Positions 1 through 40,392 of a DNA stretch of 40,392 nt are shown in pieces. Where the stretch lies: IMG/VR virus record IMGVR_UViG_2617271049_000009, positions 1 through 40,392 of that record, one strand, 5' to 3'. The notes under the pieces are model-generated. The model saw only the letters and a list, made by a program, of their open reading frames with translations. It did no database searches and was not told the DNA's origin. How positions within the stretch are numbered: position 1 is the stretch's first letter; each line of letters opens with the position of its first letter. A program made the translations under genes and the position numbers. Source of the DNA: a virus (Duplodnaviria; Heunggongvirae; Uroviricota; Caudoviricetes).

Positions 1-468
1 TTATATTTTAACCATTAAGTTATCGAGTACTGATGAAGCTATTCTTTTTATATATCGATAAAGGCCTCTATCTGTCGACTTGGAAAAAGTCAAATAAATC
101 TCCTTCTTTGACTGGGTATCCAGTTTTTTATAGCTTTCGAGAAGAACTTTAATGAACACCTCATCATTAACGATGTTTTTCAACATATCCCTAGATTCTT
201 TTTTTTCATCAGAAGTCATTTCCTTTAAAGATTCAATTGCTATTCTTAACTTTAATTCATCTTCATCTATCCTTTTAATTGTCGCTTCCAAATCCCCTAT
301 GCTTTTATTGATAGATTCAAGCTCACTAAAGCTCTTTGCCATTTCAGTTGCAAGCTCTTCATTAGCCTTAACTTTTTTACGAGTATGCATGATAGATGTA
401 GCTAAGCCTACAATTGCCGCTAAAGAAGACACTATCAACCCAGCATACATAAATATAATATCCTCCAT
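1..468 (-). CDS. hypothetical protein, N-terminal transmembrane helix followed by a long charged coiled-coil-like region (155 aa); second gene of an AT-rich two-gene operon
   Basis: Complete ORF with ATG at 468..466 and stop at 3..1; start overlaps the upstream stop as TAATG (translational coupling); hydrophobic residues ~5-27 then E/K-rich heptad-like sequence; very low GC versus the phage structural genes. Confidence 0.55.
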   Translation of the reverse strand: MEDIIFMYAGLIVSSLAAIVGLATSIMHTRKKVKANEELATEMAKSFSELESINKSIGDLEATIKRIDEDELKLRIAIESLKEMTSDEKKESRDMLKNIVNDEVFIKVLLESYKKLDTQSKKEIYLTFSKSTDRGLYRYIKRIASSVLDNLMVKI

Positions 469-905
469 TACATACCTCTCGTAAACTTAAAGGAGAAAAC
501 AGGCTCACATTCTACCACGTGTTTATTAAATCGTTCGAGAAGATGAAATATAAATATTACAGCCAGTAGTATCACCGTAACTACATAGTACCAGGTATAT
601 ATAATAACTTTTGGCTCACTAACTTTACCGTAAAGATAAGCGAGAATGAAACCACAAAAAATCCCTAAGCAAAAAATAGCTTTATCTCGAGAAGATACAC
701 CGATGGAAAAAGAGTATATTGATGCAGTAATTGTTAATGATTGTATTGAAGGGTGAGTTCCTGTGTTAATTGACTCAAAAAGTAATGGAAGCAACGGGAA
801 TATCATATAGAATATAATACTACCTGTAAAATCACTATATTCTTCACGCCAACCAATTGGCTTTCTGGGAAGTTTATTAGGAAACTCAGAGGTATCTCCA
901 CTCAT
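468..905 (-). CDS. hypothetical multi-pass membrane protein (145 aa from ATG at 905; the ORF extends to a GTG at 998, giving 176 aa)
   Basis: ORF with 3-4 hydrophobic segments; ATG at 905 preceded by GAGAG-like SD; stop overlaps start of the downstream gene; AT-rich. Confidence 0.5.
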   Translation of the reverse strand: MSGDTSEFPNKLPRKPIGWREEYSDFTGSIIFYMIFPLLPLLFESINTGTHPSIQSLTITASIYSFSIGVSSRDKAIFCLGIFCGFILAYLYGKVSEPKVIIYTWYYVVTVILLAVIFIFHLLERFNKHVVECEPVFSFKFTRGM

Positions 906-1196
906 TGTAATTTCTCTCTCAGTAATTTGTGCAACTTTTATCACTGTCAACCATGAGGTAGCAAGGATTTTGATGGCATATTTTAACAAAATATCCACTT
1001 AGAGGTATGAACTTCCGCTTCTGGCACACAGAGCTCTAGAGACAGTGGTGTAAAATCATGGAGAAGCGGTGGGATGAGGTGCTAATCTTTTCATGCAAAA
1101 AATACGTAAAATCAATAACGGCTGGACATCATTCAATACTCACACTATCGAAAGTCCACCATCCAGCCGCAGCAAGTTCTTGCATACGACGTGTCT

Positions 1197-1224
1197 GCGG
1201 GTTCAACTCCCGCCAGCTCCACCA
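1197..1224 (+). other. 28-nt fragment matching the 3' terminus of tmRNA (ssrA): T-arm, acceptor 3' strand and CCA; likely relic attachment-site copy
   Basis: Sequence GCGGGTTCAACTCCCGCCAGCTCCACCA read directly; matches the E. coli ssrA 3' end as I recall it; upstream sequence diverges, so not a complete tmRNA or tRNA. Confidence 0.5.
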
Positions 1225-1352
1225 ATCATGATTGGACGGTGCAGAACAACACCAATAAAAACAGGAAGTTAGCAGTCTCAGCAGGACACCGACCAGACGG
1301 TGAGGAGACAAAAAAGGATACGCAAAGGAGCCGCGGCTCCCAAGTGACATGA

Positions 1353-1383
1353 AAGCCCGCTGATGCGGGCTTTTTCGTTTTTA
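1353..1383 (+). terminator. Rho-independent terminator-like hairpin downstream of the ssrA-like fragment
   Basis: AGCCCGC-TGAT-GCGGGCT stem-loop followed by TTTTTCGTTTTT. Confidence 0.5.
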
Positions 1384-1768
1384 TTACCTGCGGCAACACG
1401 CTATCCCTCTTCGTGTTATGGGATGGAATTCCTTTTTACCTTCATTGGTACTTTCGGATACCAGATAACACCATTACCTATTTGACCAATGGCAGCGAAG
1501 CTGGTTTAAATAACCTCTCTAGCAAACAAGTACAACTAAGTTAAGTGGCCAAAAAAATCGCAATAAAACGTGCAATTACATTAACTAAGTAGGACGTTTT
1601 TAACACAAAAACATCGATTAAAAAACGCACTGTGACAAACACTGAAAAAACAAGCATCACACACATTTTTTATTCATGTTTATCAATATGTTAAAACATA
1701 ACCTTACTAATCTTGAATTCATCATCCGCTAATGTAGTTATATTATAAATAGCGCAGTGTGACACTCA

Positions 1769-3277
1769 ATGAAACCATCCATAGAACAACTTCTACATAT
1801 CTACGGGCCGATGTCCTCATCTGCCTTAAGAGAAAAACTGATAGCCAATGGCCTAACAGAAGTTAACGCCAGACAGCGAATCTCCCGCGTTGGAGGTGAT
1901 GTTCAACGTTTTACTCATTTTTCTTTGCCCAAAAATGAAGCATTTCTCTATCTGACAAAGGACTATAACTCTCGTCGATATTGGATTGCATTGCTTGAAA
2001 GTCATGTAAATGCAAGAACAGTCTATGCTCACACCTTTTTCGCTTTCCACCCTTATCAAGGGGCGATCCCGACATATCTTTTTAGCAAGGTTTCAGGGAG
2101 TCCGGACAAACTGAAGGGACACATTGCGTCAAGCCGTCTTGAAGCGCAATTGCTTAAAGGTTCAGTTCTGCGTAGGGAAGTTGATGTCGTTTTGGGGGAT
2201 TGTCTTGTTACTTACATAAATAATATTAACGGGGTAACGGATACCCAACATGTCCGAAACCAATTGCTGGTTGAAGATATTCTCATTAAAGGTGTAGCTG
2301 ACTGGATTAGACACAATGGCCTTGGCAGCTTTAATAAGGTCCAAGTCCGTAACTCTCAGAATATGCCTTCATTTAGCCATCACCATTGGGACATATGTGC
2401 TCCGTCATATATTATGCCTTTAGCAACAGTACAAAAAGGTGAAATGAGTAATGGCTTCATTGTTGCAGATGTCATATACAATGATTTAGATAGCAAAAGC
2501 ATCCAAACCTATCTCACGAAAGTACAGCGATGCAGAAATATGCGAAATACTCGCCCGTTTCTAGCTATGCTGATTGCAGAACGTTTTGATCCAGAAGCCT
2601 TTCGCCTTGCGAAACAAGCTGGTGTAATGGCTACAACAGTATCTAACCTACTTGGTCAAGACATTTCAGCACTACTGTCCAGTTTATTAAATACTCTTAA
2701 TCGTGCCGGTGCCATTGCGGCAGCAAACCCAGAAAAAATCAACGAACTATTTAAAGGACTTACGAGGATTGAAGGCGCCGCAATCAATATAAGAGGCGTA
2801 ATGTTTGAAATGTTAGTTGGTCACATCGTACTGAAAACCCAAAATGTCAGCACTGTTGACTTGAATAAACAAATCAGTACCGAGGCAGGTAAGGCTGAAA
2901 TAGATGTGATTGGTTTTAGAGGCGAAGCAGAAATTAAGTGCTACGAATGTAAAGGCTATGAAGTTAAGCGACTAATTTCAGTCGAAATGATCGAAAAGTG
3001 GCTCGAACGAGTTCAACGCATCAGAAAATTCTACAGTCAGATTCATGTGTACCGTGACCGAAAAATGACTTTTTCATTCTGGACCTCATCAGATTTTGAA
3101 CCTGAAGCACTTGAGCTGCTGCTTCATCAGAAGCAAAGAAATACAAAAATATCATTAGACTGGAAAAATGGACGTGACATTCTTTCCATTGTTAAGGAAG
3201 ACAATCTGAAATCAATTGCAGATGTTCTTCAGGAACATTATCTTCGACACCCACTGGCTCCTGATGCAGATATGTAA
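1769..3277 (+). CDS. hypothetical 502-aa protein; predicted N-terminal winged-helix-like region and C-terminal PD-(D/E)xK-like nuclease motif; candidate defence or restriction-type cargo gene
   Basis: Long uninterrupted ORF with ATG start, convergent with the invertase gene; C-terminal segment AEIDVIGFRGEAEIKCYECKGYE fits the hhhD-x(n)-(E/D)xK pattern; lower GC than phage core genes; sits where e14 carries mcrA. Confidence 0.7.
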   Translation: MKPSIEQLLHIYGPMSSSALREKLIANGLTEVNARQRISRVGGDVQRFTHFSLPKNEAFLYLTKDYNSRRYWIALLESHVNARTVYAHTFFAFHPYQGAIPTYLFSKVSGSPDKLKGHIASSRLEAQLLKGSVLRREVDVVLGDCLVTYINNINGVTDTQHVRNQLLVEDILIKGVADWIRHNGLGSFNKVQVRNSQNMPSFSHHHWDICAPSYIMPLATVQKGEMSNGFIVADVIYNDLDSKSIQTYLTKVQRCRNMRNTRPFLAMLIAERFDPEAFRLAKQAGVMATTVSNLLGQDISALLSSLLNTLNRAGAIAAANPEKINELFKGLTRIEGAAINIRGVMFEMLVGHIVLKTQNVSTVDLNKQISTEAGKAEIDVIGFRGEAEIKCYECKGYEVKRLISVEMIEKWLERVQRIRKFYSQIHVYRDRKMTFSFWTSSDFEPEALELLLHQKQRNTKISLDWKNGRDILSIVKEDNLKSIADVLQEHYLRHPLAPDADM

Positions 3278-3505
3278 TGTGGATAAGCCTAAGGTTTATT
3301 TAGCTGCCTTTGATGCTGTCTATTACCGAATTGTGATGGTCTGCCCAGTACAAAAATATCATTCTGGGCGAATTGATTTAGAGGGTTCACCGGCTCTAAG
3401 AGGCCGATATGTGGCTAGTGTCTGAGTTCCCAACAGCTCGACAGTTTGGGCTGTAAAGTTGTGCTGTCTGCCAGCATCAATCTTTACCGGTGGCCTGCAT
3501 CATGT

Positions 3506-4060
3506 CTAATCCCTGCCTACAGGAAATTTTCGGTATAGTGTTGACACTCCTACATCATAAATTAATGCTACGCGCTGACGCGTTTCTCCTGCAGCGATTA
3601 GTCTCCCTGCCTGCGCCCACTGCTCATCTGTTAGTTTTGGCTTACGTCCACCAATTCGTCCCTGTGCGCGAGCAGCTTCCAGTCCAGCTTTTGTTCGTTC
3701 AACAATCAGTTCACGCTCCATTTCAGCCAGGGCACCCATCACATGAAAGAAAAAGCGCCCCATTGGGGTACTAGTATCAATTGAATCCGTCAGACTACGA
3801 AAGTTGATGCCTCGTTCGCGCAACTCCTCAACCAGAATGACCAGATGCCGCATACTACGCCCCAGCCGATCCAGCTTCCAGACAACCAGAGTGTCACCTG
3901 CCGATAATGTCCTGAGCAGTTTTTTCAGTCCAGGCCTTTCGGACTTTGTACCGCTTATCTTGTCTTCAAAAATCAGCTCGCATCCTGCACAGTTCAGCGC
4001 ATTACGTTGTAGATCTGTGTTCTGGTCATTTGTTGACACACGTACATAGCCAATAAGCAT
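3506..4060 (-). CDS. pin: site-specific DNA invertase, serine recombinase of the Pin/Gin/Hin/Cin family (184 aa from MLIGYVRVSTNDQ)
   Basis: N-terminus MLIGYVRVSTNDQ with catalytic-serine context, resolvase-type domain and C-terminal HTH (YDVGVSTLYRKFP); adjacent to inverted repeats inside a tail-fibre gene. Confidence 0.9.
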   Translation of the reverse strand: MLIGYVRVSTNDQNTDLQRNALNCAGCELIFEDKISGTKSERPGLKKLLRTLSAGDTLVVWKLDRLGRSMRHLVILVEELRERGINFRSLTDSIDTSTPMGRFFFHVMGALAEMERELIVERTKAGLEAARAQGRIGGRKPKLTDEQWAQAGRLIAAGETRQRVALIYDVGVSTLYRKFPVGRD

Positions 4061-4086
4061 GGTAGATCTCCCTAGCAAAAGCAGGA

Positions 4087-4587
4087 ATGATGCCATTTGC
4101 TCGTTATTTCTGCATTTTCATAAACGTTGGTTTGGGAGAAGGTTCGGCATTACCCGTTGGTGTGCCTGTTCCGTGGCCTTCAGCCACTCCGCCAACAGGA
4201 TGGCTGAAATGCAATGGTGCGGCTTTTTCTGCTGAAGAATACCCGGAACTGGCAAAGGCTTACCCGACAAATAAATTGCCTGATTTACGCGGTGAGTTTA
4301 TTCGTGGCTGGGATGACGGTCGTTCAGTAGATACTGGTCGCAGCGTTATGTCTGCACAGAGCGCGCGTGTTGGTTATATTAAATTTGATATGGGAATTTA
4401 TGGTATTCCTGCAGGTACGGGCTCACTTATTTTGTCCAATGATATCTTAATTACGGGTCATGACAGTAATGGCTCAAGCCTATTGCTGAACAACTCTAAT
4501 GAGCGGGCAATTGGTGAAATGTATGTCGTTCCTGCCGATACTCGCCCACGGAATATCGCATTTAACTATATCGTGAGGGCTGCATAA
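4087..4587 (+). CDS. alternative tail-fibre C-terminal variable segment (166 aa), silent in the present orientation; e14 StfE-like
   Basis: ORF begins inside the inverted repeat with the same peptide (MPFARYFCIFINVGL) as the minus-strand copy; stop overlaps start of the downstream assembly gene (TAATG); same length as e14 StfE as I recall it. Confidence 0.65.
   Translation: MMPFARYFCIFINVGLGEGSALPVGVPVPWPSATPPTGWLKCNGAAFSAEEYPELAKAYPTNKLPDLRGEFIRGWDDGRSVDTGRSVMSAQSARVGYIKFDMGIYGIPAGTGSLILSNDILITGHDSNGSSLLLNNSNERAIGEMYVVPADTRPRNIAFNYIVRAA
4089..4145. repeat. left inverted repeat of the invertible tail-fibre segment (contains the putative crossover site near 4115..4140)
   Basis: ~57 bp identical except one mismatch to the reverse complement of 5959..6015; contains a TTTTCATAAACGTTGGTTTGGGAGAA element resembling hix/gix-type sites. 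Confidence 0.75.
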
Positions 4588-5199
4588 TGGATAACGCTGT
4601 ATTAAATAGCGAGTTTATTGCTACAAAGGCGGGAAATATTACCGTCTATAACTATGATGGCGAAACGCGGGAATATATTTCCACTTCAAATGAATATCTT
4701 GCCATTGGTGTCGGTATCCCTGCATATTCCTGTTTAGACGCTCCTGGTACATATAAGGCTGGTTATACAATTTGCCGTTCTGTGGATTTAAAATCATGGG
4801 AATATGTGTCAGACCATCGCGGTGAAATCGTCTATAACACCGAAACGGGAGACGCCAAAGAAATCACAGCTCCGGGTGATTATCCAGAAAATACAACCAC
4901 TATCGCCCCATTAACGCCATACGATAAATGGGATGGTGAGAAATGGGTGACCGATACTGAGGCACNNNNNNNNNNGCGCTGCAGTAGACGCGGCAGAAGC
5001 ACAGCGTCAGTCACTGATTGATACTGCAATGGCTTCCATTAGTCTGATTCAGCTGAAATTACAGGCCGGACGGAATTTGACGCAGTCAGAAACCAGCCGA
5101 CTTAACACGGTGTTGGATTACATTGACGCGGTGACGGCAACAGATACCAGCACCGCGCCGGATGTTATCTGGCCTGAACTGCCGGAGACTGCGCAATAA
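4587..5199 (+). CDS. tail fibre assembly protein (Tfa), interrupted by a 10-N gap at 4966..4975
   Basis: N-terminal part ends at the gap; after the gap a different frame gives the conserved Tfa C-terminus (...DYIDAVTATDTSTAPDVIWPELPETAQ) ending at TAA 5197..5199. Confidence 0.7.
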
Positions 5200-5334
5200 A
5201 CTCACCATCAATATATAAATCCCCCTGCTGTGTGTCAGCAGGGCATTCTTTCCATATTAATGATGGATGGAATCTTCCTTCAGGATTAATTTCCGTTATC
5301 TCTTCTACTTTATTTTCTTCAATTCTTGCCCACA
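5165..5334 (-). CDS. short tail-fibre-assembly-like ORF (56 aa) downstream of the active variable segment; possibly truncated
   Basis: ATG at 5334 with GAGGT SD, 9 nt after the stop of the upstream tail-fibre segment; lacks the conserved Tfa C-terminus and overlaps the 3' end of the plus-strand tfa. Confidence 0.35.
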
Positions 5335-5342
5335 TATGAACC

Positions 5343-6014
5343 TCACCAGTAAATATAAACTGCTCCATCTGCTCCGGCACCCGACTGACCCGTTGATGAA
5401 TTAGGACATAATCCAGCACCGCCACCTCCAGGCCCAACTGCTGATACCGCTTTTCCGTTAGCTGTATCTCTGAATGAACCTGCTCCTCCGGGGCCACCAC
5501 CAGAACCACCATTACCAGCTCCCGATGCGGCAGAAGCAATGGAACCTGGAGAACCTGGCCCAAGCGATGTATTAATTGTTCCCCCGACACCAACTGCGCC
5601 TAACCCTCCGGAAGGCTGGCCTCCGCTATAGCCTCCGGAAGCTGACATGTAAGTCCCGAAACTGCTCGAGCCACCATTTTTACCGTTTACAGAAATACCA
5701 GACACAGGTGCACCACCGGCACCAACCGTAATCGAAACACTGTTTATACCAGTTAAATCTACCAGCCCCTCAGCAACTCCGCCCCCACCACCTCCTCCGC
5801 CACATGTAACGGCTGAAGCGGTTGTTGAACCTATCCCTCCTGACGCACCGCCACCAATAACTTTGACGTAACATTTTCTTCCTTTGCGCAACTCTTCAGG
5901 AACAGTCCAGCTTGTTACTCCAGCCGTTGTGAAGGCAACCAGATTTCTGAACCCAAATGAACCTTCTCTCAAACCAACGTTTATGAAAATGCAGAAATAA
6001 CGAGCAAATGGCAT
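5343..6014 (-). CDS. tail-fibre C-terminal variable segment, glycine-rich (223 aa), currently joined to the constant part
   Basis: Only open frame through the right inverted repeat on the minus strand; Gly/Ser-rich low-complexity body typical of fibre tips; contiguous with the constant N-terminal part across the gap. Confidence 0.6.
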   Translation of the reverse strand: MPFARYFCIFINVGLREGSFGFRNLVAFTTAGVTSWTVPEELRKGRKCYVKVIGGGASGGIGSTTASAVTCGGGGGGGGVAEGLVDLTGINSVSITVGAGGAPVSGISVNGKNGGSSSFGTYMSASGGYSGGQPSGGLGAVGVGGTINTSLGPGSPGSIASAASGAGNGGSGGGPGGAGSFRDTANGKAVSAVGPGGGGAGLCPNSSTGQSGAGADGAVYIYW

Positions 6015-6015
6015 C
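5959..6015. repeat. right inverted repeat of the invertible tail-fibre segment, directly abutting an N gap
   Basis: Reverse complement matches 4089..4145; lies at the junction between the constant and variable parts of the minus-strand tail-fibre gene. Confidence 0.75.
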
Positions 6016-6025
6016 NNNNNNNNNN

Positions 6026-6301
6026 TGTTTTCACCGTGCCATCCGATTTGATATCGCCAAACGGATTCTTGCGGCTTAACAGCAGCGCACGAAGCGCGGT
6101 AAGCAGCTGGTCATGCCGCCCCTTCTCCAGGCTGGCACCGGATGCCTCCACAACGCTGCAAAGCTCCTCCTGCAACATGTCAAAGTAGTCATCATCCAGA
6201 TCGGTGGCAGGCGTGCCGGTCTGGGGGTTACCACGGGTAAAACCGTTCTTACCCGCGCCGAACTTATCCTTCTGCGCGGTTTTCGTGTCTATACGATGCA
6301 T
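6026..6301 (-). CDS. tail-fibre protein, constant N-terminal part (3' portion lost in N gap 6016..6025)
   Basis: ATG at 6301 four nt after the stop of the upstream baseplate gene; N-terminus [46 protein letters not shown] typical of fibre N-termini. Confidence 0.6.
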
Positions 6302-6304
6302 GGA

Positions 6305-6889
6305 TTACTCCGGATATTTAAAAATCACATAGGTATGCGACGGGCAGAGTTTGTTAAGAACACACTCGACAACGGTGTCCCCCCAGAAGCGCAGCGCGGA
6401 ATCACAGGGATCGCCACATGTCATCCAGGTGGTGTTGGTGGCGGCTGGCATGTTGACCTGCCAGTAATACCGCCATTCAGGCGCATTCACCGCGTCAGTA
6501 CAGGCCGATGAGCAGGTGAACGTGCTTTTGTCGTATCGCGTGATGTTGGCATCCGGTCTGCCCAGGGCAGCAAGCTGTGCAAGATAAAAATTCTCGTTGA
6601 TGCCGCCCGCCAGGTTAACCTTCGCATCCAGCCGTTGCTGACGCTGGCGAAGGGTCTGTGTCCCTGTAGGAATACATTCATCCGGCAGGCCGCACAGACG
6701 CTCCCAGCGATTTATCAGTTCGGTGGTGGTGCGCGGATCCAGCTCCCGCATCAGGGCATCCGCACGCTGATGAACGCGGGTTAATGACGGTGCCGCACCG
6801 GCAATCGCCGGATCGCTGGCTGACCACGCCGGACCGGGCGGCAACAGTGCTGACAACAGACGGATGTAATCATCGTTTGTCACGTCCAT
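6305..6889 (-). CDS. baseplate or tail protein (e14 YmfQ-like, 194 aa)
   Basis: Size and position next to the fibre gene; overlapping start/stop with the neighbouring baseplate gene. Confidence 0.6.
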
Positions 6890-7938
6890 GAAATCGCCCC
6901 CAGAACCGCCAGTTCATTTTTCGCAATGGTGATATTGTCCGCCGGTGCAAGCAACTGATGGCTGTATTCCCCGTTCGCACCGGAAATCGCTTCACTGATA
7001 CGTGACACCTTCAGTTCTCCCTGCGGATAACCATCACGCAGCAGGAACGAACGCAACTCCGCGGTGATGGCAGCCCGTATTTCCGGTGTGTCCGGCGTCA
7101 CACGGATATGAAAATCCACCGTATGTGCCACCGGCCTGAACACATACAAATCAGAGCCTGCCACCGGGGCCAGTGGCCCGATATGTTGTCTTGCCGCCGT
7201 TTCCGTTGATTCTTCCGGAATGGGATTAATCAGGTCACTGCTGGCAATCATCACACCGACAGTTCCCGTTCCCATCCAGTGACGGTATGTCCATGCGCGG
7301 GTAATGCCGGGTACTTCTTTAGCCCAGACGACATAGTCCCCGTCAGCCCCGCCCTGCGGCGTCCAGTAATACCGCTCAATGACGCGGGCGCGCCACGTTT
7401 CCAGATCTTCAGTATCAAATCCGCCTGTCAGAGTGTCAGCCACACCGGAAGACGGCAGACCATTCACCGGCGTGACCAGGATTAATGCCGTACCGTCGTC
7501 AGCGTTACCGACCGCGCCTGCACTTGAGCAGGCGATCGGCACGCGCAGGACACCACCGGAGCTGGTTGCATCGGCAGTTGCCGTGTACTGAACCAGGTCA
7601 TCGCGCTGAATCACGCTCCCGGCGGTCACTTTCAGGCCATCGCTGACACCTTCCCAGCGCATATACCCGCTGGCAGCCGTGGCCCCCTTGCGCGGACACC
7701 GTTTCATCGCAGCATGTCGCGCCAGCCAGGACTCATCGCACAGGTCAGGCAGCATGTTCATTGCCAGATAATCGATGTACCCGTAAACCGTATGCAGCGC
7801 CGCCGCATACACCTTTGCCCGCACGTCTTCATCCATGCGCCGGAGCGTGTCGCTGACGTCCAGCCTGGCGAATAAATCGTTACGGAGCATACTGATATTT
7901 TCTGCCAGCGTCGGGCGCTGAAATTCACTGTCCGCCAT
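6880..7938 (-). CDS. baseplate J-like protein (352 aa)
   Basis: Position and size in the baseplate cluster; ATG start; coupled overlaps with flanking genes. Confidence 0.65.
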
Positions 7939-8353
7939 GCGTTATCGCACTCCACAGATCATCAAAAGAAATCATTACCGGTCCGTCACGACGCCAGAGA
8001 GTGATACTGTTACCCAGTTCATTAATCCCGGTGCGGCGGATATCCAGATCAATACGGGACACCACGCCGTCATCAATCATCCATTGCAGGCATTCGCGGA
8101 TATACCCCCTTACCGTCAGCACCAGCTGATTGGTCAGTTTGCTGCGCTGAAGCAGCCACAGTCGGGAGCCGTAACGGTCATTCTGTACCGCAGGCCAGGT
8201 ATCCCCCCACCATCCCATCGGGACGTCGGCATTGTCATCAGGCTCCGCCCGCCGCCAGGTGAACAGGGAAATCACCACGGCGCGGGTCAGCGGATCCAGC
8301 GGTGCGCTGGCGCAGGTGCGTTTACCGTTCACCGTCAGCCACAGTTCCATCAT
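7925..8353 (-). CDS. baseplate protein (Mu gp46-like, 142 aa)
   Basis: Position between the V-like and J-like genes; overlapping start/stop. Confidence 0.55.
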   Translation of the reverse strand: MMELWLTVNGKRTCASAPLDPLTRAVVISLFTWRRAEPDDNADVPMGWWGDTWPAVQNDRYGSRLWLLQRSKLTNQLVLTVRGYIRECLQWMIDDGVVSRIDLDIRRTGINELGNSITLWRRDGPVMISFDDLWSAITHGGQ

Positions 8354-8898
8354 GCCTCCATCGCTTTATCAGGTTTGTCGGTGTTACTGCCCTGACCGTT
8401 CTCTCTGTGACGATGCCCGTTATAGGCAAGCCGCATCGCTGACATGGTGGTGCCGCCGGAGTCGCACAGGTCTTTCACCTGTCCGGTCACTTCCAGATCC
8501 ATTTCAAAACGTGCTTCAGGTGCATTGCGAAACGTGATCGTTTTCCCTGCACCGTCCACCACGATCCCCTCCCGGGTCAGCGTCACAGACTGCCCCTGAT
8601 CGTCATAGACAGCCACCTCACCCGTCTGCAGCCCTTTTAGGCGGTAGCGTCGGTCCGACACCGTAACAACCACCGCATGAGAACGGTCGCCATCCGGAAA
8701 CAACACCACCGCTTCCGCACCGCTGTTTGCCCTTGCGGTAAAACCGTAGGGTTCAAGATGTTCAACCCCAGCTTTGGGTTCACCGGCAATCAGGGACACA
8801 TCCACGGTCTGACATTTCGTGGCGGCACTGATGCTTTTCACCACGGCCCGCCCAATCAGGCCGAGAAGTTGTCGCTGCATGGCTTCAATCGTCCTCAT
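8350..8898 (-). CDS. baseplate assembly protein V-like spike (182 aa)
   Basis: Size and position in the baseplate cluster; ATG start. Confidence 0.6.
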   Translation of the reverse strand: MRTIEAMQRQLLGLIGRAVVKSISAATKCQTVDVSLIAGEPKAGVEHLEPYGFTARANSGAEAVVLFPDGDRSHAVVVTVSDRRYRLKGLQTGEVAVYDDQGQSVTLTREGIVVDGAGKTITFRNAPEARFEMDLEVTGQVKDLCDSGGTTMSAMRLAYNGHRHRENGQGSNTDKPDKAMEA

Positions 8899-9977
8899 CA
8901 GAACGGGTCCTCCTGTACTCTGGCTTTTTTCTTTTTCCGCGCGCCGGGGGCTTCGGGTTCAGGCAGATAAGCATCAGGCGGGCCGACACGGATTTCCGTC
9001 AGGGTGCCGTTCTGGTCCTGAGTAAACGTGACTTCCGAGACAAGCAGTTCGGTATTGTCGAAACCACAGACCGGATCGAAGACAATCACCCGCTGGTTGG
9101 GCTGCCACAGCATACCGTTACCCTGTCGCCAGCCCTGCACCACATAGGTGGTTTCATCCGTCCGCGCCGCCCGTTTTCGGGCTTCAAAGTCAGCACGCGC
9201 AATACAGCCTGCCCCCGTGGCCTGCCCTGTCTGCCTGATATACATCGGACGGTAACGGGCAATAAATGCGTCCTCTGTGCGGGCCCGCAGCGCGGTGGTG
9301 GTGGCCTCACCGAAATCATCGTCGTTTCCGGCACGCTGCCCCGCCACCTGGTAAACAGAAAACCGCTCCCGGATACTCTTCTCCGTATCACAGGAAAGGA
9401 TGTTTTCCCCAAGTACCAGCGCGGTATGTGCCCGCGTTGAGCCAATACCGCCAATCACCAGCCTGCCGTGCGGGTCGTCGTAAGCCAGCGCCTGCTGCTG
9501 ACCGAGTATTTTGTTGATTACCTCAATCACCGTTTCACCGTGATCAGGCTGAACATCAGGAATAACACCCGACGGCGCACCGCTGTTCACCACCTCAATG
9601 CCGAAAGGCGCAGCAAGCGCCTGCGCAATCTGCACCAGCGAGCGTCCGTTAAACTGTGTCGGTTCGGCTGCACAGTCAATCAGGTCAGCCGTCAGACTAC
9701 GTCCGGCAATACCGGTGCTGACCGAACGGGCATCGTAACGAACGGGAGTCGCCTCCACCCAGCCGGTGATCACCAGCTCATCACCAATCAGCACTTCCAC
9801 TTTTGAACCGTTTTTAATGCGCGGCTGAAGCGTGGTGATACCCTCATCTCCCGGCCACTGGCGAGTGATCTCCACACTGAAATCCCGCGCCAGCCGTTCA
9901 ATACCGGCACCGATGCGCACCGATGTCCAGCCATTCCACTCCCGGCCATCTACCCGTAGCGTGACATTGTCGTTCAT
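8898..9977 (-). CDS. tail or baseplate hub protein (Mu gpP / P2 gpD-like, 359 aa)
   Basis: Position between the DNA-circulation gene and the baseplate genes; basic C-terminal tail. Confidence 0.6.
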   Translation of the reverse strand: MNDNVTLRVDGREWNGWTSVRIGAGIERLARDFSVEITRQWPGDEGITTLQPRIKNGSKVEVLIGDELVITGWVEATPVRYDARSVSTGIAGRSLTADLIDCAAEPTQFNGRSLVQIAQALAAPFGIEVVNSGAPSGVIPDVQPDHGETVIEVINKILGQQQALAYDDPHGRLVIGGIGSTRAHTALVLGENILSCDTEKSIRERFSVYQVAGQRAGNDDDFGEATTTALRARTEDAFIARYRPMYIRQTGQATGAGCIARADFEARKRAARTDETTYVVQGWRQGNGMLWQPNQRVIVFDPVCGFDNTELLVSEVTFTQDQNGTLTEIRVGPPDAYLPEPEAPGARKKKKARVQEDPF

Positions 9978-11307
9978 TGCACTGGCACCTTCAGAGGGAT
10001 CACCGGCACAAAGCCGGGATGCGTAATGGCATTACGCCGGATAATGTCCGCGTCACGCGCCGCGTTATCAAACCAGGTCGCAGCCAGCACCAGCGCGGGT
10101 AAAACCTCATCCGGCGTGCGCTGAATGATCCGAGCAGACTGTTCAAGGCGCGTGTTGATATCCGCATTCAGATCTGCTTTCACCCGGCGCAGCGCCAGAA
10201 ACAGCGCATCACTGGTTGTACGGGACAACTCCTTATCAATTGCCGTATTCAGTGTGTCGCGAATGTCGGTCAGTTCTTCCCACGTTGGCAGGTCAACCGT
10301 GTTTTTCACCGCCGGTGCATTGTTCAGTGCCGGATGCGTGACAGAAGGCCAGCCGGTGCTCTGCGCGGGTGTTGTTGCCTGCCCCACTGCGGCATTCTGC
10401 ATCACCGCGGAAGTTGTGGGCGCAGGCAATCGTGTGACGGCATACGCCGCTTCGCTGATTGCGGTCGTACGAAGGGTGCTGGCAACCACGTTACGCTGCT
10501 GCGTCGCCGTGGCGGTGGTTTTACTGTCCGTTTTCCAGACGCCGCGCGGTTGCAGATCGCTGCCGAGGCTGACACCGGAAAGCGTTTTGATCATGGTGAC
10601 CAGGTCGCTGGCGTTACCATAAAGGCGTTTCCCGGTACGCCACATTTTCTGCACCTGCTCAACGAAATTTTTGCCTGACGATGGTGGCGGCAGAAGTACC
10701 GAGATATCCCCCTGCAACAGCCTGGCAGCATCCGATACGGCAGAATCCACCACTTTCATCGCATCAGAAACATACCCAAGCATTGTGCTGGCATTACCGA
10801 CGACGTCGTTCTGCACAAAATCTGCCACGCCATCGATACTGAAACCACTGAAGCTGTCACTGATGCAGTCATCCAGTGCAGAACAGGATGACATCAGCGT
10901 CTGCGCCGTCGCCGCANNNNNNNNNNAGTGGGGTAAGAGAGTTCTCCCGCTTCGACAAACTTCAGGTCAAAGCGGACAATACGCCCTTCACTCTTCGATG
11001 TGCTGACCCGAACTTCCCCATCAACACAGACTTTCAGCTCACCGTAAGTCGGATGGACAAGCGTGCCGGGACCGGGTTTATTCAGCGCGTCAATCAGGCG
11101 ATCGCGCTGGTCAAAGCAGTCATCTCCCACCACATAAGCTGTGATGGACGGGCGGAAAGTGATTTTCCCCAGGTCTTCGGTATAGGGTTTGTCGCGGTTC
11201 GGGTATTCGTGCGTTTCCACACGACGACCGGTTCCCGCACTTTCTTCTTCAACCTTAAACGGCACACCGCGAAATGACGCGTCCTGAAGTCTGTCTTTCC
11301 ACGTCAT
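9974..11307 (-). CDS. DNA circulation protein (Mu gpN-like), interrupted by a 10-N gap at 10917..10926
   Basis: N-terminal motif MTWKDRLQDASFRGVPFKV recalled as characteristic of the Mu N family; two ORF pieces in line across the gap; the ORF extends to 11349 but ATG at 11307 is the likely start. Confidence 0.6.
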
Positions 11308-11322
11308 ATAAACTCCGTACAT

Positions 11323-11350
11323 AAAAAATCCCACCGGAGTGGGACTCATT
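11323..11350 (-). terminator. hairpin followed by a T-run just downstream of the tape-measure gene; terminator or attenuator-like
   Basis: Minus-strand reading TCCCACTCCGGTGGGATTTTTT. Confidence 0.35.
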
Positions 11351-11367
11351 AACAGATTAATTTGTCA

Positions 11368-13203
11368 TTACCTGCCAAAGCGCGTATAGCCAACATCATG
11401 GCTGACATCAAAACCGCTGGATCGCGTTTCCATAACCCGCATACCCGGAGGCGAATTCACAAAAGAGACCTTGATCTCACCATCAACTTTTGGCGCAGAA
11501 GCTTTGTTAATCATGAAGGGATTCGGGCCTGTGGCACCGGAGGCGTTGTTTGACTGAGCCGGATCCACCGCCGGATAAGGTGTGTATCCCCGCGCCGGTA
11601 TTCCCGTCCCATAAGCATCATAAGCACCCGCGCCCCACTGCGCAGAGTTAATGGCATCGACCGTGTCACCGGAACTGTCGGTAAACCACTCAATAATTGG
11701 CTTCAGCTTGTCCCACATATCCTGAAACCACTTAACAACCGGTCCCCAGTTATTGATTACCATCCCCAGCGGCGACCAGGCAAAAACCTTCTTCAGAAGT
11801 TCCCAGCCAGCCTCAAAATAAGGACCAATGGTTTCCCAGAGCTTCTTGAAATAAGGTCCGACAACATCCCAGTTAGTGATAATTAATCCCGCAGCCAGGG
11901 CTATCGCCGTCGCAATCATTCCAATCGGCGTCATCGACATGATCCTGCTGACAATACTGATGGCACCGCCAACGCCCATCAATCCCAGTTTCAGAATCGC
12001 AAGACCGGCAGCAAGCCCGACGACGCCGCGAATAACCCGGGGATTTTCATCCGCAAACTTCGTGAATTTTTCCCCTAACTCCCCCAGCCATTGCGTGATA
12101 TTTTTGGCGTCACCAGAAAATGCGCCACCAATAGCCGCAAGGCCGTTAGTTGCGGTCCCCGTCATTGCCTCCCACAGGTTGGACAGCGTACCAAGCTGGG
12201 CCTGAACACGTTTATTCAGGCTGGCCTGTTTATTCATCTTCTGCTGGATCTGATCGTAGCCATCCTTTCCTTTATCGATTAGTGCATTGACCACCTGAAG
12301 GGTTTCGGCATCATCACCAAATATTGCCTTAAGTACACCTGTTCGCTTAACGTCGGTCAGTTTTCGCAGCTTTGCCAGTTGCCTGAACATGTTATCAAGA
12401 CCGCCAAAACTTCCTTTGCCGTCAGTAAAATCGAGCTGTACCCCGAGTTTCTGGCGGGCCATGACTTTATTGACGTCCCTGATTTTCTTAACGCTTAATC
12501 CGGACTGGATAACTTTTCGCAGGGCATTACCTGCCGACTCCCCGTTCATCCCCATCTGATCCATCATGACGCTGATGGGGGCAAGGCTCTGTGCAGCCTG
12601 AAGACCGTCCTTGTTCACCATCTTCAGAACAGAACTGGTTTTAGTGAAGAAGGACAACATGTTGGTATCGTCAACGCCCAGATAAAACGCCTTCTGGATA
12701 GTGTCGAACAGCCCCATCATGTCTTCTGACGCCGTTCCGGTAGCATCCTGCATCTTTGCAGCAAACTCAGCAGCCGCTTCCGGTGTTTTTTTCAGTTGTA
12801 CCGCAAGATAAGCTGTCGCTTTACCCACACCGCCAAGAATGTTTTCTGCCGGGATCCCCTGACGCACCAGCATCTGCATCATGTTCTGGAAATCAGCCGT
12901 TGTACCGGGTAGCTGGTTACCCAGACCAATAGCCAGTTTATTGATGTCCTGAAAGCGCTTTCCGACCTCACCGTTCGCATCCATCATGGCAACTTTCAGC
13001 CCGGTGGCGGCGTTTTCCTGATCGGCATAAGATTTCAGGGAAAGCGTCAGACCCGCAGCCAGTCCGCCACCAAGCGCCAACCCACCCTGTGACGCTTCTT
13101 CCGCCTGGCGTTTAAATCCCCGGATTTTCTTTTGCATTTTCGACAGCGCGGGAGAAAGCCTGTCGACACCGGTGATCAACGCCTTAAGCTCAAATTCAGC
13201 CAT
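11368..13203 (-). CDS. tail tape measure protein (611 aa)
   Basis: Long ORF downstream of the chaperone pair; alpha-helical N-terminus, central Gly/Ala-rich hydrophobic stretch, Trp-rich C-terminal region. Confidence 0.85.
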   Translation of the reverse strand: MAEFELKALITGVDRLSPALSKMQKKIRGFKRQAEEASQGGLALGGGLAAGLTLSLKSYADQENAATGLKVAMMDANGEVGKRFQDINKLAIGLGNQLPGTTADFQNMMQMLVRQGIPAENILGGVGKATAYLAVQLKKTPEAAAEFAAKMQDATGTASEDMMGLFDTIQKAFYLGVDDTNMLSFFTKTSSVLKMVNKDGLQAAQSLAPISVMMDQMGMNGESAGNALRKVIQSGLSVKKIRDVNKVMARQKLGVQLDFTDGKGSFGGLDNMFRQLAKLRKLTDVKRTGVLKAIFGDDAETLQVVNALIDKGKDGYDQIQQKMNKQASLNKRVQAQLGTLSNLWEAMTGTATNGLAAIGGAFSGDAKNITQWLGELGEKFTKFADENPRVIRGVVGLAAGLAILKLGLMGVGGAISIVSRIMSMTPIGMIATAIALAAGLIITNWDVVGPYFKKLWETIGPYFEAGWELLKKVFAWSPLGMVINNWGPVVKWFQDMWDKLKPIIEWFTDSSGDTVDAINSAQWGAGAYDAYGTGIPARGYTPYPAVDPAQSNNASGATGPNPFMINKASAPKVDGEIKVSFVNSPPGMRVMETRSSGFDVSHDVGYTRFGR

Positions 13204-13378
13204 GTGTGCGTTTCTCCTGCTCTATCCTGTTTGCCTGACTGACCAGCAAGGGAATTTCACTGATCGGCATATTCAGCAATTCGAAGGGATTAATGCGCCA
13301 GTAGCTGGCGCAGTCAAAGAAGCGATCAGTGAGGTATTCAGCCGTCAGGCCTGGAGGAAAAAACCAGCCACAAGCCAC
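13196..13378 (-). CDS. frameshift extension of the tail assembly chaperone (lambda G/GT or P2 E/E' analogue)
   Basis: ORF in another frame overlapping the chaperone 3' end (13345..13378) and ending 5 nt before the tape-measure start. Confidence 0.45.
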   Translation of the reverse strand: MACGWFFPPGLTAEYLTDRFFDCASYWRINPFELLNMPISEIPLLVSQANRIEQEKRTHG

Positions 13379-13614
13379 GCCGCAGCATTCAGGTCTGCCG
13401 GAGACATCTGGTCGACAGAGTTTTGCGGCACTTTCGCCAGCCGCACAATGTATTTCGATACCACATGCGCCAGAAGTCTGACGGACTCATCCTGATTCAT
13501 CTGGTAGGGATACCCCAGCTCGCGGACATCTTTCCCGGTGGGCTCATCAAACTCCAGTACGGAGAGTGTCTCGCCATGAGCGGTAATCGGTTTCTTTAAC
13601 TCAAGCTCTTTCAT
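13345..13614 (-). CDS. tail assembly chaperone (89 aa)
   Basis: Small ORF between the tube and tape-measure genes; start overlaps the tube stop. Confidence 0.65.
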   Translation of the reverse strand: MKELELKKPITAHGETLSVLEFDEPTGKDVRELGYPYQMNQDESVRLLAHVVSKYIVRLAKVPQNSVDQMSPADLNAAAWLVAGFFLQA

Positions 13615-13970
13615 TACTGGTAATCCCCTTCTTCACCGTGGAACTCAAGATCAACCGTCCCTTCTTCGGCATTATGGTTCGCTTCGCCGTGCAGCCAGGC
13701 AGACGACAGTACATAGACCTGACCGTTCGCCAGCTCGGCAGTGATGGTCATCTCATCAGACGAGGTGATTTTGCTCACCGGAAAATTCTTCGGCACCTTG
13801 AAGGTCCCTTTAACATAAGGCGCACGGTGAGTTTCCTTGCGGTCCACTGAACCGTCCAGGCCGATGATGTCATCATTGACCGTCCTGTTCATGGGCACCT
13901 CAATGCCGCCGGTCAGCGATAGCTGCTGACCGTCAATTTTGAAATAACAGGTTCCCCCGATACGGGCCAT
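13614..13970 (-). CDS. tail tube protein (118 aa)
   Basis: Small ORF immediately downstream of the sheath gene with start/stop overlap. Confidence 0.7.
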   Translation of the reverse strand: MARIGGTCYFKIDGQQLSLTGGIEVPMNRTVNDDIIGLDGSVDRKETHRAPYVKGTFKVPKNFPVSKITSSDEMTITAELANGQVYVLSSAWLHGEANHNAEEGTVDLEFHGEEGDYQ

Positions 13971-15466
13971 TATGCAGACTCCTCTGAATACTGAAGACGG
14001 AACTGGTTAACCACGGCAAAGACACGCAACTGGTTAACATAGTCAGGCGGGAACAGCGTGTTCAGGCGGTTCGGATCGCTGGCATCACGCTCCACAACCA
14101 GGTACTGCTTAAACAGTTCGTAGTTTTCCACGATCCCCGCACGCTCAAGCTGACGGTAGGTTGCCAGCAGTTCCCCTTTGATCACCGCCGGGGTGACAAT
14201 CGCCTGACCGGGACCAAAGCGGGTACCGTCGCTGGCAAGCTTGTGACGCCCGTACTTACTGGTAATGACGGATTTCAGTTTGCGCAGTACATACGCACTG
14301 GTATGCAGCGTCTCGCTGTCGAGGTAGCTGTTATCCGCAACCCCGTAAGCGTTTTTCCTGTACGTGGTGACATCACGCTGAATGCGCAGTACCCCGCTTT
14401 CGACATACGCCGTTGCCACGCCATGAGACAGCAGGGTCTGTTGTTCGGTCATCGTGAACCGTTTCCCCTTCGGCGCAGGCAGCATACCCACCAGCTCACC
14501 GGTCTGCGTGGGACGTGCTGGATCGTTGCGGATAAACACCGCTGCGCGGGCGGTACGGCTTGCCGCCAGCTCGTCGGCAGGCGTCTGGGTCTCTTTTTCG
14601 TACCCCGCCAGGGTAATGTGCTGCTGGTTAAACTGGTCACCTGCGGTCACCAGTTCTGACAGCGTGCCGATCTTTGCCGTATACACATGACCATACAGCT
14701 GACGCGCATAGCTCCAGCGACCGCTGGTATCGTTCATCTCGGTCACCAGCGTGTTAACGGAGGCCGTGTCGTTGAACGGCAGGCCGATATAATCAAACGG
14801 CTCATCCGCCATTGCAGCCACCGCGCCGGTGAGAACCGGAGCACCCGTTCCGGCGGTACCCGTCGCCACGGCAATCTGTACGCCCGCTGGCAGCACTTCG
14901 CCCCCACCAAAGCCGTAGTAATTGAGGCTGACAGGAATTTCATTCCCGCAAAGCCCCTTATGACGCGCGGTCAGTGTGACCACGCCTGCCGAAGATGAAG
15001 CCGTAAACGGCAGGGCCGGAACGGCATTGATGGCATCCTGGATACTGCTGGCAATCATCGTGACGTTATCGCCGTTAGTCACCGGTGCCTGCACGCGGGT
15101 ACGTCCCACATAGACATTCACCGTGCCGGTTTCGGTTGCCGCCCCGGTCACCGTCAGCGTAACCGTTGCCGCCGCGCCTGTGGATTCAGGAACGGCAATC
15201 ACATACAGCTCGCCAAACGGGTCAGTCTGGCGATAAGCCTCGACCATACGCGCCAGCTGACTTCCCGCACCACAAATCTGGCGTGCATAGTCTGCCGACG
15301 GCATCAGTACCAGACTGTTGGCAACAATCTCTGCACCGTTATTGGCATGACCAATCAGCAGCGATGCTCCGCTGTCCTGTGCAGTATTCGCCGCCTGGTT
15401 ATCCATTTCCGCATAAAACAACGGAACCAGCGTATTCGACGGAATGGTGTTAAAGCTTATCGTCAT
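13970..15466 (-). CDS. contractile tail sheath protein (498 aa)
   Basis: Size and position upstream of the tube gene in a myovirus-type tail module. Confidence 0.8.
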   Translation of the reverse strand: MTISFNTIPSNTLVPLFYAEMDNQAANTAQDSGASLLIGHANNGAEIVANSLVLMPSADYARQICGAGSQLARMVEAYRQTDPFGELYVIAVPESTGAAATVTLTVTGAATETGTVNVYVGRTRVQAPVTNGDNVTMIASSIQDAINAVPALPFTASSSAGVVTLTARHKGLCGNEIPVSLNYYGFGGGEVLPAGVQIAVATGTAGTGAPVLTGAVAAMADEPFDYIGLPFNDTASVNTLVTEMNDTSGRWSYARQLYGHVYTAKIGTLSELVTAGDQFNQQHITLAGYEKETQTPADELAASRTARAAVFIRNDPARPTQTGELVGMLPAPKGKRFTMTEQQTLLSHGVATAYVESGVLRIQRDVTTYRKNAYGVADNSYLDSETLHTSAYVLRKLKSVITSKYGRHKLASDGTRFGPGQAIVTPAVIKGELLATYRQLERAGIVENYELFKQYLVVERDASDPNRLNTLFPPDYVNQLRVFAVVNQFRLQYSEESA

Positions 15467-15620
15467 CGGTATTCACCTTTTTATTCACGCGCCGGATATC
15501 ACCCGCTGCTTCACGGCGCAGCCAGTAGTTGTTCTCGTCAACATTTCGCCCTTCGGCGGGCAAAAGGTCGCCGCGGGCAGGGTCAGGAACTGACCGCCCT
15601 TTAACAGGTTTGACAAACAT
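15450..15620 (-). CDS. small conserved tail-module protein (56 aa), below the ORF-track cutoff
   Basis: ATG at 15620; translation MFVKPVKGRSVPDPARGDLLPAEGRNVDENNYWLRREAAGDIRRVNKKVNTDDKL; stop overlaps the sheath start. Confidence 0.4.
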   Translation of the reverse strand: MFVKPVKGRSVPDPARGDLLPAEGRNVDENNYWLRREAAGDIRRVNKKVNTDDDKL

Positions 15621-15628
15621 GAGGATCC

Positions 15629-16189
15629 TCAGGAAGGAAGGGGTATTTCGGTGTGATGTTCGATATCGCCGTCAGGCCCGTTACCGGGCTCGAGATAATC
15701 AACATCAATCGCCAGCGTTTGCAGTTCATCCAGACTGTTCAGATCATCCTGCTGGCGGGTATCGTCTTCAGTCAGCTCGCTGATGACCGAAAAATCGAAC
15801 TGATAAATCAGCTCATGACGATTCAGATCCAGCAGCGTGCCGCCGTCATAGGTAATCGGGTTACCGCACGCCTCCGGGTTCCAGCCCAGCAGAGCCTTAA
15901 AGAGCATCTGCCGGACATCGTCCACCACATCATACGAGGCAAACTGACCGCGCTCATCACGCCCGTTACTCAGTATGACAACCACGGAGAAACCCTCTTT
16001 CAGCTCCTGCCAGTAGTCGGTCTGGCTTTTGTTTTCTCCCGGAGAATCATCACCCGGTACAACATATGCCGCCGGGAGTTTCAGCTTTCCGACCTCCGGC
16101 AGATTTTTGAACTGGGCCGCGCCTGCAACCCGGTTTTCAAAATACGGACAGCGGGCACGCAGTGCAGCAATAACAGGCGTCAGTTTCAT
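15629..16189 (-). CDS. putative tail completion or terminator protein (186 aa)
   Basis: Position between head-tail joining genes and the sheath; ATG start with overlap to the upstream gene. Confidence 0.5.
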   Translation of the reverse strand: MKLTPVIAALRARCPYFENRVAGAAQFKNLPEVGKLKLPAAYVVPGDDSPGENKSQTDYWQELKEGFSVVVILSNGRDERGQFASYDVVDDVRQMLFKALLGWNPEACGNPITYDGGTLLDLNRHELIYQFDFSVISELTEDDTRQQDDLNSLDELQTLAIDVDYLEPGNGPDGDIEHHTEIPLPS

Positions 16190-16692
16190 CTGTGTCGTCG
16201 CTCCGGCTTCAGTGATTTACGCAATTCCCGCGCCAGAAAATAGCGTGTCCAGCTGCGGTTCTTTTCAAGCGTTTCCACCATGAAGTTATTACGTGGAGCC
16301 AGTCGCCAGCCGCTGCCACCGGATGCACCACGATGATGGCTGCGACGACGCTTTGCTCCTCCCCGGACACCAAAAAACAGAAACGCCGGATAGAAGTCAC
16401 CAGAGATCATCCGGTTCCCCTTCCCGTTGTGCTGGTTAGGGGCAATGCGTGTCATAAAACCGGCTCGCTTTTTACTGGCTCTCGGCACCATGTAACCAAT
16501 CGAACGAGCCAGGCGTCCGGTCTGATAACCGGGGTTTTCACCCGGTGCCGACCGCGCACGGCGCATCACCAGCCGACGGGCATCACGCATATGACGCTGC
16601 CCAATCGTGATAAACGCCCGCCGGACACGGGCGCGGTTAAAGCGCATTTCCGCGGGCTGCTGAACATCAACGTGAAAAAAGGGAGTCGCCAT
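16186..16692 (-). CDS. virion morphogenesis / head-tail joining protein (168 aa, basic)
   Basis: Position in the head-tail joining cluster; Arg-rich sequence. Confidence 0.5.
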   Translation of the reverse strand: MATPFFHVDVQQPAEMRFNRARVRRAFITIGQRHMRDARRLVMRRARSAPGENPGYQTGRLARSIGYMVPRASKKRAGFMTRIAPNQHNGKGNRMISGDFYPAFLFFGVRGGAKRRRSHHRGASGGSGWRLAPRNNFMVETLEKNRSWTRYFLARELRKSLKPERRHR

Positions 16693-17077
16693 TGCTGCCT
16701 CCGTGACTCTGCGTAAACTCGCCCAGCTCCGTACACTCCAGCAGCAGAAAGCGCCGCGCCCCGTTCAGATCGCGCTGACGTTTCACCCGGTACACACTGT
16801 CACCGCAGACCACCTCATAATCAGCGGTGATCCCCCGGCGGTAACGAATGGTGATGTAATGGGTGATGGCGTCCCCGGTCTGCGCGGTTTCCTGCCAGGT
16901 GGTGGCACTGGTCTGGATAACCTTCGCCCATGTCCGGAACGTAACCGGGTATTGAGGCTCCACGCCAAAGGTATCCGCGGGCATATCCACCCGCTGGCGG
17001 ATCAGGACGCGTTTATTCAGTTCGCCGGGGTCCGGCAGAATGTAGGTTGCGCTGGTCTGCGCCTGACGAATTTTCAT
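16667..17077 (-). CDS. head-tail adaptor protein (136 aa)
   Basis: Size and position after the connector-like gene. Confidence 0.6.
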   Translation of the reverse strand: MKIRQAQTSATYILPDPGELNKRVLIRQRVDMPADTFGVEPQYPVTFRTWAKVIQTSATTWQETAQTGDAITHYITIRYRRGITADYEVVCGDSVYRVKRQRDLNGARRFLLLECTELGEFTQSHGGSNGDSLFSR

Positions 17078-17397
17078 TGCGGAAAGTACCTGTACGGGCC
17101 AACAAGCCAGCCAAAACTCTGCGGCATGTCGAGTTTCTCCACTTCCGTAACCGACGAGCGGTTTTCGTAAAAATGGCTGATAAGCATCAGCATCCCCAGA
17201 CGAATATCATCCGGCAGGTGCAGACCGTCCGGATCGCTGTCCGGAATGGTTTCATCCGGTGCATAGAGCGTCCGGTTCAGATACGTTTCCGTCCGCTTTT
17301 GTGCCGCACAGGCCAGCAGTTGCAGATGGCGGTCATCAGTATCGAAATCCTCATCCAGCCGGAGTTGGGCTTTAATCTCTTCCATTGTCAGAAGCAT
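17074..17397 (-). CDS. head-tail connector protein, gp6-like (107 aa)
   Basis: Acidic small protein immediately after the capsid cluster. Confidence 0.6.
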   Translation of the reverse strand: MLLTMEEIKAQLRLDEDFDTDDRHLQLLACAAQKRTETYLNRTLYAPDETIPDSDPDGLHLPDDIRLGMLMLISHFYENRSSVTEVEKLDMPQSFGWLVGPYRYFPQ

Positions 17398-17399
17398 GC

Positions 17400-17600
17400 T
17401 CAGCCCTCTTTACTGGTCGTGGCTTTTTTCTCTTTTGCCGCTTTACTGCTTTTTGCACTGATTCCGCGCTCTGCTAACCCGGCCTGAAGTGCAATCTCCT
17501 GCACACGGGCAGGAAGCGCCCCGTCGTCATACTCACCGGCCCGAATGACCTCAACACGCATACCGTCCGGTGACCATTTCAGATCTTGTTTCAGGATCAT
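17400..17600 (-). CDS. small hypothetical head-module protein (66 aa)
   Basis: ATG-initiated ORF between capsid and connector genes; Lys-rich C-terminus. Confidence 0.4.
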   Translation of the reverse strand: MILKQDLKWSPDGMRVEVIRAGEYDDGALPARVQEIALQAGLAERGISAKSSKAAKEKKATTSKEG

Positions 17601-17649
17601 GATTCTTCACCCGTCAGAACAGGGGGCGCGGTTCCGCGCCCATGAATGA

Positions 17650-18855
17650 TTACGCCTCTGCAATCTTCAGCAGTTTGATGGCCTGCGAATCGACCAGCAT
17701 CCCGCCGGTGCGCTTGGTGGTATAAAAACCGACAAACGGTTTATTGGTGTACGGGTCACGCAGAATGCGGGTGCCGATACGGTCAACGATGGTGTAACCC
17801 CGTTTGAAGTTACCAAATGCAATGGCTTTCGCATCAGCTGCGATATCCGGCATCTGTTCGTTTTCAGCGATACCGTAACCCGCCAGAGAGGACGGCTGCC
17901 CCAGCTCCAGCCCCGGACGCCACAGATAGTTACCCTCGCTGTCTTTCAGCAGACGGATGGCAAACAGGCTGTTGTTGTTCATCATGAACTTCGCGCCAGT
18001 ACGGTGTGCCTTACGCAGCGTGTAAATCAGTTTGATAATGGCGTCTGCGGTCACCGCAGTCGCTTCGCCGGATACAATATGCTGAAGTTTGCCGAACGCC
18101 CGGACCTTATCGGTTTCATCAGTGGATTCATACGCCAGGAACCCTTTCGGCTTCTTGGTGCCATCGCCTGAGGTAAAGGCAATTTCTTCCTGTTCGGCAA
18201 ATTCGGTTGCCAGCTCGCTGTTGATCCAGGCCTCCACGTTGAAGAAGGCATCGTCCAGCATTTTCTGGGTAGCCTGCGGGTTGCCGTAGATTTCCCCCAT
18301 GAAAGGTTCAATCAGTCCCAGTTTTGAGGTGGCGGTCTGGGAGCGTGCATCAGTCTCGCCAACCCATCCGGAAGCCGTGCCGCCCAGATTCACCAGTTTT
18401 TTGTAGTCGGAACCGCCAACGGTGATCACCGTGGCTTCCTGGCGCATCACCACTTCATCTTTCAGCAGGGTGAGAATGTTGCGATCCAGTGCTTCCGGCA
18501 CGGCATAGCCACCGTCTTCATCGGTGCCCACCTGCAATGCCTTGCGCTCCAGATCGCGCAGACCGTCTTCACGGCCTTTACGCAGGAAGCCCACAAACGC
18601 CTCTTTGTGCTCTGTGGCCAGTTTATTTTGCGCACCACCTGCCGGACGTTTCAGCTCAAGCAGCTCTTTTTCAAGGTCGCTTTTGAGATTTTCCAGCTCG
18701 CTGAGTTTCCCGTTCAGGGTTTCCACCTGTCCGGCAAGTTTGCCTTTTTCCTGCTCAATCGCATCCACGCGCTTGTCGTTCTTTGCCTTGAAGTCGTCAA
18801 ACTTCTGCTGCAGCTCCTGCGCGACCTGTTCCACATCTTTAATATCAACCGCCAT
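17650..18855 (-). CDS. major capsid protein, HK97 family (401 aa)
   Basis: N-terminal coiled-coil delta-like domain followed by capsid body; directly downstream of the prohead protease. Confidence 0.9.
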   Translation of the reverse strand: MAVDIKDVEQVAQELQQKFDDFKAKNDKRVDAIEQEKGKLAGQVETLNGKLSELENLKSDLEKELLELKRPAGGAQNKLATEHKEAFVGFLRKGREDGLRDLERKALQVGTDEDGGYAVPEALDRNILTLLKDEVVMRQEATVITVGGSDYKKLVNLGGTASGWVGETDARSQTATSKLGLIEPFMGEIYGNPQATQKMLDDAFFNVEAWINSELATEFAEQEEIAFTSGDGTKKPKGFLAYESTDETDKVRAFGKLQHIVSGEATAVTADAIIKLIYTLRKAHRTGAKFMMNNNSLFAIRLLKDSEGNYLWRPGLELGQPSSLAGYGIAENEQMPDIAADAKAIAFGNFKRGYTIVDRIGTRILRDPYTNKPFVGFYTTKRTGGMLVDSQAIKLLKIAEA

Positions 18856-18869
18856 CGTATTTCTCCTGA

Positions 18870-19556
18870 TTAGAAGTTCAGATTTTTCAGTGCATTCAGT
18901 GCAGAGCCCACATCCTCAGCGTCGCGCAGGGACAGTGCGCCATAGCCCCCGGCCATGAATGCTTTGGCCTGGGTACGGGAGAGTCCGACATCACGCAGGA
19001 CTCTTTCGATTTTTTTCTGTTCGGGGATTTCACCGCGGGCCAGTGCGTTCTTGACGTCGCTGATCCGCGCCTCGTCGTTAGACGGGAACGTCACCAGACT
19101 GACTTCCCAGAGGTCGATTTCTTTCAGCAGAAAGGCTTCTTTCGTCCGGTCGTATTCCCAGTCTTTCAGGACGTACCCAATAGAAAGGCCGGTTAACGAA
19201 CCGGCCTTCATGTGTGCATGTGCGCGTTTTGCGAGGGGATCATCATCAATAAGCAACCGTCCCCTGACGTAAAGCCCGACATCGTCTTCCTTCATTTCGG
19301 TGTAAACACCGATGGGTTCATCCATGCGGTGCTGCCAGAGCAGCGCAGGTAACGCTTTTCTGTCACTCCACGCCCGCAGGGAAGCAGCAAATGCCCCGGA
19401 CATCACCACATCATCGTGGCTGTCCTTTACACCAAAGACGGAGCCATACCCTTCAAACTCACCGGAGTCACTGACAGATTTCAGACTCAGCGGTACATCA
19501 AGACGTTGTTTCGTCTGCATTGGCGTTATCCTTCTGCTTACCGGCCTTACTGCCAT
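18870..19556 (-). CDS. prohead protease, HK97 family (alternative ATG at 19520)
   Basis: Position between portal and capsid; start overlaps the portal 3' end. Confidence 0.8.
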   Translation of the reverse strand: MAVRPVSRRITPMQTKQRLDVPLSLKSVSDSGEFEGYGSVFGVKDSHDDVVMSGAFAASLRAWSDRKALPALLWQHRMDEPIGVYTEMKEDDVGLYVRGRLLIDDDPLAKRAHAHMKAGSLTGLSIGYVLKDWEYDRTKEAFLLKEIDLWEVSLVTFPSNDEARISDVKNALARGEIPEQKKIERVLRDVGLSRTQAKAFMAGGYGALSLRDAEDVGSALNALKNLNF

Positions 19557-20739
19557 CGGAGGGTTTCGTGGTCATGTTCATCGGTGTGAGATAGACATCA
19601 CCACCGGGACGCGGATTCATATCTTCCAGGTCGCGGCAGTCATTGGGAGAGTAAATTCCCCAATTGATCCCGGTAGCGTAGGCTTCAAAACGGGACTTCA
19701 TATCCCCGCGCAGTAAGGCCCCGGCGTTAAATTTGGCGTAATAAACGCCCTGCTTACTTTTTCGTACCAGTCCGGTGTTGATCCGCTGCTCAATGCGGGT
19801 CAGATACGGCACCAGTGAATAGTTGATAAATCCCAGCCCCAGCTCTTCGATATTGTTGAAGGTGGCGCGATCGGTGTTCTGCACCATGTGCAATGGCACC
19901 CGGAACAGACGACAGATTTCTTCAAGCTGAAACTTGCGGGTTTCCAGGAACTGGCTGTCCTCGGCGTTCAGCGCCATCGACTTCCAGTCCAGCCCCATCT
20001 CAAGGATCATCGGGCGGTGAGCATTGCCAAGCCCGGTGTGACGCTCCTCAAAATCTTTCTTCAGGCGCTCGTAAGCCTGATCTGACAGCGTCTGCTCTGT
20101 ACGCAACACACCCGACGTCACCGCACCATTGCTGAACAGTCTGGCCCCGTGCTCTTCGGTCGCTGCCGCCAGCGATATTGCCTCGCGGGCATAGGCGATG
20201 GGATTCAGCCCCACCAGTCCGTCCAGCGTCAGTGTGCGCACATGCCAGATATCTTCCTGGCTCAGCACATCCGTGGAGCCGTCCGGGAATGTGACCTGAT
20301 AGACCGGCTCCCAGCTACTGTTAAGCTTCGGTACCACACAGCCGGGATCGACGGGCAGCAGTTCAGCCACTTCGCCAAATGCTTTCACTTTGTAGGCGTA
20401 AAAGTTTCCCCGCAGGCACAGACAGGTGACCACCAGCTCCCAAAACTCCTGCGGCGTCATATAGCCATTGGGATGCGTGGAAATCAGCTTATGCAGACGT
20501 TCGCCGGTGGCTCTCTGTTTCAGGTTGCCGTTCAGGTGATACAGGTTGCAGGGCAACATCCCGACCGACTCTGCCAGCACCCTGACGCAGGAAAAAACCG
20601 CCGTCAGTCGCATGGCCCGCTGACTGCTGATCTGCTTTCCGGTATAGGTGTCGTAGGACAGCCCGATAGCGTCCGCCAGCTCTGCTGGCGTGGTCACCGG
20701 TGCGTCACTTTTTCGTTGAAATAATCCCGAAAAGAACAC
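19498..20739 (-). CDS. portal protein, HK97 family (413 aa, GTG start)
   Basis: Size and position between large terminase and protease; apparent GTG start at 20739. Confidence 0.85.
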   Translation of the reverse strand: MFFSGLFQRKSDAPVTTPAELADAIGLSYDTYTGKQISSQRAMRLTAVFSCVRVLAESVGMLPCNLYHLNGNLKQRATGERLHKLISTHPNGYMTPQEFWELVVTCLCLRGNFYAYKVKAFGEVAELLPVDPGCVVPKLNSSWEPVYQVTFPDGSTDVLSQEDIWHVRTLTLDGLVGLNPIAYAREAISLAAATEEHGARLFSNGAVTSGVLRTEQTLSDQAYERLKKDFEERHTGLGNAHRPMILEMGLDWKSMALNAEDSQFLETRKFQLEEICRLFRVPLHMVQNTDRATFNNIEELGLGFINYSLVPYLTRIEQRINTGLVRKSKQGVYYAKFNAGALLRGDMKSRFEAYATGINWGIYSPNDCRDLEDMNPRPGGDVYLTPMNMTTKPSDGSKAGKQKDNANADETTS

Positions 20740-20921
20740 TATTTACCTCCGCCGACAGACGACTGTGTACGGTCGAGATATCGCGCCACCAGCCACGACC
20801 AGAACAGGCACAACGCCCCGGCAACAACAAACCCCGCCGGGGGATAAATCAGCCAGGCACCATACGCCAGCAAAAGCGCCCCCAGCACGCCCACCAGAGG
20901 CGCGAGAATCAGCATGATCAT
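20739..20921 (-). CDS. small hydrophobic protein (60 aa) between large terminase and portal
   Basis: ATG with GAGGT SD; two predicted membrane-spanning segments. Confidence 0.4.
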
Positions 20922-20932
20922 AATTACCTCAG

Positions 20933-22666
20933 TTAAAGCGAGCGGATCCCATAGGACTCAATGTGGTCAGACAGCGTGTCTTCTTTCTCGTACAGCATGG
21001 CTCTGCCAACCGCCATAATCAGCGCAACTGCACCATCGATTTTGTTTTCCGCCTGCTCTTTGACGGGCTTCACCACATCATCGTTACCCGGAATGGTTTT
21101 GCCGACCACGTTGCCGATACACCAGGTCATGATGGGATTGCCATCATGATGAAAGCGCCCCGATTCAATTGCCGCTTCCAGCTCTTTCATCGGGTCGGAC
21201 ATGTTGGTGTAGTTCTGAATGATAGTGATGGGGTTCAGGTCTTCATCAGCAAGGTCATGTGACAACCCGGTCGCCCCGAAGGGGTCAATGGGTGACTCAC
21301 TGACCGGGCTGATTTTGTTCGCCGCTTTGGCCTCTTCGAGGATGTAGCGATAATCCACCTCCGCACCATCGGTAACGGTCAGAACGCCCATTTCCACCCA
21401 TTTCTGAAAGCGTTCGGCTGTCCGTCGATCTTCATTTTTCTCGACGCTGTACACCGTGTCATACGGTACCCAGAAACGCGGGGCCACACTGTAGTAATGA
21501 GTTTTACCGTCAATCTCGCGGGTATAAAGTCGCGCCATGCTGTTCATATCCAGCTTACGCGCCAGGTCAAAGGCCAGAATGCACGGTTGCCCCTCGAACT
21601 GCTCAAGGGTCAGTGATTTATCCTCGCAGCTCTGCCAGCTCAACAGGTTGAAATACGCCGAACGCGCCGACACCCAGATATTGAGGTGTTTTGTTTTAAA
21701 GACGTTTGCCAGACGGGCGTTATTTTTCGCACGCTGCTGCTGACTTAACAAAAATTCGCGATAAACCGACACGCCAATATTCGGGTTAGCTTTTTCCAGC
21801 ACCTGCGGGTCGGTCCAGTCATCGCCTTCGTCAACGGTATAGATGATCCCGAACAATTCATCGTTGGGTACCGAACCGTTGAGCATCTCGATAACTTCCC
21901 GCCGCTTGTCGTAGCACGGCCCCTCAATGTTGTACCCGGCGGTGGTGATGGCCCACATCAGTGGCTGACGTCGCGCGCCCATCCCGGTAAGCATCGTGGT
22001 ATAAAGCGCATCGGTGGCGTGCTCGTGATATTCATCCACCACGGCACAGTGGGGTGATGAACCATCACCGGGGTTACCGATCAGCGGTTCAAACCGCGCG
22101 CCATCCTCCGGACGGTTCATGTTTGAGGCGTTAACCTCAATCCCGAACGCTTCCGTCAGCATGGGTGTGCGTTTACACATCAGTCGCGCCGGGCGAAAGA
22201 CTTCCCACGCCTGTTTCTCTGTCGTGGCACCGGAATACACTTCCGCGCCAAACTCGTTATCACAGGCAAAACAATACAGGGCAACACCGGCAGAGATTGC
22301 CGATTTGCCGTTCTTACGGGGGATTTCGGTATACACCTCCCTGAAGCGGCGCAGCCGGGAGCCTTTATTGACCCAGCCAAACGCACAGCAGATCACAAAG
22401 AGCTGCCACGGTTCCAGCGTGATGGGCATCCTCTTGAATGCCCACTCCCCCTTGGTGTGTGGCAACAGCTGAATAAATTTCGCGGCCCGTTCAGCCAGGT
22501 CCTTGTCGAAGCGGTAACGAAACGACTTATTTTTTTCCGCCATCAGGTCATCAAGATGGCGCTGGCAGGCCTGAATCACAAACTGGCAGGCCACAATCTT
22601 TCCGCGCACGACATCACGGGCATACTGATTGGCAGCATTTACGTTGGGGTAAGATTTCCGGCTCAT
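20933..22666 (-). CDS. terminase large subunit (577 aa)
   Basis: Walker A-like P-loop (PRKNGKS) in the N-terminal ATPase region, acidic nuclease-type C-terminal region; coupled to the small subunit upstream. Confidence 0.92.
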
Positions 22667-23157
22667 GATTCGATGATTTTCAGAAACGGGTTAGTGGCTT
22701 TCTTCTGCCCCGCCAGGCCAATCAGACGCTGGCGGCTGCTGGGGTCGAGTCCGAGCATTGCCCCCGTGCTGCTCATCTCGGACTCCTGTTCTTTCTTAGC
22801 GGTCAGCTCCGGATTTTTGACCATACCGCCCATTGCACCGGTGATGGTGTTGCCCTGTCTGGCAATATTTTTCACGGCACGTCGCCAGAACTCATAGGCC
22901 ACGCACCACCGCTCAAGTACCGCTAGGTCAGTCACGCACAGCAGGCCCTGACCGCAGAGTTCTTTGGTTGTCAGTTGCCACATGATCGTGGCGAGAGGGA
23001 GATCCTCTTCAGCGAACCACTCCGGTGGCTCAACACCTTTGATGGGCGTAAAAACAGGTTCATCTTTGTTCAGGGCTCGCTTGCCGGGGTTTCCGGACAG
23101 CGCCTTGCGCGCCGTTGGCTTGGGGCGACGCCCGGAACGCCCCGCCGTTCCAGCCAT
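22663..23157 (-). CDS. terminase small subunit, P27-like (ATG at 23157; ORF reaches a GTG at 23166)
   Basis: Basic N-terminus, size ~165 aa, directly upstream of and overlapping the large terminase start. Confidence 0.8.
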
Positions 23158-23282
23158 ATGCGGCACTCCTGGTTAAATTTCATTTTTCGCGGGTATAAAA
23201 AAACGATGGGGCGGGCAGTCCGGAAGACGTCAGGCTGCAGGGATTTGACCCGCCCCTCCCCTCAGACAGTTGAGAATTATTA

Positions 23283-23633
23283 TCACTTTAACCGTTCACG
23301 GGCCGTCTTCGCCTTATGACACGGCCAGCACAGACTCTGCAGATTACTGTCAGCATCAGTGCCGCCATGCGCTTTAGGGATGATGTGGTCAACAGTTTTC
23401 GCCTCACGCACCACACCAGCACGCAGACATAATTGACACAGGCCTTTGTCACGCTTCAGAACACGCGCGCGGATACTGTCCCACTTCGAACCGTAGCCGC
23501 GCTGATGACGGGATTGTCCAGGTTTGTATTGCTTCCAGCCTTCGCTTTTGTGGCTTTCGCAGTAGCCTGAAGGGTCAGTAGTGGTATGGCGGCAGCCGCG
23601 AACACGGCAGGCTTTCGGGGTTCGTGGCGGCAT
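23283..23633 (-). CDS. HNH endonuclease, terminase-associated (116 aa)
   Basis: Cys pairs (CRVRGC...CESH; CQLC...CWPCH) and DHIIP...H...N motif typical of HNH; located just upstream of the terminase genes. Confidence 0.85.
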   Translation of the reverse strand: MPPRTPKACRVRGCRHTTTDPSGYCESHKSEGWKQYKPGQSRHQRGYGSKWDSIRARVLKRDKGLCQLCLRAGVVREAKTVDHIIPKAHGGTDADSNLQSLCWPCHKAKTARERLK

Positions 23634-23683
23634 TAATGCTTCCCTTTAAGTTATTACGATGGAACAGACCATAGAAATGGCAA

Positions 23684-23708
23684 TAAAAAACCGCCCGGAG
23701 GCGGTTCA
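23684..23708 (-). terminator. Rho-independent terminator downstream of the 106-aa gene
   Basis: Minus-strand reading CCGCCTCCGGGCGG followed by TTTTTT. Confidence 0.6.
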
Positions 23709-23725
23709 ATTATCATCTCGATAAA

Positions 23726-24046
23726 CTAAATCAGATCACCAATGTATTTTGCACTAATTGAAATTTGCATCTGAGGCATTCCGACCACAGATCCATTTAA
23801 CAGGTAATCACGTCCTCGTTCCTGCAAAGAAAGACTCAATTCAAAGTTCTTTACCCCAGGGAAAACCGAGGTGACATTTAAATCATGCTGCGATACGCGC
23901 AGAATAAGTTGGCTACCGTCAATTTTTCCCTGATACGTAAAACCAAAATCTCCGCCGTTTACTGCATTGTTTTTGACAACTACGGTACCATTACCAAAAT
24001 CACGTTGATTGCTTCTGAAAACAACAAAATAGATACCATCTTTCAT
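23726..24046 (-). CDS. hypothetical protein (106 aa) between the lysis cassette and HNH
   Basis: ATG-initiated ORF with its own downstream terminator; AT-rich relative to neighbours. Confidence 0.5.
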   Translation of the reverse strand: MKDGIYFVVFRSNQRDFGNGTVVVKNNAVNGGDFGFTYQGKIDGSQLILRVSQHDLNVTSVFPGVKNFELSLSLQERGRDYLLNGSVVGMPQMQISISAKYIGDLI

Positions 24047-24138
24047 GTGTAAAGCCCTTTAAAAGAGTCACCAAAATCAGGTGCTTTGTATCTATTGGGC
24101 CATCACATATCAAATCAAGGAACAAAACAAAGTTAACA

Positions 24139-24408
24139 TCATTTTTTTTGCATGATGTGACCACGCTCAACTTCAATCCTTCTGATGTCAGCTTTATCGG
24201 TATTACACTGCGCCAATGCAGACAACAAGGCGACATTCAGATCTAAGCTCGAGCCCCACGTAAAATGATCAGGTAAATCAGGCTGAGGGGTTTCAGCCGT
24301 CAGGCTGGCTGGTAACGGAACTACCGGAACCTGGACGTAAACTGTTCGCGTACTTCCGCAACCGGTCAGCAGCGGCAGCAGGCACAGGACGTGAAGCACA
24401 ATCATCAT
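24139..24408 (-). CDS. o-spanin Rz1-like lipoprotein, overlapping the 3' part of Rz in another frame
   Basis: Signal peptide with lipobox LLTGC followed by a Pro-rich segment; starts inside the Rz gene and extends beyond its stop. Confidence 0.55.
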   Translation of the reverse strand: MMIVLHVLCLLPLLTGCGSTRTVYVQVPVVPLPASLTAETPQPDLPDHFTWGSSLDLNVALLSALAQCNTDKADIRRIEVERGHIMQKK

Positions 24409-24685
24409 CCGCAACAGCCACTTTGATATCTTCCTGGGTTCTCTGTGACTCCAGTGCGATCTGCTGTTTTGCATGTTGATTCGCCTCCTGAATGATGTTC
24501 GTTATTGCCATAGTACGCAGAACATTCGCGGTGATAGCCTCAGTAGAATCAGCTCGCTGTTCCGCAGCATCAGCACGCTTCTGCTCATCCAGAAACTTTC
24601 CATGATAGTGATTCGCTGACCAGACAAGACCACCAGCGACACAAGCAATAAACGTTAAAATGAGCGCCCAATAACTCATCTTCAT
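24293..24685 (-). CDS. i-spanin Rz-like protein (130 aa)
   Basis: N-terminal transmembrane helix then charged coiled-coil region; immediately downstream of the endolysin with start/stop overlap. Confidence 0.7.
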   Translation of the reverse strand: MKMSYWALILTFIACVAGGLVWSANHYHGKFLDEQKRADAAEQRADSTEAITANVLRTMAITNIIQEANQHAKQQIALESQRTQEDIKVAVADDDCASRPVPAAAADRLRKYANSLRPGSGSSVTSQPDG

Positions 24686-25296
24686 ACCAGCAGCGCCGCC
24701 CGCGCCTTGTTGTATCGGACCTTACGATCCTCAATACCGTTCAAACCGCCGTTAATGATGCGCGTAACACGGTTAATATCGGCACCGTAGATCATGCAAC
24801 CTTTAGAGGTGTAGAACCATGCAGCTGAGCGCGCAGCCTGTAGTTCCTGTTCCAGTTGTTCAGGTGAAGTCACCAGATCTAACTTCAGCGCCGCGCCACA
24901 GATGCGATAATTATGGAGGCCAGTGATTTGAATTAATCCTCTACCACGATATTTCCAGCCATCACCTGGTGCTTTGTTACCCAGTCGGTTGCTATACACC
25001 AGATTGGCAATAGCATCCTGACGAGCTGCATGTCCGGATGTTCTGCCAAGGGCATCAGCCTGCTGCTGTGTGATCCTCTTTCCGAACGTCGCCACAAGCG
25101 CAGATGGTGTGTAGTTAAGATTTTCAACTACGGCGCTAAACCCCATCGACTCATGGCCTACCTGAGCGATAAACATTGCCTGATCCGCTGGTGCTGTAAT
25201 GCCGAATTCCTTCATCGCCGCATCAATGTGCGGAAACCAGCGCGCAGCCAGCCCGGCGCTAATACCAGCCGCCTTTTGAAATAATTGTTGGTTCAT
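24682..25296 (-). CDS. endolysin (lysozyme/chitinase-like glycoside hydrolase, 204 aa)
   Basis: Position after holin genes; sequence pattern recalled as family-19 type lysozyme (GRGLIQITG). Confidence 0.8.
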   Translation of the reverse strand: MNQQLFQKAAGISAGLAARWFPHIDAAMKEFGITAPADQAMFIAQVGHESMGFSAVVENLNYTPSALVATFGKRITQQQADALGRTSGHAARQDAIANLVYSNRLGNKAPGDGWKYRGRGLIQITGLHNYRICGAALKLDLVTSPEQLEQELQAARSAAWFYTSKGCMIYGADINRVTRIINGGLNGIEDRKVRYNKARAALLV

Positions 25297-25577
25297 TAGT
25301 GCCTCAGATGATCAACCAGACGTGCAACGTTGCCTCTGACAGCCACCAGCACGGAAAGAAAAATAGTGTTCGCCACGATAATGGGCCATGAGGAATGGGG
25401 ATAAATCCCACAGAGATAGGCCAACGGAACAGCACTGTATGTAACAGTAATCAGCCAGGCTAAACGTGAAACCCAAGGACGATGCCGCGAATCACCACGA
25501 CGATAAAACATCAGAGTAATAACAACACAAGCACATAACAGCGCATTTATAGTTGCTGTCGGGTCATTTAGCTCCAC
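25296..25577 (-). CDS. holin or antiholin-like membrane protein (93 aa, GTG start)
   Basis: Three hydrophobic segments; between the first holin-like gene and the endolysin. Confidence 0.55.
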   Translation of the reverse strand: MELNDPTATINALLCACVVITLMFYRRGDSRHRPWVSRLAWLITVTYSAVPLAYLCGIYPHSSWPIIVANTIFLSVLVAVRGNVARLVDHLRH

Positions 25578-25950
25578 CTGAACCTCCCCGGCGCGTTATG
25601 AGCGCCACCAGCGAGCCGATATCCTGATTATTCAGGAACGTCAGGATTTTAACGGCTAAAGCAGAGACGATTACGGCACCAATAGCATCCAGAGGTTTAT
25701 CACTGTATCCGGTCAAGTTCGCCAGCTTGGAGCCAACCAACCCAGAGCAAAGAATCCCGGCAATATATGACACGATAAAATATGCCAGTCGGCGCGATGC
25801 ACTCAGATCTGCAGCTGTTGCTATGTAGAATACAGCCCCTGCAAATGCGCCAAATACAACGCCGTAATCAGTTCCGGTCAGCAGTCCATAAACACTGGCA
25901 CCCGTCAGGGCACCACCAGCCAGCCCAGTACCGGAAATCGGATCGGACAT
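25564..25950 (-). CDS. putative holin (128 aa)
   Basis: Gly/Ala-rich multi-pass membrane protein, first gene of the lysis cassette. Confidence 0.6.
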   Translation of the reverse strand: MSDPISGTGLAGGALTGASVYGLLTGTDYGVVFGAFAGAVFYIATAADLSASRRLAYFIVSYIAGILCSGLVGSKLANLTGYSDKPLDAIGAVIVSALAVKILTFLNNQDIGSLVALITRRGGSGGAK

Positions 25951-26000
25951 TTAGCCCCCTCTTAATTGCTGTTGGTCCTCTCAGAACGAGGGGAAACAAA

Positions 26001-26030
26001 AAAGGCCGCATTAAGGCGGCCTTGGTAAGG
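26001..26030 (-). terminator. Rho-independent terminator downstream of the 198-aa moron gene
   Basis: Minus-strand reading AAGGCCGCCTTAATGCGGCCTT followed by TTTTGTTT. Confidence 0.6.
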
Positions 26031-26040
26031 TATAGTTTTT

Positions 26041-26637
26041 TTAAGATAAACTTTGATTGATATACTCATGACACCCAAAAATAAAGGCGTTTTGTGCATC
26101 AATAAATGACTTTTTTTCTTCCGGAGTAAAATACCCTTTTGTAAAACATACTTTTAGCGCTTTTTGAAGATCTGCCGTCAGGGTTATCAACTTACAACCT
26201 TCCTCATCAGGCCTTATTAATAGAAGTAATTTATTTTTACTTATTTCAGCGGCCTTTATTGGAACTTGAATCTCCTCAGGGAAAACACCCTTAGCCAATA
26301 TATCCATATTCTTATTTCCGACCAGATGCCATTGCTCAAATGTGCTGGCCAACATAATTACGTCTGTCACATGCTCAGCGCCAGCAAAACGTATTTGTTG
26401 CGCCAATTCTTTATTAGTATTCAAGTGAGCCTGTAATGTGGCTAAGGCAAAATTTTCTTTGATTGCCCTGTATGCAACCCAACCAGTTATTCCTGCGGCA
26501 ATAACGCCTGCAAGAGCAGTAATGAGTGTTTCAAAAGGAAAGGAAGAACTGATTTCAATTGGCGGTAATTTTTCTATTACCAAGGTCAACTCGCCAGTAG
26601 TTTTTTCGAAAGCGTACGGTACGTTTTGCCAAGTCAT
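26041..26637 (-). CDS. hypothetical membrane-anchored protein (198 aa) in the Q-to-lysis moron position
   Basis: ATG with strong AGGAGG SD; one predicted TM helix (ITALAGVIAAGITGWVAY); markedly AT-rich; flanked by terminators on both sides. Confidence 0.65.
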   Translation of the reverse strand: MTWQNVPYAFEKTTGELTLVIEKLPPIEISSSFPFETLITALAGVIAAGITGWVAYRAIKENFALATLQAHLNTNKELAQQIRFAGAEHVTDVIMLASTFEQWHLVGNKNMDILAKGVFPEEIQVPIKAAEISKNKLLLLIRPDEEGCKLITLTADLQKALKVCFTKGYFTPEEKKSFIDAQNAFIFGCHEYINQSLS

Positions 26638-26664
26638 GAAGCCTCCTGAGTTTCAGAGGAATCA

Positions 26665-26697
26665 TAACAAAAAAACCCGCTCAATGGCGGGCTCTTA
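26665..26697 (-). terminator. Rho-independent terminator just downstream of Q (tR'-like)
   Basis: Minus-strand reading GCCCGCCATTGAGCGGG followed by TTTTTTT, then the SD and ATG of the 198-aa gene. Confidence 0.6.
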
Positions 26698-26743
26698 ATG
26701 TTGTGTTGCTCAGTTCGCTTTAACGTCCCGAGCCTACCACAAT

Positions 26744-27322
26744 TTAAGCACTTTCTTGCTCACTCTGCAACTTAAATCTGTCGCTATTTGTGCCGAATGC
26801 GTCACAAACTGGAGCGTACAGGATCGATTCTGCAAGACTTAGCCAAGTGTCAATGCGTCGACGACAGGTGATCAGCGGCCAGTCAGGATGTTTAGCCTGC
26901 AGTTCATTGGCCATCTGCAACTTGCTCTTACGAAGACGATACCGGTCAACAATCACGCTATAGAGCGATCGGTAGTCATCATTCATCAGTACTGAAGCAA
27001 TGACACCGTCCACTAACAACCCTTCTTCATCTGAACAGAACGCCAGGCCGCTTTTATTTTTGCTGTTGAGAATTTCACGCAGGTACGCTTCAAGTTCAGG
27101 CTTGGTGATACCCGCTATCTTCATCCGGCGTAGCGCTTCATTGATAGCTGTCTTGGTGATTTTCCCGGATGCCAGAAGCTGGTTAAACATGTTTCCACCA
27201 CTACCACCGCCGATATAAGACCAGCGGCCCCACATGCGCAACTTGCCTTGTATCCAGATACTTTCCAGAGTACGAAGGCGAACCATTTCACCTGATTTGC
27301 CAACTTCAGAAGGATTAATCAT
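26744..27322 (-). CDS. late-gene antitermination protein Q-like (192 aa)
   Basis: Position immediately upstream of the lysis region and terminator; LRMWGRW motif recalled from Q-family antiterminators. Confidence 0.65.
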   Translation of the reverse strand: MINPSEVGKSGEMVRLRTLESIWIQGKLRMWGRWSYIGGGSGGNMFNQLLASGKITKTAINEALRRMKIAGITKPELEAYLREILNSKNKSGLAFCSDEEGLLVDGVIASVLMNDDYRSLYSVIVDRYRLRKSKLQMANELQAKHPDWPLITCRRRIDTWLSLAESILYAPVCDAFGTNSDRFKLQSEQESA

Positions 27323-27336
27323 TTAGCATTCTCCAC

Positions 27337-28332
27337 TTACGCCAGTACGCCTATTGCCAGCGCACGATCGATAAAACGAAATATCAGCTCCAGCTGGGAG
27401 CCATACTTCTCTTCAAATGCCACGGTATCCGCATGCAGCTCGTCGTGATGCTTTCTGCACAAAGGCAACACAAAGAGGTCATGCGCTTTTGTACCCATTC
27501 CACCCTGACCGTGACCTATCAGGTGGTGGGGATCATCAGCAGGCTTTCCACAACATGCACACGGCTGTGTCTTAACCCAGCGCGTGTACTTTTCATTAAC
27601 CCAGCGGCGACGTTTGGGGCGTAACATAAAAGACTCCGGCGACTCCGGATCCACTTTCAGCGCCAGCACCTTTTTCGCCTTATCCTGGATGATGCTGGTG
27701 GCAGGAACCGAAGGCACAAGGTCACTTTCCCGGGTGACAGACTGCACAACAGGCTTCGGTAATCTCAGTGCCTTACGGGCTGCACTTTCCGGTAAGGCAT
27801 CTGCCAGATCATTACGAATCAGCCACCAGCACAGTTCCGGCATTGTCACAACGTGACTATCATCAAAACCGAGATCCCGACGCACAACAGACAACACCCA
27901 GCGGGCACAGTTATCCGTTGCCATTGATTCCAGCCGTTCCGTGAACTGATCGCGCAGCTGGTTATCGCAGTGCCAGCACAGACGGATTGCGCCCGGAGCG
28001 TGTCGCATTGTGGTCATGTTCTCGCTGTGCCAGTCGGAATGAGGCCACTGGCAGCCTTTTTCACGAAGTAACCAGCTTTCAAGACATTCCACGCCACCAG
28101 CACGACGGATCACTGCCTCATTGCGGAACACGGCCCGAACGGCAGGAGCATCCGCCAGCGGTTGTGATGCCGCCGGAACAGCACCACTGGCGAAAGATGA
28201 ATAACGTTCCGGCTCAGGCTCCAGCAGGACACGCCCCTGCATAAACAAGGGCATCAGCTCTGAACCTGGCCTGAACAATACGATCCCCATACGCGGGGCA
28301 ATTTCAGGGGTCAGTAGTGCTCTCACGGTCAC
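27337..28332 (-). CDS. DUF968-like phage protein with C-terminal Cys/His cluster (331 aa, GTG start)
   Basis: C-terminal CACCGKPADDPHHLIGHG...CRKHHDELH metal-binding-type motif; located in the nin-like region. Confidence 0.55.
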   Translation of the reverse strand: MTVRALLTPEIAPRMGIVLFRPGSELMPLFMQGRVLLEPEPERYSSFASGAVPAASQPLADAPAVRAVFRNEAVIRRAGGVECLESWLLREKGCQWPHSDWHSENMTTMRHAPGAIRLCWHCDNQLRDQFTERLESMATDNCARWVLSVVRRDLGFDDSHVVTMPELCWWLIRNDLADALPESAARKALRLPKPVVQSVTRESDLVPSVPATSIIQDKAKKVLALKVDPESPESFMLRPKRRRWVNEKYTRWVKTQPCACCGKPADDPHHLIGHGQGGMGTKAHDLFVLPLCRKHHDELHADTVAFEEKYGSQLELIFRFIDRALAIGVLA

Positions 28333-28333
28333 C

Positions 28334-29143
28334 TCAATGAACGGTATCGAGCAGCTTTAACAGCTCAGGGAATCGGGATTCGAAGAAATGCGGCTGCGTC
28401 TCGCGCGGATTTGCGGGACTGGTGATGTTCTTGCCGAACATGCAGCCTTTCGCTGTCAGCGACCAGAATTTTTTGATGTTGTTAATCGCGGTACGGCTGT
28501 ATCGTTCGCGCTGCTCGACGATCCCCAGCTTCACCATCTGGTGATATGCCTGATTAGCCGTCAGGCGGATACCATACTGTTTCAGCAGTGCACTCAGTGA
28601 CAGTGTCGGGCGACTTGAGCCATCAGGCGCGTCAGCAGGAGCATCAATGGCATAGCGCGGTGCCAGATTCGGTAAGCCAACAGCCTCCTGGAGTTTCTGA
28701 CAGGCCCCAAGCACAGATGAGTTAGACAGGTTTAACTCCCGACGCATAAAGTCCAGCAGAATCACACCAGCCTGCATCTTGTCAGCAGCCTGTCCGGATA
28801 ATTTTTCCGGTGCACTGGTTACCATATCGAAAGTACGGATCACCTTCAGATGGAATGACGGGCTGATCCACATTGCATAGGCATACACCAGTTCTTTGCA
28901 GACATACGTCCCCTGGTTATTTCCGCCATTAATGACGCTAACTGGTTGATTTTGTTCCAGAGGCGTAATTCCACCCTCGGTGAAAAGTTGTTCAATCAAT
29001 TCACAGGTTTGCTTATTGGAGAGCCAGTATTTCGGGCGGTTTTTTTGTTCTCCCCCGGCTGCCCTGTGCAGATCGTTCAGGCTGTAACGCCCATAAGCAT
29101 CACGACGAACTTCAATACCATCAATGACCATCAGATTATTCAT
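28334..29143 (-). CDS. KilA-N domain protein / antirepressor-like (269 aa)
   Basis: N-terminal YSLNDLHRAAGG...PKYWL...VCKELVYAYAMWISPSF matches the KilA-N pattern as I recall it. Confidence 0.7.
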   Translation of the reverse strand: MNNLMVIDGIEVRRDAYGRYSLNDLHRAAGGEQKNRPKYWLSNKQTCELIEQLFTEGGITPLEQNQPVSVINGGNNQGTYVCKELVYAYAMWISPSFHLKVIRTFDMVTSAPEKLSGQAADKMQAGVILLDFMRRELNLSNSSVLGACQKLQEAVGLPNLAPRYAIDAPADAPDGSSRPTLSLSALLKQYGIRLTANQAYHQMVKLGIVEQRERYSRTAINNIKKFWSLTAKGCMFGKNITSPANPRETQPHFFESRFPELLKLLDTVH

Positions 29144-29162
29144 ACTTCGTTTCTCCTCTTAA

Positions 29163-29552
29163 TCAGGCGGCTGCACCCGCCGTTTTCTCGTACTTACTGA
29201 TAGTGATCTCGACCTTCCCTTCCGGGATAACCGGTCCCCACTCCACCAGCATTCTTTTCACCTGGCTGTCGTCTTCCCACACACCCGCGTGGGTCAGGGC
29301 GTCAAACAGCGCCTTGTTATAGTTGTCCAGATCGCGGATCCGGTTATCCGGAGGAAACAACACGATCTCCACTGAAGCAGGTGCCGACGTTGGTTTTGGC
29401 AAACGACGTAACTGCTCAACTATTGCTGCACACGCCGCGCTCTGGAATTTGCGCCCCGCCGCGCTTATCAGGCTCTTACCAGCAAACGCCCCTTTGTTGG
29501 GGTGTCGCCAGTACGTGTTCACGCTGGGCGGAAAAGGCAGGATCAGCTTCAT
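29163..29552 (-). CDS. rusA: Holliday-junction resolvase RusA-like (129 aa)
   Basis: Size and sequence pattern (PPSVNTYW...DLDNYNKALFDAL) recalled from the RusA family; nin-region position. Confidence 0.75.
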   Translation of the reverse strand: MKLILPFPPSVNTYWRHPNKGAFAGKSLISAAGRKFQSAACAAIVEQLRRLPKPTSAPASVEIVLFPPDNRIRDLDNYNKALFDALTHAGVWEDDSQVKRMLVEWGPVIPEGKVEITISKYEKTAGAAA

Positions 29553-30202
29553 GCCACCATCTCCCTGACCAGTTTTTCTGCCTGCTGGCGAACCTGCGCC
29601 AGAAAGGCCTCACCACATGCCTCAAGTTCATCGCGCCCGATGTAGCTGATTGCCGGTCCCTTCCAGGTCTTGTCAAAAACAGCAATAGCACCAGCGAAGA
29701 AAGCGCCTGTCGGCACCTGCTTCTCATCTTTCGGGATAAACCAGGCAGGCAGTTCAAAACCAATACGCCCGCGAATAAAAGCAATATGGTCCGCATCTTC
29801 CGGCCACCACACTTCGCTGGTGGCAGCTTTGATCAGGAAAACATAGCGCCCGCCCTTATCACGCATGGCACTGGCATGTTTCATGATGTAACGCATGCCG
29901 GTGATGTATTGCCCCTCATGCTGACTGGCGCGGCTGTATGGGGGATTACCAAAGGCAGCACCTTTAAGCTCCGCAAGACGTTCTGACCAGTCATGCGCCA
30001 GCGCGTTGTCTTCCGCAGTGTAATAAGCGGCACATTTGGCGTTATCACCATCAGTGAACAGATCCAGAACAAACGGGCCAAACAGGGTGTTAATTCCCCA
30101 GAAAATGTTGTCCGGCGTGCGCCACTGATCGCCCACTTCCTTCAGTTCATGGCCTGGTTTGTTCCGCAGCTCCACCAGCGCCTGGCAATATTTATTACTC
30201 AT
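29549..30202 (-). CDS. phage N6-adenine DNA methyltransferase, Dam-type (ATG at 30202; ORF extends to a GTG at 30235)
   Basis: Catalytic NPPY motif (FGNPPYS); ATG overlaps the upstream stop as TAATG. Confidence 0.75.
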   Translation of the reverse strand: MSNKYCQALVELRNKPGHELKEVGDQWRTPDNIFWGINTLFGPFVLDLFTDGDNAKCAAYYTAEDNALAHDWSERLAELKGAAFGNPPYSRASQHEGQYITGMRYIMKHASAMRDKGGRYVFLIKAATSEVWWPEDADHIAFIRGRIGFELPAWFIPKDEKQVPTGAFFAGAIAVFDKTWKGPAISYIGRDELEACGEAFLAQVRQQAEKLVREMVA

Positions 30203-30690
30203 TAAGCCCCCACGTAATTCCCTGACAGATACCACTCTTCACCCGATGCAGAGCGCTTGCTGCTTTGCCGTAAGCACCGCTCACGATGCGCCAGAAAATT
30301 GTTTCGTTCTGGCTGGGAGTGGCTTTCACGGAATGCCTCCATCCACACCGTTGCGGCTCGACGGAATAAGCCCCTGGACTCCAGTTCTTCAGCCTGGCGG
30401 GTCAGGCACAAAATCACCCGGGGGTCGTTAGTGCCGACATAGAAATTACGCACAGGTCTGGTTTCACGAACTGGTTGTGGTTTCGGCTCCTGCGCTCTCT
30501 CAGTCAGGCGCGGGAAATGTCTGCGTGTATCTCCTTCACAACGGTGAGCCACACGCCCACTCTGACGTAACTTGCTTGCTGACTGCAGAACGCGCTGCCG
30601 TGAGTAACCAGCAAAAGCATCCGCAATGTCTCCGGAAGTACACCCCGGATGGGCTTCAATGAATTTCTGAACGTCATTTAACAGACTCAT
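30202..30690 (-). CDS. PerC-like putative transcriptional activator (162 aa from ATG 30690)
   Basis: Segment AEELESRGLFRRAATVWMEAF resembles the PerC-family signature as I recall it; coupled to the replication gene stop. Confidence 0.45.
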   Translation of the reverse strand: MSLLNDVQKFIEAHPGCTSGDIADAFAGYSRQRVLQSASKLRQSGRVAHRCEGDTRRHFPRLTERAQEPKPQPVRETRPVRNFYVGTNDPRVILCLTRQAEELESRGLFRRAATVWMEAFRESHSQPERNNFLAHRERCLRQSSKRSASGEEWYLSGNYVGA

Positions 30691-30692
30691 GA

Positions 30693-31634
30693 TCACCCCC
30701 TGAATCCTGCCGGGATCTGGCTGTAGTCCACGTTGTCGTAACTGGATTTGAAGTACGGGTCTTCGCGTTTTTCGGTGTACGTGCTTACGGACGGCGATAA
30801 GCGCAGGGAAAGCTCATCCCATTTTTCCCGCAGCTTCGACGGGCTGAGCACGTTACGGCACCAGAACGGATCGCGGCTGACGCGGCTGTACATCTCGCAG
30901 ATTTGTTTGTGAGTACGACCATCCTGCACACACATCAGGCGAATTTCGTTTGCCCAGGCTGTCCAGTTCGGTTCTTTGGGACGAACCACCTCGCCGTCAC
31001 ATTCGGCAGCCTGCTCGTACAGGGCAATGATTTTTTTCCAGAGCCACTGTGCACAGGTCAAATCATCCTGCGTTCCCCACTGGCGCTTTTTAGGGCTGAA
31101 TACAACCGCATCAGGATGGCGAGTTAAAAAATCCTGTTCAGCCGTCTGCGTGTCCGGTTGCGAAGCGTCCGGACGAGAAGGTTTTTTATCTGACGGATCA
31201 TGTTTTGATTTTACTGACGGATCCCCGCCAGATTCTGACGGGTGAAAACCCGCTTTTTTGCCAGATTTCGACGCATCAAATTTTGACGGGTCAGATTTTG
31301 ATGCGTCAGATTTTGACGGGTCAGAATCTGACAGTTGAGAAAATGCCGCTGCCTGAAGCTTCGCAACGTTAAGCTGATAAACATTCGACGCATTGCGGTT
31401 ACCCTGGCGACGCGCCTTACGCGTTAACCAGCCTTCTGCTTCCAGCCGTGCGATAGCCGTTCTGACGGTACTCATCCCCGCGCCAATCTGACGGGCAATG
31501 GTTTCAATTGATGGCCAGCACACACCTTCGTCATTACTGAAATCAGCCAGGCGGGCCATAATTGCCACGCTGGATAACTTCATGCCTGATGCAGCGCAAC
31601 CATCCCATACATAGCCGGTTAATTTAGTGCTCAT
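30693..31634 (-). CDS. replication initiation protein (O-like, 313 aa) with internal iteron-encoded linker repeats
   Basis: N-terminal HTH-like DNA-binding region, central D/S/K-rich repeat linker encoded by tandem DNA repeats, Trp-rich C-terminal region; position downstream of the CII-like gene. Confidence 0.7.
   Translation of the reverse strand: MSTKLTGYVWDGCAASGMKLSSVAIMARLADFSNDEGVCWPSIETIARQIGAGMSTVRTAIARLEAEGWLTRKARRQGNRNASNVYQLNVAKLQAAAFSQLSDSDPSKSDASKSDPSKFDASKSGKKAGFHPSESGGDPSVKSKHDPSDKKPSRPDASQPDTQTAEQDFLTRHPDAVVFSPKKRQWGTQDDLTCAQWLWKKIIALYEQAAECDGEVVRPKEPNWTAWANEIRLMCVQDGRTHKQICEMYSRVSRDPFWCRNVLSPSKLREKWDELSLRLSPSVSTYTEKREDPYFKSSYDNVDYSQIPAGFRG
31185..31335. repeat. iteron array inside the replication gene (five tandem 15-bp units CAGATTTTGACGGGT at 31261..31335 plus degenerate copies upstream); putative origin
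   Basis: Tandem repeats read directly from the sequence. Confidence 0.65.
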
Positions 31635-31643
31635 GACCGACCT

Positions 31644-31982
31644 CTATTTCCCTGAATTTACGACGAAACTGTTCGAGCGGGCTGAAGCACTCATGCTCAT
31701 AGCCTTCACGGAGGTAGATAACCCGTTGTGTTTCCGGCTCCCAACGAATGACTCTGACGGGTACTCCGTAGTGATCTTTGAACCAGCGGTTAACTTGTCG
31801 CAAAGGACTGTCTCCTTCTGCCGGTTGAAATCACCCACAGCCCACTCAGCAAAGCTGTGGGTTACAATTTCCCTGTCACCTGGTACATTTACTGCATAGC
31901 AATACTCCACCTTCGCTTTTCCACCCGGTACAGGAAGCGCAATCAGTTGCGAGCGACGGTAGTGTGTTGTTAAACTGTTCAT
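31644..31982 (-). CDS. hypothetical early-region protein (112 aa)
   Basis: ATG overlapping the stop of the upstream gene (ATGA); same orientation as flanking early genes. Confidence 0.5.
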
Positions 31983-32530
31983 GCGTTAGTTTCTCCACAG
32001 TCACGACACGCCACGGCGCCCGGAGCTGCACACTCGCGGGCGTCACTACTTTCTGAAACGCAAAAGATTTTGTAGACCAGTGCTGCATGCTCCTGCAGCT
32101 TCGAAATTGAGAGGTACAGCTCATCGTTAATTGCTGTCTTCTCATGCGGTTCCACTACACCATCTTCAATTGCTGAACGAATCTGTTTTGAATAACTGCC
32201 GATCTGTTCAATGACCTCCAGCAGGCGTTGGTTGATATCGGCGTTGTCCACATCCTCGATGTCAGGAAGAGACACAAAGACGCCATTTGCAGACTGCGCC
32301 ACAGCGTCAGCAATGAAGTGAGTTCCACCAGCACGTTGCAAAATCATTGCCCATCCCAGCGGGAAAATCTGATCGCCATCGGCACGAAGGCGGTTAAATA
32401 ATGCGTTCTCTGTTACATCCAGCCAGTCAGCAGCTTCAGCGTACCCCCCCGGCAACGCTGCGATAGTTTTTCTGACAGCTTTCACGTACCACTCAGGCTG
32501 TTTTTCTACTTTCCAGTGATGCTTACCCAC
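31979..32530 (-). CDS. CII-like regulatory protein (183 aa, GTG start)
   Basis: GTG start with strong AGGAGG SD, overlapping the cro stop; position immediately after cro. Confidence 0.55.
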
Positions 32531-32783
32531 GGTTCACCTCCTGTTCCTGTGGTTTAAACCCATTCTGGTTTTGGCTAGATTGAAAACGTGCCGGATAAAG
32601 AATCTGCATTTCGCTGACTTCACCCTTAAAAAAATTGGCTAAACGTTCTGCAAGCTCGATAGATGGAATCTGCTCCAGCCTCTCAATACGACTCAACGTC
32701 GCTGGATTGACTTGAACACCCGCAGCAACATGCTGCAAAGTGAAACCATGCGCCTTACGCACATTTCGTAATGGTGATTGCAT
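32523..32783 (-). CDS. cro: Cro-like HTH repressor (86 aa)
   Basis: XRE-type HTH (FTLQHVAAGVQVNPATLSRIERLEQIPS); divergent from the CI-like gene across an operator-rich spacer. Confidence 0.8.
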   Translation of the reverse strand: MQSPLRNVRKAHGFTLQHVAAGVQVNPATLSRIERLEQIPSIELAERLANFFKGEVSEMQILYPARFQSSQNQNGFKPQEQEVNRG

Positions 32784-32797
32784 ACGCCCTCCAAATA

Positions 32798-32860
32798 TTG
32801 CGCGTTATGCATGTTATTTCACGCAATTATTTTGCGCAAGTTGATTTGCTTATCACGCAA
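32798..32860. promoter_or_regulatory. immunity-region operators: two tandem 29-bp elements (TTGCGCG-N15-CACGCAA and TTGCGCA-N15-CACGCAA) between cro and cI
   Basis: Repeated imperfect inverted-repeat elements read directly in the 97-bp divergent intergenic region. Confidence 0.55.
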
Positions 32861-32880
32861 TAAAGAAATGTAATAAACGC

Positions 32881-33573
32881 ATGAACATAGGAAACCGAGT
32901 CAGACAACTTCGCCAAGCGAAGAACATGAAAATCGCCGATCTCGCTGAAGCGATAGGAGTAGATGCGGCGAACATCTCGCGCTTAGAAACGGGTAAGCAA
33001 AAACAATTTACCGAACAAACACTGAGTAATATTGCCAAGAGCTTAGGTGTTGATATTGCTGATCTCTTTACCTCTGCCCACAAAAGTAATACTGTATATA
33101 AAAACAGTAATAATGAGGATGTTGCGCAGGTGAAGGATGTGTTCCGTATTGAAATGCTGGATATCAGTGCCAGTGCGGGAAATGGCCTTATCCAGGGCGG
33201 TGATGTCATTGATGTGATTCATGCCATCGAATACAGAACTGATAATGCTGTATCAATGTTCGGCGGACGACCAGCCAATCACATCAAAGTTATCAACGTT
33301 CGTGGGGACAGTATGTGTCCAACCATTGAGCCAGGAGATCTCATCTTCGTTGATGTCAGCATCAATCAGTTTGATGGTGATGGTATATATGTCTTTGGTT
33401 TTGATGACAAAATATACGTTAAAAGACTTCAAATGATTCCTGACAAACTGCTGGTGATTTCTGATAACCAGATTTACCGTGAATGGGGAATTACTAGCGA
33501 AAACGAACACCGATTCATGGTCTTTGGAAAGGTCTTAATCAGTCAGTCGCAAACCCTTAAGAGACATAATTAA
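32881..33573 (+). CDS. cI: CI-type prophage repressor, XRE HTH plus S24 (LexA-like) peptidase domain (230 aa)
   Basis: N-terminal HTH (MKIADLAEAIGVDAANISRLETGK); C-terminal S24-like region with GDSM (Ser) and VKR (Lys) motifs. Confidence 0.88.
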   Translation: MNIGNRVRQLRQAKNMKIADLAEAIGVDAANISRLETGKQKQFTEQTLSNIAKSLGVDIADLFTSAHKSNTVYKNSNNEDVAQVKDVFRIEMLDISASAGNGLIQGGDVIDVIHAIEYRTDNAVSMFGGRPANHIKVINVRGDSMCPTIEPGDLIFVDVSINQFDGDGIYVFGFDDKIYVKRLQMIPDKLLVISDNQIYREWGITSENEHRFMVFGKVLISQSQTLKRHN

Positions 33574-33592
33574 CCTCAATATCCCATCCATC

Positions 33593-33616
33593 GGCCACCG
33601 AAAGGTGGCTTTTTAT
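33593..33616 (+). terminator. Rho-independent terminator after cI
   Basis: GCCACC-GAAA-GGTGGC hairpin followed by TTTTTATT. Confidence 0.65.
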
Positions 33617-33627
33617 TACCTATAAAT

Positions 33628-33664
33628 TTGCATATCTCGCAAATATCACTTGCATATCTCGCAA
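33628..33664. promoter_or_regulatory. two direct copies of TTGCATATCTCGCAA spaced 22 bp (candidate OL-type operators or promoter elements)
   Basis: Exact 15-mer repeated at 33628..33642 and 33650..33664 immediately after the cI terminator. Confidence 0.45.
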
Positions 33665-33828
33665 TTTAATTTTATCTTTTGTTCCAGACCAACTACAGGA
33701 TTACAACAAAATCTAGTTGCAACACGGTGCATGTGTCGTAAGCAGTCAGTAAATGTCAAAAACGAACAGGCAGGACGCCCACGAAGTAGCCGCCTGGGGC
33801 ATATGAAGTCCAGGATGATTCGTTAGCA

Positions 33829-33855
33829 ACAAAAAAGCGCCCTACAGGACGCTTA
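33829..33855 (-). terminator. terminator-like hairpin for the convergent 144-aa gene, lying upstream of and antisense to the 68-aa gene
   Basis: Minus-strand reading AGCGTCCTGTAGGGCGCTTTTTTG. Confidence 0.4.
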
Positions 33856-33912
33856 GCTCTTTAACAATCTGGTCCCCATCAACAAGTAACTGATAACTTG
33901 AGGAGGTGTGAA

Positions 33913-34119
33913 ATGCACAAAACAGAACCAAAAATCGTCGCGCCCGGATACACAAATGAGGAAATTTACGAGTGGATGGCAAAGAAGCTGGCAGCTATAA
34001 ACCAGCTTCGTGAAGTGCTGTCTTATCGACAGGAAACAATAGACTCCTTAAAAAAACTGGATCAGGAAATCACGGTTTTATCACAGGATGCTACTTTAGA
34101 TATTGTGCAGACAAATTAG
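33913..34119 (+). CDS. small hypothetical protein (68 aa), first ORF downstream of cI
   Basis: ATG with GGAGG SD; AT-rich; 3' end overlaps the convergent 144-aa gene by 29 bp. Confidence 0.5.
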   Translation: MHKTEPKIVAPGYTNEEIYEWMAKKLAAINQLREVLSYRQETIDSLKKLDQEITVLSQDATLDIVQTN

Positions 34120-34525
34120 GATCCCATTCATTTTCGTCAAAATCATCAAAGTGATGAATTTGTGATCTCCAGTCACGATAATCTAAAAATTTCTGGGCGG
34201 TTACGCTTATTTTATCAAGTGTGAGTTCATCCTGAATTGAAAGAAGAAGTTCATCAAATTTCATCTCATTAATCTGTTTTGGCATCCAGTGATGCTTCAT
34301 CAGAATAAGGTGAACCAGAGCCTTTTTCCCATTCAACTGATTATAGGGAGTGCCGAATTTCTTCCGGTGCTCATGTAAGACAAGGTCCAGAAGAGTAAGT
34401 AATGTTGCTCTTGATTCAACTTTGCTTATTTCGACTGATGACACTACCCCACTGATTTCAATGCCCCGATACTTTCCAACATTTTCACAGTGGGATTTGT
34501 ACAGCGTATAGATATTACCGGACAT
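34091..34525 (-). CDS. hypothetical protein (144 aa), oriented against the early leftward operon; candidate lysogen-expressed cargo
   Basis: ATG with AAGGAAAAG SD; AT-rich; convergent with the 68-aa gene; direct repeats immediately upstream of its start. Confidence 0.6.
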   Translation of the reverse strand: MSGNIYTLYKSHCENVGKYRGIEISGVVSSVEISKVESRATLLTLLDLVLHEHRKKFGTPYNQLNGKKALVHLILMKHHWMPKQINEMKFDELLLSIQDELTLDKISVTAQKFLDYRDWRSQIHHFDDFDENEWDPNLSAQYLK

Positions 34526-34540
34526 TTCTTTTCCTTTTGC

Positions 34541-34592
34541 GTTGTTGGGGATAACCAGATTAACCGAATCCTTGTTGTTGGGGAATAACCAG
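34541..34592. repeat. two direct repeats GTTGTTGGGG(A)ATAACCAG spaced 33 bp, 16 bp upstream of the 144-aa gene start
   Basis: Read directly; near-identical 18/19-mers. Confidence 0.6.
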
Positions 34593-34812
34593 GTCCACCT
34601 CGCCTGATGTGGCTAAAAGCAGGCACATAACAGCTAAGTATTTTTAACCAGAGAGAATCCTTAGCGTTGTGGTGAATGCGGCTCAGCGCACGCGGGTTAA
34701 GGTTGAGGCTGACAGTCGACCTTCTGTGGATACCCACCCGTCTGGTGTGCAACCTTCGCCAGGCACCGGGAGGCACCCGGCACCACAACTTTATGCTGTG
34801 TGTAGTCCTGGA

Positions 34813-34945
34813 GGTACCAGTTTGTACCCTTGCTTCCGGCTGGTACCGTCCTTTTTACAAAACAGAGAAGAGCATCACCGGACGACGGGCTCATAACCCA
34901 ATCCATCCGGGCGGCTGCCACCGCAGGTGTTCTTCTCTGTTTTGT
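34813..34945. other. GC-rich non-coding region with nested inverted repeats: 8-bp stem GGTACCAG/CTGGTACC and a perfect 15-bp inverted repeat ACAAAACAGAGAAGA / TCTTCTCTGTTTTGT separated by 59 nt; candidate structured RNA or recombination/regulatory site
   Basis: Inverted repeats read directly; no plausible ORF (only Arg-rich junk frames); GC content higher than both flanking genes. Confidence 0.4.
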
Positions 34946-34993
34946 GGAGAAACTAATCGGCCTTGCAGGGTCGATATGATGAGGAGCAGCAAA

Positions 34994-35356
34994 ATGGCTA
35001 GCGAACGCAGTACTGATGTGCAGGCATTTATCGGGGAGCTGGACGGCGGCGTATTTGAAACCAAAATCGGCGCAGTTCTCAGTGAAGTCGCTTCCGGTGT
35101 GATGAACACGAAAACCAAAGGTAAGGTCTCACTCAACCTGGAAATCGAACCATTTGATGAGAACCGTGTGAAAATCAAACACAAACTCTCATATGTTCGC
35201 CCGACTAACCGCGGGAAAATTTCCGAAGAAGACACCACCGAAACGCCGATGTATGTCAATCGCGGTGGTCGCCTGACTATTCTGCAGGAAGACCAGGGAC
35301 AGTTACTGACTCTTGCCGGTGAACCTGACGGAAAACTCCGCGCAGCAGGTCGTTAA
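34994..35356 (+). CDS. hypothetical protein (120 aa), YfdP-like by position and size
   Basis: ATG with GAGGAG SD; the longer ORF from 34676 has an Arg-rich N-terminal extension judged non-coding. Confidence 0.55.
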   Translation: MASERSTDVQAFIGELDGGVFETKIGAVLSEVASGVMNTKTKGKVSLNLEIEPFDENRVKIKHKLSYVRPTNRGKISEEDTTETPMYVNRGGRLTILQEDQGQLLTLAGEPDGKLRAAGR

Positions 35357-35421
35357 TATCGTTTTTAATTAACTGATTATTTATCTCATCACTGAATATC
35401 TTTATATAGTGAGGACTTATT

Positions 35422-36246
35422 ATGTCTCAGAACTTAGACGCAACCGCAATTAATCAAATCCATGCCCTTATTTCTGCTCAGGGTGTTAATGAAATTATCA
35501 GTAAGATTGGTGCCGATGCTGTGGCATTGCCTGAGAATTTCCGCATTCATGATCTGGAAAAATTTAATTTAAATCGCTTCCGTTTCCGTGGTGCGCTTTC
35601 CACTGCCAGCATCGATGACTTTACCCGTTATTCTAAAGATCTTGCAGATGAAGGCACCCGCTGCTTTATCGATGCTGATAATATGCGTGCCGTCAGTGTG
35701 CTTAACCTGGGTACTATTGATGAACCAGGTCACGCAGATAACACCGCCACACTCAAACTGAAAAAGACAGCACCGTTCTCTGCTCTGTTGTCTGTTAACG
35801 GCGAGCGTAACTCCCAGAAGTCACTGGCAGAATGGATTGAAGACTGGGCCGACTATCTTGTGGGCTTTGATGCTAATGGTGACGCTATTCAGGCAACAAA
35901 AGCGGCTGCGGCTGTCCGTAAAATCACGATTGAAGCAAACCAGACCGCTGATTTTGAAGATAATGACTTCAGCGGCAAACGCTCCCTGATGGAGTCTGTC
36001 GAAGCGAAGACCAAAGACATTATGCCAGTGGCATTTGAATTTAAATGCGTTCCGTTTGAAGGTCTGAAAGAACGTCCGTTTAAATTACGCCTCAGTATTA
36101 TCACTGGCGATCGTCCTGTACTGGTTCTGCGCATTATTCAGCTGGAGGCGGTGCAGGAAGAAATGGCTAACGAATTTCGTGATCTGCTTGTTGAGAAATT
36201 CAAGGACAGCAAAGTAGAAACCTTTATTGGTACTTTCACCGCCTGA
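35422..36246 (+). CDS. hypothetical protein (274 aa), YfdQ-like
   Basis: ATG with GAGGA SD; length and neighbourhood match my recollection of the CPS-53 yfdQ block. Confidence 0.6.
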
Positions 36247-36373
36247 TTTCATTACTGCAAATGCCCTTGCGGGGGCATTTATGGAAACGTAATTTACTCA
36301 ATAATCGCCGGATGGTGAGGGATTCTTTTTACCAGAATTCAGCGCGGTGCAGCGCATATACGTGGAGAACAAA

Positions 36374-36910
36374 ATGTCATTTATTAAAACTTTTTCCGGG
36401 AAGCATTTTTATTATGACAGGATAAATAAAGACGACATCGATATTAACGATATCGCGGTTTCCCTTTCAAATATCTGTCGCTTTGCCGGTCATCTTTCGC
36501 ACTTCTACAGCGTCGCCCAACATGCGGTTCTTTGCAGCCAGTTGGTGCCGCAGGAATTTGCTTTTGAAGCGTTAATGCATGATGCAACAGAAGCGTATTG
36601 CCAGGACATTCCCGCACCACTGAAACGCCTTCTTCCTGACTATAAACAAATGGAAGAAAAAATAGACGCCGTAATCCGTGAGAAATACGGGTTACCCCCA
36701 GTTATGAGTACGCCCGTGAAATATGCCGATCTCATCATGCTGGCAACCGAACGCCGCGATCTCGGGCTTGATGATGGCTCTTTCTGGCCTGTACTGGAAG
36801 GTATCCCGGCAACAGAGATGTTCAACGTGATTCCACTGGCACCGGGCCATGCCTACGGGATGTTTATGGAACGCTTTAACGAGTTATCGGAGTTACGCAA
36901 ATGCGCATGA
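36374..36910 (+). CDS. HD-domain phosphohydrolase (YfdR-like, 178 aa from ATG 36374; ORF opens at 36347)
   Basis: H...HD metal-binding pattern (HAVLCSQ...MHDATEAY) typical of HD hydrolases; GGAG SD before 36374. Confidence 0.65.
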   Translation: MSFIKTFSGKHFYYDRINKDDIDINDIAVSLSNICRFAGHLSHFYSVAQHAVLCSQLVPQEFAFEALMHDATEAYCQDIPAPLKRLLPDYKQMEEKIDAVIREKYGLPPVMSTPVKYADLIMLATERRDLGLDDGSFWPVLEGIPATEMFNVIPLAPGHAYGMFMERFNELSELRKCA

Positions 36911-37263
36911 ATGTTTTCGAAATGGAAGGGTTTCTTCGTGGGAGATGTGTACCGCGAGATCTGAAAGTAAATGAAACAGATGCTGAATACCTGGTGCGTA
37001 AATTCGATGCGCTTGAAGCTAAATGTGCAGCACAGGAAAACAAAGTAATACCAGTGTCAACTGAACTGCCACCAGCAAATGAAAGTGTTTTGTTATTCGA
37101 TGCTAACGGAGAAGGCTGGCTAATTGGCTGGCGTTCTCTCTGGTACACCTGGGGACAAAAAGAAACCGGAGAATGGCAGTGGACATTTCAGGTCGGGGAC
37201 CTTGAAAACGTCAATATCACTCACTGGGCAGTAATGCCAAAAGCACCGGAGGCTGGAGCATAA
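36901..37263 (+). CDS. hypothetical protein (120 aa), YfdS-like
   Basis: ATG overlapping the upstream gene's 3' end; Trp-rich C-terminal part. Confidence 0.5.
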   Translation: MRMNVFEMEGFLRGRCVPRDLKVNETDAEYLVRKFDALEAKCAAQENKVIPVSTELPPANESVLLFDANGEGWLIGWRSLWYTWGQKETGEWQWTFQVGDLENVNITHWAVMPKAPEAGA

Positions 37264-37568
37264 TGACCACTTTTACCGACAAAGAACTGATTAAAGAAAT
37301 TAAAGAGCGTATCAGCAGCCTTGACGTGCGAGACGATATTGAGCGCCGTGCTTATGAAATCGCACTCCTATCTCTGGAAGTAGAACCAGATGAACGCGAA
37401 ACTTATGAATTATTCATGGAAAAGCGTTTCGGTGACTTAGTAGATCGTCGGAGAGCAAAAAACGGCGATAACGAATACATGGCATGGGATATGACTCTCG
37501 GTTGGATCGTCTGGCAGCAACGAGCTGGTATCCATTTTTCAACAATGTCACAGCAAGAGGTGAAATAA
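37263..37568 (+). CDS. hypothetical protein (101 aa), YfdT-like
   Basis: ATG overlapping the upstream stop (TAATG); followed directly by the excisionase gene. Confidence 0.5.
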   Translation: MTTFTDKELIKEIKERISSLDVRDDIERRAYEIALLSLEVEPDERETYELFMEKRFGDLVDRRRAKNGDNEYMAWDMTLGWIVWQQRAGIHFSTMSQQEVK

Positions 37569-37778
37569 TGGAGCCATACAGCCTCACACTCGATGAGGCC
37601 TGTCATTTTCTCAAGATATCCAGACCGACTGCCATTAACTGGATACGCACAGGGCGTCTTCAGGCAACACGCAAAGATCCCACTAAGAATAAATCTCCTT
37701 ACCTCACAACACGACAAGCCTGCATTGCGGCTCTTCAGTCTCCGCTGCATACTGTCCAGGTGAGCGCGGGTGATGGCA
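37568..37778 (+). CDS. xis: excisionase / AlpA-like DNA-binding protein; 3' end lost in N gap 37779..37788
   Basis: ATG with GAGGTG SD; HTH-like segment LKISRPTAINWIRTGRL; immediately upstream of the integrase. Confidence 0.65.
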
Positions 37779-37788
37779 NNNNNNNNNN

Positions 37789-38934
37789 GGTGAAATATGG
37801 TACGCCAGTTTCACATTGCCGAACGGTAAAAGATTTAAACAGTCTCTTGGAACAAAGGACAAAAGGCAGGCGACAGAACTCCATGACAAGCTAAAGGCTG
37901 AAGCATGGCGGGTCAGCAAACTTGGTGAAATACCTGATATAACGTTCGAGGAAGCGTGTGTCAGGTGGCTTGAAGAGAAAGCACATAAAAAATCACTGGA
38001 CGATGACAAAAGCCGGATCGGATTCTGGCTTCAACATTTCGCAGGAATGCAACTAAGAGACATTACTGAATCAAAAATTTATTCAGCAATGCAGAAAATG
38101 ACGAACCGGCGTCATGAGGAAAACTGGAAACTCAGGGCAGAAGCATGCAGAAAAAAAGGGAAACCTGTTCCAGAATACACGCCAAAACCAGCGTCCGTTG
38201 CAACGAAGGCTACGCATCTTTCATTTATAAAGGCCCTACTAAGAGCCGCAGAGCGTGAATGGAAAATGCTGGATAAGGCACCAATTATTAAAGTGCCTCA
38301 ACCAAAGAATAAACGGATCCGCTGGCTGGAGCCCCATGAAGCACAAAGGCTGATTGATGAATGTCCGGAGCCATTAAAGTCTGTTGTTGAATTTGCACTG
38401 GCAACAGGCTTAAGACGCTCGAACATCATCAACCTTGAATGGCAACAAATAGATATGCAGCGCCGGGTGGCATGGATAAACCCGGAAGAGAGTAAATCAA
38501 ACCGCGCAATTGGCGTTGCGCTGAATGATACTGCATGTCGCGTTTTGAAAAAACAAATCGGGAATCATCACCGTTGGGTATTTGTGTACAAGGAAAGCTG
38601 TACCAAACCAGACGGAACGAAAGCGCCAACAGTAAGGAAGATGCGGTATGACGCAAACACAGCCTGGAAAGCGGCGCTGAGACGGGCTGGTATTGATGAT
38701 TTCAGATTTCACGACTTGAGACACACCTGGGCAAGTTGGCTGGTTCAAGCCGGAGTCCCGTTGTCAGTGTTACAGGAAATGGGAGGCTGGGAGTCTATCG
38801 AAATGGTTCGTCGATATGCTCACCTTGCACCTAATCACCTTACCGAACACGCACGGCAAATAGACTCGATCCTGAACCCATCGGTCCCAAATTCGTCCCA
38901 GTCAAAAAATAAGGAAGGTACTAATGATGTGTAA
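37789..38934 (+). CDS. int: tyrosine site-specific integrase; 5' end lost in the N gap
   Basis: Reading frame open from the gap ([16 protein letters not shown]...); C-terminal catalytic region with HDLRHTWAS...[15 protein letters not shown] (R, HxxR and Tyr motifs); ends 15 nt from the tRNA 3' end. Confidence 0.92.
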
Positions 38935-38948
38935 CTTATTGATTTAAA

Positions 38949-39024
38949 TGGTGCCGATAATAGGAGTCGAACCTACGACCTTCGCATTACGAATGCGCTG
39001 CTCTACCAACTGAGCTATATCGGC
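38949..39024 (-). tRNA. thrW: tRNA-Thr (anticodon CGT), phage attachment site
   Basis: Reverse complement reads GCCGATATAGCTCAGTTGGTAGAGCAGCGCATTCGTAATGCGAAGGTCGTAGGTTCGACTCCTATTATCGGCACCA, a 76-nt cloverleaf with CGT anticodon and encoded CCA. Confidence 0.9.
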
Positions 39025-39138
39025 CCTGAAAGGACATGTTCACGAACGTGAATCACGGTGGACAAGGTTAAAACTAACCGGGCGATGCGTCAATGGCCTT
39101 GTGAATCAAATGGCTACTTTTGCATCACCCGGTTTTAT

Positions 39139-40392
39139 TTACGCACGAATGGTGTAATCACCAATGCCGATCCACTTGTAAGTGGTCAGTGCTTCCAGCC
39201 CCATTGGGCCACGCGCGTGGAGTTTTTGTGTGCTTACCGCCACTTCCGCACCCAGTCCAAACTGGCCGCCGTCGGTAAAACGCGTAGAGGCGTTAACGTA
39301 AACAGCGGACGAATCCACTTCGTTAACAAAACGCTGGGCGTTGCGCATATCGCGGGTCAGGATCGCATCGGAGTGTTGTGTGCCGTGTTCACGAATATGG
39401 GCGATGGCATCGTCAAGATCGCTGACGATTTTGACGTTCAAATCTAATGACAGAAACTCATCGTCATACTCTTCGGCTTTAACCGCCACCACCTTCGCAG
39501 GGCCTGTCTGCAACTGCGCCAGCGCAGCTGCATCTGCGTGTAATGTCACGCCGCTTTCCGCCATTTGTTTGCTTAATACGGGCAGGAAGCTATCGGCGAT
39601 GTTTTTATTCACCAGCAACGTTTCTACCGTATTACATGTGCTCGGACGCTGAGTTTTCGCGTTGACGATCACTTTTAATGCTTCAGCGATCTCTGCACTT
39701 TCATCAACGTAAATATGGCATACGCCTATACCACCTGTGATCACCGGGATCGTCGACTGTTCGCGGCACAGTTTATGCAAACCAGCCCCGCCGCGCGGGA
39801 TCAGCATGTCGATGTATTTATCCATACGCAGCATTTCACTGACCAGCGCACGGTCAGGATTATCAATCGCCTGCACGGCACCCGCCGGTAAGCCACAGGA
39901 TTTCAGGGCGTCCTGAATCACCGCCACCGTTGCCGCGTTAGTGCGACAGGTTTCTTTGCCACCACGCAGGATCACCGCATTACCGGTTTTCAGGCACAGC
40001 GAAGCGACATCAACCGTCACGTTCGGGCGCGCTTCATAAATCACGCCAATAACCCCCAGCGGTACGCGACGACGCTCAAGACGCAGGCCGCTGTCCAGTA
40101 CGCCGCCATCGATTACCTGCCCCACCGGATCGGCGAGGTTGCACACCTGGCGCACATCATCGGCAATGCCTTTCAGCCGTGCGGGCGTCAGTGCCAGACG
40201 GTCAAGCATCGCTTCGCTAAGGCCATTGGCTCGCGCGTCAGCAACATCCTGAGCGTTAGCGTTGAGGATGATTTCGCTTTGTGCTTCCAGTTCATCGGCG
40301 ATTTTTTCCAGCACGCGATTTTTTTCGCAGCTGGAGAGTTGCGCTAATTTATACGAGGCTTGCTTCGCGGCAATGCCCATTTGTTCCAGCAT
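39139..40392 (-). CDS. proA: gamma-glutamyl phosphate reductase (host gene, complete 417 aa, start at window edge)
   Basis: Translation recognised as E. coli-type ProA ([21 protein letters not shown]...); ATG at 40392..40390, stop at 39139. Confidence 0.93.

Follow-up and report, generated by a model that had tools for sequence, protein, structure and literature searches.

The leftmost 905 nucleotides of a 40,392-nucleotide Escherichia coli prophage sequence, referred to here as the window, encode two small membrane proteins, A and B, that form an uncharacterised, unnamed and widely distributed two-gene module. The reading we prefer, with a probability of about 0.5, is that the pair is self-contained and acts at the membrane by abortive infection or exclusion, protecting the lysogen from other phages as an analogue, though not a homologue, of RexAB of phage lambda. 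The defence case is one of guilt by association, drawn from context: the pair is a good candidate anti-phage system because of its low GC content, its rarity, its behaviour as a cassette, its residence in moron slots, its replacement by AbiTii or an ATPase in other strains, and its defence-type neighbours. The proteins themselves point to action at the inner membrane, controlled from the cytoplasmic side.

Gene structure and position in the prophage

Two minus-strand ORFs together fill positions 1-998, the span assigned to the pair in the original prediction, although gene A begins at 905 rather than 998 (Table 1). A RefSeq-style start at GTG 998, which would yield a protein of 176 aa, was rejected and ATG 905 adopted, because the 31-codon extension contains an in-frame TAG in the Pectobacterium copy, differs between the E. 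coli and Citrobacter-type copies by non-synonymous changes (five of five), and is missing from distant homologues, which begin at the equivalent of ATG 905. A Shine-Dalgarno sequence, GAGAGAG, precedes this ATG.

Table 1. Features of the window and genomic settings of related A-B pairs
Feature	Coordinates	Strand	Description
Gene B	1..468	-	155 aa, bitopic; ORF with 23 homologues
Gene A	468..905	-	145 aa; stop codon at 468-470; ORF
Cassette 5' flank	906..1031	-	travels with the cassette; presumed promoter and leader
ssrA 3'-end copy	1197..1224	+	28 nt, exact match to E. coli ssrA
thrW (tRNA-Thr CGT)	38949..39024	-	prophage integration site; ARAGORN
E. coli relative			adjoins QatABCD and SMODS-SLATT CBASS
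E. coli relative			adjoins NERD-UvrD and T5orf172; T6SS genes nearby
Morganella lambdoid prophages			pair between Dam and DUF1367/Q, nin region
Klebsiella relative			island with DUF4760 and Mrr_cat
Pectobacterium relative			integrase island with DarT-DarG and UvrD-like helicase
V. anguillarum relative (L027)			one integron cassette, GTTAGGC ... GCCTAAC-attC-GTTAGGC
Metagenome-assembled genomes			several with housekeeping neighbours: citrate synthase, tRNA synthetases, EF-P

An AF2 model of A, built from 62 sequences (pLDDT 92.7, pTM 0.81), contains four helices, at residues 21-48, 54-71, 75-95, and 103-131. The model thus shows A as a predicted four-helix inner-membrane protein, in agreement with the multi-pass membrane protein that had been proposed. 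Nearly invariant residues include P37, P40 and E44 in TM1, Y64 and S72 in TM2, and G93 in TM3, together with H121, E124, R125, N127 and H129 (H121-x2-E124-R125-x-N127-x-H129) in the extension of TM4. By the positive-inside rule, the distribution of charge would place both ends of A in the cytoplasm, in which case the H-x2-ER-x-N-x-H patch would face the cytoplasm as well. TM2 (IQSLTITASIYSFSIGVSS) is rich in Ser and Thr and is the least hydrophobic of the four helices, a composition that would suit the lining of a pore or an oligomer interface.

In protein B, an acidic N-terminus leads into a membrane helix (approximately residues 5-27), followed by the stretch HTRKKVK and a helical domain whose C-terminal end, FSKSTDRGLYRYIKRI, is an instance of the family motif of B-type ORFs, L-x-Q-x-S-x2-G-[RK]-x2-Y-x2-K-[LI]. 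This layout shows B to be, by prediction, a small protein with a single N-terminal membrane helix. The helical domain is predicted to be cytoplasmic, because HTRKKVK follows the helix and the acidic N-terminus precedes it (positive-inside rule). B had been described beforehand as a single-TM coiled-coil protein. The one N-terminal hydrophobic helix is there, whereas the coiled coil rests on composition and on weak Pfam coiled-coil matches. The AF2 model of B is all-helical but of low confidence (pLDDT 51), for which reason it was left out of the fold search.

Both ORFs are real genes. Their dN/dS ratios (Nei-Gojobori), 0.06-0.18 for gene A and 0.26-0.31 for gene B, indicate that each is under purifying selection. 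The TAATG stop/start overlap reported earlier is also real, in that the stop codon of A (TAA, 470-468) and the ATG of B (468-466) have base 468 in common, within ATGTAATG. The minus-strand junction reads ...AGAGGTATGTAATGGAGG (AGA GGT ATG TAA TGG AGG), and the Shine-Dalgarno sequence of B, GAGAGG, is located inside the end of A, 7 nt upstream of the B start. Such a junction shows A and B to be, as far as a gene arrangement can predict it, translationally coupled.

The window holds a whole thrW-integrated prophage, with the A-B pair next to the distal att repeat. At the other end, the integrase gene and proA adjoin thrW. Base 1 of the window is the last base of the gene B stop codon, and what lies to its left can be read in the 99.9% identical E. 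coli genome MEI7BO1-21: 555 nt without a gene, a 46-nt repeat of the 3' half of thrW that serves as the island att (555-600 nt left of base 1, at L001 19400-19445), a yagP pseudogene, and paoDCBA. Given the position of this partner repeat, no cargo of the island lies beyond the pair. The suggestion that the operon may continue past the left edge is thereby ruled out, B ending at base 1 and being followed by non-coding DNA up to the prophage boundary at the thrW repeat, with no further operon genes.

The pair had also been described as sitting next to an ssrA att-like relic. The exact 28-nt copy exists, and scores in Rfam as a tmRNA fragment at 18 bits versus a gathering score of 47, but the island boundary is thrW and the ssrA copy is internal. 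Near-identical prophages occupy the genuine ssrA in other strains, TUM11352 among them, and their homology to the window starts exactly at 1197. Judged from this alignment, the ssrA core is an internal relic attP core from ssrA-integrating relatives of the prophage. It adjoins the two-gene module but does not belong to it. The lysis cassette of the prophage family (holin, endolysin, spanin) sits elsewhere, apart from the A-B pair.

Distribution and variants of the A-B family

Word-indexed searches returned three relatives of A and nine of B, all from Enterobacterales. A tblastn search of phage genomes added a 36%-identical A in Peduovirus P2_4A7b, where a 163-aa protein with the B layout begins 9 nt after A. 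The P2_4A7b pair is flanked by the genes for tail-fibre assembly and for the sheath, and so occupies the P2-like G-FI moron slot, the position of Z/fun in P2. Z/fun blocks T5. A profile that includes the P2_4A7b B protein finds 23 B relatives. For A, an exhaustive HMMER search with the A profile, clustered at 50% identity, gave 403 clusters at E <=1e-3 and 101 at E <=1e-10, and the 150 best-scoring clusters range from 97 to 255 aa. The clusters sampled have one to eight members each, and all named members are annotated as hypothetical. The family is scarce among viral contigs, occurring in about 10 of the 2.9 million in IMG/VR.

A scan of genomes located A members in Vibrio, Acinetobacter, Shewanella, Gallionellaceae, and Verrucomicrobiia, with further members in Gemmatimonadota, Dehalococcoidia, Prochloron, Saprospiraceae, and Gemmataceae, so that the family has been sampled from at least eight phyla. 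A B-type ORF directly follows A at no fewer than 17 of 21 genome loci, which likewise span at least eight phyla, the two ORFs overlapping by as much as 19 nt or standing up to 36 nt apart. These ORFs encode 110-165 aa and have an N-terminal membrane helix and the common C-terminal motif. In the genomes sampled, A and B are thus inherited together across a range that reaches from Proteobacteria to Chloroflexi, Cyanobacteria, and Planctomycetes. No third conserved gene accompanies them, as 67 neighbours from 17 diverse loci have no family in common.

Scans of Pfam, NCBIfam, PADLOC, and PHROGs with both proteins and with 62 A and 33 B relatives returned a single family, phrog_22626 (function not annotated), which matches residues 48-170 of A, numbered in its 176-aa form, with an E-value of 1.7e-26. 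The remaining library matches are coiled-coil or membrane noise, and gene B has no significant PHROG match. In PADLOC-DB v2.0.0, A has no match at E <=1 and its 62 relatives have none at E <=0.01, while B has coiled-coil-type matches only (E 0.005-0.02). Profile searches of PDB sequences gave no significant match to either protein, and no relatives were found among PDB folds or BFVD viral predicted structures. The literature searched and the DefensePredictor supplement contain no mention of the family accessions or sequence motifs.

Several members carry additional domains. Of 149 A representatives, four have an N-terminal Cauli_VI / RNase H1 hybrid-binding domain. Two of the four, P0036 and P0048, are recorded with PF01693, and in a phmmer search the fused domain matches 1QHK, the N-terminal domain of yeast RNase H1, at E 0.0011. 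A B-type ORF still follows A in the contigs of P0036 and P0048, and one of the two adjoins GmrSD. These fusions support the predicted cytoplasmic location of the A N-terminus, and their presence suggests a link between the module and the sensing of dsRNA or RNA:DNA hybrids. The A protein of the window itself has no sensor domain. In two other A representatives, the C-terminus is extended by a coiled coil with no additional membrane helix. One coiled-coil-tailed A contains RYIEKL and lacks a B of its own; the genes after it encode an AAA protein and a TPR protein of 1,383 aa. The tail of P0142 aligns with the B motif and profile only at RYIEKL (probability 0.5%, not significant), and its interpretation as an A-B fusion is suggestive.

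B was also considered as a HEPN RNase, for which an R-x4-6-H catalytic motif within a four-helix domain would be expected. This was rejected for the window, where B reads SRDMLKNI, with no histidine. Only the Shewanella B (IRNKLVHG) has matches to HEPN_RiboL-PSP, Swt1, and HepT, all below gathering scores, and an R-[NE]-x3-H motif is kept at the same place in two further B proteins, those of L036 (HRNLLVHA) and L043 (LREQMVHG). The HEPN-like motif of some B proteins may survive from an ancestor, and does not characterise the window locus.

Mobility and genomic context

The GC content of positions 1-905 is 0.335, compared with 0.509 across the window and 0.537 in the phage body, as far below the phage as had been remarked, and the GC content of the pair is 5-20 points under that of its surroundings in 15 of 15 loci checked. 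The cassette is carried by 6 of 5,426 complete E. coli genomes; a second rarity count gave 2 of 5,426. Nucleotide homology between the E. coli copy and copies in three unrelated contexts delimits a 1.34-kb unit, from window position ~1031 to -311. In the first context, a phage-like region, Dam and RNase H are present, and in the second, a CP4-57-like island, the neighbours are Mrr, ScoMcrA-HNH, and YjiT/V; in these two, both genes are 100% identical. The third is a Pectobacterium island, in which the neighbours are AbiU (PADLOC 1e-195) and PDC-M04A/DUF3800. Taken together with the rarity and the uniformly low GC content, this identity across unrelated contexts bears out the horizontal acquisition first proposed, and supports a description of the pair as a discrete, mobile cassette of 1.34 kb.

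Homology with the Citrobacter-type and Pectobacterium copies begins at window positions 998-1031. The 5' flank includes the 93 nt called coding in RefSeq (GTG 998), and a promoter scan of this flank found promoter-like hexamers no more often than expected from shuffled sequence. The 310-nt 3' flank was considered as a small gene or sRNA and rejected, given that its divergence equals the synonymous rate, codon periodicity is lacking, and the frames are broken. By these measures it is evidently hitchhiking DNA and not a third element.

In other E. coli, different genes fill the slot that is bounded by the att repeat on one side and by the conserved ssrA-relic block (1010-1389) on the other. For instance, FT130 has a 564-aa AAA_15/AAA_21 ATPase, the best matches of which are NsnB, AriA, Old, and GajA, together with a 94-aa protein, and LR-62-2 has AbiTii (Pfam 6e-45, PADLOC 4e-37) with a DUF6650 protein. 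This E. coli prophage family thus has a swap-in hotspot at its thrW-distal end, in which AbiTii, an OLD/AriA-like ATPase, and the A-B pair interchange. On the far side of the ssrA relic, the 502-aa ORF at 1769-3277 is also replaced, in strains D9 and LR-62-2.

Defence-type neighbours of homologous pairs include AbiU, DarTG, Qat, CBASS, Mrr, and GmrSD. Co-occurrence of homologues with defence genes, which the original prediction proposed to check, is seen at these loci; several metagenome-assembled genomes have the pair among housekeeping genes. The proposal of exclusion or abortive-infection cargo agrees with a slot shared with AbiTii or an OLD/AriA-type ATPase and with the defence neighbours, although neither protein matches a known defence, Abi, or exclusion family. 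The cassette in V. anguillarum has the features of an integron cassette, with GTTRRRY core sites and an attC that begins at an RYYYAAC inverse core. In its sequence GTTAGGC stands at 13-19 and again at 1032-1038, and the B stop is overlapped by GCCTAAC (915-921). In one locus (L006), CbtA/CbeA is found in the same island as the pair.

Known systems, proposed mechanism and alternatives

The closest architectural parallel is lambda RexAB. Both are two-gene modules carried by a prophage as lysogen cargo, and each combines a membrane protein with a second protein, thought in RexAB to sense infection. RexB, at 144 aa, is nearly the size of A (145 aa), and both have four helices, so that the A-B pair has the RexAB architecture of a prophage two-gene operon with a four-helix protein of ~140 aa. 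The resemblance is architectural only. Homology to RexB was rejected when the A profile, built from 62 sequences, aligned to lambda RexB with an hhalign probability of 0.7% over 13 columns and with no Pfam match, and homology to RexA when the B profile gave 0.2%. The A-B pair differs further from RexAB in that B is half the size of RexA and membrane-anchored, the membrane gene comes first (the reverse order), and the family extends over many phyla. A second parallel is Sucellos (SclA/SclB) of Vibrio cholerae, a two-gene integron cassette described as RexAB-like, which includes a predicted pore-former and needs both genes to defend (bioRxiv 10.1101/2024.07.02.601686). The two have in common a small cassette of two genes, one encoding a membrane protein, and an A-B homologue likewise forms a single cassette in V. 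anguillarum. However, Sucellos is structurally RexAB-like according to that paper, whereas A-B has no RexAB similarity; the two are set apart here on the description of Sucellos only.

Small multi-helix membrane proteins coupled to a sensor are also found in Kiwa (KwaA), in the TM effectors of CBASS, Pycsar, and retrons, and in SLATT proteins. As with those effectors, some A proteins are fused to a nucleic-acid-binding domain. However, A and its 62 relatives match no PADLOC or Pfam model of those families, and no cyclase, reverse transcriptase, or other signal-generating enzyme lies alongside. A stator-like pair of the MotAB/ExbBD/TolQR/ZorAB type, in which a multi-pass subunit is joined by a single-pass one with a conserved Asp in its membrane helix, was rejected, as A, B, and their relatives have no MotA_ExbB, ExbD, or OmpA Pfam match and the C-terminal domain of B is predicted to be cytoplasmic, versus periplasmic in stators. 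A holin or spanin was rejected as well, there being no holin match and the spanin matches of B (E 0.006-0.2) falling far below cut-offs.

If the pair is defensive, A might oligomerise through its Ser/Thr-rich, weakly hydrophobic TM2 to form a pore or a membrane-perturbing effector. The cytoplasmic H-x2-ER-x-N-x-H patch of A could then be the control point, touched by the C-terminal motif of B, with B acting as the sensor or gate. Upon infection, the A-B complex would open, the membrane potential would collapse, and the infection would be aborted; alternatively, genome entry would be blocked. The subfamily with the hybrid-binding domain suggests that the trigger can be a nucleic-acid intermediate. 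Such a module would follow the logic of lambda RexAB or Vibrio Sucellos with unrelated proteins.

The same topology bears on the foremost alternative, superinfection exclusion without abortion, in which A-B would block genome injection or the inner-membrane channel and leave the cell unharmed, in the manner of T4 Imm/Sp, P22 SieA, or HK97 gp15. The predicted inner-membrane location of both proteins would serve this purpose, as would their occurrence as prophage cargo in classic moron slots (P2 G-FI and the Morganella nin region). The injection blockers known to us are narrow, fast-evolving, and lineage-specific, whereas the A-B pair keeps invariant cytoplasmic polar residues across phyla. By prediction, everything conserved in the pair lies on the cytoplasmic side, which is also where the nucleic-acid-binding domain is fused. 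Invariant cytoplasmic residues and a cytoplasmic fusion are better suited to intracellular sensing than to surface blocking, and we therefore consider pure exclusion unlikely, although it ranks first among the alternatives.

Next in rank, and also unlikely, is an accessory membrane function unrelated to phages, such as a channel for ions or small molecules, a response to envelope stress, or bacteriocin immunity, which would reside on mobile DNA for being dispensable. Immunity proteins against pore-forming colicins resemble A in size and topology, A being an inner-membrane protein of the 130-145-aa, four-helix kind, and the homologous pairs set among housekeeping genes in metagenome-assembled genomes would be at home under this explanation. 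It fits less well with clusters that are tiny and patchy (one to eight members) and low in GC everywhere, and with pairs that are repeatedly beside, or in place of, bona fide defence genes. Neither a transporter nor an immunity family is matched, and a fused RNA:DNA-hybrid-binding domain has no obvious role in transport or immunity.

A toxin-antitoxin or addiction function would make A a membrane toxin and B its protein antidote, stabilising mobile elements and integron arrays with no primary anti-phage role. Known membrane toxins are far smaller than A and usually have RNA antitoxins. Here, the membrane protein comes first in order, the pair includes no DNA-binding autoregulator domain, and neither A nor B matches a TA family. 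What recommends this explanation is the format, a small, overlapping two-gene cassette found on prophages, on integrative islands, and in an integron cassette, as well as an island shared with CbtA/CbeA. In addition, integron arrays are rich in TA cassettes (bioRxiv 10.1101/2024.07.02.601686). Some relatives, however, fuse to A, in the place of B, a coiled-coil tail (itself without a B-profile match), an arrangement that would be intolerable for a labile antitoxin, and we regard addiction as about equally unlikely. A lysis-timing device of the prophage itself, a holin with an antiholin-like partner, is very improbable: A and B are small membrane proteins and B has weak Rz-like spanin and LysB matches (E 0.006-0.06), but these matches fall far short of cut-offs and amount to coiled-coil noise, no copy of the pair lies within a lysis cassette, this prophage family having its own holin, endolysin and spanin elsewhere, and the pair also occurs in non-phage islands and an integron.

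The abortive-infection or exclusion module proposed at the outset can be extended to a broader reading, which we put forward tentatively and at somewhat less than even odds. A-B would be a pan-bacterial minimal immune module, in which A represents a new family of four-helix effectors gated, via the polar patch, by tethered B; in some lineages it would be wired to a hybrid/dsRNA-binding domain, so as to read the replication or transcription intermediates of an invader, at the membrane, as a signal for cell suicide. If defensive, the pair would be a very compact addition to the known repertoire, at ~0.9 kb and two proteins, and would introduce a new membrane-effector fold family. At present, the databases label the entire A-B family 'hypothetical'. 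Across many phyla, the module spreads by way of prophages, satellite-style hotspots, genomic islands, and integron cassettes. Being small and having an invariant polar patch, it lends itself to experiment, and the variants with a hybrid-binding domain would give direct access to the question of what membrane effectors of this kind sense.

Alternative cargo and the flanks of the A-B cassette

The slot that corresponds to window positions 1-1000 is a hotspot in other E. coli. In strain FT130 it is occupied by an ATPase of the AAA_15/AAA_21 type, similar to OLD, AriA and GajA, together with a 94-aa protein, and in LR-62-2 by AbiTii and a DUF6650 protein. To the left of window base 1, 310 nt hitchhike with the A-B cassette and have diverged at a neutral rate. 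This flank holds frame-broken pieces of a convergent ORF, which is intact only in Pectobacterium, as a 110-codon frame, and it carries, directly 3' of the stop codon of gene B, a GC-rich hairpin of the form GCGCGAGA-loop-TCTCGCGC.

The block surrounding the 28-nt ssrA core contains a strong terminator-like hairpin (1351-1374). Among the best-ranked matches, at least nine other E. coli genomes have a copy of the block that is about 90% identical and carries no annotated feature; the overall match count of 5,249 genomes includes an unseparated share from the ssrA gene itself. The block looks like an intact relic attP, with both arms, derived from an ssrA-integrating ancestor and kept inside prophages that are integrated at thrW.

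Features of the window and of compared loci (L numbers)
Feature	Location	Strand	Remark
310-nt cassette flank	L001 19690-20000		left of window base 1
Slot of window 1-1000, FT130	L011 3890-5916		ATPase + 94-aa protein
Slot of window 1-1000, LR-62-2	L012 6225-7723		AbiTii + DUF6650
ssrA-core block	window 1010-1389		terminator-like hairpin
502-aa ORF	window 1769-3277	+	no family found
pin/pinE-type invertase ORF	window 3506-4096	-	in segment 3506-5021
Fused gene A homologues	L057 342-1369; L060 3044-4111		N-terminal domain
P0142 and downstream genes	L058 4878-11100		C-terminal extension
Core sites GTTAGGC, V. anguillarum	L027 13-19; 1032-1038		integron cassette
B-family proteins with R-[NE]-x3-H	L031 8366-8734; L036 4245-4625; L043 8324-8698

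The tail-fibre end

The 502-aa ORF, for which no family was found in Pfam, NCBIfam or PHROGs, has as its sole PADLOC match a weak, LmuA-like one (E 0.007, residues 368-485). Within this prophage family it is carried along with the tail-fibre end, also in the copies that sit at genuine ssrA. In strains D9 and LR-62-2 different genes take its place, and the ORF may represent a second cargo or defence gene. Nearby, oppositely oriented tail-fibre and tail-fibre-assembly ORFs adjoin a pin/pinE-type invertase ORF, and this stretch is the invertible segment for host range that e14/Mu-type tails usually have.

Variants of the A-B pair

In Vibrio anguillarum, a homologous A-B pair (L027 1-1201) makes up one integron gene cassette, in which the inverse core GCCTAAC overlaps the B stop codon. 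Some gene A homologues (P0031, P0036, P0048 and P0125) form a subfamily in which the four-helix membrane domain is preceded by a fused Cauli_VI / RNase H1 domain, of the type that binds dsRNA and RNA:DNA hybrids. Contigs were read for two of them, and both retain a B-type gene downstream. Homologue P0142 has a C-terminal coiled-coil extension containing RYIEKL. Its locus has no separate B gene, and downstream lie a 458-aa AAA-like protein and then a 1,383-aa TPR protein. P0142 may be a fused variant joined to a STAND-like pair.

Some B-family proteins keep R-[NE]-x3-H at one aligned position (IRNKLVHG, HRNLLVHA and LREQMVHG), where the window's gene B lacks the histidine. The Shewanella member matches three HEPN Pfam models, each below the gathering score. 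The motif may be the trace of a HEPN-like ancestor.

Follow-up and report, generated by a model that had tools for sequence, protein, structure and literature searches.

Attachment sites in ssrA and thrW

Elements that target tDNA carry in their attP a fragment of the target gene, so that integration restores that gene (PMC4383910), and the tmRNA gene ssrA is targeted by several integrase subfamilies (PMC10121019). Nothing on the ssrA trailer or on the structure of its att sites is found in PMC10107115. The closest relatives of the locus described here are the free phage LLS (PQ299149) and a prophage that occupies the real ssrA of E. coli TUM11352. In LLS the block in question is annotated as "tmRNA pseudogene / attP", and the order of the region is xis, int, gp31, "tmRNA pseudogene / attP", trailer and terminator, cargo, Fin invertase and tail fibres. 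The integrases of LLS and TUM11352 are 86% identical to one another and both have an Arm-DNA-bind_2 domain; the attachment site, which is used for integration, is adjacent to this ssrA-type integrase in LLS and lies within ~2 kb of it in TUM11352. A further 3' ssrA fragment is known from K-12 as psaA, at the attR of the CP4-57 island, where the displaced bacterial copy remains at ssrA with a 14-nt block from which one T is missing, the end of CP4-57 at its left, and a trailer and terminator after it. The SfV-group Shigella phages integrate at thrW via a 46-nt core, and they carry gtrABC between the tail genes and attP (PMC3636060).

The window analyzed here is the whole of a 40,392-nucleotide stretch of a Caudoviricetes record (IMG/VR IMGVR_UViG_2617271049_000009), and it originates from the proA-thrW region of E. 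coli. The original prediction had placed in it a 3'-end fragment of ssrA with a terminator, embedded in a thrW-integrated prophage, and had read the fragment as an attachment remnant of an ssrA-targeting island of the CP4-57 type. Fragment, terminator and thrW prophage are all present, and the reading of the fragment as an attachment site of an ssrA-targeting mobile element is retained; its assignment to the CP4-57 type is not. Positions 1197-1383 are probably a fossil half-attachment site, namely core plus P' arm from the attP of SfV/e14-like phages that integrate into ssrA, and the relic is likely to be what an exchange of integration modules left behind. Its ingredients are of known kinds: phages carry tDNA fragments in their attP, and lambdoid and SfV-like phages exchange integration modules in mosaic fashion. 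The finding is tidy and common, not surprising.

An SfV-group prophage at thrW

ARAGORN, and Rfam at its gathering threshold, both identify the tRNA-Thr(CGU) gene thrW at 38949-39024 (minus strand). Inside it lies the 46-nt SfV/P22 att core (38949-38994), which is identical to the core given in PMC3636060. A tyrosine integrase of the SfV/SfIV (thrW) type adjoins thrW (37816-38934, plus strand) and is the sole tyrosine integrase detected in the window. The int-xis module is 99.5-99.8% identical to those of SfIV and SfV, and 98.6-99.8% identical when the thrW-integrating phages SfV, SfIV, SfII and SfI are taken together; a 17.6-kb structural block is ~97% identical to the same four phages, which also share with the window the 46-nt thrW core next to proA.

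A second thrW core was searched for inside the window and none was found. In strain MEI7BO1-21, which is 99.8% identical to the window over 1-5200, a second thrW att core is present outside the window, 556-611 bp left of its first base, where it adjoins a truncated yagP-like LysR gene and paoD. The prophage therefore has what is seen in the SfV group at thrW, that is an SfV-type int-xis module, SfV-like structural genes and the 46-nt core at both ends, the repeat at the second end being known from the near-identical MEI7BO1-21 and lying just outside the window. From the positions of the thrW cores in the window and in MEI7BO1-21 it follows that the ssrA fragment lies ~1.8 kb inside a thrW-bounded prophage of the SfV group. 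The original prediction had also allowed for a small piggy-backed element, but the interval from the thrW repeat to the fragment contains no second integrase.

In place of the gtrABC genes of the Shigella phages the window has pinE, a gene of 502 codons, the ssrA relic, an element of lambda b type and two cargo genes. The latter two, ORFs of 155 and 176 aa on the minus strand (1-998), occupy what is termed here cargo slot A, which is bounded by the b-type element on one side and, outside the window, by the thrW repeat on the other. Cargo slot B, holding the 502-aa ORF (1769-3277, plus strand), for which no family match was obtained, lies between the ssrA terminator and the pinE-type serine invertase (3506-4096, minus strand), a protein with Resolvase and HTH_7 domains encoded at the tail-fibre end of the prophage. 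In strain H7 a copy of the thrW core is present beyond slot A, which places the composite of b-type element and ssrA relic inside the phage. Elsewhere in the window, about five tandem 15-nt repeats resembling CAGATTTTGACGGGT are present at 31262-31336, within the ORF 30693-31634; they resemble the origin iterons within a lambda O-type replication gene.

The ssrA fragment, trailer and terminator

The last 28 nt of ssrA are present as an exact copy at 1197-1224 (plus strand, 28/28) and comprise the 5' strand of the T-stem, the T-loop, the 3' strand of the T-stem, the 3' acceptor strand and CCA. This sequence, GCGGGTTCAACTCCCGCCAGCTCCACCA, occurs once in the window, with no mismatch, and 100 dinucleotide-preserving shuffles yielded no match to it when up to three mismatches were allowed. 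By local BLAST the block at 1197 aligns 29/29 with the 3' end of K-12 ssrA, the base after CCA included, so that the correspondence to T-arm, acceptor strand and CCA on which the original prediction was built is exact. The T-stem arms GCGGG and CCCGC are intact in the window and symmetric around the T-loop. Only 24 of the 28 nt can be assigned strictly and unambiguously to ssrA, because GCGG is common to the foot of the upstream hairpin and to the ssrA T-stem.

The fragment is followed on the plus strand by a copy of the ssrA 3' trailer (1225-1350), the putative P' arm of the ancestral attP, and by an intrinsic terminator homologous to the native ssrA terminator (1351-1383). The hairpin of the latter, GAAAGCCCGC-TGAT-GCGGGCTTTT, occupies 1351-1374 and precedes a T-run that extends to ~1383; both the terminator hairpin and the T-arm hairpin fold as expected. 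Window positions 1210-1379 are 90.6% identical, over 171 nt, to the K-12 sequence after the CP4-57 attR, in a region extending from the start of psaA to just before ypjA that corresponds to the displaced ssrA 3' end, the native trailer and the terminator. Within the terminator stem the window has CCCGC/GCGGG where K-12 has CCCAC/GTGGG (locus L005, ~6110-6135), and this compensatory change between G-C and A-T appears consistent with a hairpin that is functional in the ssrA context. Taken together, the trailer identity and the compensatory stem pair identify 1197-1383 as a copy of the ssrA 3' end, trailer and terminator. The trailer is ~90% identical to the native copies at the K-12 CP4-57 attR and at the TUM11352 attR, and 96.9% identical to the phage-supplied trailer at the TUM11352 attL, where trailer and terminator taken together are 98-99% identical; overall, the trailer resembles phage-borne copies (93-97%) more closely than those at chromosomal attR sites (~90%).

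The remainder of ssrA is absent from the window, as had been predicted and as the ARAGORN and Rfam results indicate. ARAGORN reported no tmRNA gene in the window, the tRNA-Thr(CGU) being its sole call, and Rfam at gathering thresholds returned the thrW tRNA and no tmRNA. No match to the body of ssrA (tag reading frame, pseudoknots) was found anywhere in the window. A permissive Rfam scan of 900-1800 gave 18.4 bits for tmRNA (RF00023) and 20.7 bits for permuted tmRNA, against a gathering threshold of 47, and both scores rest on the 3' T-arm and acceptor end only. A complete tRNA-like domain of tmRNA is not formed, the 5' acceptor strand being absent and the b-type element lying upstream of 1197. 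Other permissive Rfam matches (RsmY, the rimP leader and others) were rejected, as they fall far below gathering and owe their scores to the terminator or the T-arm.

The lambda b-type element and the joint

The left flank of the fragment (1010-1196, plus strand) is a conserved intergenic element of the lambda b region, located in lambda at 24162-24348 between ea31 and ea47. Window positions 1014-1200 are 80% identical to this lambda interval, including the terminal hairpin CCGCAGCACG...CGTGTCTGCGG, which in the window lies at 1167-1200 and reads CCGCAG CACG ... CGTG TCTGCGG. Its last four bases, GCGG, are the natural end of the b-type hairpin in lambda and in other copies, and they overlap the start of the ssrA fragment. 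After TCTGCGG, CTCTACC follows in lambda and GTTCAAC in the window, a divergence that places the joint within GCGG, common to the hairpin foot and to the ssrA T-stem. The lambda element thus continues with CTCTACCATA and then ea47, whereas that of the window continues with the ssrA fragment; in lambda, as in the window, the element is positioned between accessory genes near the tail-fibre end.

A match to the b-type element is present in nearly all E. coli genomes, at a median of three places per genome. Related copies occur in lambdoid prophages at icd, at the lambda attachment site and near ompN, and a piece of ~90 nt lies between ykgJ and ecpE in K-12 (locus L006, 46225-46314). The terminal hairpin looks like an intrinsic terminator, and in other copies it is followed by a T-run. 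The hairpin module (1167-1205) is also found elsewhere on its own and with a T-run, just downstream of pinE or of tail-fibre assembly genes (loci L009, 10856-10893; L010, 11325-11365; L011, 11330-11365; and L003, 8764-8870), and it has the look of a portable terminator cassette located at the borders of cargo. A piece of the element is sometimes labelled by PGAP as a "capsid protein" pseudogene (L011, 7093-7173).

The structure of the junction is formally attL-like, with a foreign arm, a core and a P' arm. The stretch 1010-1196 was considered as the P arm of an ssrA-type attP and ruled out, because it is absent from both the TUM11352 prophage and LLS. In STEC 97-3250 a b-type element does occur near the real ssrA, but it lies downstream in the prophage cargo and is not a P arm.

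Probable exchange of the integration module

Collinearity between the window and the prophage in the real ssrA of TUM11352 extends over window positions 1197 to ~36893; it is interrupted by gaps and by patches of greater divergence, and the identity of most blocks is 93-99%. Homology between the two begins exactly at 1197, the first base of the 28-mer, and in TUM11352 these 28 nt are the end of the annotated tmRNA gene. That gene is directly followed by sequence 99% identical to window 1197-4316, a counterpart that includes trailer, terminator, 502-aa ORF and pinE. At the far end of the TUM11352 prophage there are a different integrase, three cargo genes and a second ssrA fragment with trailer, which is 91.7% identical to the window and represents the displaced bacterial copy. 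The homology of LLS to thrW-type prophages likewise begins at the ssrA core, and its trailer and terminator are 92% identical to those of the window.

The LLS attP and the TUM11352 prophage both have a core that starts GCGGGTTCAAC, as in the window, and the same trailer and terminator; the position of the site relative to cargo, invertase and tail-fibre genes is also that of the window, and the rest is collinear. Unlike both of them, the window lacks the ssrA-type integrase and the P arm, and has the lambda b-type element instead. The integrase of the window is 25% identical to those of LLS and TUM11352, in the catalytic domain only, and tblastn searches found in the window no ssrA-type integrase; neither LLS gp31 nor the LLS/TUM11352 integrase has a homologue there. 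What the window has of an ssrA-type attP is the core and, as P' arm, the trailer with its terminator, in the neighbourhood of cargo, invertase and tail-fibre genes, but not the P arm beside an Arm-DNA-bind_2 plus Phage_integrase protein. Likewise, of the Islander signature (PMC4383910) it has the 3' fragment identical to the target tDNA (28/28), but no full-length ssrA at the other end and no cognate integrase between the two.

The course of events that is proposed starts from the ssrA-type phages, which carry the last 28 nt of ssrA together with trailer and terminator. On integration this phage copy rebuilds an intact and properly terminated ssrA, while the bacterial original comes to lie at the opposite end of the prophage. 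The window phage shares almost its whole genome with such ssrA-type phages, apart from an int-xis-attP module that is the thrW-targeting one of SfV/SfIV; with this module the phage resides at thrW, and the old ssrA half-site would be carried along as passenger DNA. At its left the half-site is fused to the lambda b-region element at the 4-nt GCGG microhomology. Illegitimate recombination at that microhomology is one conceivable route, and recombination by an ssrA-type Int at a pseudo-site is another, as might occur if an ssrA-type phage entered the b region of a resident thrW prophage and a homologous deletion followed. We infer both the direction and the mechanism of the exchange, and little confidence attaches to any one route; no intermediate was found, such as an ssrA-type phage inserted in the b region of another prophage. 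That the fragment records past recombination between mobile elements agrees with what the original prediction had proposed. Judged from sequence, the ssrA site is presumably now inert for integration, its terminator being the only likely residual activity, and the relic appears to be neutral.

Distribution and decay of the composite

A 73-nt query across the junction (1160-1232) matches 601 of the 5,426 complete E. coli genomes searched, at a query coverage of at least 80%, which is ~11%, or about one genome in nine. With a 181-nt junction query (1120-1300) the number is 548 of the 5,426, again at 80% coverage or more. The 73-nt junction is matched at 100% identity by at least 38 genome records, the 28-nt core being perfect in them. 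The original prediction would have been refuted had the stretch proved to be ordinary phage sequence unrelated to ssrA islands; ordinary and widespread it is, but it is related to ssrA-integrating phages.

Nine composite loci were inspected (MEI7BO1-21, H7, LR-62-2, Sanji, KFu021, TOE51, 23CRST007, 2013C-4991 and pHNAH212872-4), so that base-by-base inspection covers a handful of the ~600 composite copies. In each of the nine the trailer comes after the core, and the composite has a variable gene set on either side, with pinE or tail-fibre assembly genes nearby, and belongs to the cargo/tail-fibre end of a prophage; most are in the thrW region. The core itself is often altered. GCGGT replaces GCGGG in H7, LR-62-2, Sanji and TOE51, and ACGGT is found in KFu021; Sanji has in addition a C-to-A change, TOE51 has a 2-nt deletion together with substitutions, and CGCAAGC is another mutated form among the ssrA cores of composite copies. 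The G/T polymorphism of the core lies only 5 nt from the junction. Mutations of this kind would be expected in DNA that is no longer selected to match ssrA.

In comparisons with other thrW-type copies, the identity of the window is 83-86% for 1010-1196 and 93-95% for the trailer. The better-kept trailer, together with the perfect core in at least 38 records, could reflect selection or recent exchange and not neutral drift. For the perfect core of the window, recent homologous exchange with an ssrA-type phage has been considered as a possible source, although composites whose core is perfect are common.

Alternative explanations

Other accounts of the block differ in what they say of its origin or of its present use. 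An assembly chimera, which the original prediction had kept as one option, and a truncated but functional tmRNA or tRNA-like gene are both scarcely credible. The same junction occurs in many independent complete genomes, the exact 73-nt form in at least 38 independent records and a junction-spanning copy in ~600 genomes, and its presence in those records rules out an assembly artefact; the weak permissive scores of 18.4 bits (tmRNA) and 20.7 bits (permuted tmRNA) that might speak for a tmRNA-like gene are far below 47 and concern the 3' end only, ARAGORN finds nothing, and the 5' acceptor strand, tag reading frame and pseudoknot are all lacking. It is very improbable that the fragment is an attR remnant of a CP4-57-type island, or of an ssrA tandem array, left by imprecise excision. 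Trailer and terminator do resemble the sequence after the K-12 CP4-57 attR, but what follows CCA in the window is the native-trailer sequence ATCATGATTGG and not the CP4-57 arm AAATTCTCC. Neither this intA-side arm nor the ypjF-side arm is present; K-12 CP4-57 ends with ypjF and an unrelated arm, whereas the left flank here is the lambda b element. The window also has no 14-nt block: its identity block is 28 nt long, as in LLS, while that of psaA at the CP4-57 attR has 14 nt and lacks 1 nt, its trailer is closer to phage-borne copies than to the chromosomal attR, and the free phage LLS has the block as its attP. The window copy thus differs from psaA in being phage-borne, in its length, in its location at thrW and in its b-type flank. 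A working secondary att site, that is, a landing pad for ssrA-specific integrases, is improbable as well, although it would have consequences in permitting prophage-in-prophage insertion or recombination between the thrW and ssrA loci. It would fit the complete and intact 28-nt core, present in the window as in at least 38 genome records, and the number of integrase subfamilies that target ssrA (PMC10121019). On the other side, a chimeric query made of b-type element, core and CP4-57 arm found none of the 5,426 genomes at 80% coverage or more, so that no CP4-57-type insertion at the relic is seen, and the core is followed by the trailer in all nine loci and is mutated in many copies.

Another proposal is that the block, with the hairpin at the end of the b-type element, is kept for a present function, as a terminator or insulator and as a recombination anchor between the two cargo slots, through which lambdoid and SfV-like prophages could swap cargo by homologous recombination; it is a claim on maintenance, compatible with a relic origin, and may be called possible though doubtful. 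Variable gene sets flank the composite beside pinE or tail-fibre assembly genes in all examined loci, it is present in ~11% of complete genomes, its strong intrinsic-terminator hairpin is preceded by a second hairpin, which in other copies has a T-run, and trailer and terminator are 93-95% conserved among phage copies, all of which would fit such a function. Hitch-hiking with a successful phage lineage would, however, give the same distribution. Moreover, the cargo-A genes of the window are on the opposite strand, which leaves little obvious plus-strand transcription to terminate, and no promoter-like site was found on the plus strand at 900-1900. More broadly, the composite might not be neutral, whether as a boundary module of the cargo slots, made of two back-to-back terminators that double as an anchor, or as a usable site of attL/attB type where the core is intact. 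This is unlikely, but it would imply exchange of cargo among lambdoid and SfV-like prophages by recombination, or the rearrangement and stacking of prophages by ssrA-specific integrases.

Implications and neighbouring cargo

Read as a fossil half of an ssrA-type attP, the locus offers a clean and datable footprint of the swapping of integration modules in SfV-like serotype-converting phages, a medically relevant group, and in their E. coli relatives. One phage backbone is found with either an ssrA-specific or a thrW-specific module, the thrW form retaining half of an ssrA site. Orphan ssrA fragments, present in about one in nine complete E. coli genomes, can mislead the delimitation of islands by tDNA fragments in the manner of Islander. 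The current understanding of tmRNA and of site-specific integration is unchanged by these findings.

The composite is at the same time a reproducible boundary of two variable cargo slots and could aid the mining of prophages for defence genes. The 155-, 176- and 502-aa ORFs of the window gave no informative match in Pfam, PADLOC and PHROGs scans; the 502-aa gene follows the real ssrA in TUM11352. The comparison of cargo covered window 1-998 and 1769-3277 and the loci L003, L009-L011 and L019-L021. In other strains slot A is occupied by different genes, and the occupants of slot B are a type II restriction-modification pair, a helicase or BRO-N/HTH/ImmA genes. Across loci the variable neighbours include the type II restriction-modification pair, BRO-N/HTH/ImmA genes and AAA ATPases, and further a DEAD/DEAH box helicase, a SMEK-domain protein and a GIY-YIG protein. 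The two-slot arrangement looks like a prophage defence or moron hotspot.

Some further loci are of related interest. In TUM11352, genes for a hypothetical, a STAS-like and a second hypothetical protein lie between the integrase and attR (locus L008, 7345-9215), and these extra genes form a third cargo slot, situated on the side of attP that carries the P arm. A lambdoid prophage (L013) has an AAA ATPase and an HNH endonuclease beside a b-type element that is without the ssrA relic. Lastly, pHNAH212872-4 (NZ_CP104634.1, locus L021; 30,475 bp), a record submitted as a circular plasmid, contains genes from the thrW region of the chromosome, namely a fragment of ykgR and LysR fragments, along with the composite, a restriction-modification pair and pinE; rather than a true plasmid, it may be a piece of chromosome that was excised or misassembled.

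Follow-up and report, generated by a model that had tools for sequence, protein, structure and literature searches.

Does the fibre locus of this prophage hold a functional tail-fibre switch, which of its two states does the assembly record, and what is the very short open reading frame (ORF) that follows one of its tips? We addressed these questions in the whole stretch of DNA available to us (40,392 nt, referred to here as the window). The region is a Pin-type invertible tail-fibre switch, of the e14 "P segment" type, within an SfV/SfII-like prophage. Switches of this kind are already known, and what is modestly new in form is a putative one-domain chaperone. The switch consists of an intact pinE invertase, two inverted recombination sites, a constant fibre head of 92 residues, and two alternative cassettes of tip plus helper, arranged as follows:

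3506..4060, minus strand: pinE-type serine DNA invertase, 184 residues, intact (Resolvase, E = 8.6e-52; HTH_7, E = 2.9e-14)
4087..4587, plus strand: collar-domain fibre tip, stfE-like (Collar PF07484, E = 1e-15; phrog_523 tail collar fibre, E = 2e-65)
4587..5199, plus strand: TfaE-type tail fibre assembly protein, split by the gap at 4966-4975, both halves matching Caudo_TAP
5165..5335, minus strand: 56-codon ORF that overlaps the tip-gene stop and has GAGG 5 nt ahead of its start
5343..5976, minus strand: glycine-rich fibre tip, from crossover to stop codon (Gly_rich_2 PF21722, 44.6 bits against a cut-off of 24.3)
6026..6301, minus strand: constant fibre N-terminus (StfP head, 92 residues), the baseplate-docking part
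6305..6889, minus strand: YmfQ/Mu gp48-like baseplate protein, given for context (Phage_Mu_Gp48, E = 2e-26)

The original prediction of a Pin-type invertible tail-fibre switch was borne out by the intact domains of the invertase and by the half-site swap at the TT of the recombination sites described below. The protein shares 172 of its 184 residues with K-12 PinE (93% identity), and its gene is 93 to 98% identical to K-12 pinE over the first 400 nt, reaching 98% over nucleotides 1 to 200. Its translation contains both YVRVST, the serine motif, and DRLGR, and the combination of a resolvase catalytic domain with a C-terminal helix-turn-helix in a small serine recombinase places it in the Gin/Cin/Pin/Hin family. 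Members of this family have a Fis-bound recombinational enhancer within the 5' part of the invertase gene. Inversion of the 1797-bp P segment by PinE has been shown experimentally (PMC12529663; PMC4272514).

The order of ymfQ, fibre head, invertible segment and pin is the same as in the e14 P segment of K-12. The head is nearly identical, with a single residue differing from the K-12 StfP N-terminus, the site core is shared (AAACC/G-TT-GGTTTGGGAGAAGG), the spacing is similar at about 1.8 kb (1797 nt in e14 versus 1809 to 1813 nt here), and the stfE/tfaE arm is homologous, its collar-tip middle being more divergent. In contrast, the second arm in K-12 encodes the StfP tip and the 137-residue TfaP, whereas here it encodes the Gly_rich_2 tip and the 56-residue protein. 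While e14 is a cryptic remnant, the switch described here resides in an apparently complete SfV-like prophage with a tRNA-Thr gene nearby, and the cargo gene beside pin, mcrA in e14, is here a 502-residue ORF, for which PADLOC returned only a marginal LmuA match (E = 0.007). In the G segment of phage Mu (Gin; S/U, S'/U'), a constant fibre N-terminus is likewise joined over the site to alternative tips, and an assembly gene accompanies each of them. The genes for tail and baseplate here are Mu-like, and the constant head matches Mu fibre S (5YVQ, residues 40-126, E = 2e-6) and the Mu baseplate chain 9KI1_j. However, the fibre is far shorter (92 constant residues and 249 or 307 in total, compared to 504 for Mu S), and one arm has another tip fold and a one-domain helper.

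We compared four junction types at the base level between the window and three closed genomes. The features defined by this comparison are:

4114..4141, plus strand: pin-proximal recombination site, ATTTTCATAAACG-TT-GGTTTGGGAGAAG, with the crossover dinucleotide at 4127-4128
5963..5990, minus strand: second recombination site, on the contig 4976-6015, a recombinant of a pin-type left half and a glycine-tip right half
5983..6015, minus strand: the pin-proximal flank, present a second time where this contig ends and making up the outer 33 nt of the right repeat arm
6016..6025: scaffold gap; in closed genomes, GCTCTCGAAAACC links the constant part to the crossover

The four junction types differ precisely by half-site exchange at the central TT. 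Both sites have a 13-2-13 layout around this TT, as expected of inverted pseudo-symmetric sites of about 26 bp, and a search of the window for further recombination sites, as in a multi-cassette shufflon, found these two only. The site at 5963..5990 is the same as the pin-adjacent junction of ECCHD184 and unlike the junction of constant part and tip in MEI7BO1-21 and CH4804.

Inverted repeats of about 57 bp had been proposed at 4089..4145 and 5959..6015, and arms of 57 nt, 98% complementary and 1813 nt apart, are indeed present in the window, but their size does not hold for real molecules, in which only the inner 24 nt (4122-4145 and 5959-5982) are repeated. The repeat measures 24-25 nt in closed E. 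coli genomes and 21 nt in K-12 e14. It is the duplicated flank at 5983..6015 that inflates it to 57 nt in the window, and in closed genomes this sequence is missing from the junction of constant part and tip and is found solely beside pin.

The window contains four runs of ten N (4966-4975, 6016-6025, 10917-10926 and 37779-37788) and is thus a scaffold of contigs. We rejected the possibility that these runs mask bases one for one, since closed genomes have 6 nt (AGCATA) at the position equivalent to the first gap. In the scaffold, the ORF of the constant part (start at 6301) is out of frame with the 223-codon tip ORF (5343-6014, minus strand, start at 6014), with an offset of 287 nt and a gap between them. 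Consequently, the join described earlier, in which a single captured orientation connects the minus-strand constant part to the glycine-rich tip, is not literally in the sequence. Rather, the contig ending at 4965 carries a junction of the pin flank with the collar tip, and the 1-kb contig 4976-6015, which captured the segment in the state opposite to that of the contig on its left, carries a junction of the pin flank with the glycine tip. The draft scaffold therefore holds both orientations, and the active state is unreadable from it.

Both junctions of the glycine tip also occur in closed E. coli genomes (n = 5426): the constant part adjoins the glycine tip in 28 and the pin flank adjoins it in 19, the latter junction being confirmed next to pin in two of the 19. 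Parental junctions were found in MEI7BO1-21 and CH4804 and recombinant ones in ECCHD184 and strain 1190, so that both orientations are represented and the exchange falls exactly at the crossover. The contig ends suggest that inversion was under way in the culture that was sequenced.

The constant-side contig ends 13 nt short of the crossover and not at the fork, which a mixed population alone leaves unexplained. Such an early stop would look as if the fibre head were repeated elsewhere. This would fit a genome with two related prophages, each with a switch of its own and the two fixed in opposite states, a contig of the second copy having been misplaced by the scaffolder. Places resembling the region number 2 per E. 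coli genome at the median and 11 at most, and in strain 1190 the glycine tip lies beside a truncated recombinase, which represents a frozen state. We nevertheless consider two copies unlikely: the two contigs share an identical 36-nt flank, diverged copies would not normally collapse to a single tip contig, and both states of the e14 segment have been documented side by side in clonal cultures (PMC4272514). That one molecule truly contains the 57-bp repeat, the pin flank having been duplicated between fibre head and glycine tip and that fibre inactivated, corresponds to the literal content of the scaffold but is hardly credible, given that the join coincides with a scaffold gap, that none of the closed genomes examined contains it and that its sequence is the one normally present at the pin-side junction when the segment is inverted. 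We thus favor a single switch whose two orientations were both assembled. More generally, inverted repeats that end at scaffold gaps may be inflated by contigs of opposite orientation, and such an artefact would be a free signal of segment flipping in culture.

Reconstruction of the two fibres from window DNA and 13 nt taken from closed genomes gave open frames of 307 and 249 residues, in support of the proposal that inversion swaps the C-terminus of the fibre. In the collar-tip arm, the variable part begins at the crossover and the codons upstream of it are a silent leader; joined to the constant part, it gives the 249-residue fibre, which is annotated in ECCHD184 as a phage tail protein of 250 residues. 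The TfaE-type protein encoded behind it extends to 202 residues once AGCATA is filled in and has the conserved C-terminal helical domain of Tfa proteins (...AP.I.WP motif), in line with the earlier description of a full-length Tfa in the plus-strand set.

The glycine tip is identical to that of strain MEI7BO1-21 (205/205 residues), and a 307-residue protein 99% identical to the reconstructed fibre is on record. The automatic NCBI annotation of closed genomes nonetheless splits this fibre into an "stfP pseudogene" and a separate glycine-rich protein, a split that would conceal a functional host-range arm. The predicted structure of the fibre has a pLDDT above 90 across most of residues 110-307, and in Foldseek the model matched the Bxb1 tail tip (9D93_Qa, E = 3e-8) and the Pam3 fibre (7YPX_A, E = 5e-8), with the glycine-rich domains of ALK/LTK coming next. 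A single-sequence search of the PDB detected only Mu S, for the N-terminus; the Pam3 fibre was seen only by profile, as a weak match (E = 0.03), or by fold. We found no publication on Gly_rich_2 (PF21722) in the searchable literature.

For the 56-residue protein downstream of this tip, the start chosen by PGAP, which yields 67 residues and overlaps the tip gene, was rejected, as relatives begin with the MWAR motif, whose ATG has GAGG 5 nt ahead of it. Neither the 56- nor the 67-residue version had a match in Pfam, PHROG or NCBIfam scans. While a word-indexed protein search recovered six near-identical clusters only, an exhaustive HMMER search revealed a family of 272 relatives. The family profile matches residues 6-62 of Pam3 gp25 (7YPX_a, E = 7e-5). 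The same chain was the sole fold match in the PDB for the predicted structure (pLDDT 86, five strands and no helix), with a TM score of 0.70, an rmsd of 2.3 A and a Foldseek E-value of only 0.16 because the domain is small. Residues 1-55 of Pam3 gp25 form a 2+3-stranded sandwich that binds the fibre (PMC9608196).

The Pam3 gp24/gp25 module (PDB 7YPX, 7YFW) resembles the glycine-rich arm in that the fibre is short, docks through helices at its N-terminus and ends in a tip of TNF-like and glycine-rich parts, with a helper gene directly downstream whose beta-sandwich is homologous by sequence and fold. In contrast to our locus, it is not within an invertible segment, and the 162 residues of gp25 include a helical bundle at the C-terminus, which trimerises and caps the tip, whereas the 56-residue protein ends after the sandwich, 8 residues past the N-domain. 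As in the Tfa/Caudo_TAP group (lambda Tfa, TfaMu, TfaE), the gene directly follows a fibre tip, and longer relatives append Phage_tail_APC, Caudo_TAP or DUF4376 to the same N-domain, some thereby bearing a Tfa-type C-terminus. Unlike that group, the 56-residue protein lacks the C-terminal domain of Tfa, as the original prediction had stated, and it does not match Caudo_TAP (PF02413).

That prediction left open whether the short ORF marks a decayed alternative arm or an unusual chaperone arrangement, and the relatives speak for the latter. Twenty-six of 147 have at most 75 residues, and stand-alone forms of 49-70 residues occur in Leminorella, Edwardsiella, Budvicia, Enterobacter, Citrobacter and a Pseudomonas phage, with W2, A3, E12, P18, H23 and W28 as conserved positions. 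All seven homologues that we looked up lie downstream of a glycine-rich fibre, one of them a gene further on. In viral contigs, searched with a 10-sequence alignment of the small-protein family, the upstream ORF had at least 20% glycine in 72 of 74 loci, compared to 5 of 505 control ORFs, although the loci include near-duplicates and so overstate the number of independent cases. The relatives adjoin glycine-rich tips in Mu-like, P2-like and other phages. On its sequence and modelled fold, the small protein is no remnant but represents a conserved, free-standing version of the predicted fibre-binding domain of glycine-rich-fibre chaperones. We found no description of such a class in the searchable literature.

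What the protein does is a more tentative matter. We propose, with slightly less than even confidence, that it belongs to a minimal class of one-domain chaperones (or retained tip accessories) that is specific to TNF-like/glycine-rich tips and would work without a helical trimerisation domain. In current models of Tfa action, this helical domain is the core of the mechanism, and our search found no experimental precedent for chaperone function without trimerisation helices. Since the 56-residue protein has none, trimerisation would fall to the N-terminal helices of the fibre itself; those of the Pam3 fibre are able to trimerise without a chaperone (PMC9608196). Taken on its own, the possibility that the protein stays in the particle as part of the fibre tip, for example as an accessory adhesin, rather than acting as a transient chaperone, appears improbable. 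It corresponds to the Pam3 domain that makes the lateral tip contact and does not have the domain by which gp25 caps the tip, both of which would suit such a role, but gp25 was undetected in virions (PMC9608196). Still less probable is a functionless, decayed Tfa, with the glycine-rich arm dying or free of helpers. The absence of any Pfam, PHROG or NCBIfam match would fit decay, as would the last residues, PAVQAR, which are the same as at the C-terminus of K-12 TfaP, have their codons antisense to the 3' end of tfaE and suggest a recombination scar. However, stand-alone forms recur across genera with conserved positions and are always placed after a glycine-rich fibre, and the ORF has a GAGG ribosome-binding site and a confident predicted fold.

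Returning to the one-domain chaperone, we consider it likely that the locus as a whole serves an SfV/SfII-like temperate myophage as its host-range switch, with both states present in the draft and such a helper on one arm. PinE would pair the two imperfect sites of about 26 bp (AAACG/C-TT-GGTTTG-G/A-GAGAAGG), and strand exchange at the central TT would invert about 1.8 kb. The fibre gene would begin outside the segment, with 92 constant residues ending in ...ALENLGL, and read over the site into whichever tip faces it, each tip presumably binding a receptor. One orientation would produce the 307-residue fibre with its TNF-like and glycine-rich tip, followed by the translationally coupled 56-residue protein; the other would produce the 249-residue collar-domain fibre, followed by the 202-residue TfaE chaperone. 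Capture of both states by the draft assembly would account for the apparent 57-nt repeat. The 56-residue protein would act like the beta-sandwich "tentacle" of Pam3 gp25, gripping the side of the TNF-like/glycine-rich domains. Glycine-rich fibre tips appear to be paired with a partner domain of their own, about 50 residues long and able to stand alone. If this domain suffices for folding, it would offer a very small module for engineering the host range of phages or tailocins, and the trimerising helix bundle of Tfa-type chaperones would be dispensable for this class of fibres.

One further element lies within the segment:

5223..5243, both strands: 8-bp GC-rich hairpin with a terminator-like match, a putative terminator at the centre of the segment

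This hairpin begins 24 nt past the tfaE stop and falls within the 56-codon ORF.

The Pin-type tail fiber switch described in the original prediction proved to be real and of a well-known kind. The window is a scaffold of five contigs joined by four runs of exactly 10 N, and the switch lies across the contigs at 1-4965, 4976-6015 and 6026-10916, with the following features:

3506-4060, minus strand: serine recombinase (pin), 184 residues, Resolvase and HTH_7 domains
4089-4145: left repeat arm
4087-4587, plus strand: 166-codon ORF, phage tail collar domain
4587-5199, plus strand: tail fiber assembly gene (Caudo_TAP), interrupted by the first N run
5165-5335, minus strand: 56-codon ORF
5343-6014, minus strand: 223-codon ORF, Gly_rich_2 domain
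5959-6015: right repeat arm
6016-6025: second N run
6026-6301, minus strand: fiber N-terminus (head), 92 codons
following the fiber N-terminus, minus strand: baseplate genes like Mu gp48, gp47, gp46, gp45 and gp44
38949-39024: tRNA-Thr(CGT) gene near the right end of the window

Two further scaffold gaps in the prophage lie at window positions 10917-10926 and 37779-37788.

The switch region was matched in thousands of E. coli genomes, where its genes are annotated pinE, stfP, stfE, tfaE and ymfQ, the gene names of the e14 P segment. Compared to K-12 e14, the fiber head differs by one residue, the recombination site core is the same, PinE is identical at 172 of 184 residues, and the stfE/tfaE arm is homologous, with a more divergent collar-tip middle. 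The switch belongs to the Gin/Cin/Pin/Hin family and is an e14 P-segment variant with one arm replaced. The rest of the window shares 97% identity over 86% of its length with phage vB_EcoM-689R6, and SfV, SfII and SfI are also closely related. Judged by this similarity and by the tRNA-Thr(CGT) gene, which may mark the prophage attachment site, the switch resides in an apparently complete SfV-like temperate myophage rather than in a cryptic remnant. In the closest closed genome, E. coli MEI7BO1-21 (99.6% identity across the switch plus left flank), everything between fiber-head codon 22 and a terminase fragment has been lost (locus L001, 6800-7210), and the switch survives without tail genes, much as in e14.

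As scaffolded, the repeat arms are 57 nt long and 98% complementary, far beyond chance, but the repeat is only 24 to 25 nt in closed genomes and 21 nt in K-12, where the arms stand 1797 nt apart, matching the P-segment size given in the literature (PMC12529663). On this sequence comparison, the outer 33 nt of the right arm are a contig-end artifact, and the 57-bp repeats originally reported are a product of scaffolding both orientations. In MEI7BO1-21 and CH4804, two closed genomes with the gene order of the window, the head reads ...GGTGAAAACA-GCTCTCGAAAACC-TT-GGTTTGAGAGAAGG... directly into the glycine-rich tip, forming a single open frame of 307 residues. In the window, ...AAAACA is followed by 10 N and then by GATGCCATTTGCTCGTTATTTCTGCATTTTCATAAACG-TT-GGTTTGAGAGAAGG, the sequence adjoining pin. 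Alignment of all junctions from the window and the closed genomes yielded four types that differ exactly by a half-site swap at the central TT. MEI7BO1-21 and CH4804 carry the pin-flank/collar-tip and head/glycine-tip junctions; ECCHD184, in which the annotated segment runs the other way and the fiber has 250 residues, carries pin-flank/glycine-tip and head/collar-tip.

The left contig of the window has the pin-flank/collar-tip junction and the middle contig has pin-flank/glycine-tip. A single molecule with one pin gene cannot carry both, and what had been taken for a single captured orientation is a mixture of contigs from both. The simplest reading is that both orientations were present in the sequenced culture, a coexistence already recorded for e14 in clonal cultures of K-12 (PMC4272514); the main alternative is a second genomic copy of the switch. 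In a culture of mixed orientation, Pin would have been flipping the segment; the K-12 segment has been inverted experimentally by PinE, PinQ and PinR (PMC12529663). Among 5426 complete E. coli genomes, the head/glycine-tip junction occurred in 28, pin-flank/glycine-tip in 19 and head/collar-tip in 558, the last count also taking in elements with another type of second arm. In strain 1190, a second pin-flank/glycine-tip genome, the junction adjoins a truncated recombinase. The switch and its cassettes are common in E. coli.

The predicted joining of the constant part to the glycine-rich tip holds in the closed genomes but not in the scaffold, where head and 223-codon ORF are out of frame. Replacing flank and gap by 13 nt from the closed genomes restored the 307-residue fiber, and fusing the head with the plus-strand tip gave a fiber of 249 residues. 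The full-length Tfa anticipated for the plus-strand set was recovered as a 202-residue TfaE upon insertion of AGCATA at the first gap. Switch anatomy, the exact crossover, both fiber products and the homology of each part were shown in this analysis.

The glycine-rich tip is identical to that of MEI7BO1-21 (205/205 residues). Databases contain full-length 307-residue fiber proteins, and P2-type fiber heads are found with this tip as well. RefSeq cuts the 307-codon fiber of the closed genomes (L001, 5940-6800; L002, CH4804, 4765-5688) into an "stfP pseudogene" and a "glycine-rich domain-containing protein." A fiber model built with 32 homologues had pLDDT >90 across most of residues 110 to 307; its best PDB fold matches were the mycobacteriophage Bxb1 tail-tip protein (E = 3e-8) and the cyanophage Pam3 fiber (E = 5e-8), followed by glycine-rich domains of ALK/LTK receptors, and its N-terminus matched a Mu baseplate chain. 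By sequence profile, the head matched Mu S (E = 2e-6) and the tip weakly matched the Pam3 fiber (E = 0.03). Each tip presumably binds a different receptor.

The odd short helper ORF was correctly noticed, but its interpretation as decay was not borne out; it is a conserved single-domain relative of the chaperones of glycine-rich fibers. It starts 8 nt past the tip stop codon, with GAGG 5 nt upstream, and scans of Pfam, PHROGs and NCBIfam gave no match. An exhaustive search returned 272 relatives with a common N-terminal domain of ∼50 residues (consensus MWARIENxxVxExTDxDPxGRFHPSLxWVECPxxVxxGxxYxDGxF). Of 147 short relatives, 26 had ≤75 residues and the remainder had an added C-terminal extension; in 118 longer relatives, Phage_tail_APC (17), DUF4376 (15) and Caudo_TAP (5) domains always lay C-terminal to the N-domain. 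The family profile matched one solved structure, the Pam3 chaperone gp25 (PDB 7YPX chain a, residues 6 to 62, E = 7e-5), which was also the only PDB fold match of the five-stranded model of the 56-residue protein (pLDDT 86; TM 0.70, rmsd 2.3 Å over 50 columns).

The seven relatives looked up come from Leminorella (a Mu-like prophage), Edwardsiella, Budvicia and Enterobacter (P2-like prophages), Pseudomonas phage Amjad_SA and two metagenomic contigs. All follow a fiber with 24 to 36% glycine in its last 200 residues, with one other gene intervening in the Pseudomonas phage; in the P2-like prophages, it is the small gene that stands between fiber and sheath, in place of the fiber assembly gene. 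Across 80 viral-contig loci, including some near-duplicates, the upstream ORF had at least 20% glycine in 72 of 74 cases (median, 31%), compared to 5 of 505 other ORF stretches from these loci (median, 8%), tightly linking the N-domain to glycine-rich tips. The partner stood alone in 21 loci and was longer in 59. Since the stand-alone form recurs after glycine-rich fibers, it is a regular architecture, not a remnant.

Pam3 gp24/gp25 is the counterpart of the replaced arm as a fiber-helper pair. Residues 1 to 55 of gp25 fold into a sandwich of 2+3 strands and bind the fiber, residues 64 to 162 form a helical bundle that trimerizes, and the N-terminal helices of the Pam3 fiber can themselves trimerize without the chaperone (PMC9608196). 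This helical domain, the second defining feature of that family, is absent from the 56-residue protein, which also falls outside the Tfa/Caudo_TAP definition. The protein would bind and stabilize the nascent glycine-rich tip without trimerizing; such a one-domain chaperone is an undescribed yet unsurprising variant.

The small ORF and tfaE converge with a 35-nt overlap (5165-5199). As a consequence, PAVQAR forms the C-terminus of the small protein, as it does in K-12 TfaP; the overlap marks the splice point of the glycine-rich cassette into the e14-type segment. RefSeq starts the small ORF earlier in the closed genomes (67 codons, overlapping the tip gene). An 8-bp GC-rich hairpin (5223-5243), scoring as terminator-like on both strands, lies just beyond the tfaE stop, yet within the small ORF (codons for CPADTQQG). 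In an Enterobacter kobei P2-like prophage (L010, 1335-3892), one strand encodes a 553-residue Gly_rich_2 fiber with a 56-residue partner, and the other, facing them, carries a Caudo_TAP gene and a Gp53-like_C tip; this convergent design suggests another candidate invertible segment built with the glycine-rich module. The 56-residue query also matched large repeat proteins (P0007, P0035, P0059, P0061 and P0081) in 4 to 7 stretches each, one of them having 1681 residues full of Listeria-Bacteroides (Flg_new) repeats; these matches may stem from a common beta-hairpin motif or be an artifact of low complexity.

Beside pin lies a low-GC 502-residue ORF (1769-3277, plus strand), noted together with 468-998 and 1-468 (both minus strand). 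For this ORF, Pfam, PHROG and NCBIfam gave nothing, and PADLOC yielded only a marginal match to LmuA (E = 0.007). K-12 has mcrA at the same position, CH4804 and ECCHD184 have a LEM-3-like GIY-YIG protein there, and strain 1190 has a DUF262 protein. The position appears to be a variable slot for cargo or defense genes.

What the first reader, a model, noticed from the sequence alone, without database searches (positions are those of the whole stretch)
26001..26697. AT-rich membrane-protein moron between antiterminator Q and the holin, bracketed by two terminators
The 198-aa single-TM protein is the first gene after a tR'-like terminator directly downstream of Q and has its own terminator before the holin. 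This is the position where Stx and other lysogenic-conversion or exclusion genes sit in lambdoid phages. Its GC is much lower than its neighbours and I do not recognise the protein.
Basis: partly seen in the sequence, partly recalled or inferred. Interest (0 to 1): 0.6.

Follow-up and report, generated by a model that had tools for sequence, protein, structure and literature searches.

The report
Optional membrane-protein gene behind antiterminator Q
An optional, AT-rich prophage gene for a small inner-membrane protein of unknown function lies between the late-gene antiterminator and the lysis genes. It is fenced by two terminators and preceded by an RNA hairpin that hides its start site, and it belongs to an uncharacterised family that always occupies this slot.

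Summary
Window 26041-26637 (minus strand) encodes a 198-aa protein with one transmembrane helix. It follows a Q antiterminator (DUF1133/Phage_antitermQ) and a terminator hairpin. It has a second terminator before two holin genes. Its GC is 38% against 48-52% in the neighbours.

It is a real gene (dN/dS about 0.05). It is not a known lysis, defence or toxin protein: only phrog_18859 (unknown function) matches.

The slot is variable. About 30 of 5,426 complete E. coli genomes carry the gene, while many prophages with 99%-identical holins carry other cargo there.

The family is small: 36 clusters among 1.84 billion representatives, all Enterobacterales. In every locus read but one short contig it lies downstream of a Q gene. 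These represent four Q families and at least four holin families. Every member checked is AT-rich.

A confident model (pLDDT 84) shows a disordered but conserved N-tail, a transmembrane helix and a four-helix bundle. Charge distribution predicts the N-tail outside and the bundle inside.

New here: a conserved leader hairpin occludes the Shine-Dalgarno sequence and the AUG, and it overlaps a TGnTATGAT motif.

Function is unresolved. My best guess is phage exclusion or abortive infection (about 0.35), with lysis-timing control as the main rival. It is a new member of a known kind and is moderately interesting.

The parts
26744..27322 (-). Q-type late antiterminator gene (192 aa)
   Evidence: Pfam DUF1133 E 3.4e-92 and Phage_antitermQ E 1.8e-8. 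phrog_753 'anti-termination protein Q-like' E 2.5e-68.
26731..26770 (-). Candidate late promoter (pR'-like), read by eye. It consists of TTGCAG (26770..26765), an 18-nt spacer, TAAATT (26746..26741, overlapping the Q stop codon), then a -10-like TAGGCT (26736..26731).
   Evidence: Sequence read directly. This is inference by analogy with lambda pR' (own knowledge). The consensus scan did not report it. The same stretch is conserved with the Q gene in E. coli FAM21845.
26671..26696 (-). Upstream intrinsic terminator (tR'-like hairpin plus T-tract)
   Evidence: 10 pairs; fold. An equivalent hairpin with a different stem sequence lies just upstream of the gene in 12 of 12 aligned relatives.
26633..26669 (-). 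Leader element. TGTTATGAT (26669..26661) matches the extended -10 consensus. It is also the 5' arm of a two-tier hairpin: GUUAUGA pairs with UCAUGAC (start codon 26637..26635), and CCUCU pairs with AGGAG (Shine-Dalgarno 26647..26642).
   Evidence: MFE -15.8 kcal/mol, z -4.57, 0/200 shuffles. The same fold occurs in 6 of 8 diverged leaders. On 17 distinct leaders, 83% of cells pair against 40-58% when slid, 3 pairs show compensatory change, and 0/500 shuffles reach the covariation score.
26041..26637 (-). 198-aa single-pass membrane protein (WP_000220228.1), a member of phrog_18859
26467..26529 (-). Codons 37-57: the transmembrane helix, with the small-xxx-small pattern G44xxxA48xxxG52
   Evidence: Hydropathy. 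The AF2 helix 35-107 starts here.
26002..26023 (-). Downstream intrinsic terminator, lying before the holin genes
   Evidence: 8 pairs, 6 GC. Fold -14.3 kcal/mol, z -4.14. The same hairpin type follows different cargo in E. coli AH04, and follows family members in other loci.
25564..25950 (-). First holin-family gene of the lysis cassette; it marks the slot boundary
   Evidence: Phage_holin_8 E 1.2e-34. Homology with prophages that lack the cargo ends at window 25995-26023.

Best explanation
SHOWN
- The gene is an optional, exchangeable cassette in the Q-to-lysis slot of a lambdoid-type E. coli prophage.
- It encodes a strongly conserved bitopic protein with three parts: an N-tail of about 35 aa that is conserved but predicted disordered (MxWxGxPF...K[IL]P), one transmembrane helix rich in small residues, and a four-helix bundle of about 140 aa whose first helix continues from the membrane helix.
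- A terminator hairpin lies directly upstream and a second terminator directly downstream.
- The mRNA leader folds into a conserved hairpin that occludes both the Shine-Dalgarno sequence and the AUG.

INFERRED
- Topology is N-tail in the periplasm and bundle in the cytoplasm.
- Transcripts that start at the late promoter can reach the gene only by Q antitermination or by terminator leak. They carry the full hairpin, so translation from them is throttled.
- If the TGnTATGAT motif is also a real extended -10 promoter, transcripts starting there would lack the inhibitory 5' arm and would be translated in the lysogen. The downstream terminator would then keep that transcription out of the holin genes.

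COMMITTED GUESS ON FUNCTION (about 0.35)
- The protein acts at the inner membrane in phage-phage competition, through superinfection exclusion or abortive infection.
- The conserved N-tail and helix would be the constant, membrane-acting or host-contacting part.
- The fast-diverging cytoplasmic bundle would be the variable, specificity-bearing part.
For: Optional cargo:
- About 30 of 5,426 complete E. coli genomes carry it.
- Prophages with 94-99% identical holins carry an 85-aa or a 261-aa unrelated gene instead. A prophage with the same Q (94.5% identical) and a more diverged holin region (85.6%) carries a 249-aa unrelated gene.

Real, constrained gene: dN/dS is 0.05-0.07.

A distinct family:
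- phrog_18859 matches full-length at E 7e-91.
- Only 36 clusters at 50% identity exist among 1.84e9 proteins.
- There are no Pfam, NCBIfam, PADLOC or PDB sequence hits.

Structure: AF2 on the 33-sequence alignment gives pLDDT 83.9 and pTM 0.66, with helices 35-107, 121-140, 145-167 and 172-197.

Topology: over 33 members the N-flank has 33 K/R against 65 D/E, and the C-flank has 91 K/R against 34 D/E.

Leader hairpin.

Independence from any one Q or holin:
- Four Q families occur upstream: PF06576/PF06530, PF06323, PF03589.
- Holin families Phage_holin_8, 2_1, 2_3 and 3_1, plus unclassified ones, occur downstream.

Weak hints of host benefit or non-late use:
- The gene is intact in a decayed prophage that has lost its lysis and packaging genes.
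- A terminator after the gene has a role only if RNA polymerase not modified by Q transcribes the gene.

Precedent: in phage phi80, TaiEcA expression fell when Q was overexpressed.
Against: - No experiment or homology links the protein to exclusion or defence, and PADLOC finds nothing.
- The TGnTATGAT conservation is explained by RNA pairing alone, except for its last T. That T is invariant in the nine leaders retrieved through the protein, although it is unpaired in about half of all leaders.
- Three relatives have a terminator followed directly by the ribosome-binding site, so they can only be expressed by read-through.
- The downstream terminator type also follows unrelated cargo, so it may belong to the slot rather than to the gene.
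- The four-helix bundle is a generic fold.
- Retention in a decayed prophage is a single case.
Confidence: 0.4

Rival explanations
1. It is a late-expressed lysis-timing modulator, antiholin-like or acting on the membrane. The protein would be made only from Q-antiterminated late transcripts. The leader hairpin would keep its level low, and it would tune when the holins trigger.
For: - The gene lies downstream of Q and ahead of the lysis genes in every locus read where flanking sequence is available.
- Three relatives leave no room for any promoter.
- It is an inner-membrane protein whose helix has a small-xxx-small pattern of the kind seen in oligomerising helices (own knowledge).
- Translation-tuning RNA structure is known for lambda S (own knowledge).
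Against: - It occurs with at least four unrelated holin families plus unclassified ones, whereas antiholins are normally specific to their holin.
- It is absent from most prophages with 99%-identical holins.
- There is no homology to holin, antiholin or spanin families in Pfam or PHROGs.
- A terminator separates it from the holins.
- The window already has two holin-family genes plus Rz/Rz1.
Confidence: 0.25
2. It is a lysogenic-conversion factor that acts on host physiology, not on phages or lysis. Examples would be envelope stress, signalling or colonisation.
For: - This is the slot where toxin and porin genes sit in other lambdoid prophages (own knowledge).
- The gene is retained intact in a decayed prophage.
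- Identical copies occur in E. coli from many host species and lineages.
Against: - There is no signal peptide or secretion feature, and the bulk of the protein is predicted to be cytoplasmic.
- It is not similar to any virulence or regulatory family.
- The family is confined to prophage late regions and was not found on plasmids.
Confidence: 0.15
3. The topology is the reverse (N-in, C-out). The protein would then be a membrane-anchored periplasmic four-helix bundle that mimics, or pairs with, the ligand-binding domains of chemoreceptors or sensor kinases.
For: - As in those receptors, helix 1 of the bundle continues from the membrane helix.
Against: - The positive-inside signal across 33 members points the other way.
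- Sequence identity to these domains is 4-13%, and no Pfam 4HB family hits.
- Talin, catenin and designed bundles score nearly as well, so the match is to a generic fold.
- There is no second membrane helix and no output domain.
Confidence: 0.1
4. It is a chance ORF in AT-rich spacer DNA, not a gene.
For: Low GC, and no annotation beyond 'hypothetical protein'.
Against: - Full-length homologues exist down to 17% identity, with conserved motifs and similar length.
- dN/dS is 0.05-0.07.
- There is a strong Shine-Dalgarno sequence.
- The structure model is confident.
Confidence: 0.01

Closest known systems
HK97 gp15 and other prophage morons that encode inner-membrane exclusion proteins (PMC3594210)
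   Same: Both are single accessory genes inserted in a late operon. Both differ in GC from their neighbours, have their own terminator, encode a small inner-membrane protein, and are absent from close relatives.
   Different: - There is no sequence similarity.
- gp15 lies in the tail operon and was shown to be expressed from the prophage and to block DNA entry.
- Here neither a promoter nor any phenotype is shown.
- This protein is about three times larger and has a folded helical domain.
Cargo of the Q-to-S slot in lambdoid prophages (Stx toxins, lc/nmpC porins, tRNAs; own knowledge and PMC8065619)
   Same: The position immediately downstream of pR'/tR' is the same, expression is potentially tied to Q, and the slot varies between related phages.
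   Different: The protein is unrelated and is not secreted or an outer-membrane protein. This family stays in the slot across four Q families and at least four holin families.
IS10/Tn10 'fold-back inhibition' (Davis, Simons and Kleckner 1985; recalled from memory, not retrieved)
   Same: A terminator, together with an RNA structure that pairs upstream sequence with the translation start, would leave transcripts entering from outside untranslated. Transcripts from the element's own promoter would lack the inhibitory arm.
   Different: Here the internal promoter is only a consensus match, and the outside transcription is the phage's own late transcription. Nothing has been tested.
Four-helix-bundle ligand-binding domains of chemoreceptors and sensor kinases (TorS 3i9w, Tsr 2d4u, NarQ 5iji)
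   Different: Identity is 4-13% and no Pfam match exists. There is no second membrane helix and no signalling module. The bundle is predicted to be cytoplasmic, not periplasmic.
T4 holin T (class III holin; own knowledge)
   Same: The gross architecture is similar: a tail of about 35 aa, one membrane helix, then a large C-terminal domain. Both are encoded with lysis functions.
   Different: No Pfam holin family matches. T has an N-in/C-out topology and an alpha/beta periplasmic domain. This prophage already has two holin-family genes.

Membership tests
Moron (Juhala/Hendrix sense, as restated in PMC3594210) | Extra DNA that is absent from otherwise closely related phages | tested here: met
   Prophages with 94-99% identical holins, and one with a 94.5% identical Q, carry different cargo. 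Homology breaks at window 25995-26023 and at 26670.
Moron (Juhala/Hendrix sense, as restated in PMC3594210) | Nucleotide composition different from the surrounding genes | tested here: met
   GC is 0.384 against 0.48-0.52. However, all 14 relatives checked also fall 7-17 points below their loci, so low GC is a maintained trait of the family.
Moron (Juhala/Hendrix sense, as restated in PMC3594210) | Own transcription terminator | tested here: met
   A hairpin plus T-tract lies at 26023..26002, with z -4.14. The same hairpin type also follows unrelated cargo, so it may belong to the slot.
Moron (Juhala/Hendrix sense, as restated in PMC3594210) | Own promoter that gives expression from the repressed prophage | tested here: inconclusive
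   TGTTATGAT at 26669..26661 fits the extended -10 consensus and recurs in 9 leaders retrieved through the protein. The same bases form the anti-AUG arm of a covarying hairpin. Three relatives have no room for a promoter. Expression cannot be measured with these tools.
Holin / antiholin / lysis accessory proteins | Sequence membership of a known lysis family | tested here: not met
   No Pfam, PHROG-lysis or NCBIfam hit for the protein, or for any of the 33 family members.
Holin / antiholin / lysis accessory proteins | Presence in all relatives that share the lysis cassette, and specificity for one holin type | tested here: not met
   In an evenly spaced sample of 60 of the 270 matching E. coli records, 44 match only the holin side. 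The family occurs with Phage_holin_8, 2_1, 2_3, 3_1 and unclassified holins.
Known anti-phage defence systems (PADLOC-DB 2.0) | Match to a defence-protein model | tested here: not met
   No families matched at E up to 10.
Known superinfection-exclusion families that have a Pfam model | Sequence membership | tested here: not met
   No Pfam-A family passes for the protein or for any of the 33 family members. Profile-profile comparison with individual Sie proteins was not run.
Superinfection exclusion / abortive infection (as a function) | Reduced plating or DNA entry of other phages when the protein is expressed | not testable with these tools
   Requires plating assays.
phrog_18859 (unknown function) | Full-length match to the family profile | tested here: met
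   E 7.3e-91, residues 1-198 on profile positions 1-198 of 198.
4HB chemoreceptor / sensor-kinase ligand-binding domains | Four-helix-bundle fold continuous with a membrane helix | tested here: met
4HB chemoreceptor / sensor-kinase ligand-binding domains | Periplasmic location between two membrane helices, a downstream signalling module, and sequence-family membership | tested here: not met
   There is a single membrane helix and nothing after the bundle. Charge bias predicts a cytoplasmic bundle. No Pfam 4HB hit was found.

The most novel reading that the evidence does not exclude
The cassette encodes a new class of prophage membrane effector for exclusion or abortive infection, built from a conserved periplasmic tail, an oligomerising helix and a variable cytoplasmic four-helix-bundle sensor. 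The cassette would also tell transcripts apart by origin. Late transcripts antiterminated by Q would carry a fold-back hairpin that blocks translation. Transcripts from an extended -10 promoter embedded in the hairpin's 5' arm would be translated. The protein would therefore be made in the lysogen and switched off during the phage's own lytic growth.
Probability: 0.15. Interest if true: 0.65.

Novelty: new member of a known kind. Interest (0 to 1): 0.4.

Why it matters
- The Q-to-lysis slot is where lambdoid prophages keep some of their most consequential cargo. This work defines one more resident of that slot: a small, Enterobacterales-wide family with no assigned function (phrog_18859 and relatives).
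- The family has a clear architecture and an unusually conserved regulatory front end, made of a terminator plus a hairpin that hides the start site.
- If the protein proves to be an exclusion or abortive-infection factor, it would add a new single-gene membrane defence. If it tunes lysis, it would be a holin-independent lysis regulator.
- The leader offers a simple, testable case of translation depending on where a transcript starts.
- A cultured phage that carries a family member (Escherichia phage LLS, genes 49/50, mis-annotated) makes the genetics straightforward.

Tried and rejected
- AF2 on the 12 close homologues gave pLDDT 38 and was discarded. The 33-sequence alignment was needed.
- The afdb50 fold library was unavailable.
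- BFVD gave no match with E <= 0.001. Foldseek against PDB gave none either, only generic bundles.
- A profile search of PDB sequences returned only coiled-coil and helical noise, including Csx28 at E 7.
Sub-alignments A3 and A4 worked.
- No DNA or protein match to the gene was found in 50,697 GenBank phage records or 72,556 plasmids. Only a distant member hit phage LLS.
- RNAalifold on the MAFFT alignment of leaders predicted only a trivial outer stem. The hairpin had to be specified by hand and tested with slid and shuffled controls.
- I suspected a similar anti-Shine-Dalgarno structure in the holin leader, but it folds no better than shuffles (z 0.03). That idea was rejected.
- Rfam gave only sub-threshold hits of attenuator leaders to the two terminators.
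- Literature searches for the accession, and for defence hotspots between Q and the lysis genes, found nothing specific.
- A second large homology search with the profile added only 'hypothetical protein' entries.
- No tRNA genes lie in the slot in five relatives.

Full report
**1. What is there**

The feature lies on the minus strand. Reading in the direction of transcription, the order is as follows:
- a DUF968/HNH gene;
- a 192-aa Q antiterminator at 26744..27322 (DUF1133 E 3.4e-92; Phage_antitermQ E 1.8e-8; phrog_753);
- a hairpin plus T-tract at 26696..26671;
- 33 nt of leader;
- a 198-aa ORF at 26041..26637;
- a second hairpin plus T-tract at 26023..26002;
- two holin-family genes (Phage_holin_8 and Phage_holin_3_7);
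- a GH19 endolysin and Rz/Rz1.

The terminator scan found both hairpins. Each folds far better than shuffled sequence (z -4.7 and -4.1). The ORF has one hydrophobic segment, residues 37-57. Its GC is 0.384 and its GC3 is 0.327, against 0.48-0.52 in the neighbours.

**2. It is a real gene of unknown kind**

The only library match is phrog_18859, which has no assigned function. The match is full-length at E 7e-91. Nothing significant was found in the following:
- Pfam, NCBIfam and PADLOC;
- PDB sequences.

All database names are 'hypothetical protein'.

Against the 70-76% identical Enterobacter-type homologues, synonymous sites are saturated (pS 0.78-0.88) while pN is 0.13-0.17. Where dN/dS can be computed it is 0.05-0.07.

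**3. The slot is variable**

- The 801-bp cassette is present at about 100% identity in 32 of 5,426 complete E. coli genomes.
- With the 2-kb holin-to-Q query, 270 genomes match but only 29 over the full length. Most match only the holin side, up to window 25995-26023.
- Other prophages carry different cargo in the same place:
  - SEC470 (holins 99.4% identical) has an 85-aa soluble protein and a different Q.
  - AH04 has a 261-aa protein.
  - FAM21845 has the same Q (94.5% identical) and a 249-aa protein related to the AH04 one.
  - Evidence for these three.
- Homology with FAM21845 breaks inside the T-tract of the upstream terminator (26670) and inside the downstream terminator (26005). The exchanged unit is therefore the leader, the gene and part of terminator 2.

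**4. The family**

- An exhaustive profile search of 1.84 billion representatives found only 36 clusters, all 190-230 aa.
- Hosts are E. coli, Shigella, Salmonella, Citrobacter, Enterobacter, Pantoea, Proteus, Morganella and Providencia.
- The first 100 or so residues are the best conserved part: MxWxGxPF, K[IL]P, SFSWETVIS, the helix, then N..LA..Q...R. The C-terminal helices diverge.
- All 14 relatives checked are 7-17 GC points below their loci, although synonymous sites are saturated between lineages. Low GC is therefore a maintained property of the family, not a mark of recent import.

**5. Position**

In every locus where flanking sequence was available, the gene lies downstream of a Q antiterminator and upstream of the lysis genes. 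The one exception is a 2.7-kb contig on which the gene lies at the very end, so nothing upstream could be read; DUF4747 follows it.
- The Q proteins belong to four Pfam families: DUF1133/Phage_antitermQ, Phage_antiter_Q and Antiterm.
- The holins belong to Phage_holin_8, 2_1, 2_3 and 3_1, or are unclassified.
- In a few loci other cargo is interleaved:
  - a DUF726 protein;
  - two unknown ORFs;
  - an Endonuclease_NS gene;
  - a methylase;
  - a 311-aa gene on the opposite strand.
  - Evidence for these.
- Fidelity to the slot is what recombination between shared flanks would produce for any cargo. By itself it does not prove a late function.

**6. Protein architecture**

With the 33-sequence alignment, AlphaFold2 gives pLDDT 83.9 and pTM 0.66:
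- residues 1-27 have low confidence, despite being conserved;
- one long helix spans 35-107 and begins as the membrane helix;
- three more helices (121-140, 145-167, 172-197) pack against it as a four-helix bundle.

Across the 33 members, the 15 residues before the helix hold 33 K/R and 65 D/E. The 15 residues after it hold 91 K/R and 34 D/E. By the positive-inside rule this predicts the N-tail outside and the bundle inside.

**7. A conserved regulatory front end (new here)**

Eight loci retrieved through the protein, at 19-76% amino-acid identity, share one layout. So does the cultured phage LLS. The layout is: terminator hairpin (stem sequence varies), T-tract, TG(C/T)TATGAT, about 20 nt, Shine-Dalgarno, ATG.

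TGnTATGAT is the extended -10 consensus. RNA folding shows that the same bases are also the 5' arm of a two-tier hairpin. GUUAUGA pairs with UCAUGAC across the start codon, and an inner stem pairs CCUCU with the AGGAG of the Shine-Dalgarno sequence.
- The window leader folds at -15.8 kcal/mol, z -4.57. Six of eight leaders adopt the same fold, with z from -2.9 to -4.9.
- Seventeen distinct leaders were assembled, some through a DNA-pattern scan that fixes the motif. On these, 83% of cells pair against 40-58% when the partner is slid. The covariation score is 0.256 against 0.07-0.15, and 0/500 shuffles reach it.
- Three pairs show compensatory change. One of them links the free 'n' of TGn to base +4 of the ORF.
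- No Rfam family matches.

The hairpin is therefore well supported. The promoter is only a possibility. Three relatives have a terminator followed at once by the ribosome-binding site and cannot contain one.

**8. How it most likely works**

Shown:
- an optional cassette;
- a bitopic protein under strong purifying selection;
- a terminator on each side;
- a leader that occludes its own translation start.

Inferred:
- Late-promoter transcripts reach the gene only through Q antitermination or terminator leak, and they are poorly translated.
- If the extended -10 is real, its transcripts would start after the inhibitory arm. They would be translated in the lysogen, with terminator 2 protecting the cell from holin expression.
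- This two-level insulation resembles IS10 fold-back inhibition (from memory). It also fits the report that, in phage phi80, TaiEcA expression fell when Q was overexpressed.

For the protein's role I commit to phage-phage competition at the inner membrane, at about 0.35. The reasons are these:
- The gene is autonomous and sporadic.
- It is independent of any one Q or holin type.
- It pairs a conserved membrane part with a rapidly diverging soluble part.
- It has a terminator that matters only for transcription not modified by Q.
- It survives intact in a decayed prophage.

The main rival is a holin-independent lysis-timing modulator, at about 0.25. Position and the promoter-less relatives favour it. 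Sporadic occurrence and the diversity of holin partners count against it.

Host-directed conversion (0.15) and a reversed-topology periplasmic bundle (0.1) are not excluded.

**9. Verdict**

This is a real and correctly described feature. It is best filed as a new, uncharacterised member of the known class of accessory cargo in the Q-to-lysis slot. It meets three of the four moron criteria; the fourth, an own promoter, is unresolved. The conserved terminator plus fold-back leader, and the family's strict slot fidelity across Enterobacterales, are the points worth following up. Interest is moderate (0.4).

Noticed in passing
window 23726-24046 (-), within the GC dip at 23600-24200: A second AT-rich accessory gene lies between Rz/Rz1 and the HNH/terminase genes. 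It encodes a 106-aa GrlR-like protein (Pfam GrlR 26.7 bits against a cut-off of 26.8). The equivalent gene is annotated 'GrlR family regulatory protein' in E. coli SEC470. Local GC is 0.37-0.43.
   Followed up: partly
L003 4249-5034 (-) (E. coli AH04, WP_000275196) and L004 3310-4059 (-) (E. coli FAM21845, WP_081178110): The alternative cargo in the same Q-to-holin slot is a pair of related 261-aa and 249-aa proteins. They are even more AT-rich (GC 0.39 and 0.33). Both have an R-x4-H motif (RNSTQH / RDSSHH) reminiscent of HEPN nucleases. There is no Pfam hit. They are candidate abortive-infection proteins.
   Followed up: partly
L063 3498-4103 (+) (Escherichia phage LLS, PQ299149.1, genes 49 and 50): A cultured E. 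coli K-12 phage carries a distant family member directly after its putative Q, with the same hairpin plus TTTTTGTTATGAT leader. The ORF is about 202 aa and starts MWQGIPFKF. The record splits it into a 30-aa gene 49, which starts inside the leader, and a gene 50 that is truncated at its N-terminus.
   Followed up: yes
L058 4690-5000 (+): In this 19%-identical relative, two terminator-like hairpins lie between the preceding gene and the family gene. The second hairpin is followed by TTTTTTTGTTATGATTC, identical to the window. This suggests that the hairpin and leader travel with the cassette. An Endonuclease_NS gene (E 2e-47) lies between the family gene and the holin.
   Followed up: partly
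L080 (E. coli P276M, NZ_CP044293.1 3259647-3274447): In this decayed copy of the prophage, the lysis, terminase and portal genes are deleted and several tail genes are pseudogenes. Q and the 198-aa gene are intact and identical to the window.
   Followed up: partly
protein cluster P0002 (for example E. coli UPEC-245U, hit H56): A 224-aa variant of the protein has a divergent C-terminus from about residue 176. The DNA is 99.8% identical and one base shorter than the window, so this is a frameshifted allele. It is present in 16 member sequences.
   Followed up: no
L044 3917-4852 (-), and likewise L043, L045 and L051 (Proteus-type prophages): In these loci a 311-aa gene on the opposite strand lies between Q and the family gene. 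The family gene has no upstream terminator hairpin there, so regulation differs in this lineage.
   Followed up: no
L008 927-1820 (+): On a short contig, a family member is followed by a DUF4747 protein and a 176-aa ORF. This is the only context in which no antiterminator or lysis genes could be seen, because the contig is too short to judge.
   Followed up: no
window 26731-26770 (-): A candidate late promoter overlaps the end of Q: TTGCAG, 18 nt, TAAATT, followed by a -10-like TAGGCT. The -10 has the same hexamer as lambda pR' (from memory). The consensus scan did not detect it.
   Followed up: no

Follow-up and report, generated by a model that had tools for sequence, protein, structure and literature searches.

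The stretch at positions 34526–34993 of the window (the whole viral DNA analysed, 40,392 nucleotides) separates a divergent 144-aa gene from yfdP, the ATG of which is at 34994, and raises the question of what it encodes. In current pipeline annotations it appears as hypothetical proteins or as a pseudogene with a frameshift. DNA matching this stretch is found in 2860 of 5426 complete E. coli genomes, or about half of them. An original prediction described it as GC-rich, structured and devoid of a credible open reading frame (ORF). The repeats, stems and inverted repeat listed there are all real, with the one correction that the direct repeats are not tandem. The GC content is indeed raised, to 0.53–0.565 over positions 34600–35099 compared with 0.35–0.47 in the flanks.

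Mechanical calling gives ORFs of 75, 49 and 226 aa on the plus strand and of 114 and 74 aa on the minus strand that cross the stretch. Two of them are annotated as CDS in SfIV, the 226-aa ORF in frame with yfdP and the 114-aa ORF on the minus strand. PGAP places a "frameshifted" pseudogene at the equivalent of 34669–34979, and in D23580 a 177-aa ORF spans the downstream RNA element (element C, see below) plus yfdP. Taken at face value, these annotations would make the product either a hypothetical protein with a frameshift or a YfdP with a long N-terminal extension. Codon-position bias, frame-preserving indels and family membership, which would characterize a protein-coding gene, are missing. 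Substitutions relative to the homologues are even over codon positions (none of the five frames tested shows an excess at third positions), the indels of 1, 4 and 20 nt are not multiples of three, and the upstream in-frame extension of yfdP matched no PHROG family. Furthermore, the downstream gene switches between yfdP, rdgC-like genes and yfdR while the element stays constant, and the variation keeps base pairs, not codons. These observations make a protein product extremely unlikely and bear out the statement that no credible ORF exists. The original prediction had named a frameshifted conserved ORF as evidence that would speak against it; the PGAP pseudogene is formally such an ORF, but it carries no coding signature.

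The stretch is non-coding. It consists of three unrelated parts (Table 1): the repeats, an STnc100-like RNA (module B) and a three-way-junction RNA (element C). In the account favoured below, it would represent the leader of the early-left (pL) operon of an SfIV/SfV-type lambdoid prophage, read on the plus strand.

Table 1. Positions of the features in the window.
Feature	Position	Strand	Description
Inverted repeat copy	33866–33885	none	AATCTGGTCCCCATCAACAA; 20 nt, 75% complementary to 34542–34561; outside the stretch 34526–34993
Direct repeats	34541–34593	none	two copies of the 18/19-nt repeat GTTGTTGGGG(A)ATAACCAG, starts 34 nt apart
Module B	34636–34858	+	divergent STnc100/PasD-family RNA; full-length match to RF02076, terminator included
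Module B, folded core	34666–34789	+	helix P1, GUUGUGGUG (34666–34674) with CACCACAAC (34781–34789); P2, 34678–34693
Module B, P4 and P5	34742–34747 with 34757–34762 (P4); 34766–34780 (P5)	+	
Module B, pseudoknot	34699–34756	+	AAGGUUG (34699–34705) with CAACCUU (34750–34756) in the P4 loop
Module B, 3′ end	34813–34856	+	intrinsic-terminator-like hairpin GGUACCAG / CUGGUACC, 19-nt loop, then five U
Element C	34857–34945	+	three-way-junction RNA; long stem 34857–34876 with 34926–34945 (20 bp)
Element C, arm H1	34878–34910	+	invariant 22-mer GACGGGCUCAUAACCCAAUCCA (34884–34905); loop CUCAUAA (34890–34896)
Element C, arm H2	34911–34924	+	
Rest of leader	34946–34993	+	GGAGAAAC (34946–34953); small hairpin (34956–34975); Shine-Dalgarno GAGGAG (34982–34987)

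Repeats at the cassette joint

The direct repeats, GTTGTTGGGGATAACCAG at 34541–34558 and GTTGTTGGGGAATAACCAG at 34575–34593, are located just upstream of the start of the divergent 144-aa gene, which belongs to the ECs1072 family. They had been described as tandem 18-bp repeats; two copies are present, but they are set apart, and a 1-nt insertion distinguishes them. The first one pairs with the inverted copy, and this pair brackets a two-gene cassette (68 aa and 144 aa) that has its left boundary at 33866–33885 and its right boundary at 34541–34593. BLAST homology breaks at 34541 and at 34595. In PhiR29_1, matching inverted repeats that co-vary flank a different minus-strand gene. The direct repeats belong to the DNA level, apart from the two RNAs, and mark the joint of an exchangeable cassette. 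Possibly they are also the promoter region of the divergent gene of this cassette, for which the promoter scan found no sigma-70-like promoter. The earlier suggestion of a recombination site is plausible for the direct repeats, because they sit at mosaic junctions, but for this part only.

Module B and its terminator

Module B matches the Rfam model of STnc100, RF02076, with 38.4 bits (E = 1.2e-6, model positions 1–206), which is below the gathering score of 47 bits, and it is not reported in gathering mode. The other B-type copies (ST64B, phiES15, mEp460, L016 and L084) and the variant L013 are also below this score; canonical copies sharing the 22-mer of module B reach 87–161 bits. This 22-mer, invariant in the STnc100 family, is present without a mismatch at 34764–34785 and likewise in more than 120 IMG/VR contigs. 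The closing helix P1, the invariant hairpin and the 3′ strand CACCGGGAGGCACCCGGCACCA of STnc100 are all found in module B, the fold of which has a z value of −2.7. Helix P1 is paired in 92.6% of cells compared with 43–52% in slid controls, and its outer pair varies between G-C (13 sequences) and A-U (10 sequences). Module B also contains a pseudoknot between the segment following P2 and the P4 loop, which is absent from the consensus-structure line of Rfam. Among 80 unique family members, about 20 distinct covarying sequence pairs occur at this same position; the pairing is compensated in phiES15 (AAGGCUG/CAGCCUU) and reads UGGUUAU/AUAACCA in phage P1. Because the column-wise counts from the MAFFT alignment had an inconsistent register, P4 and the pseudoknot were scored per sequence with a cross-partner control. 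A pseudoknot of at least 6 bp was obtained for 81% of own pairs and for 20% of cross-partner controls.

The 8-bp stem that had been pointed out, GGTACCAG at 34813–34820 with CTGGTACC at 34840–34847, is present and is followed by GTCC and by TTTTT at 34852–34856. It is not an independent element: it aligns, with an 18-nt insertion, to the Rho-independent terminator of the Rfam model and is the terminator of the STnc100-like RNA. A T-run is located at most 45 nt upstream of the long hairpin of element C in 106 of the 110 distinct homologous contexts. A boxA-like tail, GCTCTTTTTACAA, occurs at the terminator in many homologues and is not conserved in the window.

Judged by its sequence and covariation, module B is a divergent relative of STnc100/PasD that represents a new subfamily in a new genomic context. 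The relatives are expressed and Hfq-dependent or Hfq-bound, and PasD2 is a top partner of CsrA (PMC5331693; PMC12711010; PMC8550237; bioRxiv 10.64898/2026.08.12.744399). Canonical STnc100 RNAs derive from stand-alone genes with a promoter at helix P1 and a terminator of their own, and they accumulate as small RNAs (PMC5331693 and PMC12711010, among others). A CsrA site in the invariant P5 hairpin of module B, with GGA at the stem-loop junction and not in the canonical loop motif, is a matter of speculation. The promoter scan found no sigma-70-like promoter for module B. With no evident promoter of its own, its expression depends on read-through from pL across the antisense cassette.

Element C and its head

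The perfect 15-bp inverted repeat of the original prediction, ACAAAACAGAGAAGA at 34857–34871 and TCTTCTCTGTTTTGT at 34931–34945, encloses 59 nt and can be lengthened to arms of 25 nt that are 84% complementary. The fold of element C, which contains it, has a z value of −6.1, and none of 200 shuffles folds as well. Across the homologues, which are 89, 90, 91, 92, 110, 113 or 114 nt long, 96% of cells are paired compared with 39–50% in slid controls. Ten pairs show compensatory changes, and 39 compensated cells were counted versus 11.7 in shuffles. The 22-mer of element C is found in more than 120 IMG/VR contigs, and the element is present in 25 species genomes, nearly all of them of Enterobacterales. 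The central idea of the original prediction, a structured RNA, is thus upheld: covariation and homology across more than 100 phage contigs support two separate RNAs. The proposed Rfam scan yielded the sub-threshold RF02076 match to module B but no family for element C, for which no match was found in the window at E ≤ 10. Literature searches (yfdP/yfdQ; phage initiator-tRNA mimics; tRNA-like elements with RNase III and lambdoid phages) found no description of element C, which is apparently undescribed.

The covariance model of element C scores 104.8 bits on the plus strand versus 42.2 bits on the minus strand. Its G.U pairs also favour the plus strand, with U.G in 21 of 24 sequences at one pair. 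The earlier guess of an antisense RNA is not supported, as the G.U pairs, the T-run and the Rfam match all indicate the plus strand. The same G.U pairs bear on a DNA-level reading, in which recombination, replication or protein binding would make use of the long inverted repeat, folded as a cruciform or as a single-strand hairpin, and a regulator would bind the direct repeats. This reading agrees with the perfect inverted repeat of the window copy and with the repeats at 33866–33885 and 34541–34593, which coincide with module boundaries and co-vary between phages. However, the G.U pairs of element C would be A.C mismatches on the opposite strand, and a short form of the element, described below, has no long repeat. 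The covarying three-way junction, the asymmetric invariant head and the plus-strand context of the T-run indicate that element C is an RNA and not a DNA site, and we consider a DNA-level function very unlikely overall; for the direct repeats it may apply.

A 14-mer within the invariant 22-nt head of element C, CGGGCUCAUAACCC, is identical to the anticodon arm of E. coli tRNAfMet (metY). Like this arm, the head has a 7-nt loop with U33-like and CAU positions that is closed by three G-C pairs. Unlike it, the likeness is confined to 14 nt, and the two lower stem pairs are invariantly mismatched and form an internal loop. Element C in the window also differs from a tRNA in having neither a cloverleaf nor an encoded NCCA after an acceptor stem: the D arm and the T-loop motif are missing, and the acceptor is replaced by a 20–25-bp stem that is followed by GGAGAAAC and not by CCA. 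ARAGORN and the Rfam model RF00005 do not call element C in the window, where the only tRNA called is tRNA-Thr at 38949–39024.

Klebsiella phages have the same head immediately behind genuine tRNAs, in a short tRNA-like scaffold that encodes its CCA. This scaffold, located 6 nt after a real tRNA, combines an acceptor-like stem of 6 bp with a stackable hairpin next to it and an encoded NCCA. Every copy has (A/G)CCA after the stem, and none has a long repeat. The copies next to tRNAs are not called by ARAGORN or by the Rfam tRNA model, and the Klebsiella form has no Rfam match at E ≤ 5. A Type 1-based model scores them with 36–43 bits. The same model finds two diverged copies in phage P1, in the leader of its ban operon and next to tRNAs and a B-type element. 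These keep ACGGG-NUCAUAN-CCCAAUC, and the stem sequence ACAACAG.AAG.GC is also conserved. Two scaffolds carry one invariant head.

The partial similarity to the anticodon arm could alternatively be a remnant, with element C a decayed phage tRNA gene of the Met/fMet type, module B a decayed small-RNA copy and no specific function of the head. Both would be carried along by recombination between phages and kept only since stable hairpins protect or punctuate mRNA. In favour of this, the two elements are found at mosaic junctions and behave as mobile modules, mEp460 and Klebsiella phages contain degenerate B-like copies, and K-12 CPS-53 has neither element while retaining yfdP. Decay is at odds with the head, the 22 nt of which are invariant or nearly so across many Enterobacterales genera while the surrounding stems change compensatorily and the second arm varies freely in length. 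This pattern is the signature of purifying selection on the head, and even the diverged P1 copies have kept the motif. An origin as debris is quite unlikely.

Element C might also be taken as the first member of a hitherto undescribed phage RNA family, the members of which show an initiator-tRNA-type anticodon arm on interchangeable "release scaffolds". In such a family, the scaffold would be either a long RNase III-type stem (lambdoid pL leaders, phage P1 ban operon) or a CCA-ending mini-tRNA (Klebsiella phage tRNA arrays). The head would act as a mimic in trans, and element C and module B would alternate as RNA cassettes within early operons of temperate enterobacterial phages. Enteric VapC/MvpT toxins cleave the anticodon stem-loop of tRNAfMet, and the head could possibly be a decoy for nucleases or factors recognising this stem-loop, or a modulator of initiation. 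As a whole, this extended reading is tentative and quite unlikely.

The proposed early-left leader and known systems

In the window, the operators TTGCATATCTCGCAA occur twice at 33628–33664, downstream of a cI-like gene, and a perfect rrn-type boxA, GCTCTTTAACAA, is located upstream of the stretch at 33857–33868. In ST64B the same two modules fill the ORF-free gap between cI and the yfdP homologue, and in phiES15 module B plus a terminator precedes kil and gam. The long-stem form of element C is almost always placed between a terminator and yfdP or rdgC-like genes. It is followed by GGAGA[AT] in 107 of 110 contexts, and the conserved GGAGAAAC of the window is able to pair with the upstream U-run. 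The homologous region of ST64B is transcribed on prophage induction. In published Salmonella data (PMC7067206 and supplement), peroxide and NO shock raise STMMW_20251, an ORF call over element C plus yfdP, jointly with the ncRNA STnc1310 upstream of it, and the RNA signal declines along the operon. In the Salmonella data examined, STnc1310 is the only one listed as an sRNA, and the B-type copy of ST64B is not. The conserved pL-proximal leader was also considered as a structured put-like RNA, a candidate that its fold z value of +0.5 does not support.

We propose, as a somewhat probable account of the locus as a whole, that two independent mobile RNA modules reside in the pL leader and are processed out of the pL transcript into stable small RNAs, and that the terminator attenuates yfdP. 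Repressor-controlled transcription from pL would read the stretch ahead of yfdP. Module B forms a closed multi-helix fold with a pseudoknot that ends at its own intrinsic terminator. Transcripts stopping there would yield an RNA of about 190–220 nt, which, by analogy with its relatives, may act in trans in association with Hfq or CsrA, and the terminator would attenuate transcription into yfdP. In read-through transcripts, element C folds into a 20–25-bp double-stranded stem bearing the conserved two-armed head. The long stem is a predicted RNase III processing site, at which cleavage would free the head as a small stable RNA and separate the yfdP mRNA from the upstream small RNA. In the Klebsiella form, tRNA-processing enzymes would release the head from the CCA-ending acceptor-like stem. 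The head is regarded as the functional unit because it recurs in this short tRNA-type scaffold. It would display an initiator-tRNA-type anticodon arm (GGG/CCC stem, loop CUCAUAA) and is probably a mimic or decoy for something that recognises the initiator anticodon arm.

The position of the RNAs would also suit a function in cis, in which one or both are antitermination or attenuation elements similar to HK022 put, lambda nut or a riboswitch. They would then decide whether RNA polymerase reads through into yfdP, yfdQ, yfdR, xis and int in a phage without N. The pL leader without an N homologue is a fitting place for this, the first gene of the window, of ST64B and of phiES15 comes after one to three intrinsic terminators, and transcription in ST64B continues into yfdP despite them. 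The perfect upstream boxA, the regular place of the long-stem form before yfdP or rdgC-like genes and the aptamer-like closed junction of module B, with its pseudoknot and terminator, are consistent with such control. On the other hand, neither sequence nor shape resembles HK022 putL, each element is single-copy in the window, which leaves no partner on the pR side, and no alternative pairing was found between the terminator and either element. The accumulation of canonical STnc100 from stand-alone genes also argues against a function in cis, and a CCA-ending tRNA-like head in tRNA arrays makes no sense for a nut or put site. We regard cis control as possible but unlikely. The tight linkage of the long-stem form to the upstream terminator and the downstream yfdP or rdgC-like genes fits a cis role as well as it fits the proposed release of small RNAs.

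The RNA reading corrects the annotation of the stretch. It adds to the STnc100/PasD family a new subfamily, a new genomic context and a pseudoknot in the fold. A second conserved RNA motif, now described by a covariance model, joins lambdoid, P1-like and Klebsiella phages. Should the tRNAfMet-like head work as a mimic, temperate phages would have a new route against host translation or against defences that target tRNAs. Should the elements act in cis, early-left expression across several terminators in lambdoid phages without N would be explained.

Among the known systems, module B is closest to STnc100 (RF02076; PasD1/PasD2, overlapping EcOnc27/sRNA103). It matches the full-length covariance model, has the same 22-nt core, helices P1 and P5 and position of the pseudoknot, ends in a terminal hairpin plus U-run and is likewise prophage-borne. 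Module B differs in its score below the gathering threshold, in the sequence and register of P2, with GAAUGCGGCUCAGCGC instead of GAAUCCCCCUGUGCGGAGGGG, in the much larger loop of its terminator and in having no evident promoter of its own. In addition, it precedes the early-left genes in the pL leader, whereas canonical copies are located in the late region near Q, stx, nanS-p or holin genes.

The original guess of a nut-like element is not supported, since the window has neither an N homologue nor a second copy of either element. A lambda-type nut site combines boxA with a boxB hairpin, an N-family protein and paired pL and pR sites; this combination was not found, and none of the pL-side ORFs tested gave an N-like family hit. 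An HK022 put-type RNA (two stem-loops of about 70 nt, related to putL and putR, just downstream of pL) was likewise rejected: putL was located in the HK022 genome and has no likeness by eye to 34636–34945, and the covariance model R1 has no match in HK022. The elements share with put and nut the pL leader of a lambdoid phage, and with put also the lack of N, but they are single, come without an N-type protein and do not resemble putL, and the boxA-like terminator tail is not conserved in the window.

Hairpins processed by RNase III are known from phage early transcripts, such as the lambda N leader and the T7 R1.1-type sites. Element C is similar to them in its long, near-perfect stem, which follows a promoter-proximal leader element and precedes the first gene of an early operon. 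It differs in that this stem bears a conserved branched head and not a simple internal loop, that its cleavage is a prediction, and that the stem sequence is itself conserved, even in phage P1.

Transcriptional setting, cassette joint and coding capacity

The region between the divergent 144-aa gene and yfdP (34526–34993) lies in an SfIV/SfV-type lambdoid prophage. Shigella phage SfIV is 99.4% identical over 700 bp around it, several E. coli chromosomes are 100% identical, and a match is found in just over half of the complete E. coli genomes (2860 of 5426). The cI-like repressor gene is followed by a terminator and two operator-like copies, and a related copy is also present in the cro–cI spacer. 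It follows from the repressor and the two downstream copies that transcription from the early-left promoter pL runs rightwards, on the + strand, through the region into yfdP, yfdQ (DUF2303), the HD-domain 5′-deoxynucleotidase gene, xis and int. A short run of ambiguous bases at ~37790, inside the integrase region or immediately upstream, appears as XXXX in the translation of the ORF 37484–37894.

The pL-proximal ~60-nt leader AACAGGCAGGACGCCCACGAAGTAGCCGCCTGGGGCATATGAAGTCCAGGATGATTCG (33767–33824, +) is conserved in ST64B (L006 ~2670–2730) and in L129 (~1910–1970). It is common to SfV, PhiR29_1, ST64B and the window despite differing operators and immunity, and shows no unusually stable fold (z = +0.5). 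A perfect rrn-type boxA, GCTCTTTAACAA (33857–33868, +), is preceded in the pL leader by the hairpin AAGCGCCCTACAGGACGCTT (site 33836–33868) and could support Nus-factor-dependent antitermination at pL; none of the pL-side ORFs tested had an N-like match. Read on the minus strand, the hairpin and its T-run resemble a terminator of the divergent cassette. C4-antisense-RNA and isrK match above Rfam thresholds on the pR side of ST64B (L006 409–597, −) and mEp460 (L127 323–511, −), and the Rfam scan found neither in the window.

All features of the original prediction were found where it had placed them, including two direct repeats; these are not tandem, as had been stated, but start 34 nt apart. 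BLAST homology to other phages stops exactly at 34541 and 34595. The first repeat and 33866–33885 form a 20-nt inverted repeat enclosing a 68-aa (+) and the 144-aa ECs1072-family (−) gene; the 3′ ends of these genes overlap by 29 nt (cassette 33866–34561), and neither protein has a Pfam family. In PhiR29_1 another minus-strand gene lies between the same kind of inverted repeats, whose left and right copies are altered together, to AATCTGGATATCC... and ...GGATATCCAGATT, and SfV carries yet another insert before rejoining the common sequence at ~34595. The homology breaks, the co-changed copies and the SfV insert thus identify the repeats as the joint at which a cassette within the pL leader is exchanged. 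The repeats have no relation to the downstream RNAs. They are located where the promoter of the divergent gene would be expected, although a simple scan did not find one there.

The predicted GC richness was confirmed (0.53–0.57 versus 0.35–0.47 in the flanks). Mechanical ORFs span the region and some are annotated in databases: in SfIV these are a 226-aa ORF that shares the yfdP frame and a minus-strand ORF of 114 aa, and the PGAP annotation has a "frameshifted hypothetical protein" at positions corresponding to 34669–34979. In the alignment with ST64B, Salmonella phage 118970_sal3, mEp460_4F5 and phiES15, substitutions fall evenly on first, second and third codon positions whichever of the five candidate frames is read (e.g. 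12/14/19 and 23/27/25), and indels of 1, 4 and 20 nt separate the region from its homologues. The in-frame upstream extension of yfdP has no PHROG match. Furthermore, element C, the hairpin RNA preceding yfdP, is 89, 90, 91, 92, 110, 113 or 114 nt long in homologues, and its downstream neighbour is yfdP, rdgC-like or yfdR depending on the phage. The region is therefore non-coding, as predicted. The frameshifted conserved ORF, which would have spoken against the prediction, is rejected as an annotation artefact by the codon-position, indel and PHROG results.

Features of the region and its surroundings
Feature	Position	Strand	Remarks
cI-like repressor gene	32881–33573	+	followed by a terminator
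Operator-like TTGCATATCTCGCAA, two copies	33628–33664		3′ of cI-like gene and terminator
Direct repeats GTTGTTGGGG(A)ATAACCAG, two copies	34541–34593
STnc100-like RNA (module B)	34636–34858	+	permissive Rfam scan
P1 closing helix	34666–34674 with 34781–34789	+
P2 hairpin	34678–34693	+
Pseudoknot	34699–34705 with 34750–34756	+	AAGGUUG (just after P2) with CAACCUU (P4 loop)
P4 hairpin	34742–34747 with 34757–34762	+
P5 invariant hairpin	34766–34780	+
Terminator, 8-bp stem then UUUUU	34852–34856 (UUUUU)	+
Element C, three-way junction	34857–34945	+	fold z = −6.1
Long stem, 20 bp	34857–34876 with 34926–34945	+
Arm H1	34878–34910	+	22-mer GACGGGCUCAUAACCCAAUCCA
Arm H2	34911–34924	+
tRNA-Thr(CGU)	38949–39024		end of pL-read region
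Q-type antiterminator gene	26744–27322	−

The STnc100-like RNA

An Rfam scan had been suggested for the structured part of the region. It returned a full-length match of module B to STnc100 (RF02076) at 38.4 bits (E = 1.2e-6), short of the curated 47-bit cut-off. The STnc100 22-mer CACCGGGAGGCACCCGGCACCA is present exactly at 34764–34785 and in more than 120 viral contigs. Canonical copies bearing this 22-mer score 87–161 bits, whereas the window-type copies (ST64B, phiES15, mEp460 and two metagenomic variants) all miss the cut-off; the window copy thus belongs to a divergent subfamily. A canonical-type variant in the IMG/VR contig L013 and its relatives, with an exact 22-mer core and a compensated P2 (CCUUUC...GAAAGG), also fails the gathering score, so the Rfam model under-detects the family.

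The fold is supported by covariation in the P1 helix, whose outer pairs are G-C in 13 sequences and A-U in 10, and in a pseudoknot which the Rfam consensus-structure line lacks. Among 80 unique family members, the pseudoknot positions pair through ~20 different sequence combinations (e.g. CCAGUC/GACUGG, CUGGUGU/ACACCGG and AGACUGACAAA/UUUGUCAGUCU), and at least 6 bp are formed by 81% of true partners versus 20% of swapped partners. Compensated forms are found in phiES15 (AAGGCUG/CAGCCUU) and phage P1 (UGGUUAU/AUAACCA). The predicted 8-bp stem forms the module B terminator. What is new in module B is the sub-threshold subfamily, its context and the pseudoknot added to the fold of a known family.

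Relatives of the family are transcribed. In EDL933, which carries eleven copies, one was confirmed by Northern blot (PMC5331693), and the Hfq-binding EcOnc27/sRNA103 overlaps a copy downstream of stx2B (PMC12711010). PasD, which Zhu, Shabalina and Storz consider a relative (bioRxiv 10.64898/2026.05.13.724894), requires Hfq for its stability (PMC8550237); among RNA pairs bound to CsrA it is the most abundant partner (bioRxiv 10.64898/2026.08.12.744399).

Element C and its two scaffolds

The predicted perfect 15-bp inverted repeat is part of element C; its arms extend to 25 nt with 84% complementarity. A U-run upstream can further pair with the conserved GGAGAA downstream. In 24 distinct long-stem sequences 96% of cells are paired and ten pairs show compensatory changes, with 39 compensated cells against 11.7 expected (reached by 0/500 shuffles); sliding the partner by 1–3 columns reduces pairing to 39–50%. 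Several pairs are G·U, one of them U·G in 21/24, and with a covariance model derived from the alignment the window reaches 104.8 bits on the + strand against 42.2 bits on the − strand. The structure is therefore a property of the + strand transcript and not of duplex DNA; a DNA site, like debris or a coding sequence, is a less likely explanation of the region. Rfam scans returned no match and a literature search no published description; element C is apparently a conserved RNA motif not described before.

The H1 22-mer, in which two positions at most vary, was found in over 120 viral contigs and 25 species-representative genomes, nearly all Enterobacterales (Escherichia, Shigella, Citrobacter, Enterobacter, Klebsiella, Kosakonia, Leclercia, Mixta, Erwinia, Pantoea and others). 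A match labelled Chryseobacterium sp. (L245) has a complete enterobacterial yfdP context and looks like contamination, and one in a Promineifilaceae MAG (L249), in an unrelated coding-like context, is probably due to chance.

The head, the invariant 22-mer region in H1, is carried by two scaffolds. The long-stem form was found in 110 distinct contexts, with a T-run within 45 nt upstream in 106, GGAGA[AT] downstream in 107 and an STnc100-type core upstream in 31; the next gene is of the yfdP family in ~80, rdgC-like in ~16 and yfdR-like in ~8. In the short form, from Klebsiella and Raoultella phages, the head sits on a 6-bp stem (GGCCUG/CAGGCC) followed by (A/G)CCA in every copy. Located between Q and the lysis genes, this form starts 6 nt (GATAAT) past a genuine tRNA (Asn, Arg or Thr) and scores 36–43 bits with the model built solely from long-stem copies. 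Two Klebsiella phage contigs carry a degenerate B-like element ~150 nt after it.

The covariance model also detected two diverged copies in the ban operon leader of phage P1 (AF234172; L003 2651–2748 and 2928–3008), the second directly adjoining a complete B-type element upstream of tciA. Two more long-stem hairpins with other heads, one having a GGGUUCGAAUCCC T-arm, and two real tRNAs lie close by; the four hairpins have fold z of −4.6 to −8.0. Of these four, all within L003 1987–3126, one has the T-arm-like GGGTTCGAATCCC and two a tRNAfMet-like head, and the leader contains both degenerate and complete STnc100-like elements. GUUGCGG serves as the 3′ strand of the last long stem and as the 5′ strand of the next STnc100-like element's P1 helix, so these two helices are mutually exclusive. 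The sequence is currently annotated with the minus-strand ORFs plp and upl, which may be spurious since the hairpins and STnc100-like elements are on the opposite strand. As the P1 leader and the Klebsiella contigs show, modules B and C move jointly, along with tRNAs, and do so in both early and late operons of distinct groups of temperate phages.

Proposed function and comparison with known RNAs

The ST64B prophage of Salmonella D23580 carries the ncRNA STnc1310 (PMC7067206 and supplement). By coordinate transfer it corresponds to L006 2874–2947 and has its end at a terminator of its own, upstream of module B. An ORF call, STMMW_20251, spans element C and yfdP. STnc1310 and this ORF call rise jointly ~10–20-fold under peroxide and nitric-oxide shock, which are ST64B-inducing conditions (PMC7067206), and the signal declines from STnc1310 to yfdP to yfdQ (PMC7067206 and supplement). 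This pattern agrees with transcription driven by pL across a leader in which several terminators are partly effective. On the same coordinate transfer, STnc1310 is a third terminator-ended GC-rich RNA of the ST64B pL leader and has no window counterpart.

We propose that the region is a pL leader bearing two RNA modules. Module B would give rise to a structured, terminated small RNA like STnc100 and PasD, and its terminator would attenuate transcription into yfdP. When transcription reads through, the long perfect stem of element C would be a substrate of RNase III, whose cut would free the head and separate the yfdP mRNA. Activity, in trans, probably lies in the freed head as a mimic of an initiator-type anticodon arm, by analogy with the same head in the CCA-ending mini-tRNA beside tRNAs in other phages. 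The mechanism as a whole is held slightly more probable than its alternatives together, and the anatomy with much more confidence than the last steps. Of the original interpretation, the structured-RNA part is supported. The main alternative, a cis-acting antitermination or attenuation device of an N-less phage, would agree with the stacked terminators, the tight terminator–C–yfdP linkage and the perfect upstream boxA; it is nevertheless unlikely, as there is no similarity to HK022 putL, each element is single-copy, canonical STnc100 genes stand alone and element C has a tRNA-like CCA form.

The known kinds of RNA to which the two modules compare are phage-borne structured small RNAs and tRNA-like RNAs. 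Canonical STnc100 genes belong to the late region, where nanS-p-type esterase and holin genes follow them, and many have a sigma-70-like promoter positioned for a start at P1. The window subfamily is found instead in pL leaders (window, ST64B and phiES15, in the latter upstream of kil and gam), and the promoter scan revealed no evident promoter of its own for the window's module B. Three G-C pairs closing the anticodon loop are the hallmark of initiator tRNA. The 14-mer CGGGCUCAUAACCC of the E. coli metY anticodon arm, comprising three such pairs closing a CUCAUAA loop, is identical in the head of element C, and the P1 copies retain ACGGG-NUCAUAN-CCCAAUC. Unlike in initiator tRNA, the two lower stem pairs are invariant mismatches in the head, and a conserved AAUCCA follows.
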